From Shigella phage ESh7, in sequence record ON528720: 39,724 nucleotides of DNA. One strand, 5' to 3'. Numbering within the stretch: the stretch's first letter is position 1; each line of letters opens with the position of its first letter. This document shows, piece by piece, positions 1 through 39,724 of the stretch. The notes beneath the pieces are model-generated. The model had not been told where the DNA came from. It was given only the letters and a program-made list of their open reading frames with translations, and ran no database searches. A program made the position numbers and the translations under genes.

Positions 1-22
1 CACAGAAACGGGAGTGGAACTA

Positions 23-298
23 ATGATGGGACGCATCTATAGCGGCAACCTGAACGATTACAAAGACGCGGTAGCGCGTCTACAGGAAGACCATGACGTG
101 ACCGTGAAGGTGGAGCCATTCAGCTATGAAAACCCAGCGAAGATGTGCAGGTCATCCGGTGAGGTTCTCCGCGTGTTCACACGCTCAGGGCATCCGGTGG
201 CATCCAGAACCTTCGAGCATAGCGACAGCGATGTACAAATCAACGCGCAGACTGCATGGCTCCGCAAGGTTCACAGCGATTTGAAACACTGGAAGTAA
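23..298 (+). CDS. 1.2: gene 1.2 homolog (host dGTPase inhibitor family of T7)
   Basis: ORF MMGRIYSGNL...DLKHWK; N-terminal MGR-YSGNL and C-terminal DxLKxWK match my recollection of T7 gp1.2; sits between gene 1.1 and ligase. ORF-track start at 14 is GTG; ATG at 23 or 26 is more likely. Confidence 0.65.
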   Translation: MMGRIYSGNLNDYKDAVARLQEDHDVTVKVEPFSYENPAKMCRSSGEVLRVFTRSGHPVASRTFEHSDSDVQINAQTAWLRKVHSDLKHWK

Positions 299-318
299 TA
301 ACCCTCACTAACAGGAGA
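296..318 (+). promoter_or_regulatory. T3 RNA polymerase promoter (variant ...CCCTCACTAACAGGAGA)
   Basis: Match to T3 promoter consensus AATTAACCCTCACTAAAGGGAGA with AACAGGAGA initiation-region variant. Confidence 0.7.
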
Positions 319-320
319 AT

Positions 321-377
321 CCTCAAGGTCACTTAACATGAGTGGCCTTTGTGATTCGAACTGATTAACTTTCAACC
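321..377 (+). promoter_or_regulatory. RNase III-type processing hairpin (R1.3-like)
   Basis: CTCAAGGTC...GTGGCCTTTGTGATT motif shared with six other intergenic sites in this window; resembles T7 RNase III sites. Confidence 0.5.
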
Positions 378-378
378 A

Positions 379-1410
379 ATGAGGAACAACCGTATGAACA
401 TCTTCAAGACCAACCCATTCAAAGCTGTGTCATTCGTAGAGTCTGCCGTGAAGAAAGCCCTTGACAATGCTGGTTATTTGATTTGCGATATCAAATATGA
501 TGGCGTGCGTGGTAACATTGTGGTTGACAACGTGGCTGAGGCCGCATGGCTGTCCCGTGTGTCCAAGTTCATCCCGGCGCTGGAACATCTGAACGGTTTC
601 GATAAGCGCTGGCAACAACTGATGAATGATGACCGCTGCATTTTCCCGGACGGCTTCATGCTGGATGGTGAACTGATGGTCAAAGGCGTAGACTTCAACA
701 CAGGGTCTGGCCTACTGAGAACAAAGTGGCTCAAGAAGAACAACTGCATGTTTGACCGTGGTGGTGTTGAGCCGCTGAAAGGTTCAAAAGTAGCCTTTGA
801 GTTAGACCCTAAGCGCCTGAGTGTGCGCCTGTATGCGGTCATGCCGATTCACATTGCGGAGTCTGGTGAGGACTACGATGTGCAGAACCTGCTGATGCCG
901 TATCATGTGGAAGCCATGCGCTCTCTTCTGGTTGAATACTTCCCGGAAATCGAGTGGCTTATCGCTGAGACCTACGAGGTCTACGATATGGATTCACTGA
1001 GTGAACTGTACGAGGCCAAGCGTGCAGAAGGCCACGAGGGTCTCATTGTGAAAGACCCACAAGGCATCTACAAGCGAGGCAAGAAGTCTGGCTGGTGGAA
1101 ATGCAAGCCTAATGACGAAGCCGATGGTATTATTCAGGGTGTCAATTGGGGTACGCCGGGTCTTGCAAACGAAGGTAAAGTTATCGGGTTCTCTGTGCTT
1201 CTTGAGACTGGTCGTCTGGTTGACGCCAACAACATCTCTCGCGCATTGATGGATGAGTTTACCGCGAATGTTAAAGAACATGGCGAGGATTACTACAACG
1301 GGTGGGCCTGCCAGATTGGATATATGGAGGAAACACCCGATGGCTCATTGCGACACCCCTCATTCACCTGCTTCCGAGGAACTGAGGACAATCCACAAGA
1401 GAAAGTATAA
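379..1410 (+). CDS. 1.3: ATP-dependent DNA ligase
   Basis: 343 aa; adenylation motif KYDGVRG (lysine in ICDIKYDGVRG); position after gene 1.2 as in T7/T3. Confidence 0.9.
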   Translation: MRNNRMNIFKTNPFKAVSFVESAVKKALDNAGYLICDIKYDGVRGNIVVDNVAEAAWLSRVSKFIPALEHLNGFDKRWQQLMNDDRCIFPDGFMLDGELMVKGVDFNTGSGLLRTKWLKKNNCMFDRGGVEPLKGSKVAFELDPKRLSVRLYAVMPIHIAESGEDYDVQNLLMPYHVEAMRSLLVEYFPEIEWLIAETYEVYDMDSLSELYEAKRAEGHEGLIVKDPQGIYKRGKKSGWWKCKPNDEADGIIQGVNWGTPGLANEGKVIGFSVLLETGRLVDANNISRALMDEFTANVKEHGEDYYNGWACQIGYMEETPDGSLRHPSFTCFRGTEDNPQEKV

Positions 1411-1813
1411 GTTAGACCGGGAGGCTCCTTCGGGAGTCGCTTCCGCCTCTGGTAAACCTTTAGGGTATAAGCGGAAAGATGGCTACTGGATTCTCTCTTA
1501 TGGTGGCAAACAAATGCTGGCACATCGTGTGGTCTGGATGTTGACCCACGGTGAAATCCCGTAAGGTATGGTCATTGACCACATCAACAGGAACCCTAGT
1601 GATAACCGTATCGAAAACCTTCGGTGTGTCACTCAAGCTGTTAACTTATCGAATGTTGACGTCCGGTCTCATTGTTTAAGTGGCGAGAAGTATATTGCCC
1701 TTGACAAGAGAACCGGACGTTTTGCCGTTCGCATCAGGCGCAAATCCCACGGAACCTATGGAACCCTTGAGGAAGCTATAGCCGTGCGAGATGCTGCCAT
1801 TAACCCTCACTAA
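1409..1813 (+). pseudogene. HNH homing-endonuclease-like gene interrupted by in-frame TAA (1562-1564), no in-frame start codon downstream of ligase
   Basis: Frame-2 translation ...GYKRKDGYWILSYGGKQMLAHRVVWMLTHGEIP*GMVIDHINRNPSDNRIENLRCV... then AP2-like tail GRFAVRIRRKSHGTYGTLEEAIAVRDAA; classic HNH motif split by stop. Confidence 0.6.
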
Positions 1814-1820
1814 CAGGAGA
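1797..1820 (+). promoter_or_regulatory. T3 RNA polymerase promoter (AACAGGAGA variant)
   Basis: CATTAACCCTCACTAACAGGAGA; overlaps the end of the HNH reading frame. Confidence 0.7.
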
Positions 1821-1828
1821 CACACACC

Positions 1829-1906
1829 ATGTGGATTATCCTATTCGCTGTCGTCGCAACGCTTGGATTAATGGCTGCCGACGACAACATTTGGCCTGAT
1901 TGTTAA
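1829..1906 (+). CDS. small hydrophobic peptide (25 aa), hypothetical
   Basis: ATG 9 nt after AGGAGA; MWIILFAVVATLGLMAADDNIWPDC; position equivalent to T7 small genes 1.4/1.5. Confidence 0.3.
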   Translation: MWIILFAVVATLGLMAADDNIWPDC

Positions 1907-1918
1907 GGAGACAACATC

Positions 1919-2176
1919 ATGCGTTTACACTTCAACACATCAAATGGTATCTTTTCTGTTCGCCGTGAAGACCGCTCTACAGCAGTGGCCTCTGAGCGCA
2001 ACGCTAAGCTGCCGCTGATTGGCTCTGTCGTCCCACTGTCGCCGCGTGTTCACCTACTAATCACTCGTGGAGAGTTCATTAAGGCGATGAATAAAGAGCG
2101 CCCGCATCTGGAAGCAGTGGTCACTTACTGGCCTCGCATCCGTCTGTTCGTTAAGTGGATTAAGGAGGTGCTGTAA
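1919..2176 (+). CDS. 1.6: gene 1.6 homolog, hypothetical protein
   Basis: 85-aa ORF in the position of T7 gene 1.6; RBS AAGGAGA upstream. Confidence 0.55.
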   Translation: MRLHFNTSNGIFSVRREDRSTAVASERNAKLPLIGSVVPLSPRVHLLITRGEFIKAMNKERPHLEAVVTYWPRIRLFVKWIKEVL

Positions 2177-2667
2177 TGTTACAACATCATTGGAACAAAC
2201 CAGACTTAGAGGCTCGCTTCCCGGTTAACTCTGTTGTGCGATACTCCGGCGGTGGCCTCAAGCGCATCTTAGGTATGAGCGGAGTGGTAACTGGTCACTC
2301 GCATACAGGTAGCGTTAAGGTTCGCTTCGGTACGCAGCACGCTGAGGTTCTTCCGAACAACCTGATTCCGCTACCTAAAGCTTACGTTAAGCCTCCGAAC
2401 GTGGAAGCACCGAAGACAGAAGTCAAGTCTGATGTTACCCATCCGAACCACTACATGTTGTTCGACAACGTGGAAGCCATTGAGGTTATCGCCCGGTCAA
2501 TGACCGTCGAGGCGTTCCGTGGGTACTGCTTAGGGAATATTTTGAAGTACCGCCTGCGTGCTGGTAAGAAATCCGAACTGGCAACGATGGAGAAAGACCT
2601 TAAGAAAGCGGCTTTCTATCAAGAACTGTTTGACAAACACCGGGGGCTGTGTTATGACGCTTCGTGA
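2176..2667 (+). CDS. 1.7: gene 1.7 homolog (T7 gp1.7 is a nucleotide kinase)
   Basis: 163-aa ORF, start overlaps 1.6 stop (ATGTTACAACATCATTGG); synteny. Confidence 0.6.
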
Positions 2668-2800
2668 ATGCTGCGATTGGTGTGCCGCTAAGTGGAGCCA
2701 AGCTATTGAGGATGGTGACAAGGCGGCTGCTGACGCTTACCAACAAATGTACGCGCTGTGGGAGCGGCGCTTTAAGGAGGCTCAAAGTGGAGCAACGTGA
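2654..2800 (+). CDS. 1.8: gene 1.8 homolog, small Cys-containing protein (48 aa)
   Basis: [14 protein letters not shown]...; internal ATG of ORF 2558..2800; size equals T7 gp1.8 (48 aa, recollection). Confidence 0.5.
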
Positions 2801-2951
2801 ACAGAAATACCTTCTGACGATAGAAGGCAACACCGAGTCCTTTGAGGTTCCGGTATTCGCCCGGTCTCTCGAAGAGGCAACGCTACAGGCTGAACATTAT
2901 GAGGACGCTGGGTTCGTAGTGACTCGCATCCGTCCAGAAGTGAAAGCCTAA
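2787..2951 (+). CDS. 2: gene 2 homolog, host RNA polymerase inhibitor
   Basis: GTG start 6 nt after AGGAGG; product ...[39 protein letters not shown] resembles T7 gp2 (...[35 protein letters not shown]...). Confidence 0.6.
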
Positions 2952-2970
2952 TTACCCTCACTAAAGGGAA
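2948..2970 (+). promoter_or_regulatory. T3 RNA polymerase promoter
   Basis: CTAATTACCCTCACTAAAGGGAA. Confidence 0.75.
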
Positions 2971-3003
2971 CAACCCAATCATTAACCACAAAGGAGAAAC
3001 ATT

Positions 3004-3702
3004 ATGGCTGGTTTCAAGAAGAAAATTTACACCTCTGGTCTTGGCACTGCTGAGCCTTATGCTTATCTGAGTAAGCCGGATTATGGCAACGAAGAGCGTG
3101 GCTTCGGCAACCCACGTGGTGTCTATAAGGTAGACCTGACTCTTTCCAATAAAGACCCGCGCTGTCAGGCGATGGTCGATGAAATCGTGAAGTGTCACGA
3201 AGAGGCTTATGCTGCTGCCGTGGAAGAGTTCGAAGCTAACCCGCCGCAGGTACAGCGTGGTAAGAAACCACTGAAACCTTACGAGGGCGACATGCCGTTC
3301 TTCGATAACGGTGACGGTACGACTACCTTCAAGTTCAAATGCTATGCGTCTTTCCAAGACAAGAAGACCAAAGAGACAAAACACATCAATCTGGTCGTGG
3401 TCGATAGCAAAGGTAAGAAGATTCAGGAAGTGCCAATTATCGGTGGCGGCTCCAAGCTGAAAGTGAAATACTCTCTGGTGCCTTACAAGTGGAACACCGC
3501 TGTGGGCGCAAGCGTCAAGCTGCAACTGGAATCCGTGATGCTGGTCGAACTGGCTACCTTCGGTGGTGGTAGTGAAGATGAGTGGGCCGATGAAGTCGAA
3601 GATGGTGGTTACACTGCGAGTGAATCCCGTCAGTCCCGCGATGAGCAGGAGTGGCAGGAAGACGAGCACGAAGAAACCCCGGATGATGACGAGGATTTTT
3701 AA
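3004..3702 (+). CDS. 2.5: single-stranded DNA-binding protein
   Basis: 232 aa, acidic C-terminal tail ending DDDEDF as in T7 gp2.5; synteny. Confidence 0.9.
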   Translation: MAGFKKKIYTSGLGTAEPYAYLSKPDYGNEERGFGNPRGVYKVDLTLSNKDPRCQAMVDEIVKCHEEAYAAAVEEFEANPPQVQRGKKPLKPYEGDMPFFDNGDGTTTFKFKCYASFQDKKTKETKHINLVVVDSKGKKIQEVPIIGGGSKLKVKYSLVPYKWNTAVGASVKLQLESVMLVELATFGGGSEDEWADEVEDGGYTASESRQSRDEQEWQEDEHEETPDDDEDF

Positions 3703-3705
3703 ACC

Positions 3706-4176
3706 ATGAACCTGCGGGAGAAACTGGAGGCTTACTCTAAGGTGTCTCCCTCTGGTTGCTGGGAGTGGCGGCGAGCCACTGCTGGGAATGGTTATTGTTT
3801 AATATCCATAGGTCGCCAGCGTCAAGCATATGCGCACAGGGTATCATACTTCGTCTTCAATGAGCCAATTTCCGAAGGTCTTGTCATTAGACATAAGTGT
3901 GATAACCCTTGCTGTGTTAACCCTGAGCACCTAGAAGTTGGGACTCAGGCAGACAACATGCGGGACTGTAAGAAGCGTGGTCGTTTATCCGCGCCACCAG
4001 TAGCGAGAGGTGTACACAATCACAAGACTAAGCTGACCGATGAACAGGTAGCCTACATTGTGAACTCCACCAAGAGTAGCCGCGAGTTAGCCAACGAGTT
4101 TGGAGTATCGCCGCAGGCTATAAACTGGAGGAAGAGACAATGGCAGGCTACGTCGCAAAAGGAATCCGAAAAGTAG
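3706..4176 (+). CDS. HNH endonuclease with C-terminal helix-turn-helix region (gene 2.8 position)
   Basis: GCWEW...NGYC...HRVSY...HKCDNPCCVNPEHLEVGTQADN HNH motif; C-terminal TDEQVAYIVNSTKSSRELANEFGVSPQAINWRKRQW resembles HTH. Confidence 0.75.
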   Translation: MNLREKLEAYSKVSPSGCWEWRRATAGNGYCLISIGRQRQAYAHRVSYFVFNEPISEGLVIRHKCDNPCCVNPEHLEVGTQADNMRDCKKRGRLSAPPVARGVHNHKTKLTDEQVAYIVNSTKSSRELANEFGVSPQAINWRKRQWQATSQKESEK

Positions 4177-4589
4177 GTTCCTTCCGTTCTGGACTTGAAG
4201 ATAAAGTCCACAAACAACTGGAGGCTCGTGGGGTAAAAGCTGAATATGAAATGTGGAAGATTCCATATGTTATACCAGCCAGTAATCACACGTACCGACC
4301 AGATTTTATTTTACCCAATGGAATCATTGTCGAGACCAAGGGACTGTGGGAATCTGATGACCGGAAGAAGCACTTGCTAATCCGTGAGCAGTATCCTGAA
4401 CTGGACATTCGTCTGGTGTTCTCTTCGAGTCGTACCAAAATCTACAAAGGGTCTCCAACTTCTTACGCCGAGTTCTGCGAGAAGAAAGGGATTCTCTTTG
4501 CCGACAAACTGATACCCGTCGAATGGCTCAAGGAGCCTAAGCGGGACGTACCGTGGGAGAAACTAATTCGTGTAAAGGAGAAAAAGTAA
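4140..4589 (+). CDS. 3: endonuclease I (Holliday junction resolvase)
   Basis: 149 aa, MAGYVAKGIRKVGSFRSGLEDKV... near-identical in pattern to T7 gp3 as I recall it. Confidence 0.9.
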   Translation: MAGYVAKGIRKVGSFRSGLEDKVHKQLEARGVKAEYEMWKIPYVIPASNHTYRPDFILPNGIIVETKGLWESDDRKKHLLIREQYPELDIRLVFSSSRTKIYKGSPTSYAEFCEKKGILFADKLIPVEWLKEPKRDVPWEKLIRVKEKK

Positions 4590-5045
4590 ATGGCTAAAGT
4601 TCAATTCAAACCGAGAGCAACCACTGAGGCAATCTTCGTGCACTGCTCTGCGACTAAACCAAGTCAGAACGTAGGCGTTCGTGAGATTCGCCAGTGGCAT
4701 AAAGAGCAAGGTTGGCTCGATTGCGGATATCACTTCATCATCAAGCGTGATGGCACTGTGGAAGCAGGTCGTGATGAACTGGCTGTAGGTTCCCACGCTA
4801 AGGGCTACAATCACAACTCTATTGGTGTCTGCCTTGTAGGGGGTATCGACGATAAAGGTAAGTTTGACGCTAACTTTACTCCAGCCCAAATGCAATCTCT
4901 TCGCTCACTGCTGGTCACACTTCTGGCTAAGTACGAAGGGTCTGTCCTACGTGCTCATCACGATGTTGCACCTAAAGCCTGCCCATCCTTCGACTTGAAG
5001 CGCTGGTGGGAGAAGAGCGAACTGGTTACATCTGACCGAGGGTGA
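4590..5045 (+). CDS. 3.5: N-acetylmuramoyl-L-alanine amidase (T7 lysozyme, RNAP inhibitor)
   Basis: 151 aa, MAKVQFKPRATTEAIFVHCSATKPSQN... matches T7 gp3.5 pattern. Confidence 0.9.
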   Translation: MAKVQFKPRATTEAIFVHCSATKPSQNVGVREIRQWHKEQGWLDCGYHFIIKRDGTVEAGRDELAVGSHAKGYNHNSIGVCLVGGIDDKGKFDANFTPAQMQSLRSLLVTLLAKYEGSVLRAHHDVAPKACPSFDLKRWWEKSELVTSDRG

Positions 5046-5049
5046 TACC

Positions 5050-5157
5050 ATGAGGATGATTTGCATTCGTTGTGACAAGCCTTTGAAGAGTCGCGTACCA
5101 TCACGTCAGTGTCAGTGCAAAGACCCAATCAAGGCTGAGGAACACACCGAGAAGTAA
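5050..5157 (+). CDS. Cys-rich mini-protein (35 aa), hypothetical
   Basis: MRMICIRCDKPLKSRVPSRQCQCKDPIKAEEHTEK; CxxC...CxC; start overlaps 3.5 stop; no strong RBS. Confidence 0.3.
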   Translation: MRMICIRCDKPLKSRVPSRQCQCKDPIKAEEHTEK

Positions 5158-5177
5158 TTAACACTCACTAAAGGGAT
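5155..5177 (+). promoter_or_regulatory. T3 RNA polymerase promoter (variant AACACTCACTAAAGGGA)
   Basis: TAATTAACACTCACTAAAGGGAT; one mismatch in the conserved CCCTCACTA core. Confidence 0.55.
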
Positions 5178-5179
5178 GA

Positions 5180-6972
<1,793 letters not shown>

Positions 6973-6974
<2 letters not shown>

Positions 6975-6995
6975 TTAACCCTCACTAACGGGAAC
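6973..6995 (+). promoter_or_regulatory. T3 RNA polymerase promoter (AACGGGA variant)
   Basis: AATTAACCCTCACTAACGGGAAC. Confidence 0.7.
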
Positions 6996-7020
6996 AACCT
7001 CAAACCATAGGATACACAGC

Positions 7021-7233
7021 ATGTTTAAATTCATTAACGCTTTAGGTAAGCTGGTAGTTAAACTGTACTTCATCGAAGCCAAGAAGCTGGACAAGAAGGC
7101 CAAAGCTGATTCACAGCGAGCCATTGAGTTGGAGAAACAGTCCCGTGAGAAATCCGATGCGGCTGTTAGTGGCATCCACAAGTCGGCAGCGATTGCAGCT
7201 AAAGCACAGTCCATGAGCAAATTCTTTGAGTAA
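7021..7233 (+). CDS. 4.3: gene 4.3 homolog, hypothetical
   Basis: 70-aa ORF, same size and position as T7 gp4.3. Confidence 0.5.
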   Translation: MFKFINALGKLVVKLYFIEAKKLDKKAKADSQRAIELEKQSREKSDAAVSGIHKSAAIAAKAQSMSKFFE

Positions 7234-7245
7234 GGAGCGAACACT

Positions 7246-7530
7246 ATGAGCAAATCAATCACCCACGCAAACACCATCCGTCTGCCAGACACCGCTGACC
7301 AGTTCTCCCGCCGAGTACACATCAATGTACGCGGTGAGAAGGTCACGATGGTCTACCGCTGGAAAGACCACAAGTCTCCGAAAGCACACACTCAACGCAT
7401 GACCTTGGATGACAAGCAGGTCGGTCGCCTGATGGGTGCCCTGACTATGGCTGCTGACAAGGTGGTCGGTGATAACCGTGAGCGTCTGGTAGAGTTTGGC
7501 GCTGGTATGCAAGAGATTATCGAGAAGTGA
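7246..7530 (+). CDS. 4.5: gene 4.5 homolog, hypothetical
   Basis: 94-aa ORF with RBS AAGGAG; synteny. Confidence 0.5.
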   Translation: MSKSITHANTIRLPDTADQFSRRVHINVRGEKVTMVYRWKDHKSPKAHTQRMTLDDKQVGRLMGALTMAADKVVGDNRERLVEFGAGMQEIIEK

Positions 7531-7575
7531 TAAACTCAAGGTCGCCCAAGGGTGGCCTTTATGATTATCATTTAA
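7531..7575 (+). promoter_or_regulatory. RNase III-type processing hairpin upstream of gene 5
   Basis: AAACTCAAGGTCGCCCAAGGGTGGCCTTTATGATTATCA shares the ACTCAAGGTC...GGCCTTTATGAT motif. Confidence 0.45.
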
Positions 7576-7597
7576 TGAGAAACTATAGGAGGGCATT

Positions 7598-9712
7598 ATG
7601 CTCGTAAGTGACATTGAGGCCAACAACCTCTTAGAGAAAGTCACCAAGTTTCACTGTGGCGTTATCTATGACTACCGTGATGGTGAGTACCATAGCTATC
7701 GTCCGGGCGACTTCGGGGCGTATCTGGATGCGCTGGAAGCCGAGGTGAAGCGAGGTGGGCTTATTGTTTTCCATAACGGTCACAAGTATGACGTTCCGGC
7801 TTTAGAGAAACTCGCAAAGCTGCAACTCAATCGTGACTTCAAGTTACCCCGTGAGAATTGTATTGACACATTGGTACTCTCGCGTTTACTTCATGCGAAC
7901 CTTAAAGACACAGACATGGGGCTTCTTCGTTCCGGGAAACTACCCGGTCGTCGCTTCGGGTCTCACGCTCTGGAGGCATGGGGTTATCGCTTGGGCGAGA
8001 TGAAGGGCGAATACAAGGACGACTTCAAGGCTATGCTGGAAGAGCAGGGCGAAGAATATGTTGATGGTGCTGAGTGGGTTTCATTCAACGAGCCGATGAT
8101 GGCGTATAACGTTCAAGACGTTGTGGTCACTGTCAAGCTCTTCGAGAAATTACTGAGTGACCTCCACTACTTCCCTGCTGGTATGGACTTCACGAAGTAC
8201 GATGCGGATTTATTCTGGCGTGAAGCTGGTGAGTCTGTGGATATTGAACATCGTGCAGCATGGCTTTTAGCGAAGCAGGAGCGTAATGGCTTCCCATTCA
8301 ACACCAAGGCAATTGAGGAACTTTATGTAGAACTTGCAGCGAAACGCGCCGAACTTCTTAGAAAGCTAACCGAAACGTTTGGCTCGTGGTATCAACCGAA
8401 AGGTGGTAAGGAACTCTTCAAGCACCCACGGACAGGCAAGCCGCTGCCGAGTTATCCTCGCGTGGTCTATCCGAAACATGGTGGCGTGTACAAGAAGCCT
8501 CGTAATAAGGCACAGCGCGAAGGTCTTGAACCTTGCGACTTGGACACGAGGGATTACATGGAGGGTGCTCCGTATACTCCGGTAGAGTTCGTTACGTTCA
8601 ATCCAAGTAGCCGTGACCACATTCAGAAGAAACTACAGGAGGCCGGATGGGTTCCTGAGAAGTTCACCGAGAAGGGTGCGCCTGTGGTGGACGATGAGGT
8701 CTTGGAGCATGTACGAGTGGATGACCCTGAGAAGCAGGCGTGCATTGACTTGATTAAAGAGTACCTGATGATACAGAAGCGTATCGGTCAGGCGGCAGAA
8801 GGTGACAAAGCGTGGTTACGTTATGTTCAAGATGATGGTAAGATTCATGGAGCCGTTAACCCTAACGGTGCAGTTACTGGTCGTGCTACTCATAGTTTCC
8901 CAAACCTTGCACAAGTACCCGGCGTTCGTTCTCCTTACGGGGAGCAGTGTCGTAGCGCTTTTGGTGCTGAACATCATTTGGATGGGATTACTGGCAAGCC
9001 GTGGGTTCAAGCGGGGATAGACGCCAGTGGCTTAGAGTTGCGCTGTCTGGCACACTTCATGGCTCGCTTCGACAACGGAGAGTATGCGAATGAGATTCTC
9101 AACGGTGACATTCACACCAAGAACCAGAACGCTGCGGAACTCCCAACGCGAGACAACGCCAAGACCTTCATTTACGGGTTCCTTTACGGAGCCGGAGATG
9201 AGAAGATTGGTCAGATTGTTGGGGCAGGGAAGGAGCGCGGGAAGGAACTCAAGAAGAAATTCTTAGAGAACACCCCGGCGATTGCAGCGCTACGAGAAGC
9301 TATCCAACAGTCTCTCGTTAAGTCTTCCGCTTGGATTGGTGGTGAGCAGAAAGTCCAGTGGAAGCGCCGTTGGATTAAAGGTCTGGATGGTCGCAAGGTT
9401 CACGTCAGGTCTCCACACGCAGCGCTCAACACATTGTTGCAGTCTGCTGGTGCTCTGATTTGTAAGCTGTGGATTATCAAGACCGAAGAGATGCTCATTG
9501 AGAAAGGCTTGAAGCACGGCTGGGATGGTGACTTTGCGTACATGGCTTGGGTTCATGATGAAGTCCAGATTGCGTGTCGCACCGAAGAGGTAGCCAAGGT
9601 CGTCGTAGAGGTAGCTCAAGAGGCTATGCGATGGGTTGGTGAACATTGGAACTTCCGTTGCCGCTTAGACACAGAGGGTAAGATTGGCCCGAACTGGGCG
9701 GTTTGTCACTAA
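7598..9712 (+). CDS. 5: DNA polymerase
   Basis: 704 aa (same as T7 gp5); exonuclease and polymerase motifs; FHNGHKYDVP, YGFLYGAG. Confidence 0.95.
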   Translation: MLVSDIEANNLLEKVTKFHCGVIYDYRDGEYHSYRPGDFGAYLDALEAEVKRGGLIVFHNGHKYDVPALEKLAKLQLNRDFKLPRENCIDTLVLSRLLHANLKDTDMGLLRSGKLPGRRFGSHALEAWGYRLGEMKGEYKDDFKAMLEEQGEEYVDGAEWVSFNEPMMAYNVQDVVVTVKLFEKLLSDLHYFPAGMDFTKYDADLFWREAGESVDIEHRAAWLLAKQERNGFPFNTKAIEELYVELAAKRAELLRKLTETFGSWYQPKGGKELFKHPRTGKPLPSYPRVVYPKHGGVYKKPRNKAQREGLEPCDLDTRDYMEGAPYTPVEFVTFNPSSRDHIQKKLQEAGWVPEKFTEKGAPVVDDEVLEHVRVDDPEKQACIDLIKEYLMIQKRIGQAAEGDKAWLRYVQDDGKIHGAVNPNGAVTGRATHSFPNLAQVPGVRSPYGEQCRSAFGAEHHLDGITGKPWVQAGIDASGLELRCLAHFMARFDNGEYANEILNGDIHTKNQNAAELPTRDNAKTFIYGFLYGAGDEKIGQIVGAGKERGKELKKKFLENTPAIAALREAIQQSLVKSSAWIGGEQKVQWKRRWIKGLDGRKVHVRSPHAALNTLLQSAGALICKLWIIKTEEMLIEKGLKHGWDGDFAYMAWVHDEVQIACRTEEVAKVVVEVAQEAMRWVGEHWNFRCRLDTEGKIGPNWAVCH

Positions 9713-9730
9713 GGAGGACTTATTGGAGGC

Positions 9731-10054
9731 GTGGCTACACTAAGGTTCCACAAGATGCCGACCGGGTGTGTAGTCTGCGTTTCACATAAGCGCAATCACG
9801 ATGGCTACTTCCGGTACAGTATAGTGTCGTCCAGAAAGGGCGAGAAGAAATGCTTTATGTTTCACCGCTGGGTTTGGGAACGACACCGTGGGCCTATACC
9901 AGAAGGGTATGAGATAGACCACTTGTGTCTGAACCGTGGGTGCTGCAACGTAGAACACCTGCAGTGCATCCCGAAGCGTGAGCACATAATCAAAACCAAC
10001 AAAGAGCACAAGCTCGTAAAGGAGAAACATTATGGCAATGACCAAACACTTTAA
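9731..10054 (+). CDS. 5.3: HNH endonuclease (gene 5.3 position)
   Basis: HRWVWERHRGPIPEGYEIDHLCLNRGCCNVEHLQCIPKREH; start codon uncertain (GTG 9731 or ATG 9755). Confidence 0.7.
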   Translation: MATLRFHKMPTGCVVCVSHKRNHDGYFRYSIVSSRKGEKKCFMFHRWVWERHRGPIPEGYEIDHLCLNRGCCNVEHLQCIPKREHIIKTNKEHKLVKEKHYGNDQTL

Positions 10055-10337
10055 AGTAACCTTCGACGTTACCGCTGTGATTGACAGTGAATCAGAGAAG
10101 AATCTGAACGAGTTGCTGGTAGACCTAGCTAAGAAGGCCGGGGCTGGCGAGAAGCTGAATCCGTTCAAACAAGAACTGCTTATTCAAGGTCTGACACACG
10201 GGCCGGAAGGTGCTGCTGCGTTCTGGATCAAGCAAGGTCTCCGTGAGTTTATCCGTGATGGTCACAGTGAGTTAAGCTCTACCGAGCAGAAGCTGATGAG
10301 ATTCTCACCTGCAACTGTACGCGAGGTGTTCAAATGA
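10032..10337 (+). CDS. 5.5: gene 5.5 homolog (T7 gp5.5 binds host H-NS)
   Basis: 101-aa ORF, RBS AAGGAGA; synteny. Confidence 0.55.
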   Translation: MAMTKHFKVTFDVTAVIDSESEKNLNELLVDLAKKAGAGEKLNPFKQELLIQGLTHGPEGAAAFWIKQGLREFIRDGHSELSSTEQKLMRFSPATVREVFK

Positions 10338-10543
10338 GTGAATACCTGAAAGTTCTGGCAGCTATCAAGGGTTGCCCTAAGTCCTTTCAGTCGAACTATG
10401 TGCGAAACAATGCTGCTCTCATAGCTGAGGCCGCGTCTCGTGGACACATTAGCTGTTTGACTGTTGGTGGTCGTAATGGTGGAGCGTGGGAGGTCACATC
10501 CTCTGGTGTGCGCTTCCTGAAACGAATGGGAGGTTGCGTATGA
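10334..10543 (+). CDS. 5.7: gene 5.7 homolog
   Basis: 69-aa ORF, same size as T7 gp5.7; start overlaps 5.5 stop. Confidence 0.55.
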   Translation: MSEYLKVLAAIKGCPKSFQSNYVRNNAALIAEAASRGHISCLTVGGRNGGAWEVTSSGVRFLKRMGGCV

Positions 10544-10722
10544 TTATACCTAAGAGTGACACCGTAACTATGACTCGTGATGCTTGTAATGATGTTAGTG
10601 CATCCATTGAGAAGCTGGAGAAAGACCTAGAGTTACTGAATGCTCTCCGAGCGTGTGGTGTGGATAATTGGGATGGCTACTCTGATGCAATCGAGATGGT
10701 TTACGGGGAGGAAGACCTATGA
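10540..10722 (+). CDS. 5.9: gene 5.9 homolog, small acidic protein (T7 gp5.9 inhibits RecBCD)
   Basis: MIIPKSDTVTMTRDACNDVSASIEKLEKDLELLNAL...; acidic; ATGA overlap with 5.7 stop; position before gene 6. Confidence 0.45.
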   Translation: MIIPKSDTVTMTRDACNDVSASIEKLEKDLELLNALRACGVDNWDGYSDAIEMVYGEEDL

Positions 10723-11630
10723 GTTTGATTACCCTCAAAGACTTCGCTGAGATGCGCGAAGGAAAACCGATGGAGAATGGCGTGCTGGTCATGGATGGTG
10801 ACTGGCTTGTGTATCAGTCGATGGCTGCTGCCGAAGTTGAGACGGATTGGGGAGACGACATTTGGACTCTGGAGTGTGACCACGCTAAGGCTCGTAGCAT
10901 TCTTGATTCTGCAATCGAATCATACCGAACCCGCAAGAAGGCGTGGAGAGACGCTATGGTAGTTCTGGCGTTTACCGATGATGTTAACTGGCGTAAGGTG
11001 CTGGTCGATGAGACCTATAAGGAGAACCGCAGGGCGACCCGTAAGCCTGTGGGATACCGTGACTTCCTGTCGAAGCTGTGGGAGCGCGATGAGTTCATTC
11101 ACATCAAAGAGGACATGCTGGAAGGTGATGACGTTATGGGCATCATTGGGTCTGGTCACGAGGTCTTCGGCTTCAAGAAGGCTGTGTTGGTCTCCTGCGA
11201 CAAGGACTTCAAGACTATCCCGGACGTTGACTTCCTGTGGTGTACCACTGGTAACATCTTGACGCAGACCAAAGAGACCGCTGATTGGTGGCATCTCTTC
11301 CAGACCATCAAGGGTGATATGACTGATGGCTACTCCGGGATTCCCGGCTGGGGCGATACGGCAGAAGGTTTCCTGAATGACCCGTTCATTGTGGAGCCTG
11401 TAGAGTCCGTGTTGAAGTCTGGTAAGAACAAGGGGCAGATAGTAACCAAGTGGGTGAAGCGTGCTCCTGATGCGACTGAGACGCTGTGGGACTGCATTAA
11501 ATCCATTGGTGCCAAAGCTGGGATGACCGAGCAGGAAATAATCAAGCAAGGCCAGATGGCTCGCATTCTTCGCTTCGAGGAATACAATTACATTGACAAG
11601 GAGATTTACTTATGGACGCCGCGAAGCTGA
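10719..11630 (+). CDS. 6: 5'-3' exonuclease
   Basis: 303 aa; position and size as T7 gp6 (300 aa). Confidence 0.9.
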
Positions 11631-11725
11631 TTACCATCGCTGTGCTGGTAGGTATGCTGGCGCGAGGTCTCTGGATGTTAGCTCTCATAGTCAGAGACGT
11701 GAAGCGAGACTCAGAGATTAAGTGA
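11612..11725 (+). CDS. 6.3: gene 6.3 homolog, small hydrophobic protein (37 aa)
   Basis: [37 protein letters not shown]; overlaps end of gene 6. Confidence 0.4.
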
Positions 11726-11790
11726 TAAACTCAAGGCTCTCTACAATTAACCCTCACTAAAGGGAAGAGGGAGCCTTTATGATTATTACT
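11724..11790 (+). promoter_or_regulatory. RNase III-type hairpin (AAACTCAAGGCTCTC ... GAGGGAGCCTTTATGATTATT) enclosing a T3 promoter
   Basis: Complementary arms flank the promoter at 11744-11769. Confidence 0.45.
11744..11769 (+). promoter_or_regulatory. T3 RNA polymerase promoter
   Basis: CAATTAACCCTCACTAAAGGGAAGAG. Confidence 0.8.
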
Positions 11791-11818
11791 TTAAGACTTA
11801 ACCTTAAGAGGTGAAATT

Positions 11819-12064
11819 ATGTTACAACCAATTAATCATGTTTTAACTCATCCCGATGATATTCCTAGTATGCCGCGTGCAGCTAAAGAGTATCTACAGG
11901 TGCGCTTCAATCAGACCTATGTGATGGAGTCCGGGGAGTACCGTGCGCTACGCGCTGCTGGATACTCTGAGTCGTTCATTGCGGGTGTGATGCATGGTCT
12001 GTACCTTGCCTCTCGAACACTTGATGAGATTGAGGTGCGTAAAGAGCAACTGAGACAGGGGTAA
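11819..12064 (+). CDS. 6.5: gene 6.5 homolog
   Basis: 81-aa ORF with RBS AAGAGGTGA; synteny. Confidence 0.55.
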   Translation: MLQPINHVLTHPDDIPSMPRAAKEYLQVRFNQTYVMESGEYRALRAAGYSESFIAGVMHGLYLASRTLDEIEVRKEQLRQG

Positions 12065-12068
12065 TCAT

Positions 12069-12320
12069 ATGTGCTGGAAACCGAAGGTGAAAGTCCCTAA
12101 GATGGACACTAACCAGATTCGCGCTGCCGAACCAGCACCTTTGACTGAGCCACCGAAATCTGTGGTATGGGGAGGCGATGACGATGAGGACACCAGCGTG
12201 TCTTCCTCTGAGGTTCCAACCACACAGAGCAGCGGAAAGAGCAGTCTAAAGGTAAAGCTGGATGACAACGCAGCCAAGAACAAGAGTAAATCCTCCATTC
12301 GCTCCAAGGCGTTTGGGTAA
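12069..12320 (+). CDS. 6.7: gene 6.7 homolog (virion protein in T7)
   Basis: MCWKPKVKVPKMDTNQIRAAEPAPLT... matches T7 gp6.7 N-terminus pattern MCFSPKIKTPKMDTNQIRAVEPAP. Confidence 0.65.
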   Translation: MCWKPKVKVPKMDTNQIRAAEPAPLTEPPKSVVWGGDDDEDTSVSSSEVPTTQSSGKSSLKVKLDDNAAKNKSKSSIRSKAFG

Positions 12321-12346
12321 CTGTGACATAACATAGGGGACACATT

Positions 12347-12667
12347 ATGGGATTCTTCAAGAAAGTCAAGAAAGCCGTTAAAAAAGTTGTGAGGGAAGTT
12401 AGCAGACCAGTCGAGAAGGCTGGTAAGGAAGTCGGTAAAGTCGTTGGCGGTGCGCTTGGTGCAGGTAAGCGGGAGATTATCCAACAAGAGGCTCCAGCAC
12501 CAGTAGTGACTGCGCCACCTCCAGCACAGATTGTAGATGTACCTGAACAGGATAAGGCTGAGGGTGAGGATGCGGCGCAAACCGAGAGCTCACGTAAGAA
12601 GGAACGCGCTGGTGGTAAGAAGTCTCTGAGTGTAGCCCGTAGCTCAGGCGGTGGCATCAACATCTAA
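12347..12667 (+). CDS. 7.3: gene 7.3 homolog (tail-associated protein)
   Basis: C-terminus KKSLSVARSSGGGINI identical in pattern to T7 gp7.3. Confidence 0.7.
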   Translation: MGFFKKVKKAVKKVVREVSRPVEKAGKEVGKVVGGALGAGKREIIQQEAPAPVVTAPPPAQIVDVPEQDKAEGEDAAQTESSRKKERAGGKKSLSVARSSGGGINI

Positions 12668-12677
12668 GGAGGACTGA

Positions 12678-14285
12678 ATGGCTGACTCTAAACGTACAGG
12701 CTTAGGCGAAGATGGTGCTAAAGCTACCTATGACCGCCTAACTAACGACCGTAGAGCCTATGAGACTCGTGCGGAAAACTGTGCGCAATACACCATTCCG
12801 TCCTTGTTCCCGAAGGAGTCCGATAACGAATCTACCGACTACACGACTCCGTGGCAGGCTGTAGGTGCGCGGGGTCTCAACAATCTGGCCTCTAAGTTAA
12901 TGCTGGCACTATTCCCGATGCAGTCGTGGATGAAGCTGACCATTAGTGAATATGAGGCGAAGCAGCTTGTTGGAGACCCTGATGGACTCGCTAAGGTGGA
13001 CGAAGGTCTGTCTATGGTTGAGCGTATTATCATGAATTATATCGAATCCAACAGTTACCGTGTAACACTCTTTGAGTGCCTCAAGCAGTTAATCGTGGCT
13101 GGTAACGCACTGCTTTACTTACCGGAACCCGAAGGTAGCTACAATCCGATGAAGCTGTACCGATTGTCTTCTTATGTTGTCCAACGAGACGCATACGGCA
13201 ATGTGTTACAGATTGTCACTCGTGACCAGATAGCCTTTGGTGCTCTCCCGGAAGACGTTCGGTCTGCGGTAGAGAAAGCTGGTGGTGAGAAGAAGATGGA
13301 CGAAATGGTCGATGTGTACACCCATGTATATCTCGATGAAGAGTCCGGCGATTACCTCAAGTACGAGGAAGTAGAGGACGTTGAGATTGATGGCTCCGAT
13401 GCCACCTATCCGACTGACGCTATGCCATACATTCCGGTTCGCATGGTTCGCATTGATGGCGAGTCTTACGGTCGCTCCTACTGTGAAGAATACTTAGGTG
13501 ACTTAAGGTCTCTTGAGAATCTCCAAGAGGCTATCGTTAAGATGAGCATGATTAGCGCGAAGGTCATTGGTCTGGTGAACCCGGCTGGCATTACGCAGCC
13601 ACGTAGATTAACCAAAGCTCAGACTGGTGACTTCGTTCCCGGTCGTCGAGAAGACATTGACTTCCTACAACTGGAGAAGCAAGTTGACTTTACCGTAGCG
13701 AAAGCTGTGAGTGACCAGATAGAAGCACGCTTATCGTATGCCTTTATGTTGAACTCTGCGGTACAGCGCACAGGTGAACGTGTGACAGCCGAAGAGATTC
13801 GATACGTTGCGTCAGAACTGGAAGATACGCTTGGTGGTGTCTATTCGATTCTGTCTCAAGAACTGCAATTGCCTCTGGTTCGTGTGCTATTGAAGCAACT
13901 CCAAGCAACCTCGCAGATTCCTGAGCTACCGAAAGAAGCCGTTGAGCCTACTATCAGTACAGGTCTGGAAGCAATCGGGCGTGGTCAAGACCTCGATAAG
14001 CTGGAGCGCTGTATCTCCGCTTGGGCTGCTCTGGCTCCTATGCAGGGAGACCCGGACATTAACCTTGCTGTCATTAAGCTGCGCATTGCTAACGCCATTG
14101 GTATTGATACTTCTGGTATCCTACTGACGGACGAGCAGAAGCAAGCCCTGATGATGCAGGATGCGGCCCAAACAGGTATCGAGAACGCTGCCGCCACTGG
14201 TGGGGCTGGTGTTGGTGCTCTAGCGACCTCAAGTCCAGAAGCTATGCAGGGTGCCGCAGCACAGGTTGGCCTAGACGCCACCTAA
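12678..14285 (+). CDS. 8: portal (head-tail connector) protein
   Basis: 535 aa vs 536 in T7; synteny before scaffold and capsid. Confidence 0.95.
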   Translation: MADSKRTGLGEDGAKATYDRLTNDRRAYETRAENCAQYTIPSLFPKESDNESTDYTTPWQAVGARGLNNLASKLMLALFPMQSWMKLTISEYEAKQLVGDPDGLAKVDEGLSMVERIIMNYIESNSYRVTLFECLKQLIVAGNALLYLPEPEGSYNPMKLYRLSSYVVQRDAYGNVLQIVTRDQIAFGALPEDVRSAVEKAGGEKKMDEMVDVYTHVYLDEESGDYLKYEEVEDVEIDGSDATYPTDAMPYIPVRMVRIDGESYGRSYCEEYLGDLRSLENLQEAIVKMSMISAKVIGLVNPAGITQPRRLTKAQTGDFVPGRREDIDFLQLEKQVDFTVAKAVSDQIEARLSYAFMLNSAVQRTGERVTAEEIRYVASELEDTLGGVYSILSQELQLPLVRVLLKQLQATSQIPELPKEAVEPTISTGLEAIGRGQDLDKLERCISAWAALAPMQGDPDINLAVIKLRIANAIGIDTSGILLTDEQKQALMMQDAAQTGIENAAATGGAGVGALATSSPEAMQGAAAQVGLDAT

Positions 14286-14305
14286 TAACCCTCACTAAAG
14301 GGAGA
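14283..14305 (+). promoter_or_regulatory. T3 RNA polymerase promoter
   Basis: TAATAACCCTCACTAAAGGGAGA; gene 8 stop codon lies inside it. Confidence 0.8.
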
Positions 14306-14386
14306 CCTCATCTTTGAAATGAGCGATGACTAAAGGTTGGAGTCCTTTGGTTTCCCTTTATCTTTAACAACTTAGGAGATTTAACA

Positions 14387-15319
14387 ATGGCTGAATCTAA
14401 TGCAGACGTTTATGCGTCCTTCGGTGTGAACAACGCGGTAATGACCGGAAGCACACCTACTGAACACGAACAGAATATGCTGAGTCTCGATGTTGCTGCC
14501 CGTGATGGCGATGATGCAATCGTGCTTAGCGAGGAACCAACTTCCCATAACGATGACCCATATGCGGCAGGTGCAGACCCGTTCGCTGGTGGTGAAGATG
14601 ATGAGGGTCGCATTCAGGTTCGTATCAGTGAAGATGGCAATGAAGCCGAGTTAGACACTGCTGGCGATAACTCTGAGGTGGAGACCGAAGGTGATGACGT
14701 TGAGTTTGAACCGCTGGGTGACACTCCAGAAGAACTGAGCCAAGTGACTGAGCAATTAGGCAAGCACGAAGAAGGCTTTCAGGCGATGGTCGAGCAGGCA
14801 GTTGAGCGTGGACTGAGCGCAGACTCTGTGACTCGCATCTACGAAGAGTATGAAGCCGATGGCATCTCTGAGAAATCCTATGCGGAACTCGAAGCTGCTG
14901 GATATAGCCGTGCCTTTGTGGACTCCTACATCTCCGGTCAGGAAGCCCTTGTAGACCAGTACGTCAATCAGGTAGTTGCCTTTGCTGGTGGTAAGGAGCG
15001 CTTTAGCGCAATCCATACGCACCTTGAAGCGACCAACCCGGCTGCGGCTGAGTCCCTTGAGGCTGCCATGATGAACCGAGACTTGGCGACTATCAAAGCG
15101 ATTATCAATCTGGCTGGTGAGAGTTACACGAAGAAATTCGGTAAGCCTGCCAACCGTAGTGTTACCAAGCGTGCTACTCCGGTTAAACCTGTAGCTCGTC
15201 AGAAAGAGGGCTTTACGAATCAGGCTGAGATGATTAAAGCTATGAGTGACCCGCGTTACCGTAGTGATGCTGCCTACCGTCAAATGGTAGAACAGAAGGT
15301 TATCGACTCCAGTTTCTAA
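14387..15319 (+). CDS. 9: capsid assembly (scaffolding) protein
   Basis: 310 aa, highly acidic; position between portal and major capsid. Confidence 0.9.
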   Translation: MAESNADVYASFGVNNAVMTGSTPTEHEQNMLSLDVAARDGDDAIVLSEEPTSHNDDPYAAGADPFAGGEDDEGRIQVRISEDGNEAELDTAGDNSEVETEGDDVEFEPLGDTPEELSQVTEQLGKHEEGFQAMVEQAVERGLSADSVTRIYEEYEADGISEKSYAELEAAGYSRAFVDSYISGQEALVDQYVNQVVAFAGGKERFSAIHTHLEATNPAAAESLEAAMMNRDLATIKAIINLAGESYTKKFGKPANRSVTKRATPVKPVARQKEGFTNQAEMIKAMSDPRYRSDAAYRQMVEQKVIDSSF

Positions 15320-15340
15320 TTAACCCTCACTAAAGGGAGA
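15317..15340 (+). promoter_or_regulatory. T3 RNA polymerase promoter (gene 10 promoter)
   Basis: TAATTAACCCTCACTAAAGGGAGA exact consensus; followed by strong RBS TAAGGAGAT. Confidence 0.85.
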
Positions 15341-15475
15341 GACCATAGATGACTACAATGGTTGAATCACCTGAGCACAGGACTTTGTGGTCACTCCCGT
15401 AGGTGAAACATTGAGAACCAACTCGATTCAAGTAGTAACCAAACTTTTCTTTAAATTAACATAAGGAGATTCAAC

Positions 15476-16519
15476 ATGGCTAACATTCAAGGCGGACAGC
15501 AAATTGGTACTAATCAGGGTAAGGGTCAGTCCGCAGCGGACAAATTGGCGCTGTTCCTGAAAGTGTTCGGCGGTGAAGTCCTGACGGCTTTCGCTCGAAC
15601 CTCCGTGACCATGCCTCGTCACATGCTGCGCTCTATTGCTTCTGGTAAGTCCGCACAGTTCCCTGTGATTGGTCGCACCAAAGCTGCTTACCTGAAACCG
15701 GGTGAGAACCTCGATGACAAACGTAAGGATATCAAACACACCGAGAAGGTAATCCACATTGATGGCCTGCTGACTGCGGACGTTCTGATTTACGACATTG
15801 AAGACGCGATGAACCACTATGACGTTCGCGCCGAGTACACCGCACAGTTGGGTGAATCTCTGGCGATGGCGGCTGACGGTGCTGTACTGGCTGAACTGGC
15901 TGGTCTGGTTAACCTGCCGGACGCCTCCAATGAGAACATCGAGGGTCTCGGTAAGCCTACTGTACTGACTCTGGTTAAGCCGACCACTGGCGACCTGACT
16001 GACCCGGTTGAGCTGGGTAAAGCGATTATCGCTCAGTTGACCGTTGCTCGTGCTGCTCTGACCAAGAACTACGTTCCGGCTGCTGACCGTACTTTCTACA
16101 CCACTCCTGATAACTACTCCGCGATTCTGGCTGCTCTGATGCCGAACGCTGCAAACTATCAGGCACTGATTGACCCTGAGCGCGGTACTATCCGTAACGT
16201 GATGGGCTTCGAAGTGGTTGAGGTTCCGCACCTGACTGCTGGTGGTGCTGGTGATGACCGCGAGGACACTCCGGCTGGCCAGAAGCACGCTTTCCCGGCG
16301 ACTTCCAGCACTACCGTTAAGGTTGCTCTGGATAACGTTGTTGGCCTGTTCCAGCACCGCTCTGCGGTTGGTACGGTCAAGCTGAAAGACTTGGCTCTGG
16401 AGCGCGCTCGTCGTGCGAACTATCAGGCTGACCAGATTATCGCTAAATATGCGATGGGTCACGGCGGTCTGCGTCCAGAAGCTGCTGGCGCTATCGTTCT
16501 CCCAAAGGTGTCGAAGTAA
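15476..16519 (+). CDS. 10A: major capsid protein 10A
   Basis: 347 aa; strong RBS; synteny; most abundant structural gene followed by terminator. Confidence 0.95.
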   Translation: MANIQGGQQIGTNQGKGQSAADKLALFLKVFGGEVLTAFARTSVTMPRHMLRSIASGKSAQFPVIGRTKAAYLKPGENLDDKRKDIKHTEKVIHIDGLLTADVLIYDIEDAMNHYDVRAEYTAQLGESLAMAADGAVLAELAGLVNLPDASNENIEGLGKPTVLTLVKPTTGDLTDPVELGKAIIAQLTVARAALTKNYVPAADRTFYTTPDNYSAILAALMPNAANYQALIDPERGTIRNVMGFEVVEVPHLTAGGAGDDREDTPAGQKHAFPATSSTTVKVALDNVVGLFQHRSAVGTVKLKDLALERARRANYQADQIIAKYAMGHGGLRPEAAGAIVLPKVSK

Positions 16520-16773
16520 TTCCCGACCCCACTGGAGTTACTCTTAGTCAGAAGACTATGAGCTTAGACGTTGGGGCTTCTAAAGCCCTGACTTCTACGG
16601 TAACTCCGGCTGATGCAGTACAGACAGTGACATTTACGTCTTCCAATGCGAAGATTGCCACGGTCGATGCCTCTGGTACTGTAACTGCTGTGGGCGCTGG
16701 CTCCGCTGACATCACTGCGACTACTGTGAATGGCCTGACGGCTGTCTGCAAGGTCACTGTGAGAGCAGTATAG
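15476..16773 (+). CDS. 10B: minor capsid protein 10B (10A plus -1 frameshift C-terminal extension containing an Ig-like Big_2-type domain)
   Basis: -1 frame after CCCAAAG encodes ...[85 protein letters not shown]; T7 makes 10B by -1 frameshift. Confidence 0.55.
16501..16507 (+). promoter_or_regulatory. candidate -1 programmed frameshift slippery heptamer C_CCA_AAG
   Basis: X_XXY_YYZ heptamer in the gene 10A frame, 4 codons before its stop; -1 frame is open from 16447 to 16773. Confidence 0.5.
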
Positions 16774-16830
16774 CCTCCCGTAGAAGGCTAAGGTCTTTAC
16801 CGGGGATTTACTTTCCTTCATTACTTTATG

Positions 16831-16872
16831 AACCCCTTGGGTGCCCTCTGAGGGTATCTGAGGGGTTTTTTT
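16831..16872 (+). terminator. T-phi-like transcription terminator
   Basis: AACCCCTTGGGTGCCCTCTGAGGGTATCTGAGGGGTTTTTTTG: GC stem-loop plus U-tract, same architecture as T7 T-phi. Confidence 0.8.
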
Positions 16873-16874
16873 GC

Positions 16875-16897
16875 TTTAAACCCTCACTAACAGGAGG
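16875..16897 (+). promoter_or_regulatory. T3 RNA polymerase promoter (AACAGGAGG variant)
   Basis: TTTAAACCCTCACTAACAGGAGG. Confidence 0.7.
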
Positions 16898-16904
16898 TAA
16901 CATC

Positions 16905-17495
16905 ATGCGCTCTTATGAGATGAACATTGAGACCGCAGAAGAGCTATCAGCCGTCAACGACATTCTGGCTTCCATCGGTGAGCCACCAGTATCAACCCTT
17001 GAGGGTGATGCGAATGCTGACGTTGCGAATGCTCGACGTGTACTCAATAAGATTAACCGACAGATTCAGTCACGAGGATGGACGTTCAATATCGAAGAGG
17101 GTGTTACCCTTCTGCCTGATGCGTTCTCTGGCATGATTCCATTTAGCTCTGACTACCTGTCAGTAATGGCAACCAGCGGTCAGACCCAATATATCAACCG
17201 TGGTGGCTATCTCTATGACCGCTCTGCGAAGACTGACCGATTCCCCGCTGGTGTTCAGGTCAACCTGATTCGCCTGAGAGAGTTCGATGAGATGCCTGAG
17301 TGCTTCCGTAACTACATCGTCACCAAGGCTTCCCGCCAGTTTAACAACCGCTTCTTCGGTGCGCCGGAGGTAGAAGGAGTGTTGCATGAAGAGGAACAGG
17401 AAGCGTGGCGTGCGTGCTTCGAGTACGAACTAGACTACGGCAACTACAACATGCTGGACGGTGACGCATTCACCTCTGGTCTACTTAACCGCTAA
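16905..17495 (+). CDS. 11: tail tubular protein A
   Basis: 196 aa, same as T7 gp11; synteny. Confidence 0.9.
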
Positions 17496-17510
17496 TCATA
17501 AGGAGGCTCT

Positions 17511-19916
17511 ATGGCTCTCATTAGTCAATCAATCAAGAACCTCAAGGGTGGTATCAGCCAACAGCCAGATATTCTCCGGTTCGCTGAACAAGGTAGCGTA
17601 CAGATTAACGGTTGGTCTTCTGAGTCCGGGGGTCTCCAGAAGCGCCCACCGATGATTCACCTTAAGACCCTTGGTGCCGCTGGGTATGTGGGTGCTCAAC
17701 CTTACGTCCACCTCATCAACCGCGATGAGTTCGAGCAGTATTTCGTTGTGTTCACTGGTGAAGACATTAAGGTGTTCGACCTCGATGGTAAGGAGTATCT
17801 AGTACGTGGAGACCGCTCTTATGTGCGCACAGCTAACCCACGGGAAGACCTTCGGATGGTAACGGTGGCAGACTATACCTTTGTGACAAACCGTAAGGTG
17901 GTTGTGCAGAGTAACGACCAATCGGTCAACCTTCCGGGCTTTAAAGACCAAGGCGATGCGCTGATTAATGTTCGTGGTGGGCAATATGGACGTAGGCTCT
18001 CAATCGAGTTCAACGGGGCTGAGCGTGCTGCTATTCAGCTACCAGACGGCTCACAACCAGCACACGTCAATGAGGTTGACGGTCAGACCATCGCTGAGAA
18101 GCTGGCGGCTAAGTTGCGGAATAACCTAGGGAATCCAAACAACGAGCAAGACCCGAATAAGTGGCGCTTCAACGTTGGCCCCGGATTCATCCATATCATT
18201 GCGCCTAATAACGATAACGTTTGGGGACTACAGACTAAGGATGGTTACGCAGACCAGCTAATCAACCCTGTAACCCACTACGCTCAGTCGTTCCAGAAGT
18301 TGCCGATTAACGCTCCAGATGGGTACATTGTGAAGATTGTAGGTGACACCTCAAAGACTGCCGACCAGTATTACGTTAGGTTCGACCTCAACCGTAAGGT
18401 ATGGGTAGAAACAATCGGCTGGAACACAAGGACTCACCTGCATTACCACACGATGCCTTGGGCGCTGGTACGTGCTTCTGACGGGAACTTTGACTTCAAG
18501 GTACTTGAGTGGGGCGCTCGTACTGTGGGTGATGATACAACTAACCCATACCCATCGTTTACCGGACAGACAATCAATGATATTTTCTTCTTCCGTAACC
18601 GTTTAGGCTTCCTTAGTGGGGAGAACATCATCTTGTCTCGCACCTCGAAATACTTCAACTTCTTCCCGGCCTCCGTGTCAAACTACTCCGACGATGACCC
18701 AATCGACGTTGCGGTTAGCCACAACCGGGTGTCAACCTTGAAGTATGCCGTTCCGTTCTCAGAAGAGTTGCTCCTATGGTCTGACCAAGCGCAGTTCGTT
18801 CTGACGGCTTCTGGTATCCTATCGAGTCGCTCCGTAGAGTTGAACCTTACGACTCAGTTTGATGTGCAAGACAGGGCGCGACCACACGGTGTTGGGCGTA
18901 ATGTGTACTTTGCGTCACCTCGCGCTTCCTTCACATCCATTAACAGATACTATGCGGTACAGGATGTAAGCTCTGTGAAGAACGCAGAGGACATGACGGC
19001 TCACGTTCCGAACTACATACCTAATGGGGTATTTAGTATCTCAGGCACAACCGCTGAGAACTTCGCGGCTATCCTTACGAGCGGAGCACCGAACCGGGTG
19101 TATATCTACAAGTTCCTCTATATCGATGAAGAAATCAGGCAGCAGTCGTGGTCTCATTGGGACTTTGGGGACAACGTTACGGTGTTTGCAGCACAGGTGA
19201 TAAACGCAACAATGACTGTATTGATGAGCAATGAACATGCTGTGTGGATTGGACGCTTACACTTCACGAAGAACTCCATAGACATTCCGGGAGAGCCTTA
19301 CAGATTATACATCGACGCTAAGAGGAAGTACACCATACCTGCCGGGACATACAACGATGATACCTACCAGACGTCCATAAGCCTCGCAGCGATTTATGGG
19401 ATGAACTTCACTAAGGGTAGAGTGTCTGTGGTCTTCCCTGATGGAAAGATTATAGAGGTAGACCCGCCAATCAACGGTTGGAGCAGTGACCCGGTGTTAC
19501 GACTCGATGGGAACCAAGAGGGCCAAGTGGTTTACATTGGGTTCAACATCCTGTTCACTTATACGTTCTCGAAGTTCCTCATCAAGAAGACTGTTGAGGA
19601 TGGCTCGACGGCTACCGAGGATATTGGTCGCTTACAGCTTCGGCGTGCGTGGGTAAACTATGAGGACTCTGGAGCGTTCACCATCCGTGTGAACAACCTG
19701 TCCCGCGAGTTCGTCTACACAATGGCTGGCGCTCGCTTGGGTTCCGACAATCTGCGTGTCGGTAGGTCGAACATTGGCACAGGGCAGTACCGATTCCCGG
19801 TGGTGGGTAATGCGCAGACGAACATAGTAACTATCGAGTCATACGCATCAACCCCACTGAACATCATTGGGTGTGGATGGGAGGGTAACTACCTTCGTCG
19901 TTCTTCTGGCATTTAA
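17511..19916 (+). CDS. 12: tail tubular protein B
   Basis: 801 aa; synteny. Confidence 0.9.
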   Translation: MALISQSIKNLKGGISQQPDILRFAEQGSVQINGWSSESGGLQKRPPMIHLKTLGAAGYVGAQPYVHLINRDEFEQYFVVFTGEDIKVFDLDGKEYLVRGDRSYVRTANPREDLRMVTVADYTFVTNRKVVVQSNDQSVNLPGFKDQGDALINVRGGQYGRRLSIEFNGAERAAIQLPDGSQPAHVNEVDGQTIAEKLAAKLRNNLGNPNNEQDPNKWRFNVGPGFIHIIAPNNDNVWGLQTKDGYADQLINPVTHYAQSFQKLPINAPDGYIVKIVGDTSKTADQYYVRFDLNRKVWVETIGWNTRTHLHYHTMPWALVRASDGNFDFKVLEWGARTVGDDTTNPYPSFTGQTINDIFFFRNRLGFLSGENIILSRTSKYFNFFPASVSNYSDDDPIDVAVSHNRVSTLKYAVPFSEELLLWSDQAQFVLTASGILSSRSVELNLTTQFDVQDRARPHGVGRNVYFASPRASFTSINRYYAVQDVSSVKNAEDMTAHVPNYIPNGVFSISGTTAENFAAILTSGAPNRVYIYKFLYIDEEIRQQSWSHWDFGDNVTVFAAQVINATMTVLMSNEHAVWIGRLHFTKNSIDIPGEPYRLYIDAKRKYTIPAGTYNDDTYQTSISLAAIYGMNFTKGRVSVVFPDGKIIEVDPPINGWSSDPVLRLDGNQEGQVVYIGFNILFTYTFSKFLIKKTVEDGSTATEDIGRLQLRRAWVNYEDSGAFTIRVNNLSREFVYTMAGARLGSDNLRVGRSNIGTGQYRFPVVGNAQTNIVTIESYASTPLNIIGCGWEGNYLRRSSGI

Positions 19917-19935
19917 CTTAAAGTCTCCCTGCGGT

Positions 19936-19959
19936 GAATTAACCCTCACTAAAGGGAGA
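19936..19959 (+). promoter_or_regulatory. T3 RNA polymerase promoter
   Basis: GAATTAACCCTCACTAAAGGGAGA. Confidence 0.8.
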
Positions 19960-19991
19960 CACTAATAGATACGAGGGGGTGTTAAAGCATT

Positions 19992-20408
19992 ATGTACATT
20001 ACAAAGTGTTTACAAAACCACGCTGACAACTTTCAGCCGTCCATAGAGGACATTCTGGAAGCTGAGGCACTAGGTGTTGAACCAAAGGTAATTCCTGATG
20101 AGAACACTGTGGCGATGCTGAGCGATAGCGCTGTGTTGGCAATCGGTGGCAATCAGGGAGACCGAGTGTGGTTCCTTACCTCTAAGTACGTCCCACTGTT
20201 TACCTTGAAGGAGCGCTTAGAGTTTCGTAGACTTATAATTGAATATCGTAATAAGATGCTAAGCCAGTATGAGTCAATTTGGAACTTCGTTTGGGTTGGC
20301 AATAAGTCACACATTCGTTTCCTAAAGACCATAGGCGCTGTGTTCCACAATGAATACACAGGAGGTGGTCAATTTCAACTATTCACAATCACAAGGAGGA
20401 ACCCTTGA
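19992..20408 (+). CDS. 13: internal virion / assembly protein gene 13 homolog
   Basis: 138 aa, same as T7 gp13; synteny. Confidence 0.8.
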   Translation: MYITKCLQNHADNFQPSIEDILEAEALGVEPKVIPDENTVAMLSDSAVLAIGGNQGDRVWFLTSKYVPLFTLKERLEFRRLIIEYRNKMLSQYESIWNFVWVGNKSHIRFLKTIGAVFHNEYTGGGQFQLFTITRRNP

Positions 20409-20791
20409 AGAAGTGCAGCAAGTGCTCCGAATTGAAGGAGCTAACAGAGTTCTATAAGGACAAGACCAAACCTGACGGCCTGCGGTGTTCCTGCAAGGCT
20501 TGCCAAGGTGAGACCAAGAAGTCCTATCGAGTCATCAAGGATAGAAACCTTCGGCGTCTATATGGAATCGGTCTGAATGAGTATGAAGAAATGCTCGCTA
20601 AGCAGAATGGCGTCTGTGCAATCTGCGGTATTACCGAGAGAGTTGAGGGACGGGCGTTAGCGGTTGACCATTGCCACGCCACTGGCGCTGTTCGTGGTCT
20701 CCTTTGCTCTGCCTGTAACATCGCTCTTGGGAAATTCGAGGACGACACCGAGCGTCTTCGGAAGGCAATCACTTACCTAAGAGGAGAATAA
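20405..20791 (+). CDS. endonuclease VII-like / HNH-type nuclease with N-terminal zinc ribbon
   Basis: TTG start 6 nt after AAGGAGGA; CSKC...CSCKAC then CAICG...LAVDHCHATGAVRGLLCSACNIALGKF, the DHxH...RGLLCxxCN signature of the endonuclease VII fold. Confidence 0.7.
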   Translation: MKKCSKCSELKELTEFYKDKTKPDGLRCSCKACQGETKKSYRVIKDRNLRRLYGIGLNEYEEMLAKQNGVCAICGITERVEGRALAVDHCHATGAVRGLLCSACNIALGKFEDDTERLRKAITYLRGE

Positions 20792-20793
20792 CT

Positions 20794-21387
20794 ATGTGCT
20801 GGATGGCAGCGATTCCTATCGCCATGATGGGTGCCCAAGCTCTGAGTAGCCAGAACAGTGCTGACAAGGCGCGAGTGGCACAGACCGAAGCTGGACGCCG
20901 ACAGGCGATGGAGATGGTCAAAGAGATGAATATCCAAAATGCCAACGCCTCGCTGGAACAACGGGACGCACTTGAAGCTGCATCCTCTGAGTTGACTTCA
21001 CGTAACATGCAGAAGGTACAAGCTATGGGAACCATCCGTGCAGCTATCGGCGAGAGTATGCTAGAAGGCGAATCCATGAAGCGCATCAAGCGTATCGAAG
21101 AGGGCAACTACATTCGGGAGGCAAATAGTGTCACCGAGAATTACCGCCGAGACTACGCGAGTATCTTTGCGCAACAGTTGGGACGCACTCAGTCAACAGC
21201 AAGTCAAGTCGATTCAATATACAAGAGCGAGGCCAAGGGTAAGTCTGGTCTGATGCGTGTACTAGACCCTCTGTCCATTATGGGTCAGGAAGCTGCAAGT
21301 CAATATGCGGCTGGTGGATTTGACAAGAAAGGTGGAAACCAAGCAGCACCTATCAGTGCCGCCAAAGGAACCAAGACCGGGAGGTAA
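20794..21387 (+). CDS. 14: internal virion protein B
   Basis: 197 aa; synteny. Confidence 0.85.
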   Translation: MCWMAAIPIAMMGAQALSSQNSADKARVAQTEAGRRQAMEMVKEMNIQNANASLEQRDALEAASSELTSRNMQKVQAMGTIRAAIGESMLEGESMKRIKRIEEGNYIREANSVTENYRRDYASIFAQQLGRTQSTASQVDSIYKSEAKGKSGLMRVLDPLSIMGQEAASQYAAGGFDKKGGNQAAPISAAKGTKTGR

Positions 21388-21389
21388 TA

Positions 21390-23633
21390 ATGGCTAGTAA
21401 ACTAAATAGTGTTTTAGGCAACATGGCGACTCCCGGTATGGAACGACTCCGGGGCGTCAAAGGTATGGACTACCGAGCAGCAACCATTCAGGCTGAACAA
21501 CCAAGAGCGAGTCTTCTGGACTCCATTGTTCGATTCGCTAAGGCTGGTGCCGATATGTACATGGCGAAAGATGAACGCGATAAGCAACGAGCCGATGAGC
21601 GCTCCAACGAGATTATCCGTAAGCTGACCCCTGAGCAGCGCCGACAGGCTATCCAGAATGGTACACTGCTGTATCAGGATGACCCATACGCAATGCAAGC
21701 CTTGAAGTTCAAGACCGGGCGTAACGCTGCGTTCCTCGTTGACGATGAGGTTCAACAGGCCATCAAAGAGGGTCGCTTCCGTACTCGTGAAGAGATGGAG
21801 CAGTATCGTCACTCACGCCTACAGGAGCACTCGAAGTCGTTCGCTGAGCAGTTCGGCATCAATGAGATGGACGAGGAGTACCAGAAGGGTTTCAATGCGA
21901 ACATCACCGAGCGCAACATCGCTCTGTATGGGGCACATGATACCTTCCTGAGTGACCAAGCGCAGAAGGGTGCAATCCTGAACTCGAAGGTTGAACTCAA
22001 TGGTGTCCTGTCTGACCCTGACCTTCTGTCTAGTCCTGAGTCCGGTGAGTTCTTCCAGAACTACATTGACAACTCCTTGGTGACAGGGATGACCGACAAT
22101 CAGGCTCAACAGGTTATCTCTTCGTCCCTGAATGACGTGCTACAGCGTCCGGGTGGTGCCGCCTTCTTGCAGAACATTGAGAACCGCAAGGTGACTCTTA
22201 ATGGCGCTACGACTACCTATCGTGAACTGATGGGTGACGAACAGTGGCAGGCCATGATGATTAAGGCACAGCACACTCAATTCCAGAACAACGCTAAGTT
22301 AACCGAGAAGTTCCGACTGGATATTAACTCAGCGCTTAACCAAGCGGACACTGGTAAAGGTTGGGAGACTCTTCAAGGTATCAAGGCCGAACTTGATAAG
22401 ATTCAGCCGGGTGAAGAGATGACCCCTGAGCGCGAGTGGTTGATTTCCGCACAGGAACAGATGCGTACCCGCTTCAAGCAGGAACAGGCTGAGACAGCCA
22501 AGCTGATGGACAAGCAACAGAAGACCCTGAATAAATATTTGGTCATCGACAAGCAGTTCCAGAAGCGCCTCAATGGTGAATACGTCTCGACCAACTATAA
22601 GGACATGCCGACCAACGAGAACACTGGTGAGTTTACACATAGCGATATGGTCAACTACGCGAACCAGAAGTTAGCGGAAATCGAGGCGATGGACTTAACA
22701 CCTGAACAGAAAGACAAACTGAAATTGGACTACCTACGGGCAGACTCCAAGGAAGGTGCTTTCCGTGCGGCGTTTGGTGAGATGATTACGGACGCGGGTA
22801 ACGAGTGGCAGGCTGCGGTGATTAACGGTAAGATGCCTGAGAGCACACCAGCGATGGACAACCTTCGTCGCATCCGCAACACTGACCCTGACCTGATTGC
22901 CTCTCTGTATCCCGACAAGGCCGAGTTGTTCCTGACGATGGACATGTTGGATAACCAAGGTATCGACACGCAGGTTCTTATTGACGCTGATAAGTCCCGC
23001 GCACAGAAGACCAAGGAGATGCAGTTTGAGGATGACCGAGCGTGGGCTGCTATGATGAACGATTCAAAGAATCCTCAAATCAAGTACATGCCTTCGAGCG
23101 TCCAAGGGTATGCCCGGAAGATTTATGATTCCGTGAAGTACCGGACAGGGAACCCTGACATGGCAACCGAACAGGTCGCAAAGTTCCTCTCTGATTCAAC
23201 GACTACGTTCTCCAGTAGTGATGTTGATGGCGATACCTATGGTGTCCTGCCGAAGAACATCCTTACTGTTTCGGATGACCCTAAGTCGTGGGAGCAAGGG
23301 AAGAACATTCTGGACGAAGCCATTAAGGGAATCACAGCGGCGAACCCTTGGATTACCAACAAGCAACTGACGGTGTACCAGCAAGGCGATTCAATCTACC
23401 TGATGGACACAACCGGACAGGTTCGCATTCGGTATGACCAAGAGTTGCTCCAGCGTGAGTACCAGCGTACCGCACAGATGCAAGCTGAGGCAGCACGAGA
23501 GAAAGCCATCAAAGAGGCCAACAAGCGTGCCCCAATAAGTCGTGCAACACAGGCGCGTGAAGAAGCGCGTAAACGTGTCCAAGAGAAACGGAAGAAGACT
23601 CCGAAGTACATCTATGGACGTAAAGAAGACTAA
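21390..23633 (+). CDS. 15: internal virion protein C
   Basis: 747 aa, same as T7 gp15; synteny. Confidence 0.9.
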   Translation: MASKLNSVLGNMATPGMERLRGVKGMDYRAATIQAEQPRASLLDSIVRFAKAGADMYMAKDERDKQRADERSNEIIRKLTPEQRRQAIQNGTLLYQDDPYAMQALKFKTGRNAAFLVDDEVQQAIKEGRFRTREEMEQYRHSRLQEHSKSFAEQFGINEMDEEYQKGFNANITERNIALYGAHDTFLSDQAQKGAILNSKVELNGVLSDPDLLSSPESGEFFQNYIDNSLVTGMTDNQAQQVISSSLNDVLQRPGGAAFLQNIENRKVTLNGATTTYRELMGDEQWQAMMIKAQHTQFQNNAKLTEKFRLDINSALNQADTGKGWETLQGIKAELDKIQPGEEMTPEREWLISAQEQMRTRFKQEQAETAKLMDKQQKTLNKYLVIDKQFQKRLNGEYVSTNYKDMPTNENTGEFTHSDMVNYANQKLAEIEAMDLTPEQKDKLKLDYLRADSKEGAFRAAFGEMITDAGNEWQAAVINGKMPESTPAMDNLRRIRNTDPDLIASLYPDKAELFLTMDMLDNQGIDTQVLIDADKSRAQKTKEMQFEDDRAWAAMMNDSKNPQIKYMPSSVQGYARKIYDSVKYRTGNPDMATEQVAKFLSDSTTTFSSSDVDGDTYGVLPKNILTVSDDPKSWEQGKNILDEAIKGITAANPWITNKQLTVYQQGDSIYLMDTTGQVRIRYDQELLQREYQRTAQMQAEAAREKAIKEANKRAPISRATQAREEARKRVQEKRKKTPKYIYGRKED

Positions 23634-23651
23634 CAGTGATAAGGAGGCTCC

Positions 23652-26600
23652 ATGAGCTACGATAAGAACAAACCTAGCGAGTTCGATGGGTTATTTCAAA
23701 AAGCGGCAGACAAACATGGGGTCTCCTATGACCTGCTTCGTAAATTAGCATTCAACGAGTCCAGTTTCAATCCAAAGGCCAAATCGCCAACTGGCCCGAA
23801 GGGTCTCATGCAGTTCACCAAAGGTACAGCCACTGCGCTTGGCCTCAAGGTTACTGACGCTGATGATGATGACCGTTACAACCCTGAGTTGGCTGTGGAT
23901 GCAGCCGCTCGTCACCTGAGTGACCTCATTCGGAAGTACGATGGGGATGAACTCAAAGCCGCCTTGGCGTATAATCAGGGCGAGGGACGCAACGGTGCTC
24001 CGCAGATACAGGCTTATGATAAAGGCGATTGGGCCTCAATATCTGAGGAAGGTCGTAACTACATGCGTAACCTGATGGATGTAGCCAATAGCCCACGTAA
24101 GGGAGACTTGGAGGCGTTCGGTGGTATCACCCCAAAGGCTAAGGGTATTCCATCTGAGGAAGCCTTTGCGGGAATCGGGAAGAAGCAGACGGTAGGCACT
24201 GACCTGCCGGAGTCAACTGGATTCAAAGTGGAGGGTAAAGAGCAGCAAGCACCTAACGTGCCTTATGCTAAGGACTTTTGGGAAAAGACTGGAACAACAC
24301 TGGACGAGTTTAATTCTCGTTCAACCTTCTTCGGAATCGGAGATGCCACAAGTGCAGAACTTCACAACTCCGTATTGGGTGTGGCTTTTCGTGCCGCTCG
24401 TAGTGATGACGGTTTTGATTTATTCAAGGACACCATTACTCCGACTCGCTGGAACAGCCATACGTGGACTCCAGAAGAGTTAGAGCGTATCCGTAAGGAA
24501 GTGAAGAACCCATCGTACATCAACGTAGTCACTGGAGGCTCTCCTGAGAATCTGGACGCCCTCATTAAGATGGCGAATGACAACTACGAGATGGACGCGC
24601 GGTCTGCAGATGCTGGTGTTGGTGCCAAACTTACTGCTGGTATCGTCGGTGCTGGTGTAGACCCGCTGAGTTACGTGCCGCTAGTAGGCGTAGCCGGGAA
24701 GGGTCTCAAGGTGGTTAACAAGGCTTTCATTGTTGGTACTCAAAGTGCTGGCCTCGCTGTTGCCTCTGAGGGTATCCGTACATCAATCGCTGGTGGAGAA
24801 GCCCACTATGCTGATGCTGCTTTAGGCGGTCTGATGTTCGGTGCTGGTATGAGTGCAATCAGTGACGCTATCGCTGCTGGTATTCGTCGTTCCCGTGGGA
24901 CTGAGGTTGTTAATGACTTCGCTCCTATGGCACACCGATTGGAAGCCCGTGAGACCGCTCTGAACTCTGGTGGTGAAGACCTGACCCGTATGCCGAGCGA
25001 GAACCGTGTGTTCGACCGTGAGCACGCTGGCGTTGAGTATTCACCTCTGGAGACCGAGCCGGGTGCCGTTGTGTTACCTCAAGGTCAAATCCTGAGCGAC
25101 ACCAACCCGTTGAACCCTCAGACTCTTAGCGAGTTCGAGGCGGTCAACCCTGAGCGTGCCGCTCGTGGTATCTCTTTGGGCGGCTTCACTGAGATTGGCT
25201 TGAAGACTCTACGCTCTGAGAACCCGACTGTTCGCTCCATTGCGAGTGACCTTGTGCGTTCTCCAACAGGGATGGAATCAGGCTCTAATGGTAAGTTCGG
25301 TGCGACTGCTTCTGACATTAAGGAGCGGCTCCACGCGAACAATCAGCGCACCTACAATCAGCTTTATGATGCTGTGCGTACTGCAATGAAAGACCCCGAG
25401 TTCTCCACGGGTGGTGCCACAATGAGCCGTAAGGAAATCCGACAGGAAATCTACAAGCGTGCAGCCTTGGCGATTGAGCGACCTGAGCTTCAAGCAAACC
25501 TGACAAAGGGTGAGCGGAACGTGATGAACATACTCAAGCAGCACTTTGACCTCAAACGTGAAATCATGGAGAACCCGTCAATCTTCGGCAACACCAAGGC
25601 GGTCAGTATCTTCCCCGGCTCACGCCACAAGGGAACCTACGTGCCAAACGTGTACGACCGCGCTATCAAGATTGAGATGGTTAAACGTTACGGTAATGAT
25701 GGCTTGCAGCGAGCAATCGCGGAGTCATGGTTGACGTCTTATCGTGCTCGTCCAGAAGTCAAGGCGAGGGTCGATGAGTACCTGATGGAACTTAACGGTC
25801 TCAAATCCGTGCAGGAAGTTACGCCTGAGATGGTGCAGAAGCACGCGATGGATAAGGCGTATGGTATTTCACACACTGACCAGTTCTCTGCCTCCTCTGT
25901 CATTGATGATAACATTGAGGGTCTGGGGGGTATCGAGAACAACAACTTCTTGGAAGCCCGTAACATGTTCGACAGTGACATGGCGGTGACTCTTCCTGAC
26001 GGTAACACGTTCTCTGTGAATGACCTGCGTACCTATGACATGGCCGAAATTCTGCCTGCATACGACCGACGAGTAGATGGCGATGTTGCAATCATGGGCG
26101 GTTCCGGTAAGACTACCAAAGACCTGAAAGATGAAATCATGGCGCTGGATAAGCAGTCAGAGGGTAACGGCACACTGAAAGGTGAAGTGGAAGCTCTCAA
26201 GGACACCGTGAAGATTCTTACTGGTCGTGCTCGTAGGAACCCGGAAGGCGCTTGGGGTACAGCCCTGCGCTCCGTAAATGACCTCACGTTCTTTGCTAAG
26301 AACGCCTATATGGGCGCACAGAACGTTACTGAAATCGCTGGTATGCTGGCGAAGGGTAACGTCTCTGCGATAACTCATGGCATCCCTATGATTAACGATT
26401 GGGTCAACCGTGGTAAACCGCTTCGTGCCTCTGAGATTAGGGAGATACACGGGATGGTGTTCGGTAAGGAACTAGACCAACTAATCCGTCCGGGACGTGA
26501 AGACCACGTGCGCCGACTCCGGGAGTCTACGGACACCAGCGCTGCGGTTGCCAATGTGGTCGGTACGATTCGTTTCGGTACTCAAGAGTTGGCTGCACGC

Positions 26601-27614
26601 TCTCCTTGGACAATGCTCCTAAATGGAACATCAAACTACATTCTTGATGCTGCCCGTCAGGGTGTGCTTGGGGATGTGGCTGGAGCGGCCCTTGCTGGGA
26701 AAGCCTCTAAGTTCGGTAAGGCAAACTACCTTAAGTCTGCCTCTATCAGCCCTGAGCAGTGGAATGGAATCAAGCAGTTGTTCAGAGACCATGCGACTCG
26801 TGGAGAAGACGGTAAGTTCACAATTCGTGACAAACAGGCTTTCGCTAACGACCCACGTTCAATGGATTTGTGGCGACTTGCTGACAAGGTAGCTGATGAG
26901 ACTATACTGCGCCCTCACAAGGTTTCCTCACAGGACTCCAAAGCGTTCGGTGCAGGGGTGAAGATGGTGATGCAATTTAAGAACTTCGTCATCAAGTCCC
27001 TGAACTCCCGGTTTGTCCGTAGCTTCTACGAGGCAACGAAGAACAACCGAGCGTTAGACCAAGCGTTGACTCACATCATCTCTTTGGGTCTAGCTGGTGG
27101 TTACTACGTTGCGCAGGCGCACCTTAAGGCCGCAAGCCTACAGGAGCACAAACGTAAGGAGTACCTCAAGAACGCCCTTGACCCTAAGATGATTGCTCAT
27201 GCATCAATCTCTCGTAGTTCACACTTAGGCTCACCATTGAGTATCTACGACATGTTCGCTGGGATGGCTGGTAGTGATACCTATAAGTACACCCGCTCTA
27301 CGGTGCTCCCTAAAGAGTCCGAGAAGCGTGACCCTAACAAGGCAGTGACAGGTAGACAGGTGGCTTCAACTATCGCAGGTGCAGTTGGTGAGCAGGTTCC
27401 GGGTTTAGGTTTTGTGGGTTCTGTGGGCGCAACAGCTATTAACGCCGCTTCCCTGCTGTCTTCTCCAAACAAGGCTACCGCTCTGGAGTTCCGTACAGGA
27501 CTCTTCAACACCTCTCGTGAGTTGATTCCTAATGACCCGCTATCGCAGCAACTCATTATGAAAATCTACGAGGCCAACGGTATCCGCATAAAGGAGACGC
27601 CGAAGAAACAATAA
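23652..27614 (+). CDS. 16: internal virion protein D with N-terminal lytic transglycosylase domain
   Basis: 1320 aa; N-terminal ...PKGLMQFTKGTA...ALAYNQGEG resembles SLT domain; synteny. Confidence 0.9.
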   Translation: MSYDKNKPSEFDGLFQKAADKHGVSYDLLRKLAFNESSFNPKAKSPTGPKGLMQFTKGTATALGLKVTDADDDDRYNPELAVDAAARHLSDLIRKYDGDELKAALAYNQGEGRNGAPQIQAYDKGDWASISEEGRNYMRNLMDVANSPRKGDLEAFGGITPKAKGIPSEEAFAGIGKKQTVGTDLPESTGFKVEGKEQQAPNVPYAKDFWEKTGTTLDEFNSRSTFFGIGDATSAELHNSVLGVAFRAARSDDGFDLFKDTITPTRWNSHTWTPEELERIRKEVKNPSYINVVTGGSPENLDALIKMANDNYEMDARSADAGVGAKLTAGIVGAGVDPLSYVPLVGVAGKGLKVVNKAFIVGTQSAGLAVASEGIRTSIAGGEAHYADAALGGLMFGAGMSAISDAIAAGIRRSRGTEVVNDFAPMAHRLEARETALNSGGEDLTRMPSENRVFDREHAGVEYSPLETEPGAVVLPQGQILSDTNPLNPQTLSEFEAVNPERAARGISLGGFTEIGLKTLRSENPTVRSIASDLVRSPTGMESGSNGKFGATASDIKERLHANNQRTYNQLYDAVRTAMKDPEFSTGGATMSRKEIRQEIYKRAALAIERPELQANLTKGERNVMNILKQHFDLKREIMENPSIFGNTKAVSIFPGSRHKGTYVPNVYDRAIKIEMVKRYGNDGLQRAIAESWLTSYRARPEVKARVDEYLMELNGLKSVQEVTPEMVQKHAMDKAYGISHTDQFSASSVIDDNIEGLGGIENNNFLEARNMFDSDMAVTLPDGNTFSVNDLRTYDMAEILPAYDRRVDGDVAIMGGSGKTTKDLKDEIMALDKQSEGNGTLKGEVEALKDTVKILTGRARRNPEGAWGTALRSVNDLTFFAKNAYMGAQNVTEIAGMLAKGNVSAITHGIPMINDWVNRGKPLRASEIREIHGMVFGKELDQLIRPGREDHVRRLRESTDTSAAVANVVGTIRFGTQELAARSPWTMLLNGTSNYILDAARQGVLGDVAGAALAGKASKFGKANYLKSASISPEQWNGIKQLFRDHATRGEDGKFTIRDKQAFANDPRSMDLWRLADKVADETILRPHKVSSQDSKAFGAGVKMVMQFKNFVIKSLNSRFVRSFYEATKNNRALDQALTHIISLGLAGGYYVAQAHLKAASLQEHKRKEYLKNALDPKMIAHASISRSSHLGSPLSIYDMFAGMAGSDTYKYTRSTVLPKESEKRDPNKAVTGRQVASTIAGAVGEQVPGLGFVGSVGATAINAASLLSSPNKATALEFRTGLFNTSRELIPNDPLSQQLIMKIYEANGIRIKETPKKQ

Positions 27615-27632
27615 ACCCTCACTAAAGGGAGA
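27610..27632 (+). promoter_or_regulatory. T3 RNA polymerase promoter
   Basis: AATAAACCCTCACTAAAGGGAGAG; gene 16 stop inside it. Confidence 0.8.
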
Positions 27633-27685
27633 GAGGTCACATTCTGGCCTCTTCTCTCCTAATGCTAATTTATAAAGGAGGTCAC

Positions 27686-29635
27686 ATGGCTACAAATATT
27701 AAGACCGTGATGACTTACCCGCTGGATGGTTCAACTACGGACTTTAATATTCCGTTCGAGTATCTGGCTCGTAAGTTCGTCCGAGTGACCCTTATCGGTG
27801 TTGACCGAAAGGAACTCATCTTGAATAAAGACTATCGTTTTGCTACTAAGACCACAATCTCCACAACGAGAGCATTGGGGCCAGCGGACGGTTATAACAT
27901 GATTGAAATCCGTCGATTCACCTCCGCTACAGATAGGCTGGTTGACTTCACCGATGGTTCAATCCTTCGGGCATATGATTTGAACATATCTCAGGTTCAG
28001 ACCCTTCACGTTGCTGAGGAAGCCCGCGACCTTACCGCAGATACAATTGGCGTCAACAATGGTGGGAACTTGGATGCTCGTGGTCGTCGTATCGTGAACG
28101 TTGCGGATGCACAAGATGTAGGTGACGCAATCAACCTAGGTCAAATCCAACGATGGAACGACTCTGCGTTGAACTCTGCTAATCGAGCGAAACAGGAAGC
28201 TGACCGTGCAACTGCGCGTGCAAACGATGCGAACAACTCTGCGAACGCCTCAGCGTCCTCCGCTAGTGCCTCTTCTGTCTCCGCCGAATTAGCAAAACAG
28301 TGGGCCGTTAAGGAAACCGCTGTGGAGCCTAATCTCGAGTCATCACGAACCTACGCGCTTCACTCCATGTCATACCGGAATGAGGCTAAAGGCTCTGCCG
28401 ACCGTGCCGCTGTTTCAGAGACCAACGCTAAGGCCTCCGAAGGGAGCGCTACTAACTCGGCTGCTGCCGCTAAGGTCTCAGAGACCAACGCTAAGGCCTC
28501 CGAGGAGAGAGCAATCACTGAGGCGAGTAAGCTTGGAAGCATGAATGGGTTTGCTGGTGCAATCGACAGGGTTGAAGGTGTAAACGTGTGGTTCAAAGGG
28601 ACACTCGTGACTACCGAGAACATCACTGGAGGTTGGCTTATTTCCACAGGCCACGCTAATATTGGTAAAGGGCTTGCGGTTCAGGAGAATGGTACTTTCG
28701 GTATCGACTTAACAGTCCAGCGCGACATTTATGGAAATCGTAACATGACAGTCGCTGGTAACTCTTGGTTGCAGGGAGGCATTGTCCAGTCGGCAGCCTC
28801 CACCGTGTATAACCAGCTATATCGCCTTCACCTGAGCAGTACACCAATGCATGTAGGGAACCGTCAGGGTGTCCACATTGGATGGAACGAGTCTAACGGT
28901 AAAGGTGAAGCTGTCTTTTTGAATAACCAAGGCCGTGGTGATGGTGGGTTCGTGTTCCGTACAGTTAACGTCGCCAACTCAGTTGAGAAGGGTCGTGTCG
29001 AGTTTACTCAGGACGGTAACATCTATGCGAATCACCTACAGGTTCGTTCCGGTGCCAGAATTGATGGGAACAACAACATCGTAGGTCAGTACCTCCACGC
29101 AGGAATGGGCAACGCGATACTAAACCCGGATGGGAACCTTAGCGGCGGTGTGTGGAACAGCGTTGGTGGACACCTTTGGGGAATGCTCAACGACAACTAC
29201 AGGTTCGCCAAACCTCCTGCTGGGGTTCGCCTGTACACAGGCCGTGGCTCGGACTACATTGAGGGTAACGTTGATGGTAAGGCCGTTGGGTTCCGATGGT
29301 TCCTGTCAGACAGAAGGCTTAAAGAGAACATCAAGGTTGTTCGCTCTGCCGATGATATGCTCAATATTATCCGCTCGTATATTCCGGTTTCGTATAAATA
29401 TAAGGACTCTGAGTACGTTGACAACCGTGGGAATACTGTGACTGTCGCTGGTAAGAACTCTCGTGCTGGTTTCATTACTCAGGACTTGATTCGAATCTGG
29501 CCGGAGGCGGTTGATATAATGAGCGACGGTATGCAGTCTCCAGACCCGAACCAGATCATTGGCGGATTGATGCTACTTGTTAAGAACCTAGATGCTCGCG
29601 TTCAGGAGCTTGAATCTAAACTTATGACAGACTAA
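27686..29635 (+). CDS. 17: tail fibre protein with C-terminal intramolecular chaperone (peptidase S74-like) domain
   Basis: 649 aa from ATG 27686 (RBS AAAGGAGGT); N-terminus MATNIKTVMTYPLDGSTTDFNIPFEYLARKFV... like T7 gp17; C-terminus SDRRLKENI...VSYKYK...GFITQDL...PEAV...LVKNLDARVQELESKL. Confidence 0.9.
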   Translation: MATNIKTVMTYPLDGSTTDFNIPFEYLARKFVRVTLIGVDRKELILNKDYRFATKTTISTTRALGPADGYNMIEIRRFTSATDRLVDFTDGSILRAYDLNISQVQTLHVAEEARDLTADTIGVNNGGNLDARGRRIVNVADAQDVGDAINLGQIQRWNDSALNSANRAKQEADRATARANDANNSANASASSASASSVSAELAKQWAVKETAVEPNLESSRTYALHSMSYRNEAKGSADRAAVSETNAKASEGSATNSAAAAKVSETNAKASEERAITEASKLGSMNGFAGAIDRVEGVNVWFKGTLVTTENITGGWLISTGHANIGKGLAVQENGTFGIDLTVQRDIYGNRNMTVAGNSWLQGGIVQSAASTVYNQLYRLHLSSTPMHVGNRQGVHIGWNESNGKGEAVFLNNQGRGDGGFVFRTVNVANSVEKGRVEFTQDGNIYANHLQVRSGARIDGNNNIVGQYLHAGMGNAILNPDGNLSGGVWNSVGGHLWGMLNDNYRFAKPPAGVRLYTGRGSDYIEGNVDGKAVGFRWFLSDRRLKENIKVVRSADDMLNIIRSYIPVSYKYKDSEYVDNRGNTVTVAGKNSRAGFITQDLIRIWPEAVDIMSDGMQSPDPNQIIGGLMLLVKNLDARVQELESKLMTD

Positions 29636-29646
29636 GGAGGTGTTAA

Positions 29647-29850
29647 ATGTTATCCTTCGACTTCAACAATGAGGTCGTTAAGGCTGCTCCTATTGTTGGC
29701 ACAGGGGTCGCTGATGGGGCGGCCCGACTCTTTTGGGGACTATCGTTAAACGAGTGGTTCTACGTTGCAGCTATCGCCTACACAGTGGTTCAGATTGGTG
29801 CCAAGGTAGTCGATAAGATGATTGACTGGAAACGTGCAAACAAGGAGTAA
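29647..29850 (+). CDS. 17.5: holin (class II), gene 17.5 homolog
   Basis: 67 aa with hydrophobic segment FYVAAIAYTVVQIGA; same size as T7 gp17.5. Confidence 0.7.
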   Translation: MLSFDFNNEVVKAAPIVGTGVADGAARLFWGLSLNEWFYVAAIAYTVVQIGAKVVDKMIDWKRANKE

Positions 29851-29853
29851 TCT

Positions 29854-30120
29854 ATGAGCGACAAGACTTTAATCAAGCTGCTGGAGATGTTGGACACGGA
29901 GATGGCACAGCGTATGCTTGCTGACCTCCAGAGCGAGGAACGCCGAACGCCGCAGCTTTACAACGCAATCGGCAAACTGTTAGACCGCCATAAGTTCCAA
30001 ATCAGTAAGCTGACCCCGGATGAGAACATCCTTGGCGGTCTCGCGGCTGGTCTGGAAGACTACAACAAAGTGGTCGGCCCTAATGGTCTGACTGACGATG
30101 AGACCATCACGCTACAGTAA
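29854..30120 (+). CDS. 18: terminase small subunit
   Basis: 88 aa; position before gene 19; T7 gp18 is 89 aa. Confidence 0.8.
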   Translation: MSDKTLIKLLEMLDTEMAQRMLADLQSEERRTPQLYNAIGKLLDRHKFQISKLTPDENILGGLAAGLEDYNKVVGPNGLTDDETITLQ

Positions 30121-30165
30121 GTGACATACTCAAGGTTCTCCACGCGGGGAGCCTTTATGGATGTT
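30121..30165 (+). promoter_or_regulatory. RNase III-type processing hairpin upstream of gene 18.5
   Basis: CATACTCAAGGTTCTCCACGCGGGGAGCCTTTATGGATG shares the conserved motif. Confidence 0.4.
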
Positions 30166-30210
30166 ATTTGGTGCATCTACGTGAAATCTAAAAAACTGAT
30201 GGGAGGTGTT

Positions 30211-30663
30211 ATGCTAAAACTTTTACGCAGCGCACTCCCTTGGGTACTCGCCGGGACACTCTTTATGGGTGGCTGGCACTTAGGGTCAACCCATGAGAGA
30301 GCAAACTGGAAGGAGGTAATCCAAAATGAATACATTGCGAAAACAAAGGCAACCGCAGCAACTCAGGCAGAGGTCAGTAGGGTATCCCGTGAGTACCAAG
30401 AAGAGATTGCAGCCATTGAAGGCAGCACTGATAGGATGCTTAATGACCTGCGTAGTAATAATAAGCGGCTGTCAGTCCGCATCAAAACCCTTACCGGACT
30501 ACCAGAAGATAACGGTAGATGCGAGTTTAATGGTCGAGCCGAACTACACGAGTCAGATGCTAAGCGTATTATCGGAATAACCCAAGCTGCCGATGCTCAC
30601 GTAAGAGCGCTCCAGCGTACTATTAAGGAGATGCAGAATGAGCGACACCCAAGCAAACCGTAA
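30211..30663 (+). CDS. 18.5: i-spanin (Rz-like)
   Basis: 150 aa from ATG 30211 (RBS GGGAGGTG); [25 protein letters not shown] matches T7 gp18.5 N-terminus pattern. Confidence 0.8.
30326..30580 (+). CDS. 18.7: o-spanin lipoprotein (Rz1-like), nested in +1 frame of 18.5
   Basis: 84 aa; lipobox-like VVIISGC; C-terminus [17 protein letters not shown] parallels T7 gp18.7. Confidence 0.7.
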   Translation: MNTLRKQRQPQQLRQRSVGYPVSTKKRLQPLKAALIGCLMTCVVIISGCQSASKPLPDYQKITVDASLMVEPNYTSQMLSVLSE

Positions 30664-32401
30664 TGCGCTAATCATTGCGCAGCTTAAGGGTGACTTCGTG
30701 GCCTTCCTGTTCGTATTGTGGAAGGCTTTGGCTCTCCCGCCGCCGACTAAGTGTCAGATTGATATGGCCCGGTGTCTGGCTAACGGAGACAACAAGAAGT
30801 TTATCCTACAGGCTTTCCGTGGTATCGGTAAGTCATTCATCACCTGTGCGTTCGTTGTGTGGACGTTATGGCGTGACCCTCAGTTGAAGATACTAATTGT
30901 CTCTGCATCCAAAGAACGTGCGGACGCTAACTCCATCTTCATCAAGAACATCATTGACCTGCTGCCCTTCTTGGCTGAGCTAAAGCCTCGCCCCGGTCAG
31001 CGTGACTCTGTGATTAGTTTCGATGTTGGCCCTGCCAAGCCTGACCACTCTCCGTCTGTGAAGTCGGTGGGTATCACTGGTCAGTTGACTGGTAGTCGTG
31101 CTGATATCATCATAGCGGATGACGTTGAGATTCCGTCTAACTCCGCAACTCAAGGTGCCCGTGAGAAGCTGTGGACTCTGGTGCAGGAATTTGCCGCACT
31201 ACTGAAACCGCTGCCGACTTCTCGCGTTATCTACCTTGGTACGCCTCAAACCGAAATGACCTTGTACAAGGAACTCGAAGATAACCGTGGGTACACCACA
31301 ATCATCTGGCCTGCGCTCTATCCGCGTAGCCGTGAGGAAGACCTGTACTATGGCGACCGTCTGGCCCCGATGCTCCGCGAAGAGTTCAACGATGGGTTCG
31401 AGATGCTCCAAGGTCAACCAACTGACCCCGTGCGCTTCGATATGGAAGACCTGCGTGAGCGTGAGTTGGAATACGGTAAGGCTGGCTTCACTTTGCAGTT
31501 CATGCTCAACCCGAACCTGAGTGATGCCGAGAAGTACCCCTTACGCCTCCGTGACGCTATCGTGTGCGGTCTGGACTTCGAGAAAGCCCCAATGCATTAC
31601 CAGTGGCTTCCGAACCGTCAGAATCGCAATGAAGAGCTTCCTAACGTGGGACTTAAGGGTGATGATATTCATAGCTATCATTCGTGCAGCCAGAACACTG
31701 GACAGTATCAGCAACGCATCCTCGTGATTGACCCTAGTGGTCGCGGTAAGGATGAGACTGGTTACGCAGTGTTGTTCACCCTGAATGGCTACATCTATCT
31801 GATGGAAGCTGGCGGGTTCCGCGATGGTTATTCTGATAAGACCCTTGAGTCCCTCGCTAAGAAAGCGAAGCAGTGGAAGGTTCAGACAGTGGTCTTCGAG
31901 AGTAACTTCGGGGATGGTATGTTTGGTAAGGTATTCAGCCCGGTTCTCCTGAAACACCATGCAGCGCAGCTTGAAGAGATTCGTGCTCGTGGTATGAAGG
32001 AACTACGAATTTGTGATACGCTGGAACCTGTACTCTCTACGCACCGCCTTGTGATTCGTGACGAGGTGATTCGTGAGGACTACCAGACTGCCCGTGACGC
32101 TGATGGCAAGCATGATGTTCGCTATTCGCTGTTCTACCAGTTGACCCGCATGGCTCGTGAGAAGGGCGCTGTGGCCCATGATGACCGACTTGATGCGTTA
32201 GCATTGGGTGTGGAGTTCTTACGCTCTACGATGGAACTGGACGCTGTGAAGGTGGAGGCTGAGGTGCTTGAGGCGTTCTTAGAGGAACACATGGAGCACC
32301 CAATCCATTCGGCTGGTCATGTAGTTACCTCTATGGTTGACGGTATAGAACTCTATTGGGAGTATGACGATGTGAATAGCAACAGGTTCATTGACTGGTA
32401 G
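30638..32401 (+). CDS. 19: terminase large subunit
   Basis: 587 aa; synteny; ATPase/nuclease-size protein at the end of the late region. Confidence 0.95.
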
Positions 32402-32422
32402 TTATGCATATTGAGCGCATAA
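32402..32422 (+). promoter_or_regulatory. short inverted repeat hairpin after gene 19
   Basis: TTATGC-ATATTGAGC-GCATAA; 6-bp arms. Confidence 0.25.
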
Positions 32423-32480
32423 GGATTCAATTAGACCACGGACGGTCACTTTAAGAAATTCCTTAAGAATCAACGAGTTT

Positions 32481-32504
32481 GAATTAACCCTCACTAAAGG
32501 GAGA
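32481..32504 (+). promoter_or_regulatory. T3 RNA polymerase promoter (right-end promoter)
   Basis: GAATTAACCCTCACTAAAGGGAGA. Confidence 0.8.
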
Positions 32505-32645
32505 GAGGGGACTTAAAGCTACTATATAGGTTAGTCATTCAGGTTATGCAATGACCCTTTATGCACTTTAAGTCTGCCTCTGTGATTGGTGATATTATCA
32601 TTGTATAATCACCCTACCTTAGAGCAACTGAAAGGAGGTGGCTCA

Positions 32646-32795
32646 ATGTTACGCTTGATGATTGCCCTGCTGCGTCATAGAGTCACTTGGCGATTTCTTC
32701 TGGTACTTACTGCTACCCTTGGGTACGCAGGTCTTAATGGCCACCTCGGTCAACTGGAAGTGGCCTTTTGCTCTATACTCTCTTGTGGGGATTAA
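32646..32795 (+). CDS. 19.5: gene 19.5 homolog
   Basis: MLRLMIALLRHRVTWRFLLVLTATLGYAGLNGHLGQLEVAFCSILSCGD parallels T7 gp19.5 (49 aa); RBS GAAAGGAGGTG. Confidence 0.65.
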   Translation: MLRLMIALLRHRVTWRFLLVLTATLGYAGLNGHLGQLEVAFCSILSCGD

Positions 32796-32869
32796 ATTAT
32801 TGTTGATGAACGACAAGCGGCTCTGAGGGATTCGTAGGTATAGTTTCACTACACCAACTCATCCCTGTA

Positions 32870-33350
32870 GAGTCAACCCTAAAGGTTATACCTAAAGATG
32901 CCCTGTAGTTCGTAATGGTCTTACAGGGTCTTTAAGTGTCTCCTAGCTATCACTTCGGGATGCGCCTATGGTATCACCTATGGTGTGGCCCTACCTAAAG
33001 TGGTTGCCTAAAGAGGCCCTTTAAGAATTTACCACAAAAATCTGAATGGGTATCTCACAGTTCAAGAACCCAAAGTACCCCCCATAGCCCTCCTAAAGCC
33101 ACCTAAAGCCAGCCCTACCCCTAGGGTTTAACCTTCGGTTAACCTTGGGTATCTCCTCAAGTGGTCTATAGGATAGCCTAAAGTGTTGCCTAAAGTCAAT
33201 ACCTAAAGTGGTGGATGGCTTAAGGAGGACTTAAAGAGTGTCCTAGTGTACCAGTTCGATAGTACATCTCTATGTGTCCCTATCTGTTAGCCTCCTAAAG
33301 TAAACCTAAAGCCACTACCTAAAGACCAGACCTAAAGCTATCACCTAAAG
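32870..33350 (+). repeat. array of about 14 CCTAAAG heptamer repeats with irregular spacing (genome-end short repeats)
   Basis: CCTAAAG counted at about 32877, 32891, 32992, 33006, 33093, 33102, 33177, 33188, 33201, 33292, 33303, 33316, 33328, 33341; T7 ends carry the same ACCTAAAG arrays. Confidence 0.7.
33053..33281 (+). repeat. putative terminal repeat (single copy at concatemer-type junction)
   Basis: Begins TCTCACAG like the T7 left end and ends ...GTGTCCCT like the end of the T7 terminal repeat; about 229 bp; boundaries inferred by analogy. Confidence 0.4.
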
Positions 33351-33440
33351 CGGCGCTATCTTAAAGACAACCAGACCGATAAGACCCATTGTTAACCCGT
33401 AGTGATGCCCTGTGGTTCTCTATGGTGTCTATCGTCAATT

Positions 33441-33463
33441 CAATTACCCTCACTAAAGGGAAT
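33441..33463 (+). promoter_or_regulatory. T3 RNA polymerase promoter (left-end promoter)
   Basis: CAATTACCCTCACTAAAGGGAAT. Confidence 0.65.
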
Positions 33464-33517
33464 AAGGGATACTTAAAGAGGGAATTTAAAGATTTAATAA
33501 AAGATTTAAATTAATGG

Positions 33518-33547
33518 TTGACTTTAAGTAACCCTTAAGGCTATTAT
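33518..33547 (+). promoter_or_regulatory. host sigma70 early promoter (A1-like)
   Basis: TTGACT, about 17-18 nt spacer, TATTAT. Confidence 0.5.
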
Positions 33548-33646
33548 TCATCTCGTCAACGGGACAACGGCCTTAAAGCCACTCCCTGAGATACCGGAGT
33601 CAACCGGATAAGTAGACAGCCTGATAAGTCATACGAAAAACAGGCA

Positions 33647-33675
33647 TTGACAACATGAAGTAAACGCAGTAAGAT
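33647..33675 (+). promoter_or_regulatory. host sigma70 early promoter (A2-like)
   Basis: TTGACA, 17-nt spacer, TAAGAT; TTGACAACATGAAGTAA as in T7 A2/A3. Confidence 0.7.
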
Positions 33676-33756
33676 GTACCACATAGCGTTAACCGCCGAT
33701 TCGGTGTCTTCTAGGTGACTTAAGCGCACCACGGCACATAAAGCGAAACAAAATGG

Positions 33757-33785
33757 TTGACAACATGAAGTAAACGCAGTAAGAT
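33757..33785 (+). promoter_or_regulatory. host sigma70 early promoter (A3-like)
   Basis: Identical 36-bp copy of the A2 element TTGACAACATGAAGTAAACGCAGTAAGATGTACCAC. Confidence 0.7.
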
Positions 33786-33910
33786 GTACCACGAAATGAC
33801 GGAACAGTGAGGCGGGACACTGAAAGCCGCTAGGGTCTAACGAAACCAGACCGACACGCTCTTTAACAATCTGGATAATAGCTCTTGAGTGTACCGATGT
33901 ATAAGCGAAT

Positions 33911-33959
33911 AACTCAAGGTCGCACTGAAAGCGTGGCCTTTATGATATTCACTTAACAC
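33911..33959 (+). promoter_or_regulatory. RNase III-type processing hairpin (R0.3-like)
   Basis: AACTCAAGGTCGCACTGAAAGCGTGGCCTTTATGATATTCACTTAACAC. Confidence 0.55.
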
Positions 33960-33982
33960 AAACTAACATGAGGTAACACCAA

Positions 33983-34441
33983 ATGATTTTCACTAAAGAG
34001 CCTGCTAACGTCTTCTATGTACTGGTGTCAGCTTTCCGTTCAAACCTTGATGATGAGGTGAACATGAGTCGCCACCGCCACATTGTTAGCACTTTACGTG
34101 CCGCACCGGGTCTTTATGGCTCCATTGAGTCAACCGATTTGACCGGGTGCTATCGTGGGGCAATCGCAAGCGCACCGACTGAGGAAAAAACGGTTCGTGT
34201 ACGCTGCAAGGACAAGGCGCAGGCACTGAATGTTGCACGCTTAGCTTGCAATGAGTGGGAGCAAGATTGCGTACTGGTATACAAATCACAGACTCACACG
34301 GCTGGTCTGGTGTACGCTAAAGGAATCGACGGTTACAAGGCTGAACGTCTGCCGGGTAGCTTCCAAGAGGTGCCTAAAGGCGCACCGCTTCAAGGCTGCT
34401 TTACGATTGATGAGTTCGGACGCCGCTGGCAAGTGCAATAA
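33983..34441 (+). CDS. 0.3: S-adenosyl-L-methionine cleaving enzyme (T3 SAMase, anti-restriction)
   Basis: 152 aa, MIFTKEPANVFYVLVSAFRSNL...QGCFTIDEFGRRWQVQ; I recognise this as T3 gp0.3; first gene after early promoters. Confidence 0.85.
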   Translation: MIFTKEPANVFYVLVSAFRSNLDDEVNMSRHRHIVSTLRAAPGLYGSIESTDLTGCYRGAIASAPTEEKTVRVRCKDKAQALNVARLACNEWEQDCVLVYKSQTHTAGLVYAKGIDGYKAERLPGSFQEVPKGAPLQGCFTIDEFGRRWQVQ

Positions 34442-34495
34442 GTGATAGACTCAAGGTCGCACTGTATGTGTGGCCTTTATGATTATCACTTAGCA
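34442..34495 (+). promoter_or_regulatory. RNase III-type processing hairpin (R0.5-like)
   Basis: GTGATAGACTCAAGGTCGCACTGTATGTGTGGCCTTTATGATTATCACTTAGCACG. Confidence 0.55.
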
Positions 34496-34513
34496 CGCTA
34501 TAGGACTAACACC

Positions 34514-34714
34514 ATGAGTAAACTTCTGGCAACATCTAAAATCAAAGGCCAATGCACTGTAACACTGCGTGAGTATTACCACGGGTCAACGGGAAGCACC
34601 TACGTTGTGCGGTACGGTAAACAGGTCAAACATTGGGTAAACCCGATTTTAGCACAAGAGGATTATCAAGCCTGTGTGATACACCAAGCAACATGTGCGG
34701 GCTGGAATGATTGA
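34514..34714 (+). CDS. early hypothetical protein (66 aa)
   Basis: ATG after the RNase III site; MSKLLATSKIKGQCTVTLREYYHGSTG...; weak RBS. Confidence 0.4.
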   Translation: MSKLLATSKIKGQCTVTLREYYHGSTGSTYVVRYGKQVKHWVNPILAQEDYQACVIHQATCAGWND

Positions 34715-34733
34715 CATTACAGGAGGATTAGTA

Positions 34734-34892
34734 ATGGCTATACTTATCACTATCGCACTCTTTGCGGTCGCTGGCTGGTACTCTGAGTCACGCAAGGCCG
34801 CTCGCTATCATCGCAAGATGGTTAAACTCATGGAACACTTGGACGCAGAAGGGCGAGGCCACGAGGCTATCGAACTGGTGAAACACGCATGA
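34734..34892 (+). CDS. early small membrane protein (52 aa)
   Basis: RBS ACAGGAGGA 6 nt upstream; MAILITIALFAVAGWYSESRKAARYHRK... one predicted TM helix. Confidence 0.45.
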   Translation: MAILITIALFAVAGWYSESRKAARYHRKMVKLMEHLDAEGRGHEAIELVKHA

Positions 34893-35086
34893 TGCTTCTC
34901 TTTATCGCACTGGTCTATCTGTGCATCGCAATGTACTTTATGCGAGACTTTAAGCGCGGTCTGGTAATACACAAGGCAACGCTGAGTTACTTTAAGTGGG
35001 GATTCATCCCACGGTTTACGGTTCGTGAACGTAACGGACGCTTTAAAGCCAACAAGGTAGGAGTACTCTACATTGCTACGCACTAA
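34889..35086 (+). CDS. early small membrane protein (65 aa)
   Basis: ATGA overlap with upstream stop; MMLLFIALVYLCIAMYFMRDFKRG... hydrophobic N-terminus. Confidence 0.45.
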   Translation: MMLLFIALVYLCIAMYFMRDFKRGLVIHKATLSYFKWGFIPRFTVRERNGRFKANKVGVLYIATH

Positions 35087-35117
35087 CTCAAAGCACGTAA
35101 AGATTGCACTGTATGCG

Positions 35118-35243
35118 ATGGCGTATGGTGCACCGAAACGCAAGGTAAAACGCATCTTAACGAGACACCGCAAGATGACCGCACGACAGGCTGCAAGCGC
35201 TGTCAAATGGGCTGAATTTACTCTTTACTCTTCTTACAGATAA
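35118..35243 (+). CDS. small basic peptide (41 aa), hypothetical
   Basis: MAYGAPKRKVKRILTRHRKMTARQAASAVKWAEFTLYSSYR; no convincing RBS. Confidence 0.2.
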   Translation: MAYGAPKRKVKRILTRHRKMTARQAASAVKWAEFTLYSSYR

Positions 35244-35257
35244 CAGGACACTGAACG

Positions 35258-36394
35258 ATGACTTTCACCGAAGCACAAGCCGCACTCGAAGCTATCCGCA
35301 ACCTACCGATTGAGCTCCTGAACGAACGCCAGTCCATGCTGGTGGCTCTTGCGGCTGCTATCGTGAACGATGAGACTCAAGACGGCGAACTGACGCAGGC
35401 CAATGTCAATTGGGGTCTGGAGTATATGGGCTACTGGCAGACACTGGCGGAGCGTATGCGTGATGTTGGATTTGTACGCTTGGGTAACGGTCACTTTAGC
35501 GCAGCATATGAGCACGCATTGTTACCGGGCAAGGTTATCAAGGTAGGCTTTAAGAAAGAGGATTCAGGCGCTGCCTATGCCGCATTCTGCCGTATGAATC
35601 AGGGTCGTGAGGGTATCCCTACGGTGTACGACATTCAGCGTCATACAGGCTGCTACACGGTGGTCTTGGACTATCTGACACCGCTTAACGATGGGTGCTA
35701 CGGTGAAAGTGATAAGATTCGCCACCACTTTCAGGCCGCACGGGAAATCATTGAGGAGGGTTGCTTCGACACCGCCGAAGAGTACCCGATAAGCGAGGGC
35801 TTTATTGAGACCTGCAAGGATATCCGCAAGTTCTTCTTAGGCATCGCATCGTTCGATTGTCACAGCGGTAACATGATGAAAGACCAAATGGGACGCTTGA
35901 TTATCACAGACCCGGTGTCATTCAGCGCAGCCAACAAGTTAAAGCCGGGTGAGTTCCACTGTGACCCTGATGAGCTCATCGCTGAGATTGAGGCGCTGAG
36001 GGCGCAGGAAGCGATTGACCGCTGTAAGGCACGCAAGGCACGCCGTGACCCTAAAGGAACCTTTCAGGTAGCGCGTAAAGCACGCATCAAGTGGCGCAGA
36101 AAGGCCTCTAAGCGTAGGAAGCGCAACGCTAAGGTACGCGCTAAGATGCGCAACGCTAAGGTACGCGCTAAGATGCGCATGGATGCCAACGAGCAGCGCA
36201 GGGCCGAGCCTAGGGCGCGTATGATGTGGGGTGATACGCACTGGCGCAACGTTTGGATGCAGAATATGATTGTTGACTTCGAACGGCTCGAACTGTTAGC
36301 AGCCGCACAGATGGCACAGATAGACCACAAGGCTATCGCATGGAACTCTCCGCTGTGTGTCGATAAGTACCTTGACAGGAGACTGCAAGGCTGA
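35258..36394 (+). CDS. 0.7: serine/threonine protein kinase / host transcription shut-off protein
   Basis: 378 aa; GNGHFSAAYEHALLPGKVIKVGFKKEDSGAAYAAFCRM...GCYTVVLD...CKDIRKFFLGIASFDCHSGNMM tracks T7 gp0.7 closely as I recall it. Confidence 0.85.
   Translation: MTFTEAQAALEAIRNLPIELLNERQSMLVALAAAIVNDETQDGELTQANVNWGLEYMGYWQTLAERMRDVGFVRLGNGHFSAAYEHALLPGKVIKVGFKKEDSGAAYAAFCRMNQGREGIPTVYDIQRHTGCYTVVLDYLTPLNDGCYGESDKIRHHFQAAREIIEEGCFDTAEEYPISEGFIETCKDIRKFFLGIASFDCHSGNMMKDQMGRLIITDPVSFSAANKLKPGEFHCDPDELIAEIEALRAQEAIDRCKARKARRDPKGTFQVARKARIKWRRKASKRRKRNAKVRAKMRNAKVRAKMRMDANEQRRAEPRARMMWGDTHWRNVWMQNMIVDFERLELLAAAQMAQIDHKAIAWNSPLCVDKYLDRRLQG
36121..36174 (+). repeat. perfect in-frame 27-bp tandem duplication inside gene 0.7
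   Basis: GCGCAACGCTAAGGTACGCGCTAAGAT x2 (36121-36147, 36148-36174), encoding RNAKVRAKM twice. Confidence 0.9.
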
Positions 36395-36464
36395 TAAAGT
36401 CTTTTCTTACAGGTCATCATGAGGTGACCTGAATAGGAACGATTTATTCACAACGAGGTAAGCA

Positions 36465-39119
36465 ATGAACATCATCGAAACTATCGAAAAGAATGACTTC
36501 TCCGAAATCGAACTGGCTGCTATCCCGTTCAACACACTGGCAGACCACTACGGCAGCGCATTGGCTCGTGAACAACTGGCTTTAGAGCACGAGTCTTATG
36601 AGCTAGGCGAGCGCCGCTTCCTCAAGATGCTTGAGCGTCAAGCGAAAGCTGGTGAGATTGCAGACAACGCAGCCGCTAAGCCGTTACTCGCTACGCTTCT
36701 CCCTAAGTTAACCGCACGCATCGTTGAGTGGCTCGAAGAGTACGCCTCTAAGAAAGGCCGCAAGCCTGTAGCCTATGCACCACTCCAATCACTCAAGCCG
36801 GAGGCGTCCGCGTTTATCACGCTCAAGGTCATCCTTGCGTCACTGACCAGCACGAACATGACAACCATTCAGGCCGCTGCTGGTATGCTAGGGAAGGCCA
36901 TTGAGGATGAGGCACGTTTCGGGCGCATCCGTGACCTCGAAGCGAAGCACTTCAAGAAGCACGTTGAGGAACAGCTTAACAAGCGCCACGGGCAAGTCTA
37001 CAAGAAAGCCTTTATGCAGGTGGTCGAGGCCGATATGATTGGTCGAGGTCTGCTTGGTGGCGAGGCGTGGTCTAGCTGGGATAAAGAAACCACGATGCAC
37101 GTAGGGATTCGCCTGATTGAAATGCTGATTGAGTCCACGGGTCTGGTGGAATTACAGCGCCACAACGCAGGTAACGCAGGCTCTGACCATGAGGCACTAC
37201 AACTGGCCCAAGAGTACGTGGACGTCTTAGCGAAGCGTGCAGGCGCTCTGGCGGGTATCTCTCCGATGTTCCAACCGTGTGTCGTACCGCCGAAACCTTG
37301 GGTAGCAATCACAGGTGGCGGCTATTGGGCGAACGGTCGCAGACCTTTGGCGCTCATTCGCACTCACTCTAAGAAGGGACTGATGCGCTATGATGATGTT
37401 TACATGCCAGAAGTTTACAAGGCGGTCAACATCGCACAGAACACCGCATGGAAAATCAACAAGAAAGTCCTCTCGGTTGTCAACGAGATTGTGAACTGGA
37501 AGAACTGCCCGGTCGCAGACATTCCATCGCTGGAGCGCCAAGAGTTACCACCTAAGCCGGACGACATTGACACCAACGAGGCAGCACTCAGGGAGTGGAA
37601 GAAAGCCGCCGCTGGTGTCTACCGCTTGGACAAGGCACGAGTGTCTCGCCGTATCAGCTTAGAGTTCATGCTGGAGCAGGCCAACAAGTTTGCAAACAAG
37701 AAAGCAATCTGGTTCCCTTACAACATGGACTGGCGCGGTCGTGTGTACGCTGTGCCTATGTTCAACCCGCAAGGCAACGACATGACGAAAGGTCTGCTGA
37801 CCCTCGCTAAAGGAAAGCCAATCGGTGAGGAAGGTTTCTACTGGCTGAAAATCCACGGCGCGAACTGTGCGGGTGTCGATAAGGTTCCTTTCCCTGAGCG
37901 CATCGCGTTCATTGAGAAGCACGTAGACGACATTCTGGCTTGCGCTAAAGACCCAATCAATAACACTTGGTGGGCCGAGCAGGATTCACCTTTCTGTTTC
38001 CTAGCGTTTTGCTTCGAGTATGCAGGCGTTGCGCACCACGGTCTGAGCTACAATTGCTCTCTGCCGCTGGCGTTCGACGGGTCTTGCTCTGGTATCCAGC
38101 ACTTCTCCGCTATGCTCCGCGATGAGGTAGGCGGTCGTGCGGTTAACCTGCTGCCAAGCGAAACCGTGCAGGACATTTACGGCATCGTTGCACAGAAAGT
38201 AAACGAGATTCTCAAACAGGATGCAATCAACGGCACACCTAACGAGATGATTACCGTGACCGACAATGACACCGGGGAAATCTCAGAGAAGCTCAAGCTG
38301 GGAACCTCAACGCTGGCGCAACAGTGGCTGGCATATGGTGTAACCCGTAGCGTAACTAAACGTTCGGTCATGACGCTGGCTTACGGTTCCAAGGAGTTCG
38401 GCTTTCGTCAACAGGTACTGGACGACACCATTCAGCCTGCGATTGACAGCGGTAAGGGCTTGATGTTCACCCAACCTAACCAAGCGGCTGGCTACATGGC
38501 TAAGCTGATTTGGGACGCGGTGAGCGTGACCGTAGTCGCAGCGGTCGAGGCGATGAACTGGCTCAAGTCTGCCGCTAAGCTGCTGGCTGCTGAGGTCAAG
38601 GACAAGAAGACCAAGGAGATTCTGCGTCACCGTTGCGCGGTTCACTGGACTACGCCGGACGGCTTCCCGGTCTGGCAGGAATACCGCAAGCCACTCCAGA
38701 AGCGTCTCGATATGATTTTCTTAGGGCAATTCCGTCTGCAACCGACGATTAATACCCTCAAGGATTCAGGCATTGACGCACACAAGCAGGAGTCTGGCAT
38801 CGCTCCTAACTTTGTTCACTCACAGGACGGTAGCCACCTCCGCATGACAGTAGTTTATGCTCACGAGAAGTATGGCATTGAGTCCTTTGCGCTCATCCAT
38901 GACAGCTTCGGGACTATCCCGGCAGACGCTGGTAAGCTGTTCAAAGCTGTACGTGAGACGATGGTTATCACCTACGAGAACAACGATGTGCTGGCAGACT
39001 TCTATGACCAGTTTGCAGACCAGCTACACGAGACCCAACTGGACAAGATGCCTCCGCTTCCGAAGAAAGGGAACCTGAACCTCCAAGACATTCTCAAGTC
39101 TGACTTTGCCTTTGCATAA
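36465..39119 (+). CDS. 1: single-subunit DNA-directed RNA polymerase
   Basis: 884 aa (T3 RNAP length as I recall it); motifs PMFQPCVVPPKPW, DGSCSGIQHFSAMLRDE, HDSFGT; C-terminal FAFA. Confidence 0.97.
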   Translation: MNIIETIEKNDFSEIELAAIPFNTLADHYGSALAREQLALEHESYELGERRFLKMLERQAKAGEIADNAAAKPLLATLLPKLTARIVEWLEEYASKKGRKPVAYAPLQSLKPEASAFITLKVILASLTSTNMTTIQAAAGMLGKAIEDEARFGRIRDLEAKHFKKHVEEQLNKRHGQVYKKAFMQVVEADMIGRGLLGGEAWSSWDKETTMHVGIRLIEMLIESTGLVELQRHNAGNAGSDHEALQLAQEYVDVLAKRAGALAGISPMFQPCVVPPKPWVAITGGGYWANGRRPLALIRTHSKKGLMRYDDVYMPEVYKAVNIAQNTAWKINKKVLSVVNEIVNWKNCPVADIPSLERQELPPKPDDIDTNEAALREWKKAAAGVYRLDKARVSRRISLEFMLEQANKFANKKAIWFPYNMDWRGRVYAVPMFNPQGNDMTKGLLTLAKGKPIGEEGFYWLKIHGANCAGVDKVPFPERIAFIEKHVDDILACAKDPINNTWWAEQDSPFCFLAFCFEYAGVAHHGLSYNCSLPLAFDGSCSGIQHFSAMLRDEVGGRAVNLLPSETVQDIYGIVAQKVNEILKQDAINGTPNEMITVTDNDTGEISEKLKLGTSTLAQQWLAYGVTRSVTKRSVMTLAYGSKEFGFRQQVLDDTIQPAIDSGKGLMFTQPNQAAGYMAKLIWDAVSVTVVAAVEAMNWLKSAAKLLAAEVKDKKTKEILRHRCAVHWTTPDGFPVWQEYRKPLQKRLDMIFLGQFRLQPTINTLKDSGIDAHKQESGIAPNFVHSQDGSHLRMTVVYAHEKYGIESFALIHDSFGTIPADAGKLFKAVRETMVITYENNDVLADFYDQFADQLHETQLDKMPPLPKKGNLNLQDILKSDFAFA

Positions 39120-39130
39120 CAAGCACTTAG

Positions 39131-39153
39131 CATTAACCCTCACTAACGGGAGA
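39131..39153 (+). promoter_or_regulatory. T3 RNA polymerase promoter (AACGGGAGA variant)
   Basis: CATTAACCCTCACTAACGGGAGA. Confidence 0.75.
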
Positions 39154-39205
39154 CTACTTAAGGTCTCCAACTTTAAGACACTTTAGGTACTAAGAGATTA
39201 AATTT

Positions 39206-39478
39206 ATGATTAACATTAAGACTTTCTTTAAGAACATCTTTAAGTTAAACCGCTTGACTTCCATTAAGTTCTACGCTTGGATGCCCTGTAGTGATGACCT
39301 CCGCAAGACTGAATTTAAGTTAGGCTTAGGGCCGTGCGGTAAGGTGGTCACGAAGTTGGAATGTTACTCAACGTCCTCCGGGATGGTCATCTTCCAGACC
39401 ACTGAGGACGACGAAATGAAATCCTTCTACTACCCGAAAGGTTCAACGTGTGGTCGTATCGAACGAACATACAGTTAA
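39206..39478 (+). CDS. gene 1.05-position hypothetical protein (90 aa)
   Basis: ORF between gene 1 and gene 1.1 promoters; stop codon lies inside the next promoter. Confidence 0.45.
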   Translation: MINIKTFFKNIFKLNRLTSIKFYAWMPCSDDLRKTEFKLGLGPCGKVVTKLECYSTSSGMVIFQTTEDDEMKSFYYPKGSTCGRIERTYS

Positions 39479-39496
39479 CCCTCACTAACGGGAGAG
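39474..39496 (+). promoter_or_regulatory. T3 RNA polymerase promoter (AACGGGAGA variant)
   Basis: AGTTAACCCTCACTAACGGGAGA. Confidence 0.75.
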
Positions 39497-39500
39497 TTAA

Positions 39501-39545
39501 ACTTAAGGTCATCACCGACGGTGGCCTTTGTGATTAACTTTCAAT
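39501..39545 (+). promoter_or_regulatory. RNase III-type processing hairpin (R1.1-like)
   Basis: ACTTAAGGTCATCACCGACGGTGGCCTTTGTGATTAACTT. Confidence 0.5.
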
Positions 39546-39570
39546 ACACATCAACATGAGGTAAGATACT

Positions 39571-39724
39571 ATGCGTACCAACTTTGAGAAATTTACCAAG
39601 CGCGATTCAGTGGTCAACGAGCATGGCGAACAGTGGCAAGAGCGCCGTTACCGCATGAAGAAACGCCACAAGCAACAGCGCCGTGACCGCATGAAGAAAC
39701 GCCACAAGCAACAGCGCGGTAACT
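39571..39724 (+). CDS. 1.1: gene 1.1 homolog, small basic protein, 3' end cut by window edge
   Basis: MRTNFEKFTKRD... parallels T7 gp1.1 MRNFEKMTKRSNRN...; reading frame still open at last base. Confidence 0.55.
   Translation, partial: MRTNFEKFTKRDSVVNEHGEQWQERRYRMKKRHKQQRRDRMKKRHKQQRGN
39646..39717 (+). repeat. in-frame 36-bp tandem duplication inside gene 1.1 (one mismatch)
   Basis: CGTTACCGCATGAAGAAACGCCACAAGCAACAGCGC / CGTGACCGCATGAAGAAACGCCACAAGCAACAGCGC, encoding R[Y/D]RMKKRHKQQR twice. Confidence 0.85.

What the first reader, a model, noticed from the sequence alone, without database searches (positions are those of the whole stretch)
32800..33470. Genome termini lie inside the window: single-copy terminal repeat at a concatemer-type junction
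After gene 19.5 the sequence turns non-coding and is packed with CCTAAAG heptamers. At 33053 it reads TCTCACAG, the motif that opens the T7 left end, and about 229 bp later it reads ...TATGTGTCCCTATCTGTTAG, which parallels the end of the T7 terminal repeat. Only one copy of this segment is present, and no second TCTCACAG occurs in the preceding 250 bp. The window is therefore a circularised or concatemer-derived representation, not the mature linear genome. The mature linear genome would begin near 33053 and would carry a second copy of 33053-33281 at its right end.
Basis: partly seen in the sequence, partly recalled or inferred. Interest (0 to 1): 0.4.

Follow-up and report, generated by a model that had tools for sequence, protein, structure and literature searches.

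The report
Collapsed terminal repeat of T3-like phage
The window is one complete genome of a T3-like phage written as an opened circle, so its two identical 229-base ends appear once, in the middle; this is a well-known feature and a common assembly artefact.

Summary
The window is a T3-like podophage genome (genus Teetrevirus), 95-96% identical to Yersinia phages phiYeO3-12 and phiYe-F10. Gene 19.5 ends at 32795. Curated relatives annotate no gene in the 1187 bases up to gene 0.3 at 33983.

I computed the exact terminal repeats of T3 (231 bp), phiSG-JL2 (230 bp) and phiYeO3-12 (232 bp) from both ends of their records. All three align base for base to window 33053-33281 (229 bp). The left edge is GGGTA|TCTCACAG and the right edge is GTGTCCCT|ATCTGTTAG. 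Read pile-ups on T3 virion DNA place its physical ends on these same 20-mers.

ATCTGTT at 33282-33288 is the pause signal for the phage RNA polymerase at the concatemer junction. It is the only copy on the + strand of the window.

Fourteen of the window's 24 CCTAAAG heptamers lie in 32878-33350, all on the + strand.

The repeat occurs once in the window. The window's own ends join seamlessly inside gene 1.1. The window is therefore one genome unit with the repeat collapsed, and the mature DNA should be 39,953 bp.

This is already known and of low interest. Physical ends were not measured here.

The parts
29854..30120 (+). gene 18, small terminase subunit (DNA packaging protein A), 88 aa
   Evidence: Pfam PF11123 DNA_Packaging_2, E=1.2e-16; ORF list
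30638..32401 (+). gene 19, T7-type large terminase, 587 aa
   Evidence: Pfam PF22530 Terminase-T7_RNaseH-like, E=3.3e-40, and PF03237. About 95-96% DNA identity to regions annotated as terminase large subunit.
32482..32504 (+). T3-type phage promoter phiOR (AATTAACCCTCACTAAAGGGAGA)
   Evidence: Member of the promoter repeat family D1. Same position relative to genes 19 and 19.5 as the annotated phiOR of T3, phiYeO3-12 and phiSG-JL2.
32646..32795 (+). gene 19.5, the last gene of the genome, 49 aa
   Evidence: Sequence and ORFs. A 150-bp gene 19.5 is annotated at the same place in T3, phiYeO3-12 and phiSG-JL2. No Pfam family.
32796..33052 (+). Right-end unique non-coding region, just left of the repeat. 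It has two pairs of CCTAAAG (32878/32891 and 32994/33007), a CCCTGTA...TACAGGG hairpin at about 32901-32931, and a 23-bp extra segment at about 32949-32971. It ends ...AATCTGAATGGGTA.
   Evidence: Alignment to the right ends of T3, phiSG-JL2 and phiYeO3-12; heptamer positions; DNA fold z = -2.5
33053..33281 (+). Single, collapsed copy of the 229-bp direct terminal repeat. The predicted left end of the mature DNA is 33053 (TCTCACAG...). The predicted right end is 33281 (...GTGTCCCT).
   Evidence: The exact repeats of T3 (231), phiSG-JL2 (230) and phiYeO3-12 (232) map to exactly these coordinates. 94-98% identity to annotated terminal repeats. T3 physical termini are reported in PMC3896407. Single copy in the window.
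33170..33199 (-). Leftward host-type promoter A0 inside the repeat (-35 TTGACT at 33199-33194, -10 TATCCT at 33175-33170)
   Evidence: Consensus scan. A leftward A0 promoter is annotated within the repeat of T3; phiSG-JL2 and phiYeO3-12 carry the same signals, listed on the + strand.
33282..33288 (+). ATCTGTT, the class II pause/termination signal for the phage RNA polymerase (the 'CJ' site). It follows the repeat immediately and is preceded by T.
   Evidence: It is the only + strand copy in the window. Same position as 'putative CJ terminator' at 231-237 of phiSG-JL2. The edge is conserved in T3, phiYeO3-12 and T7. Literature.
33294..33350 (+). Left-end array of five CCTAAAG heptamers spaced 11-13 bp apart, with a CTTAAAG variant at 33360
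   Evidence: Homologous arrays with different copy numbers occur in T3, phiSG-JL2, phiYeO3-12 and T7.
33441..33463 (+). T3-type phage promoter phiOL
   Evidence: Promoter family D1. Aligned with the annotated phiOL of T3, phiYeO3-12 and phiSG-JL2.
33518..33785 (+). Host sigma-70 early promoters A1 (33518-33547), A2 (33647-33675) and A3 (33757-33785)
   Evidence: Consensus scan, 10 of 12 matches each. The A2/A3 49-bp direct repeat is family D6. The order matches the annotations in T3, phiYeO3-12 and phiSG-JL2.
33983..34441 (+). gene 0.3, the first gene of the genome (S-adenosylmethionine lyase, 152 aa)
   Evidence: Pfam PF23780, E=1.2e-40
36465..39119 (+). gene 1, single-subunit phage RNA polymerase (884 aa), the enzyme that would read phiOR/phiOL and pause at ATCTGTT
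   Evidence: Pfam PF00940, E=9.5e-111, and PF14700

Best explanation
Window 33053-33281 is the one retained copy of the exact 229-bp direct terminal repeat of a T3-like phage (Teetrevirus). The stretch 32796 to about 33440 is its concatemer junction.

The window is one genome unit (39,724 bp) written as a circle and opened arbitrarily inside gene 1.1. The most likely cause is that an assembler merged the two identical ends. Virion DNA should start at 33053, run through 39724 into 1, and end at 33281. That gives 39,953 bp with the repeat at both ends.

How it works, taken from T7/T3 biology and inferred for this phage:
1. Replicated genomes join head to tail through the repeat, so each junction carries a single copy.
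2. The phage RNA polymerase transcribes rightward through the repeat and pauses at ATCTGTT (33282-33288), just past it.
3. The paused polymerase helps recruit terminase gp18/gp19 and a prohead.
4. Terminase makes sequence-specific cuts at the repeat edges.
5. The repeat is duplicated by fill-in or strand-displacement synthesis, so both neighbouring genomes receive a copy.

The CCTAAAG heptamers sit about one helical turn apart on one strand, on both sides of the repeat and inside it. They are conserved components of the junction, and their precise role is not established.
For: Shown here:
- The window is 95-96% identical over 25 kb to phiYeO3-12, phiYe-F10 and other Teetrevirus phages.
- The junction region is 90-95.5% identical to many relatives.
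- The 229-bp segment is 94-98% identical to segments annotated as terminal repeats at position 1 of phiSG-JL2, phiYeO3-12, phiYe-F10, Kpn-11mx and SH1.
- The exact repeats computed from both ends of T3, phiSG-JL2 and phiYeO3-12 map to 33053-33281.
- The edge motifs TA|TCTCAYAG and GTGTCCCT|ATCTGTTA are conserved even in T7, whose repeat is 160 bp.
- Flanking order is phiOR, gene 19.5, junction, phiOL, A1-A3, gene 0.3, as in T3.
- T7-type terminase subunits and the phage RNA polymerase are encoded.
- There is one copy of the repeat and no end overlap.
- The window ends join without loss or gain of bases inside gene 1.1.

From the literature:
- T3 termini measured by read pile-ups (PMC3896407).
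- Repeats arise by extension synthesis at staggered nicks, and assemblers place the first base of such genomes arbitrarily (PMC5557969).
- Concatemers carry one repeat per junction (PMC5000459).
- ATCTGTT is the class II signal at the T7 junction.
Against: No reads or virion DNA are available, so the physical ends and the twofold coverage of this phage are inferred by homology only.

Two relatives, Klebsiella phages ChM-G5 and VSG32, are deposited with a longer repeat that begins 23 bp upstream of the TCTCACAG homologue. For ChM-G5, whose record I fetched, it is 276 bp long and ends 24 bp downstream of the repeat-end homologue. Annotated boundaries in the genus are therefore not unanimous.

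The role of the heptamers and the exact chemistry of repeat duplication are not settled even for T7/T3. [quoted passage not shown]
Confidence: 0.93

Rival explanations
1. The element is the terminal repeat, but in this phage the physical ends are shifted by some tens of bases from the T3 positions. For example, a repeat of about 276 bp running from about 33030 to about 33305, as annotated for Klebsiella phage ChM-G5.
For: The ChM-G5 record annotates a 276-bp repeat starting 23 bp upstream of TCTCACAG and ending 24 bp after GTGTCCCT. The VSG32 record also has a left repeat with the TCTCACAG homologue at position 24.
Against: The edge sequences in the window are identical or nearly identical to those of T3, where the ends were measured. 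At least ten other relatives are deposited with the T3-type edges. The basis of the ChM-G5 annotation is unknown.
Confidence: 0.04
2. The single copy reflects real intracellular concatemeric DNA in the sequenced sample, where junctions truly carry one repeat, rather than assembler collapse of the two virion ends.
For: Concatemer junctions of T7-like phages do carry one repeat. The sequence alone cannot tell the two origins apart.
Against: The window is exactly one unit long with a seamless arbitrary seam in gene 1.1. That is the signature of a circularised assembly. Of the 60 best database rows, 39 show the same single, non-terminal copy. Collapse also happens with pure virion DNA. This rival changes only the history of the record, not what the element is.
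Confidence: 0.1
3. The phage packages by the headful mechanism and is truly circularly permuted, so there are no fixed ends and the non-coding region is only a regulatory or origin region.
For: None beyond the permuted form of the record.
Against: The terminase is T7-type (PF22530) and lies in DNA 95-96% identical to relatives deposited with fixed repeat ends. The junction with its edge motifs is conserved. T3 has fixed ends by direct measurement.
Confidence: 0.01

Closest known systems
Terminal repeat and concatemer junction of Salmonella phage phiSG-JL2 (NC_010807; LTR 1-230, RTR 38586-38815)
   Same: 97.8% identity over the whole 229 bp. Same TCTCACAG start and same GTGTCCCT|ATCTGTT end, with a 'CJ terminator' annotated at 231-237. 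Same flanks: phiOR, gene 19.5, phiOL, A1-A3 and gene 0.3.
   Different: The repeat is 229 bp rather than 230 bp. The window has a 23-bp extra segment in the right-end unique region (about 32949-32971). The window holds one copy, the record holds two.
Bacteriophage T3 terminal repeat (NC_003298; 1-231 and 37978-38208), with ends measured physically
   Same: Homologous throughout, with identical edges at both boundaries. The right-terminal 20-mer GTACATCTCTATGTGTCCCT is identical.
   Different: T3 starts TCTCATAG where the window has TCTCACAG. T3 has fewer CCTAAAG copies: 3 in the repeat and 2 in the left array, against 5 and 5 here. There are small indels.
Yersinia phage phiYeO3-12 terminal repeat (NC_001271; 232 bp), among the closest whole-genome relatives
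   Same: 94% identity in the repeat and 96% over 25 kb of genome. Same architecture.
   Different: phiYeO3-12 has two extra heptamer units left of the repeat and a different heptamer count to the right. It lacks the 36-bp duplication in gene 1.1.
Bacteriophage T7 terminal repeat (160 bp) and its CJ pause site
   Same: Same start (TCTCACAG) and same end (TGTGTCCCT|ATCTGTTA). CCTAAAG arrays flank the repeat. phiOR and phiOL flank the junction.
   Different: The T7 repeat is 69 bp shorter and its interior is largely non-alignable. T7 belongs to a different genus (Teseptimavirus) and has a different promoter specificity.

Membership tests
T3/T7-type short exact direct terminal repeat (concatemer junction of Studiervirinae) | Sequence homologous to the terminal repeats of phages whose ends are known | tested here: met
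   94-98% identity over 229 of 229 bases to annotated repeats of phiSG-JL2, phiYeO3-12, phiYe-F10, Kpn-11mx and SH1. The exact repeats of T3, phiSG-JL2 and phiYeO3-12 map to 33053-33281.
T3/T7-type short exact direct terminal repeat (concatemer junction of Studiervirinae) | Conserved edge sequences: left end TCTCAYAG preceded by ...TA, right end ...GTGTCCCT followed by ATCTGTT | tested here: met
   The window reads GGGTA|TCTCACAG at 33053 and GTGTCCCT|ATCTGTTAG at 33281/33282. ATCTGTT is unique on the + strand.
T3/T7-type short exact direct terminal repeat (concatemer junction of Studiervirinae) | The segment is present at both ends of virion DNA (terminal redundancy with fixed ends) | not testable with these tools
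   No reads or virion DNA are available. The window holds one copy. Measured in T3 only (PMC3896407; PMC5557969).
T3/T7-type short exact direct terminal repeat (concatemer junction of Studiervirinae) | Position between the last gene (19.5, after phiOR) and the early region (phiOL, A1-A3, gene 0.3) | tested here: met
   compared with the annotations.
T3/T7-type short exact direct terminal repeat (concatemer junction of Studiervirinae) | T7-type terminase (gp18 and gp19) and a single-subunit phage RNA polymerase are encoded | tested here: met
   PF11123, PF22530 and PF03237; PF00940 and PF14700.
Circularly opened (permuted) assembly of a repeat-ended genome | The record ends are contiguous in relatives, with no bases lost or gained, and fall at a place with no biological end | tested here: met
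   The join 39724->1 aligns without a gap at the seam to phiYeO3-12 gene 1.1 and spans the gene 1.1/1.2 region. There is no end overlap.
Headful (pac) packaging with true circular permutation | Headful-type terminase and no conserved fixed-end junction | tested here: not met
   The terminase is T7-type. The fixed-end junction is conserved.

The most novel reading that the evidence does not exclude
The most novel reading not excluded concerns the CCTAAAG heptamers. They all lie on one strand, in clusters spaced 10-13 bp apart (about one helical turn), to the left of, inside and to the right of the repeat, and their copy number varies between close relatives. They could be the still-undefined recognition array for the small terminase gp18 or another junction-binding protein, with copy-number changes tuning packaging. 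This would apply to the whole T3/T7 group and not to this window in particular. Nothing here tests binding.
Probability: 0.25. Interest if true: 0.4.

Novelty: already known. Interest (0 to 1): 0.08.

Why it matters
The main value is for annotation. The genome should be re-opened at 33053 and given a second copy of 33053-33281 at its right end, for a total of 39,953 bp. Short ORF calls inside 32796-33982 should be treated as spurious. The finding adds no new biology. The terminal repeat, its edges, the polymerase pause site and the heptamer arrays are textbook features of T3/T7-like phages. Permuted single-copy records of such phages are very common in databases.

Tried and rejected
- Rfam scan of 32400-34100 at E<=1 gave one chance hit (CC2171, 19 bits against a gathering score of 75). 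No RNA family is involved.
- A search of the viral contig collection for a window-specific 38-mer from the right-end unique region found nothing, so the source contig could not be traced.
- Single-strand DNA folding gave only modest structure. The right-end unique region scored z = -2.5, with a CCCTGTA/TACAGGG hairpin. The repeat itself scored z = -1.4. I do not build any claim on these.
- A literature search for the heptamer itself returned only unrelated papers. A search for 'terminal repetition' together with duplication found none. A search for the T3 'pacB' site found no paper containing that term. Statements on pac sub-sites are therefore left out.
- TCTCACAG and ATCTGTT counts are at chance level across the window. 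Their significance rests on position and homology only.
- Headful packaging and 'the window ends are the real ends' were considered and rejected.

Full report
**What the window is.** A 25-kb stretch (8001-33000) is 95-96% identical, over 93-95% of its length, to Yersinia phages phiYe-F10, phiYeO3-12 and vB_YenP_AP5, Enterobacter phage E-3 and several Klebsiella and Pantoea phages. All are T3-like podophages, and those whose records I fetched are classified in the genus Teetrevirus. About fifteen T3-type promoters (consensus AATTAACCCTCACTAAAGGGAGA) are scattered over the + strand. The window encodes an 884-aa single-subunit RNA polymerase, the small and large T7-type terminase subunits, and an S-adenosylmethionine lyase as gene 0.3. 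No database record matches better than about 96.5% over the 25-kb stretch, so this is a separate isolate or contig of a well-known group.

**Checking the observation.**
- Gene 19.5 occupies 32646-32795. It is 150 bp long, the same length as in T3, phiYeO3-12 and phiSG-JL2.
- Gene 0.3 starts at 33983. The 1187 bases between hold only short ORFs of 78 aa or less. The curated reference records annotate no gene there.
- CCTAAAG occurs 24 times in the window, against 3.88 expected from shuffles.
- Fourteen of these lie in 32878-33350, all on the + strand. About 0.06 are expected for a stretch of that size (Poisson P about 1e-28).
- They form clusters with 10-13 bp spacing: four left of the repeat, five inside it and five to its right.
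- TCTCACAG is at 33053. As an octamer it is at chance frequency, with 2 found and 2.19 expected.
- The quoted TATGTGTCCCTATCTGTTAG is at 33271-33290.
- No second copy of 33053-33281 exists in the window, and the window ends do not overlap.

**Where the repeat edges are.** For T3, phiSG-JL2, phiYeO3-12 and T7 I fetched both record ends. I computed the longest prefix that is also a suffix, which gave 231, 230, 232 and 160 bp. In all four the repeat starts TCTCA(C/T)AG, preceded at the right end by ...TA. In all four it ends ...TGTGTCCCT and is followed at the left end by ATCTGTTA.

I then built artificial junctions (right end plus the left-end unique sequence) and aligned them with the window. 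The repeats of T3, phiSG-JL2 and phiYeO3-12 all map to exactly 33053-33281, which is 229 bp. The aligner misplaced the shorter T7 repeat end, but its edge motif is plainly the same.

A database search with the 229 bp gave full-length matches of 94-98% identity. These fall at position 1 of records that annotate them as 'left terminal repeat', 'redundant repeat' or 'direct terminal repeat' of 227-232 bp.

The physical ends of T3 were measured by others from read pile-ups on virion DNA, both with and without adaptor tagging. They are TCTCATAGTTCAAGAACCCA at position 1 and the complement of GTACATCTCTATGTGTCCCT at position 38208 (PMC3896407). PhageTerm recovers the same 231-bp repeat (PMC5557969). 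The window carries TCTCACAGTTCAAGAACCCA at 33053 and an identical GTACATCTCTATGTGTCCCT at 33262-33281.

Only the quoted end motif runs 9 bases too far.

**The seven bases after the repeat.** ATCTGTT (33282-33288, preceded by T) is the strictly conserved class II pause/termination signal of T7-type RNA polymerases. [quoted passage not shown] It is the only copy on the + strand, which carries all the long ORFs and T3-type promoters. The polymerase-lysozyme complex is reported to pause there and to interact with gp18/gp19 to start maturation and packaging (PMC3276506).

**Why the window is a permuted, collapsed representation.** Joining base 39724 to base 1 gives a sequence that aligns to phiYeO3-12 without any gap or extra base at the seam. 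The seam lies inside gene 1.1, 20 bases before its stop and just upstream of gene 1.2. The window is thus exactly one genome unit. [quoted passage not shown] Of the 60 best database rows for the repeat, 15 hold two copies and 6 start at the repeat but lack the second copy. The other 39 carry a single copy away from the record start, like this window. The mature DNA is predicted to be 39,724 + 229 = 39,953 bp.

**Anatomy of the junction, left to right.**
- phiOR promoter, 32482-32504.
- Gene 19.5, 32646-32795.
- Right-end unique region, 32796-33052, with two heptamer pairs and a small hairpin.
- The repeat, 33053-33281, with five heptamers and a leftward host-type promoter A0 at 33199-33170.
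- The ATCTGTT pause site, 33282-33288.
- An array of five heptamers, 33294-33350.
- phiOL promoter, 33441-33463.
- Host promoters A1, A2 and A3, within 33518-33785.
- Gene 0.3, from 33983.

The order is that of T3, phiYeO3-12 and phiSG-JL2.

**Mechanism.** What is shown here is homology, position and gene content. The following steps are taken from work on T7/T3 and inferred for this phage:
1. Genomes join through the repeat into concatemers.
2. The polymerase pauses at ATCTGTT.
3. Terminase and a prohead are recruited.
4. Specific cuts are made at the two edges.
5. The repeat is duplicated by extension synthesis at staggered nicks.

[quoted passage not shown] I found no established role for the heptamers. 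Their copy number varies among close relatives.

**Caveats.** The physical ends of this phage were not measured. Two Klebsiella phage records (ChM-G5 and VSG32) begin their repeat 23 bp upstream of the T3-type start, and the ChM-G5 repeat is 276 bp, also ending 24 bp past the T3-type end. I do not know how that was determined. It is an outlier against at least ten records with T3-type edges.

**Verdict.** The feature is already known and interest is low.

Noticed in passing
window 39636-39707: There is an in-frame 36-bp tandem duplication (12 aa; the two copies differ at 2 bases) inside gene 1.1, 17 bp from the window's end. It is absent from phiYeO3-12 and from the eight best database records, which have 129 bp where the window has 165. 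The two mismatches argue against a simple assembly overlap artefact.
   Followed up: partly
window ~32949-32971: A 23-bp extra segment (CCTAGCTATCACTTCGGGATGCG) lies in the right-end unique region just left of the repeat. T3, phiSG-JL2 and phiYeO3-12 lack it. A 38-mer spanning it was not found in the viral contig collection.
   Followed up: partly
L009 (Klebsiella phage ChM-G5, OR287804) 1-276: This relative annotates a 276-bp terminal repeat that starts 23 bp upstream of TCTCACAG and ends 24 bp past GTGTCCCT. This is unlike T3, phiSG-JL2, phiYeO3-12, phiYe-F10, SH1 and Kpn-11mx. Either its ends truly differ or the annotation is approximate.
   Followed up: no
window 28400-29635: The C-terminal half of the tail-fibre gene 17 is mosaic. 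It is 92-95% identical to Yersinia phage vB_Yep_15 and Shigella phage ESh8. It is only about 76% identical to phiYe-F10, which is among the closest relatives elsewhere in the genome.
   Followed up: partly
window 32878-33350 compared with L001-L008: The number of CCTAAAG units differs between close relatives. Counts for right flank / repeat / left flank are: window 4/5/5, phiSG-JL2 4/5/4, phiYeO3-12 6/4/3, T3 4/3/2, T7 2/3/7. This suggests unit gain and loss by slippage or unequal exchange.
   Followed up: partly
window 33634-33792: Host promoters A2 and A3 sit in a 49-bp direct repeat 110 bp apart (88% identity). The -35 to -10 segments are identical: TTGACAACATGAAGTAAACGCAGTAAGAT.
   Followed up: no
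database records (e.g. ON528723 ESh10, OR896841 GlastosBack): Several automatically annotated relatives call two to four 'hypothetical proteins' across the homologous non-coding junction. The curated T3, phiYeO3-12 and phiSG-JL2 records have none there, so these are likely over-calls.
   Followed up: no

What the first reader, a model, noticed from the sequence alone, without database searches (positions are those of the whole stretch)
36121..36174. Perfect in-frame 27-bp tandem duplication in the C-terminal domain of gene 0.7
GCGCAACGCTAAGGTACGCGCTAAGAT occurs twice back to back with no mismatch, adding nine residues (RNAKVRAKM) to an already Arg/Lys-rich C-terminal segment of the kinase / shut-off protein. 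A perfect duplicate implies a recent event (replication slippage). The C-terminal part of T7 gp0.7 carries host transcription shut-off activity independent of the kinase, so a length change here could modulate that function, or it could be a laboratory or assembly artefact.
Basis: seen in the sequence. Interest (0 to 1): 0.4.

Follow-up and report, generated by a model that had tools for sequence, protein, structure and literature searches.

The report
Strain-specific 9-residue duplication in gp0.7
A T3-like phage carries a strain-specific, exact 27-base tandem duplication that lengthens the DNA-binding basic helix of its early kinase/host-shut-off protein by nine residues; it is a real but ordinary slippage-type length variant whose effect on function has not been tested.

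Summary
GCGCAACGCTAAGGTACGCGCTAAGAT occurs twice head to tail at 36121-36174, with no mismatch. It lies in frame in a 378-aa T3-type gene 0.7 (35258-36394, +) and adds RNAKVRAKM.

- **Not chance:** the exact match at period 27 runs 32 bases, against at most 14 in 400 shuffles.
- **Derived and private:** 89 phage records, ten aligned relatives and almost all full-length T3-like homologues (369 aa) have one copy. The junction is absent from three large contig collections.
- **Mechanism:** the ancestral sequence has a 5-bp direct repeat (GCGCA) exactly 27 bp apart, a classic slippage substrate, in a repeat-dense stretch of the genome.
- **Order of events:** both copies share a private Leu->Arg change, so that substitution most likely came first.
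- **Structure:** AlphaFold2 puts the insert mid-way in one long basic helix of the C-terminal shut-off domain. That helix is 57 residues with net charge +21, against 45-52 residues and +8 to +15 in 102 homologues. This domain binds DNA in T7.
- **Side finding:** gene 1.1 carries a second private in-frame tandem duplication of 36 bp.

Verdict: a genuine, ordinary slippage polymorphism in an indel-tolerant helix. The functional effect is inferred only, and an assembly artefact cannot be excluded without reads. Interest is low.

The parts
35258..36394 (+). Gene 0.7: T3-type Ser/Thr protein kinase / host shut-off protein, 378 aa plus stop
   Evidence: ORF listed. phrog_2828 matches with E 3.2e-172 over residues 1-378. 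The DNA is 87-93% identical to the annotated gene 0.7 / protein kinase of SH1, phiYeO3-12 and Klebsiella phage 6998. The N-terminal half matches protein-kinase folds (Foldseek probability 1.0). The T-D-P-V-S motif at residues 217-221 is invariant in 54 homologues.
36121..36147 (+). Copy 1 of the 27-bp unit (encodes RNAKVRAKM, residues 289-297, in codon register 36122-36148)
   Evidence: This is the stretch shown as a clean 27-column gap in all ten relatives in alignment A1.
36148..36174 (+). Copy 2 of the 27-bp unit, identical to copy 1 (residues 298-306)
36175..36179 (+). GCGCA, a 5-bp microhomology identical to the first 5 bases of the unit. In the single-copy ancestral sequence, GCGCA...GCGCA lie 27 bp apart and are the presumed slippage substrate
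   Evidence: TRF extends the array to 36179. Eight of the ten single-copy relatives keep GCGCA at the upstream position, with T3 and IMGVR_L002 reading GTGCA, and all ten keep it 27 bp downstream.
36137..36139 (+). Codon CGC (Arg294), repeated at 36164-36166 (Arg303). This is a private Leu->Arg change (CTC->CGC) present in both copies
   Evidence: All ten aligned relatives read GGTACTCGC. The 20 T3-like homologues have L, F or I here. No phage record holds the G variant in a 28-mer, and it is absent from three collections. The Leu version served as a positive control and was found.
36116..36118 (+). Codon AGG (Arg287) just upstream of the repeat, a private E/A/D->Arg change that also raises helix charge
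36059..36229 (+). Long basic alpha-helix of the C-terminal shut-off domain (residues 268-324, 57 aa, net charge +21), which contains the duplication at its middle
   Evidence: In the AF2 model m2fd9ca1c2965 the helix spans 268-324, with pLDDT 81-88. The single-copy control P0001 has the same helix at 268-315 (48 aa), with all later elements shifted by 9. Charge and length were compared with 102 homologues.
39643..39714 (+). Related side finding: a second private in-frame tandem duplication, 2 x 36 bp with 1 mismatch (Tyr vs Asp). It lies in gene 1.1, which starts at 39571 and continues across the window end into 1-23
   Evidence: TRF, sequence and alignment with phiYeO3-12 and Patroon. The listed top 40 of 175 phage records cover the 177-nt gene with 141 bp. 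The junction is absent from the phage collection and IMG/VR.

Best explanation
This is a genuine, lineage-specific, in-frame tandem duplication in gene 0.7 of a T3-like phage (genus Teetrevirus).

Origin: it most likely arose by slipped-strand mispairing or template switching during phage DNA replication, between two 5-bp direct repeats (GCGCA) that lie exactly 27 bp apart in the ancestral single-copy sequence. A private Leu->Arg substitution had most likely already occurred in that segment.

Protein-level effect: the duplication inserts nine residues (RNAKVRAKM, four of them basic) into the middle of the long basic alpha-helix of the C-terminal shut-off domain. The helix grows from 48 to 57 residues, which is about 2.5 turns or 13.5 A. 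Together with two private substitutions to Arg, its net charge rises from the family range of +8 to +15 up to +21.

Functional expectation: in T7 this helix binds DNA, shuts off host transcription, and steers the promiscuous kinase towards nucleic-acid-binding proteins. The reading frame, the kinase domain and all family-invariant residues are intact, so the protein is expected to work. The most likely consequence is neutral or slightly stronger non-specific DNA binding, in a segment that tolerates length change across the family.

Shown here: the sequence anatomy, uniqueness, the flanking microhomology, and placement in a predicted helix. Inferred: the slippage mechanism, the order of events, and any functional effect.
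For: - **Exactness and non-chance:**
- **Gene identity:**
- **Derived and private state:** none of the 89 matching phage records matches the whole 136-bp query at 99% or more, and the listed full-coverage matches span 101-109 bp of record. Ten aligned relatives, including T3, phiYeO3-12, SH1 and four IMG/VR contigs, show a clean 27-bp gap. Almost all full-length T3-like homologues among 5.8 billion proteins are 369 aa and none is 378. No homologue has a tandem repeat or the VRAKM motif. The junction 23-mer is absent from viral, metagenome and genome contigs. The exact protein is not on record.
- **Slippage substrate:** GCGCA occurs 27 bp apart in eight of the ten single-copy relatives, the upstream copy reading GTGCA in T3 and IMGVR_L002. 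The site is in the 98th-99th percentile of short-direct-repeat density in the reconstructed ancestral genome.
- **Substitution before duplication:** both copies carry the private T->G change.
- **Helix placement and the single-copy control:**
- **Length and charge outlier:**
- **Indel tolerance:** other gp0.7 subfamilies have 4-5-residue inserts at the same alignment columns and a 7-residue deletion nearby.
- **Function of the homologous T7 helix:** PMC13645617.
- **Such events occur in this lineage:** a second private duplication in gene 1.1 is also a multiple of 3 and flanked by a 5-bp repeat, and it has one mismatch between copies.
Against: - No reads are available, so an assembly or sequencing artefact cannot be excluded.
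- No sister lineage with the Leu->Arg change in a single copy was found. The order of events therefore rests on parsimony; gene conversion between the copies is the alternative.
- The 5-bp microhomology is short and by itself not rare.
- The gene 1.1 site is not repeat-dense (57th-83rd percentile), so mutational bias does not explain both events equally well.
- The functional statement rests on T7 data transferred to a T3-type protein that is about 50% identical, and on a predicted structure rather than a solved one.
- A nine-residue insert rotates the distal half of a helix by about 180 degrees. That could be disruptive if both halves contact the same partner.
Confidence: 0.78

Rival explanations
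1. Assembly or sequencing artefact: the phage has one copy, and the second was created during assembly, polishing or library preparation.
For: The allele is unique among all sequences searched. The copies are perfectly identical. The same genome holds a second private tandem duplication, which could point to a systematic pipeline problem. No reads were available.
Against: - The whole array is 54 bp and the exact self-match is 32 bp. Ordinary reads span it with unique flanks, and k-mers above 32 resolve it (inference).
- Assemblers tend to collapse tandem repeats rather than expand them (general knowledge).
- Both private duplications are multiples of 3 (27 and 36 bp), lie in coding sequence and leave the ORFs intact. 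That is expected of real mutations filtered by selection; for two artefacts the chance is about 1 in 9 (inference).
- The gene 1.1 copies differ at one base, which an artefactual copy would not explain.
- Both have a microhomology exactly one period apart in the ancestral sequence.
Confidence: 0.1
2. Adaptive change: the duplication was selected, together with the two substitutions to Arg and perhaps the gene 1.1 duplication, because a longer and more basic helix alters DNA binding. That would change host shut-off strength, kinase targeting, or recognition by a host defence that senses gp0.7 activity.
For: - The helix is an outlier in both length (57 vs 45-52 aa) and net charge (+21 vs at most +15) among 102 homologues.
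- Two of the three private substitutions in the helix also add positive charge.
- A second private duplication adds about six net positive charges to the small basic protein gp1.1.
- In T7 the shut-off domain directs phosphorylation to nucleic-acid-binding defence proteins (PMC13645617).
- gp0.7 triggers the ShosTA system, and T7 escapers are reported to carry gene 0.7 mutations (PMC11961720).
Against: - Private substitutions are spread over the whole protein (17 in all, 3 of them in the helix), with no clear enrichment there.
- The gene 0.7 site is a predicted mutational hot spot, and the segment is indel-tolerant in the family, so drift is sufficient.
- The allele is seen in one genome only, with no recurrence.
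- No functional data exist.
Confidence: 0.1
3. Ancestral two-copy state, or a copy-number-variable (contingency-type) repeat that relatives have lost or vary in.
For: The alignment columns at this site vary in length between gp0.7 subfamilies.
Against: Every sampled T3-like relative has exactly one copy and none has zero, two or three. The inserts in other subfamilies are not repeats of neighbouring sequence. Both copies share a private substitution, which fits a late duplication.
Confidence: 0.02

Closest known systems
Bacteriophage T3 / phiYeO3-12 / Citrobacter phage SH1 gene 0.7 protein kinase (369 aa; phrog_2828, Pfam PF27024)
   Same: The genomic position is the same, between the small early genes and gene 1 RNA polymerase. 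The profile match is full length and the DNA is 87-93% identical. The predicted kinase domain, disordered linker and helical C-terminal domain are the same.
   Different: The window protein is nine residues longer (378 aa) because of the tandem duplication. It also has private Arg substitutions at residues 287 and 294/303. Its helix is 57 rather than 48 residues, with net charge +21 rather than +12 to +15.
Bacteriophage T7 gp0.7 (T7K): kinase domain 1-242 plus C-terminal shut-off (SO) domain 243-359 with an extended basic DNA-binding helix (PMC13645617)
   Same: The two-domain architecture is the same, with a basic extended helix in the C-terminal domain. The DPV motif is conserved as TDPVS at residues 217-221.
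   Different: Identity is only about 50%. The T7-type proteins (358-359 aa) have a 7-residue deletion upstream of this site and a 4-5-residue insert at it. DNA binding, shut-off and toxicity have been measured for T7 only.
Microhomology-flanked tandem duplications and deletions by replication slippage (for example, T7 early-region deletions between short direct repeats, from my own knowledge; deletions between 6-8-bp repeats inside T7 gene 0.7 in PMC11961720)
   Same: Two head-to-tail copies, relatives with a single copy, and a short direct repeat exactly one period apart in the ancestral sequence.
   Different: This is a gain rather than a loss. The microhomology is only 5 bp. The event itself was not observed, so the mechanism is inferred from the product.

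Membership tests
T7/T3 gp0.7 protein kinase / host shut-off protein | Full-length sequence match to the family profile | tested here: met
   phrog_2828 matches with E 3.2e-172, residues 1-378 against profile positions 1-366 of 366. The 120 listed homologues carry PF27024. The local Pfam copy gave no hit, apparently because it lacks that newer model.
T7/T3 gp0.7 protein kinase / host shut-off protein | Position in the early region, immediately upstream of the phage RNA polymerase gene and on the same strand | tested here: met
   ORF 35258-36394 is followed by the 884-aa RNA polymerase ORF at 36465-39119. The order is the same in SH1, Klebsiella phage 6998, phiYeO3-12 and T3.
T7/T3 gp0.7 protein kinase / host shut-off protein | N-terminal protein-kinase-like fold with the DFG-like DPV motif | tested here: met
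   Foldseek hits to many Ser/Thr kinases, with probability 1.0 and E about 2e-4 to 1e-3, over roughly 160-190 aligned columns. T217 D218 P219 V220 S221 are invariant in 54 sequences. The DPV motif is described in PMC13645617.
T7/T3 gp0.7 protein kinase / host shut-off protein | C-terminal domain with an extended basic alpha-helix | tested here: met
   The AF2 model shows a helix at 268-324 with pLDDT 81-88. Its net charge is +21.
T7/T3 gp0.7 protein kinase / host shut-off protein | Kinase activity, DNA binding and host transcription shut-off | not testable with these tools
   These need biochemistry or infection experiments. They are known only for T7.
Slippage-type (microhomology-mediated) tandem duplication | Two adjacent head-to-tail copies where relatives have a single copy | tested here: met
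Slippage-type (microhomology-mediated) tandem duplication | Short direct repeat exactly one period apart in the ancestral sequence | tested here: met
   GCGCA occurs at both boundaries, 27 bp apart, in eight of ten single-copy relatives (the upstream copy is GTGCA in T3 and IMGVR_L002). The site is in the 98th-99th percentile of short-repeat density.
Slippage-type (microhomology-mediated) tandem duplication | Presence confirmed in the physical DNA (reads, PCR) | not testable with these tools
   No reads or samples were available.
Copy-number-variable / contingency repeat | Different copy numbers among close relatives | tested here: not met
   All sampled T3-like relatives have exactly one copy.
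Regulatory DNA/RNA element within the repeat (promoter, terminator, structured RNA) | Consensus signal or a fold more stable than shuffles | tested here: not met
   There is no promoter- or terminator-like site in 36100-36200. The only sites found are at 36372-36400, 36447-36475 and 35565-35577. The RNA fold z-score is 0.28.

The most novel reading that the evidence does not exclude
The two private in-frame duplications (gene 0.7 shut-off helix and gene 1.1) and the private substitutions to Arg together record directional selection in this lineage for longer, more positively charged nucleic-acid-binding segments in early proteins. One possible purpose is to strengthen or retarget gp0.7's DNA-tethered phosphorylation or shut-off on a new host. 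Another is to escape a defence system that senses gp0.7.
Probability: 0.1. Interest if true: 0.45.

Novelty: new member of a known kind. Interest (0 to 1): 0.17.

Why it matters
As it stands, this is a private length allele of a well-known phage protein, and mainly an annotation and quality-control point.

It has modest value as a natural experiment. The C-terminal helix of gp0.7 was recently shown in T7 to bind DNA and to focus a hyper-promiscuous kinase on nucleic-acid-binding host defence proteins. This allele is 9 residues longer and at least 6 charges more positive than any of 102 homologues. That makes it a ready-made variant for testing how helix length and charge tune DNA affinity, shut-off toxicity and substrate bias.

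The pair of duplications also shows how Arg/Lys-rich coding segments can grow by slippage in T7-group phages.

Tried and rejected
- **Local Pfam scan of the protein:** no significant hit. The family model PF27024 seen seems to be absent from that copy.
- **Sequence search of solved structures:** only chance-level hits, so no experimental gp0.7 structure could be used.
- **Exact-protein look-up in public assemblies:** nothing found, so the source genome and independent assemblies could not be located.
- **Search for a single-copy sister lineage with the Leu->Arg change:** negative in the phage collection and in three contig collections. The scan itself works, because the Leu allele was found as a positive control.
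- **Regulatory or RNA-structure role for the repeat:** rejected.
- **Minus-strand ORFs overlapping the repeat** (36064-36420, 118 aa; 35939-36241, 100 aa): dismissed without a homology test. They are antisense to a gene with an E 1e-172 family match, and T7-group genomes are transcribed from one strand (established knowledge).
- **Enrichment of private substitutions in the helix:** not seen, with 3 of 17 in the helix.
- **Mutational-bias explanation for the gene 1.1 site:** not supported by repeat density.
- **Literature search for T7 duplications between short direct repeats:** nothing directly usable, so that background is cited from my own knowledge only.
- **First paper search:** failed on a term-length rule and was repeated.

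Full report
**1. Observation**

The sequence at 36121-36174 consists of two identical, adjacent 27-mers, GCGCAACGCTAAGGTACGCGCTAAGAT. Tandem Repeats Finder reports period 27, 2.2 copies, 100% matches and no indels over 36121-36179.

The five extra bases, GCGCA, repeat the start of the unit. The exact self-match at period 27 is therefore 32 bases, and the duplication boundaries can be drawn in any of six registers. This is the longest perfect tandem in the window. In 400 shuffled versions of the window the longest comparable run was 14, so chance is excluded. The unit occurs nowhere else on either strand.

**2. What it lies in**

The repeat is inside the ORF 35258-36394 (+), 378 aa. This ORF matches the PHROG family 'serine-threonine kinase' over its full length (phrog_2828, E 3e-172). 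Its DNA is 87-93% identical to the annotated gene 0.7 / protein kinase genes of Citrobacter phage SH1, Klebsiella phage 6998, phiYeO3-12 and others. It is followed by the 884-aa phage RNA polymerase gene, as in T3 and its relatives.

The first 25 kb of the window is 95-96% identical to Teetrevirus genomes such as Patroon and phiYeO3-12. The window is a circular permutation of such a genome, with Patroon position 1 corresponding to window 33052.

The duplication is in frame. The protein reads ...KRRK RNAKVRAKM RNAKVRAKM RMDANE..., with the copies at residues 289-306. Nothing else is encoded there:
- No promoter- or terminator-like site falls in the repeat.
- The RNA does not fold better than shuffles (z = 0.28).
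- The antisense ORFs listed lie opposite a very strongly supported gene, in a phage group that is transcribed from one strand.

**3. Is it shared?**

No. The evidence is as follows.
- A 136-bp query across the repeat matched 89 phage records. The listed matches that cover most of the query span 101-109 bp of record, one copy fewer than the query, the rest align on one side of the repeat only, and no record reaches 99% identity.
- A base-level alignment with SH1, Klebsiella phage 6998, phiYeO3-12, T3, ESh8, VAC1 and four IMG/VR contigs shows a clean 27-column gap in all ten.
- In a search of 5.8 billion proteins, almost all full-length T3-like homologues are 369 aa (one is 366, one 367) and none is 378. 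None of the 120 best hits contains a tandem peptide repeat or the motif VRAKM.
- The junction 23-mer is absent from IMG/VR, the JGI metagenome contigs and the GTDB genome set.
- The exact protein is not on record in public assemblies.

The two-copy state is derived and private to this genome.

**4. How it arose**

In eight of the ten single-copy relatives the segment reads ...GAA GCGCA ACGCTAAGGTACTCGCTAAGAT GCGCA TGGA... T3 and IMGVR_L002 differ by one base in the upstream pentamer (GTGCA), and L001, L004 and L003 also differ just around it. A 5-bp direct repeat thus lies exactly one period (27 bp) apart. That is the product signature of slipped-strand mispairing or template switching.

I rebuilt the ancestral genome by removing one copy of each duplication. 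In it, this site falls in the 98th-99th percentile for density of 5-bp-or-longer direct repeats at 9-60-bp spacing. The cause is the reiterated CGC/AAG/GCT codons of the Arg/Lys/Ala-rich segment. Deletions between 6-8-bp repeats inside T7 gene 0.7 have been reported (PMC11961720). Deletions between short direct repeats in the T7 early region are classical knowledge (my own recollection, not checked here).

Both copies carry a T->G change (CTC Leu -> CGC Arg, at 36138 and 36165) that no relative has (positive control). By parsimony the substitution preceded the duplication.

On age, the firm statement is that the event is younger than the split from every sampled relative. Perfect identity of two 27-mers adds little. 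At the 7.3% divergence from the nearest gene, about two differences would be expected, so seeing none has a probability of about 0.14.

**5. What it does to the protein**

An AlphaFold2 model built with a 54-sequence alignment has mean pLDDT 84. It shows three parts:
- a kinase-like N-terminal domain, with Foldseek hits to many Ser/Thr kinases at probability 1.0;
- a disordered linker at residues 224-239;
- an all-helical C-terminal domain.

The duplicated residues 289-306 lie in the middle of one long helix, residues 268-324, with pLDDT 81-88. As a control I modelled a single-copy relative, P0001 (91% identical). It has the same helix at 268-315, and all later helices are simply shifted by nine. 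The duplication therefore lengthens the helix from 48 to 57 residues, which is 2.5 turns or about 13.5 A, without changing the predicted architecture.

Among 102 homologues the equivalent segment is 45-52 residues long with net charge +8 to +15. Here it is 57 residues with net charge +21. The increase comes from the insert (+4), the Leu->Arg change in both copies, and a private E/A/D->Arg change at residue 287. Other gp0.7 subfamilies have 4-5-residue inserts at the same alignment columns and a 7-residue deletion just upstream, so the helix tolerates length change in evolution.

**6. Likely function**

For T7, PMC13645617 reports the following about the C-terminal shut-off domain (residues 243-359):
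- It contains an extended basic alpha-helix and is stabilised by DNA.
- It biases the otherwise promiscuous kinase towards nucleic-acid-binding proteins, including defence systems.

By homology (inference), the duplicated segment here belongs to that DNA-binding helix. The frame, the kinase domain, the TDPVS motif and all family-invariant residues are intact, so the protein should be functional. The most probable outcome is a neutral or mildly stronger electrostatic DNA interaction. One caution is that nine residues rotate the distal part of the helix by about 180 degrees relative to the proximal part. That would matter if both halves contact one partner.

**7. Rivals**

*Assembly artefact.* This cannot be excluded without reads, but I think it unlikely, for these reasons:
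- The array is only 54 bp.
- Both private duplications in this genome are multiples of three and leave their ORFs intact.
- Both have microhomology exactly one period apart in the ancestral sequence.
- The gene 1.1 copies differ at one base.

*Adaptive change.* The length and charge outlier status, and the parallel expansion of basic gp1.1, hint at this. However, private substitutions are not concentrated in the helix (3 of 17), the gene 0.7 site is a mutational hot spot, and the allele is seen only once.

*Ancestral or contingency-repeat reading.* This is contradicted by the uniform single copy in relatives.

**8. Side finding**

Gene 1.1 starts at 39571 and runs across the window end into 1-23. 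It contains a 36-bp in-frame tandem duplication (39643-39714) with one mismatch. The gene is 177 bp here, against 141 bp in phiYeO3-12, Patroon and the listed top 40 of 175 phage hits. Its junction is absent from the phage collection and IMG/VR. In the ancestral sequence the unit is bounded by AGCGC repeats 36 bp apart. gp1.1 belongs to a family of unknown function (phrog_2490).

**9. Verdict**

What is there is a private, slippage-type, in-frame duplication that extends the basic DNA-binding helix of a T3-type gp0.7. It is a new allele of a known protein, produced by a known mutational mechanism. Interest is low (0.17). It would rise only if experiments showed that helix length or charge tunes shut-off or anti-defence activity.

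Noticed in passing
window 39571-39724 continuing into 1-23 (gene 1.1); repeat copies at 39643-39678 and 39679-39714: A second private in-frame tandem duplication: 36 bp (12 residues, ERRYRMKKRHKQ / QRRDRMKKRHKQ) with one mismatch, in the small basic early protein gp1.1. Relatives have a 141-bp gene and this genome has 177 bp. The ancestral sequence has AGCGC repeats 36 bp apart. The junction is absent from the phage collection and IMG/VR.
   Followed up: yes
window 33051/33052: The window is a circular permutation of a T3-like genome. Patroon's right end aligns up to window 33051 and its left end starts at 33052, so the physical genome ends (the terminal repeat) lie there, and gene 1.1 is split by the window boundary.
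   Followed up: partly
window 33092-33351: A cluster of short imperfect tandem arrays (periods 10-13, e.g. ACCTAAAGCCAC x 3.8) lies just inside the inferred genome left end. These are also the highest short-repeat-density bins of the genome. They are presumably the repeat arrays next to the terminal repeat that are known in T7-group phages.
   Followed up: no
window 28178-29632: The distal tail-fibre region does not align to the nearest overall relative (Patroon). It is closest to Yersinia phage vB_Yep_15 (91.7% over the full length) and Shigella phage ESh8 (94.8% over 78%). This mosaic exchange suggests a host range different from Patroon's Klebsiella host.
   Followed up: partly
window 320-390, 3701-4139, 9713-10019, 20400-20788: Further blocks have no alignment to Patroon. 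They are likely mosaic gain or loss of small genes such as homing (HNH) endonucleases, which Patroon carries at the corresponding places.
   Followed up: no
window 35258-36394 (gp0.7 residues 50, 146, 226, 327, 336, 338, 342): Besides the duplication, this gp0.7 has private substitutions at positions that are identical or nearly identical in the 20 T3-like cluster representatives: G50V, W146G, D226N, K327T, H336N, N338I and A342E. This indicates a fairly divergent gene 0.7 lineage.
   Followed up: partly
window 36372-36400: A sigma-70-like promoter (TTGACA, 17-nt spacer, TAAAGT, with a TG extension) straddles the end of gene 0.7. It is at the place where T3 has its annotated 'E. coli C promoter', just before the RNase III site R1 and gene 1.
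   Followed up: no
window 36026-36043: A perfect 9-bp tandem (AAGGCACGC x 2, encoding KARKAR) lies at the end of the shorter helix (residues 237-263) that precedes the long basic helix. The same residues are conserved in most relatives, so it is not private to this genome.
   Followed up: partly
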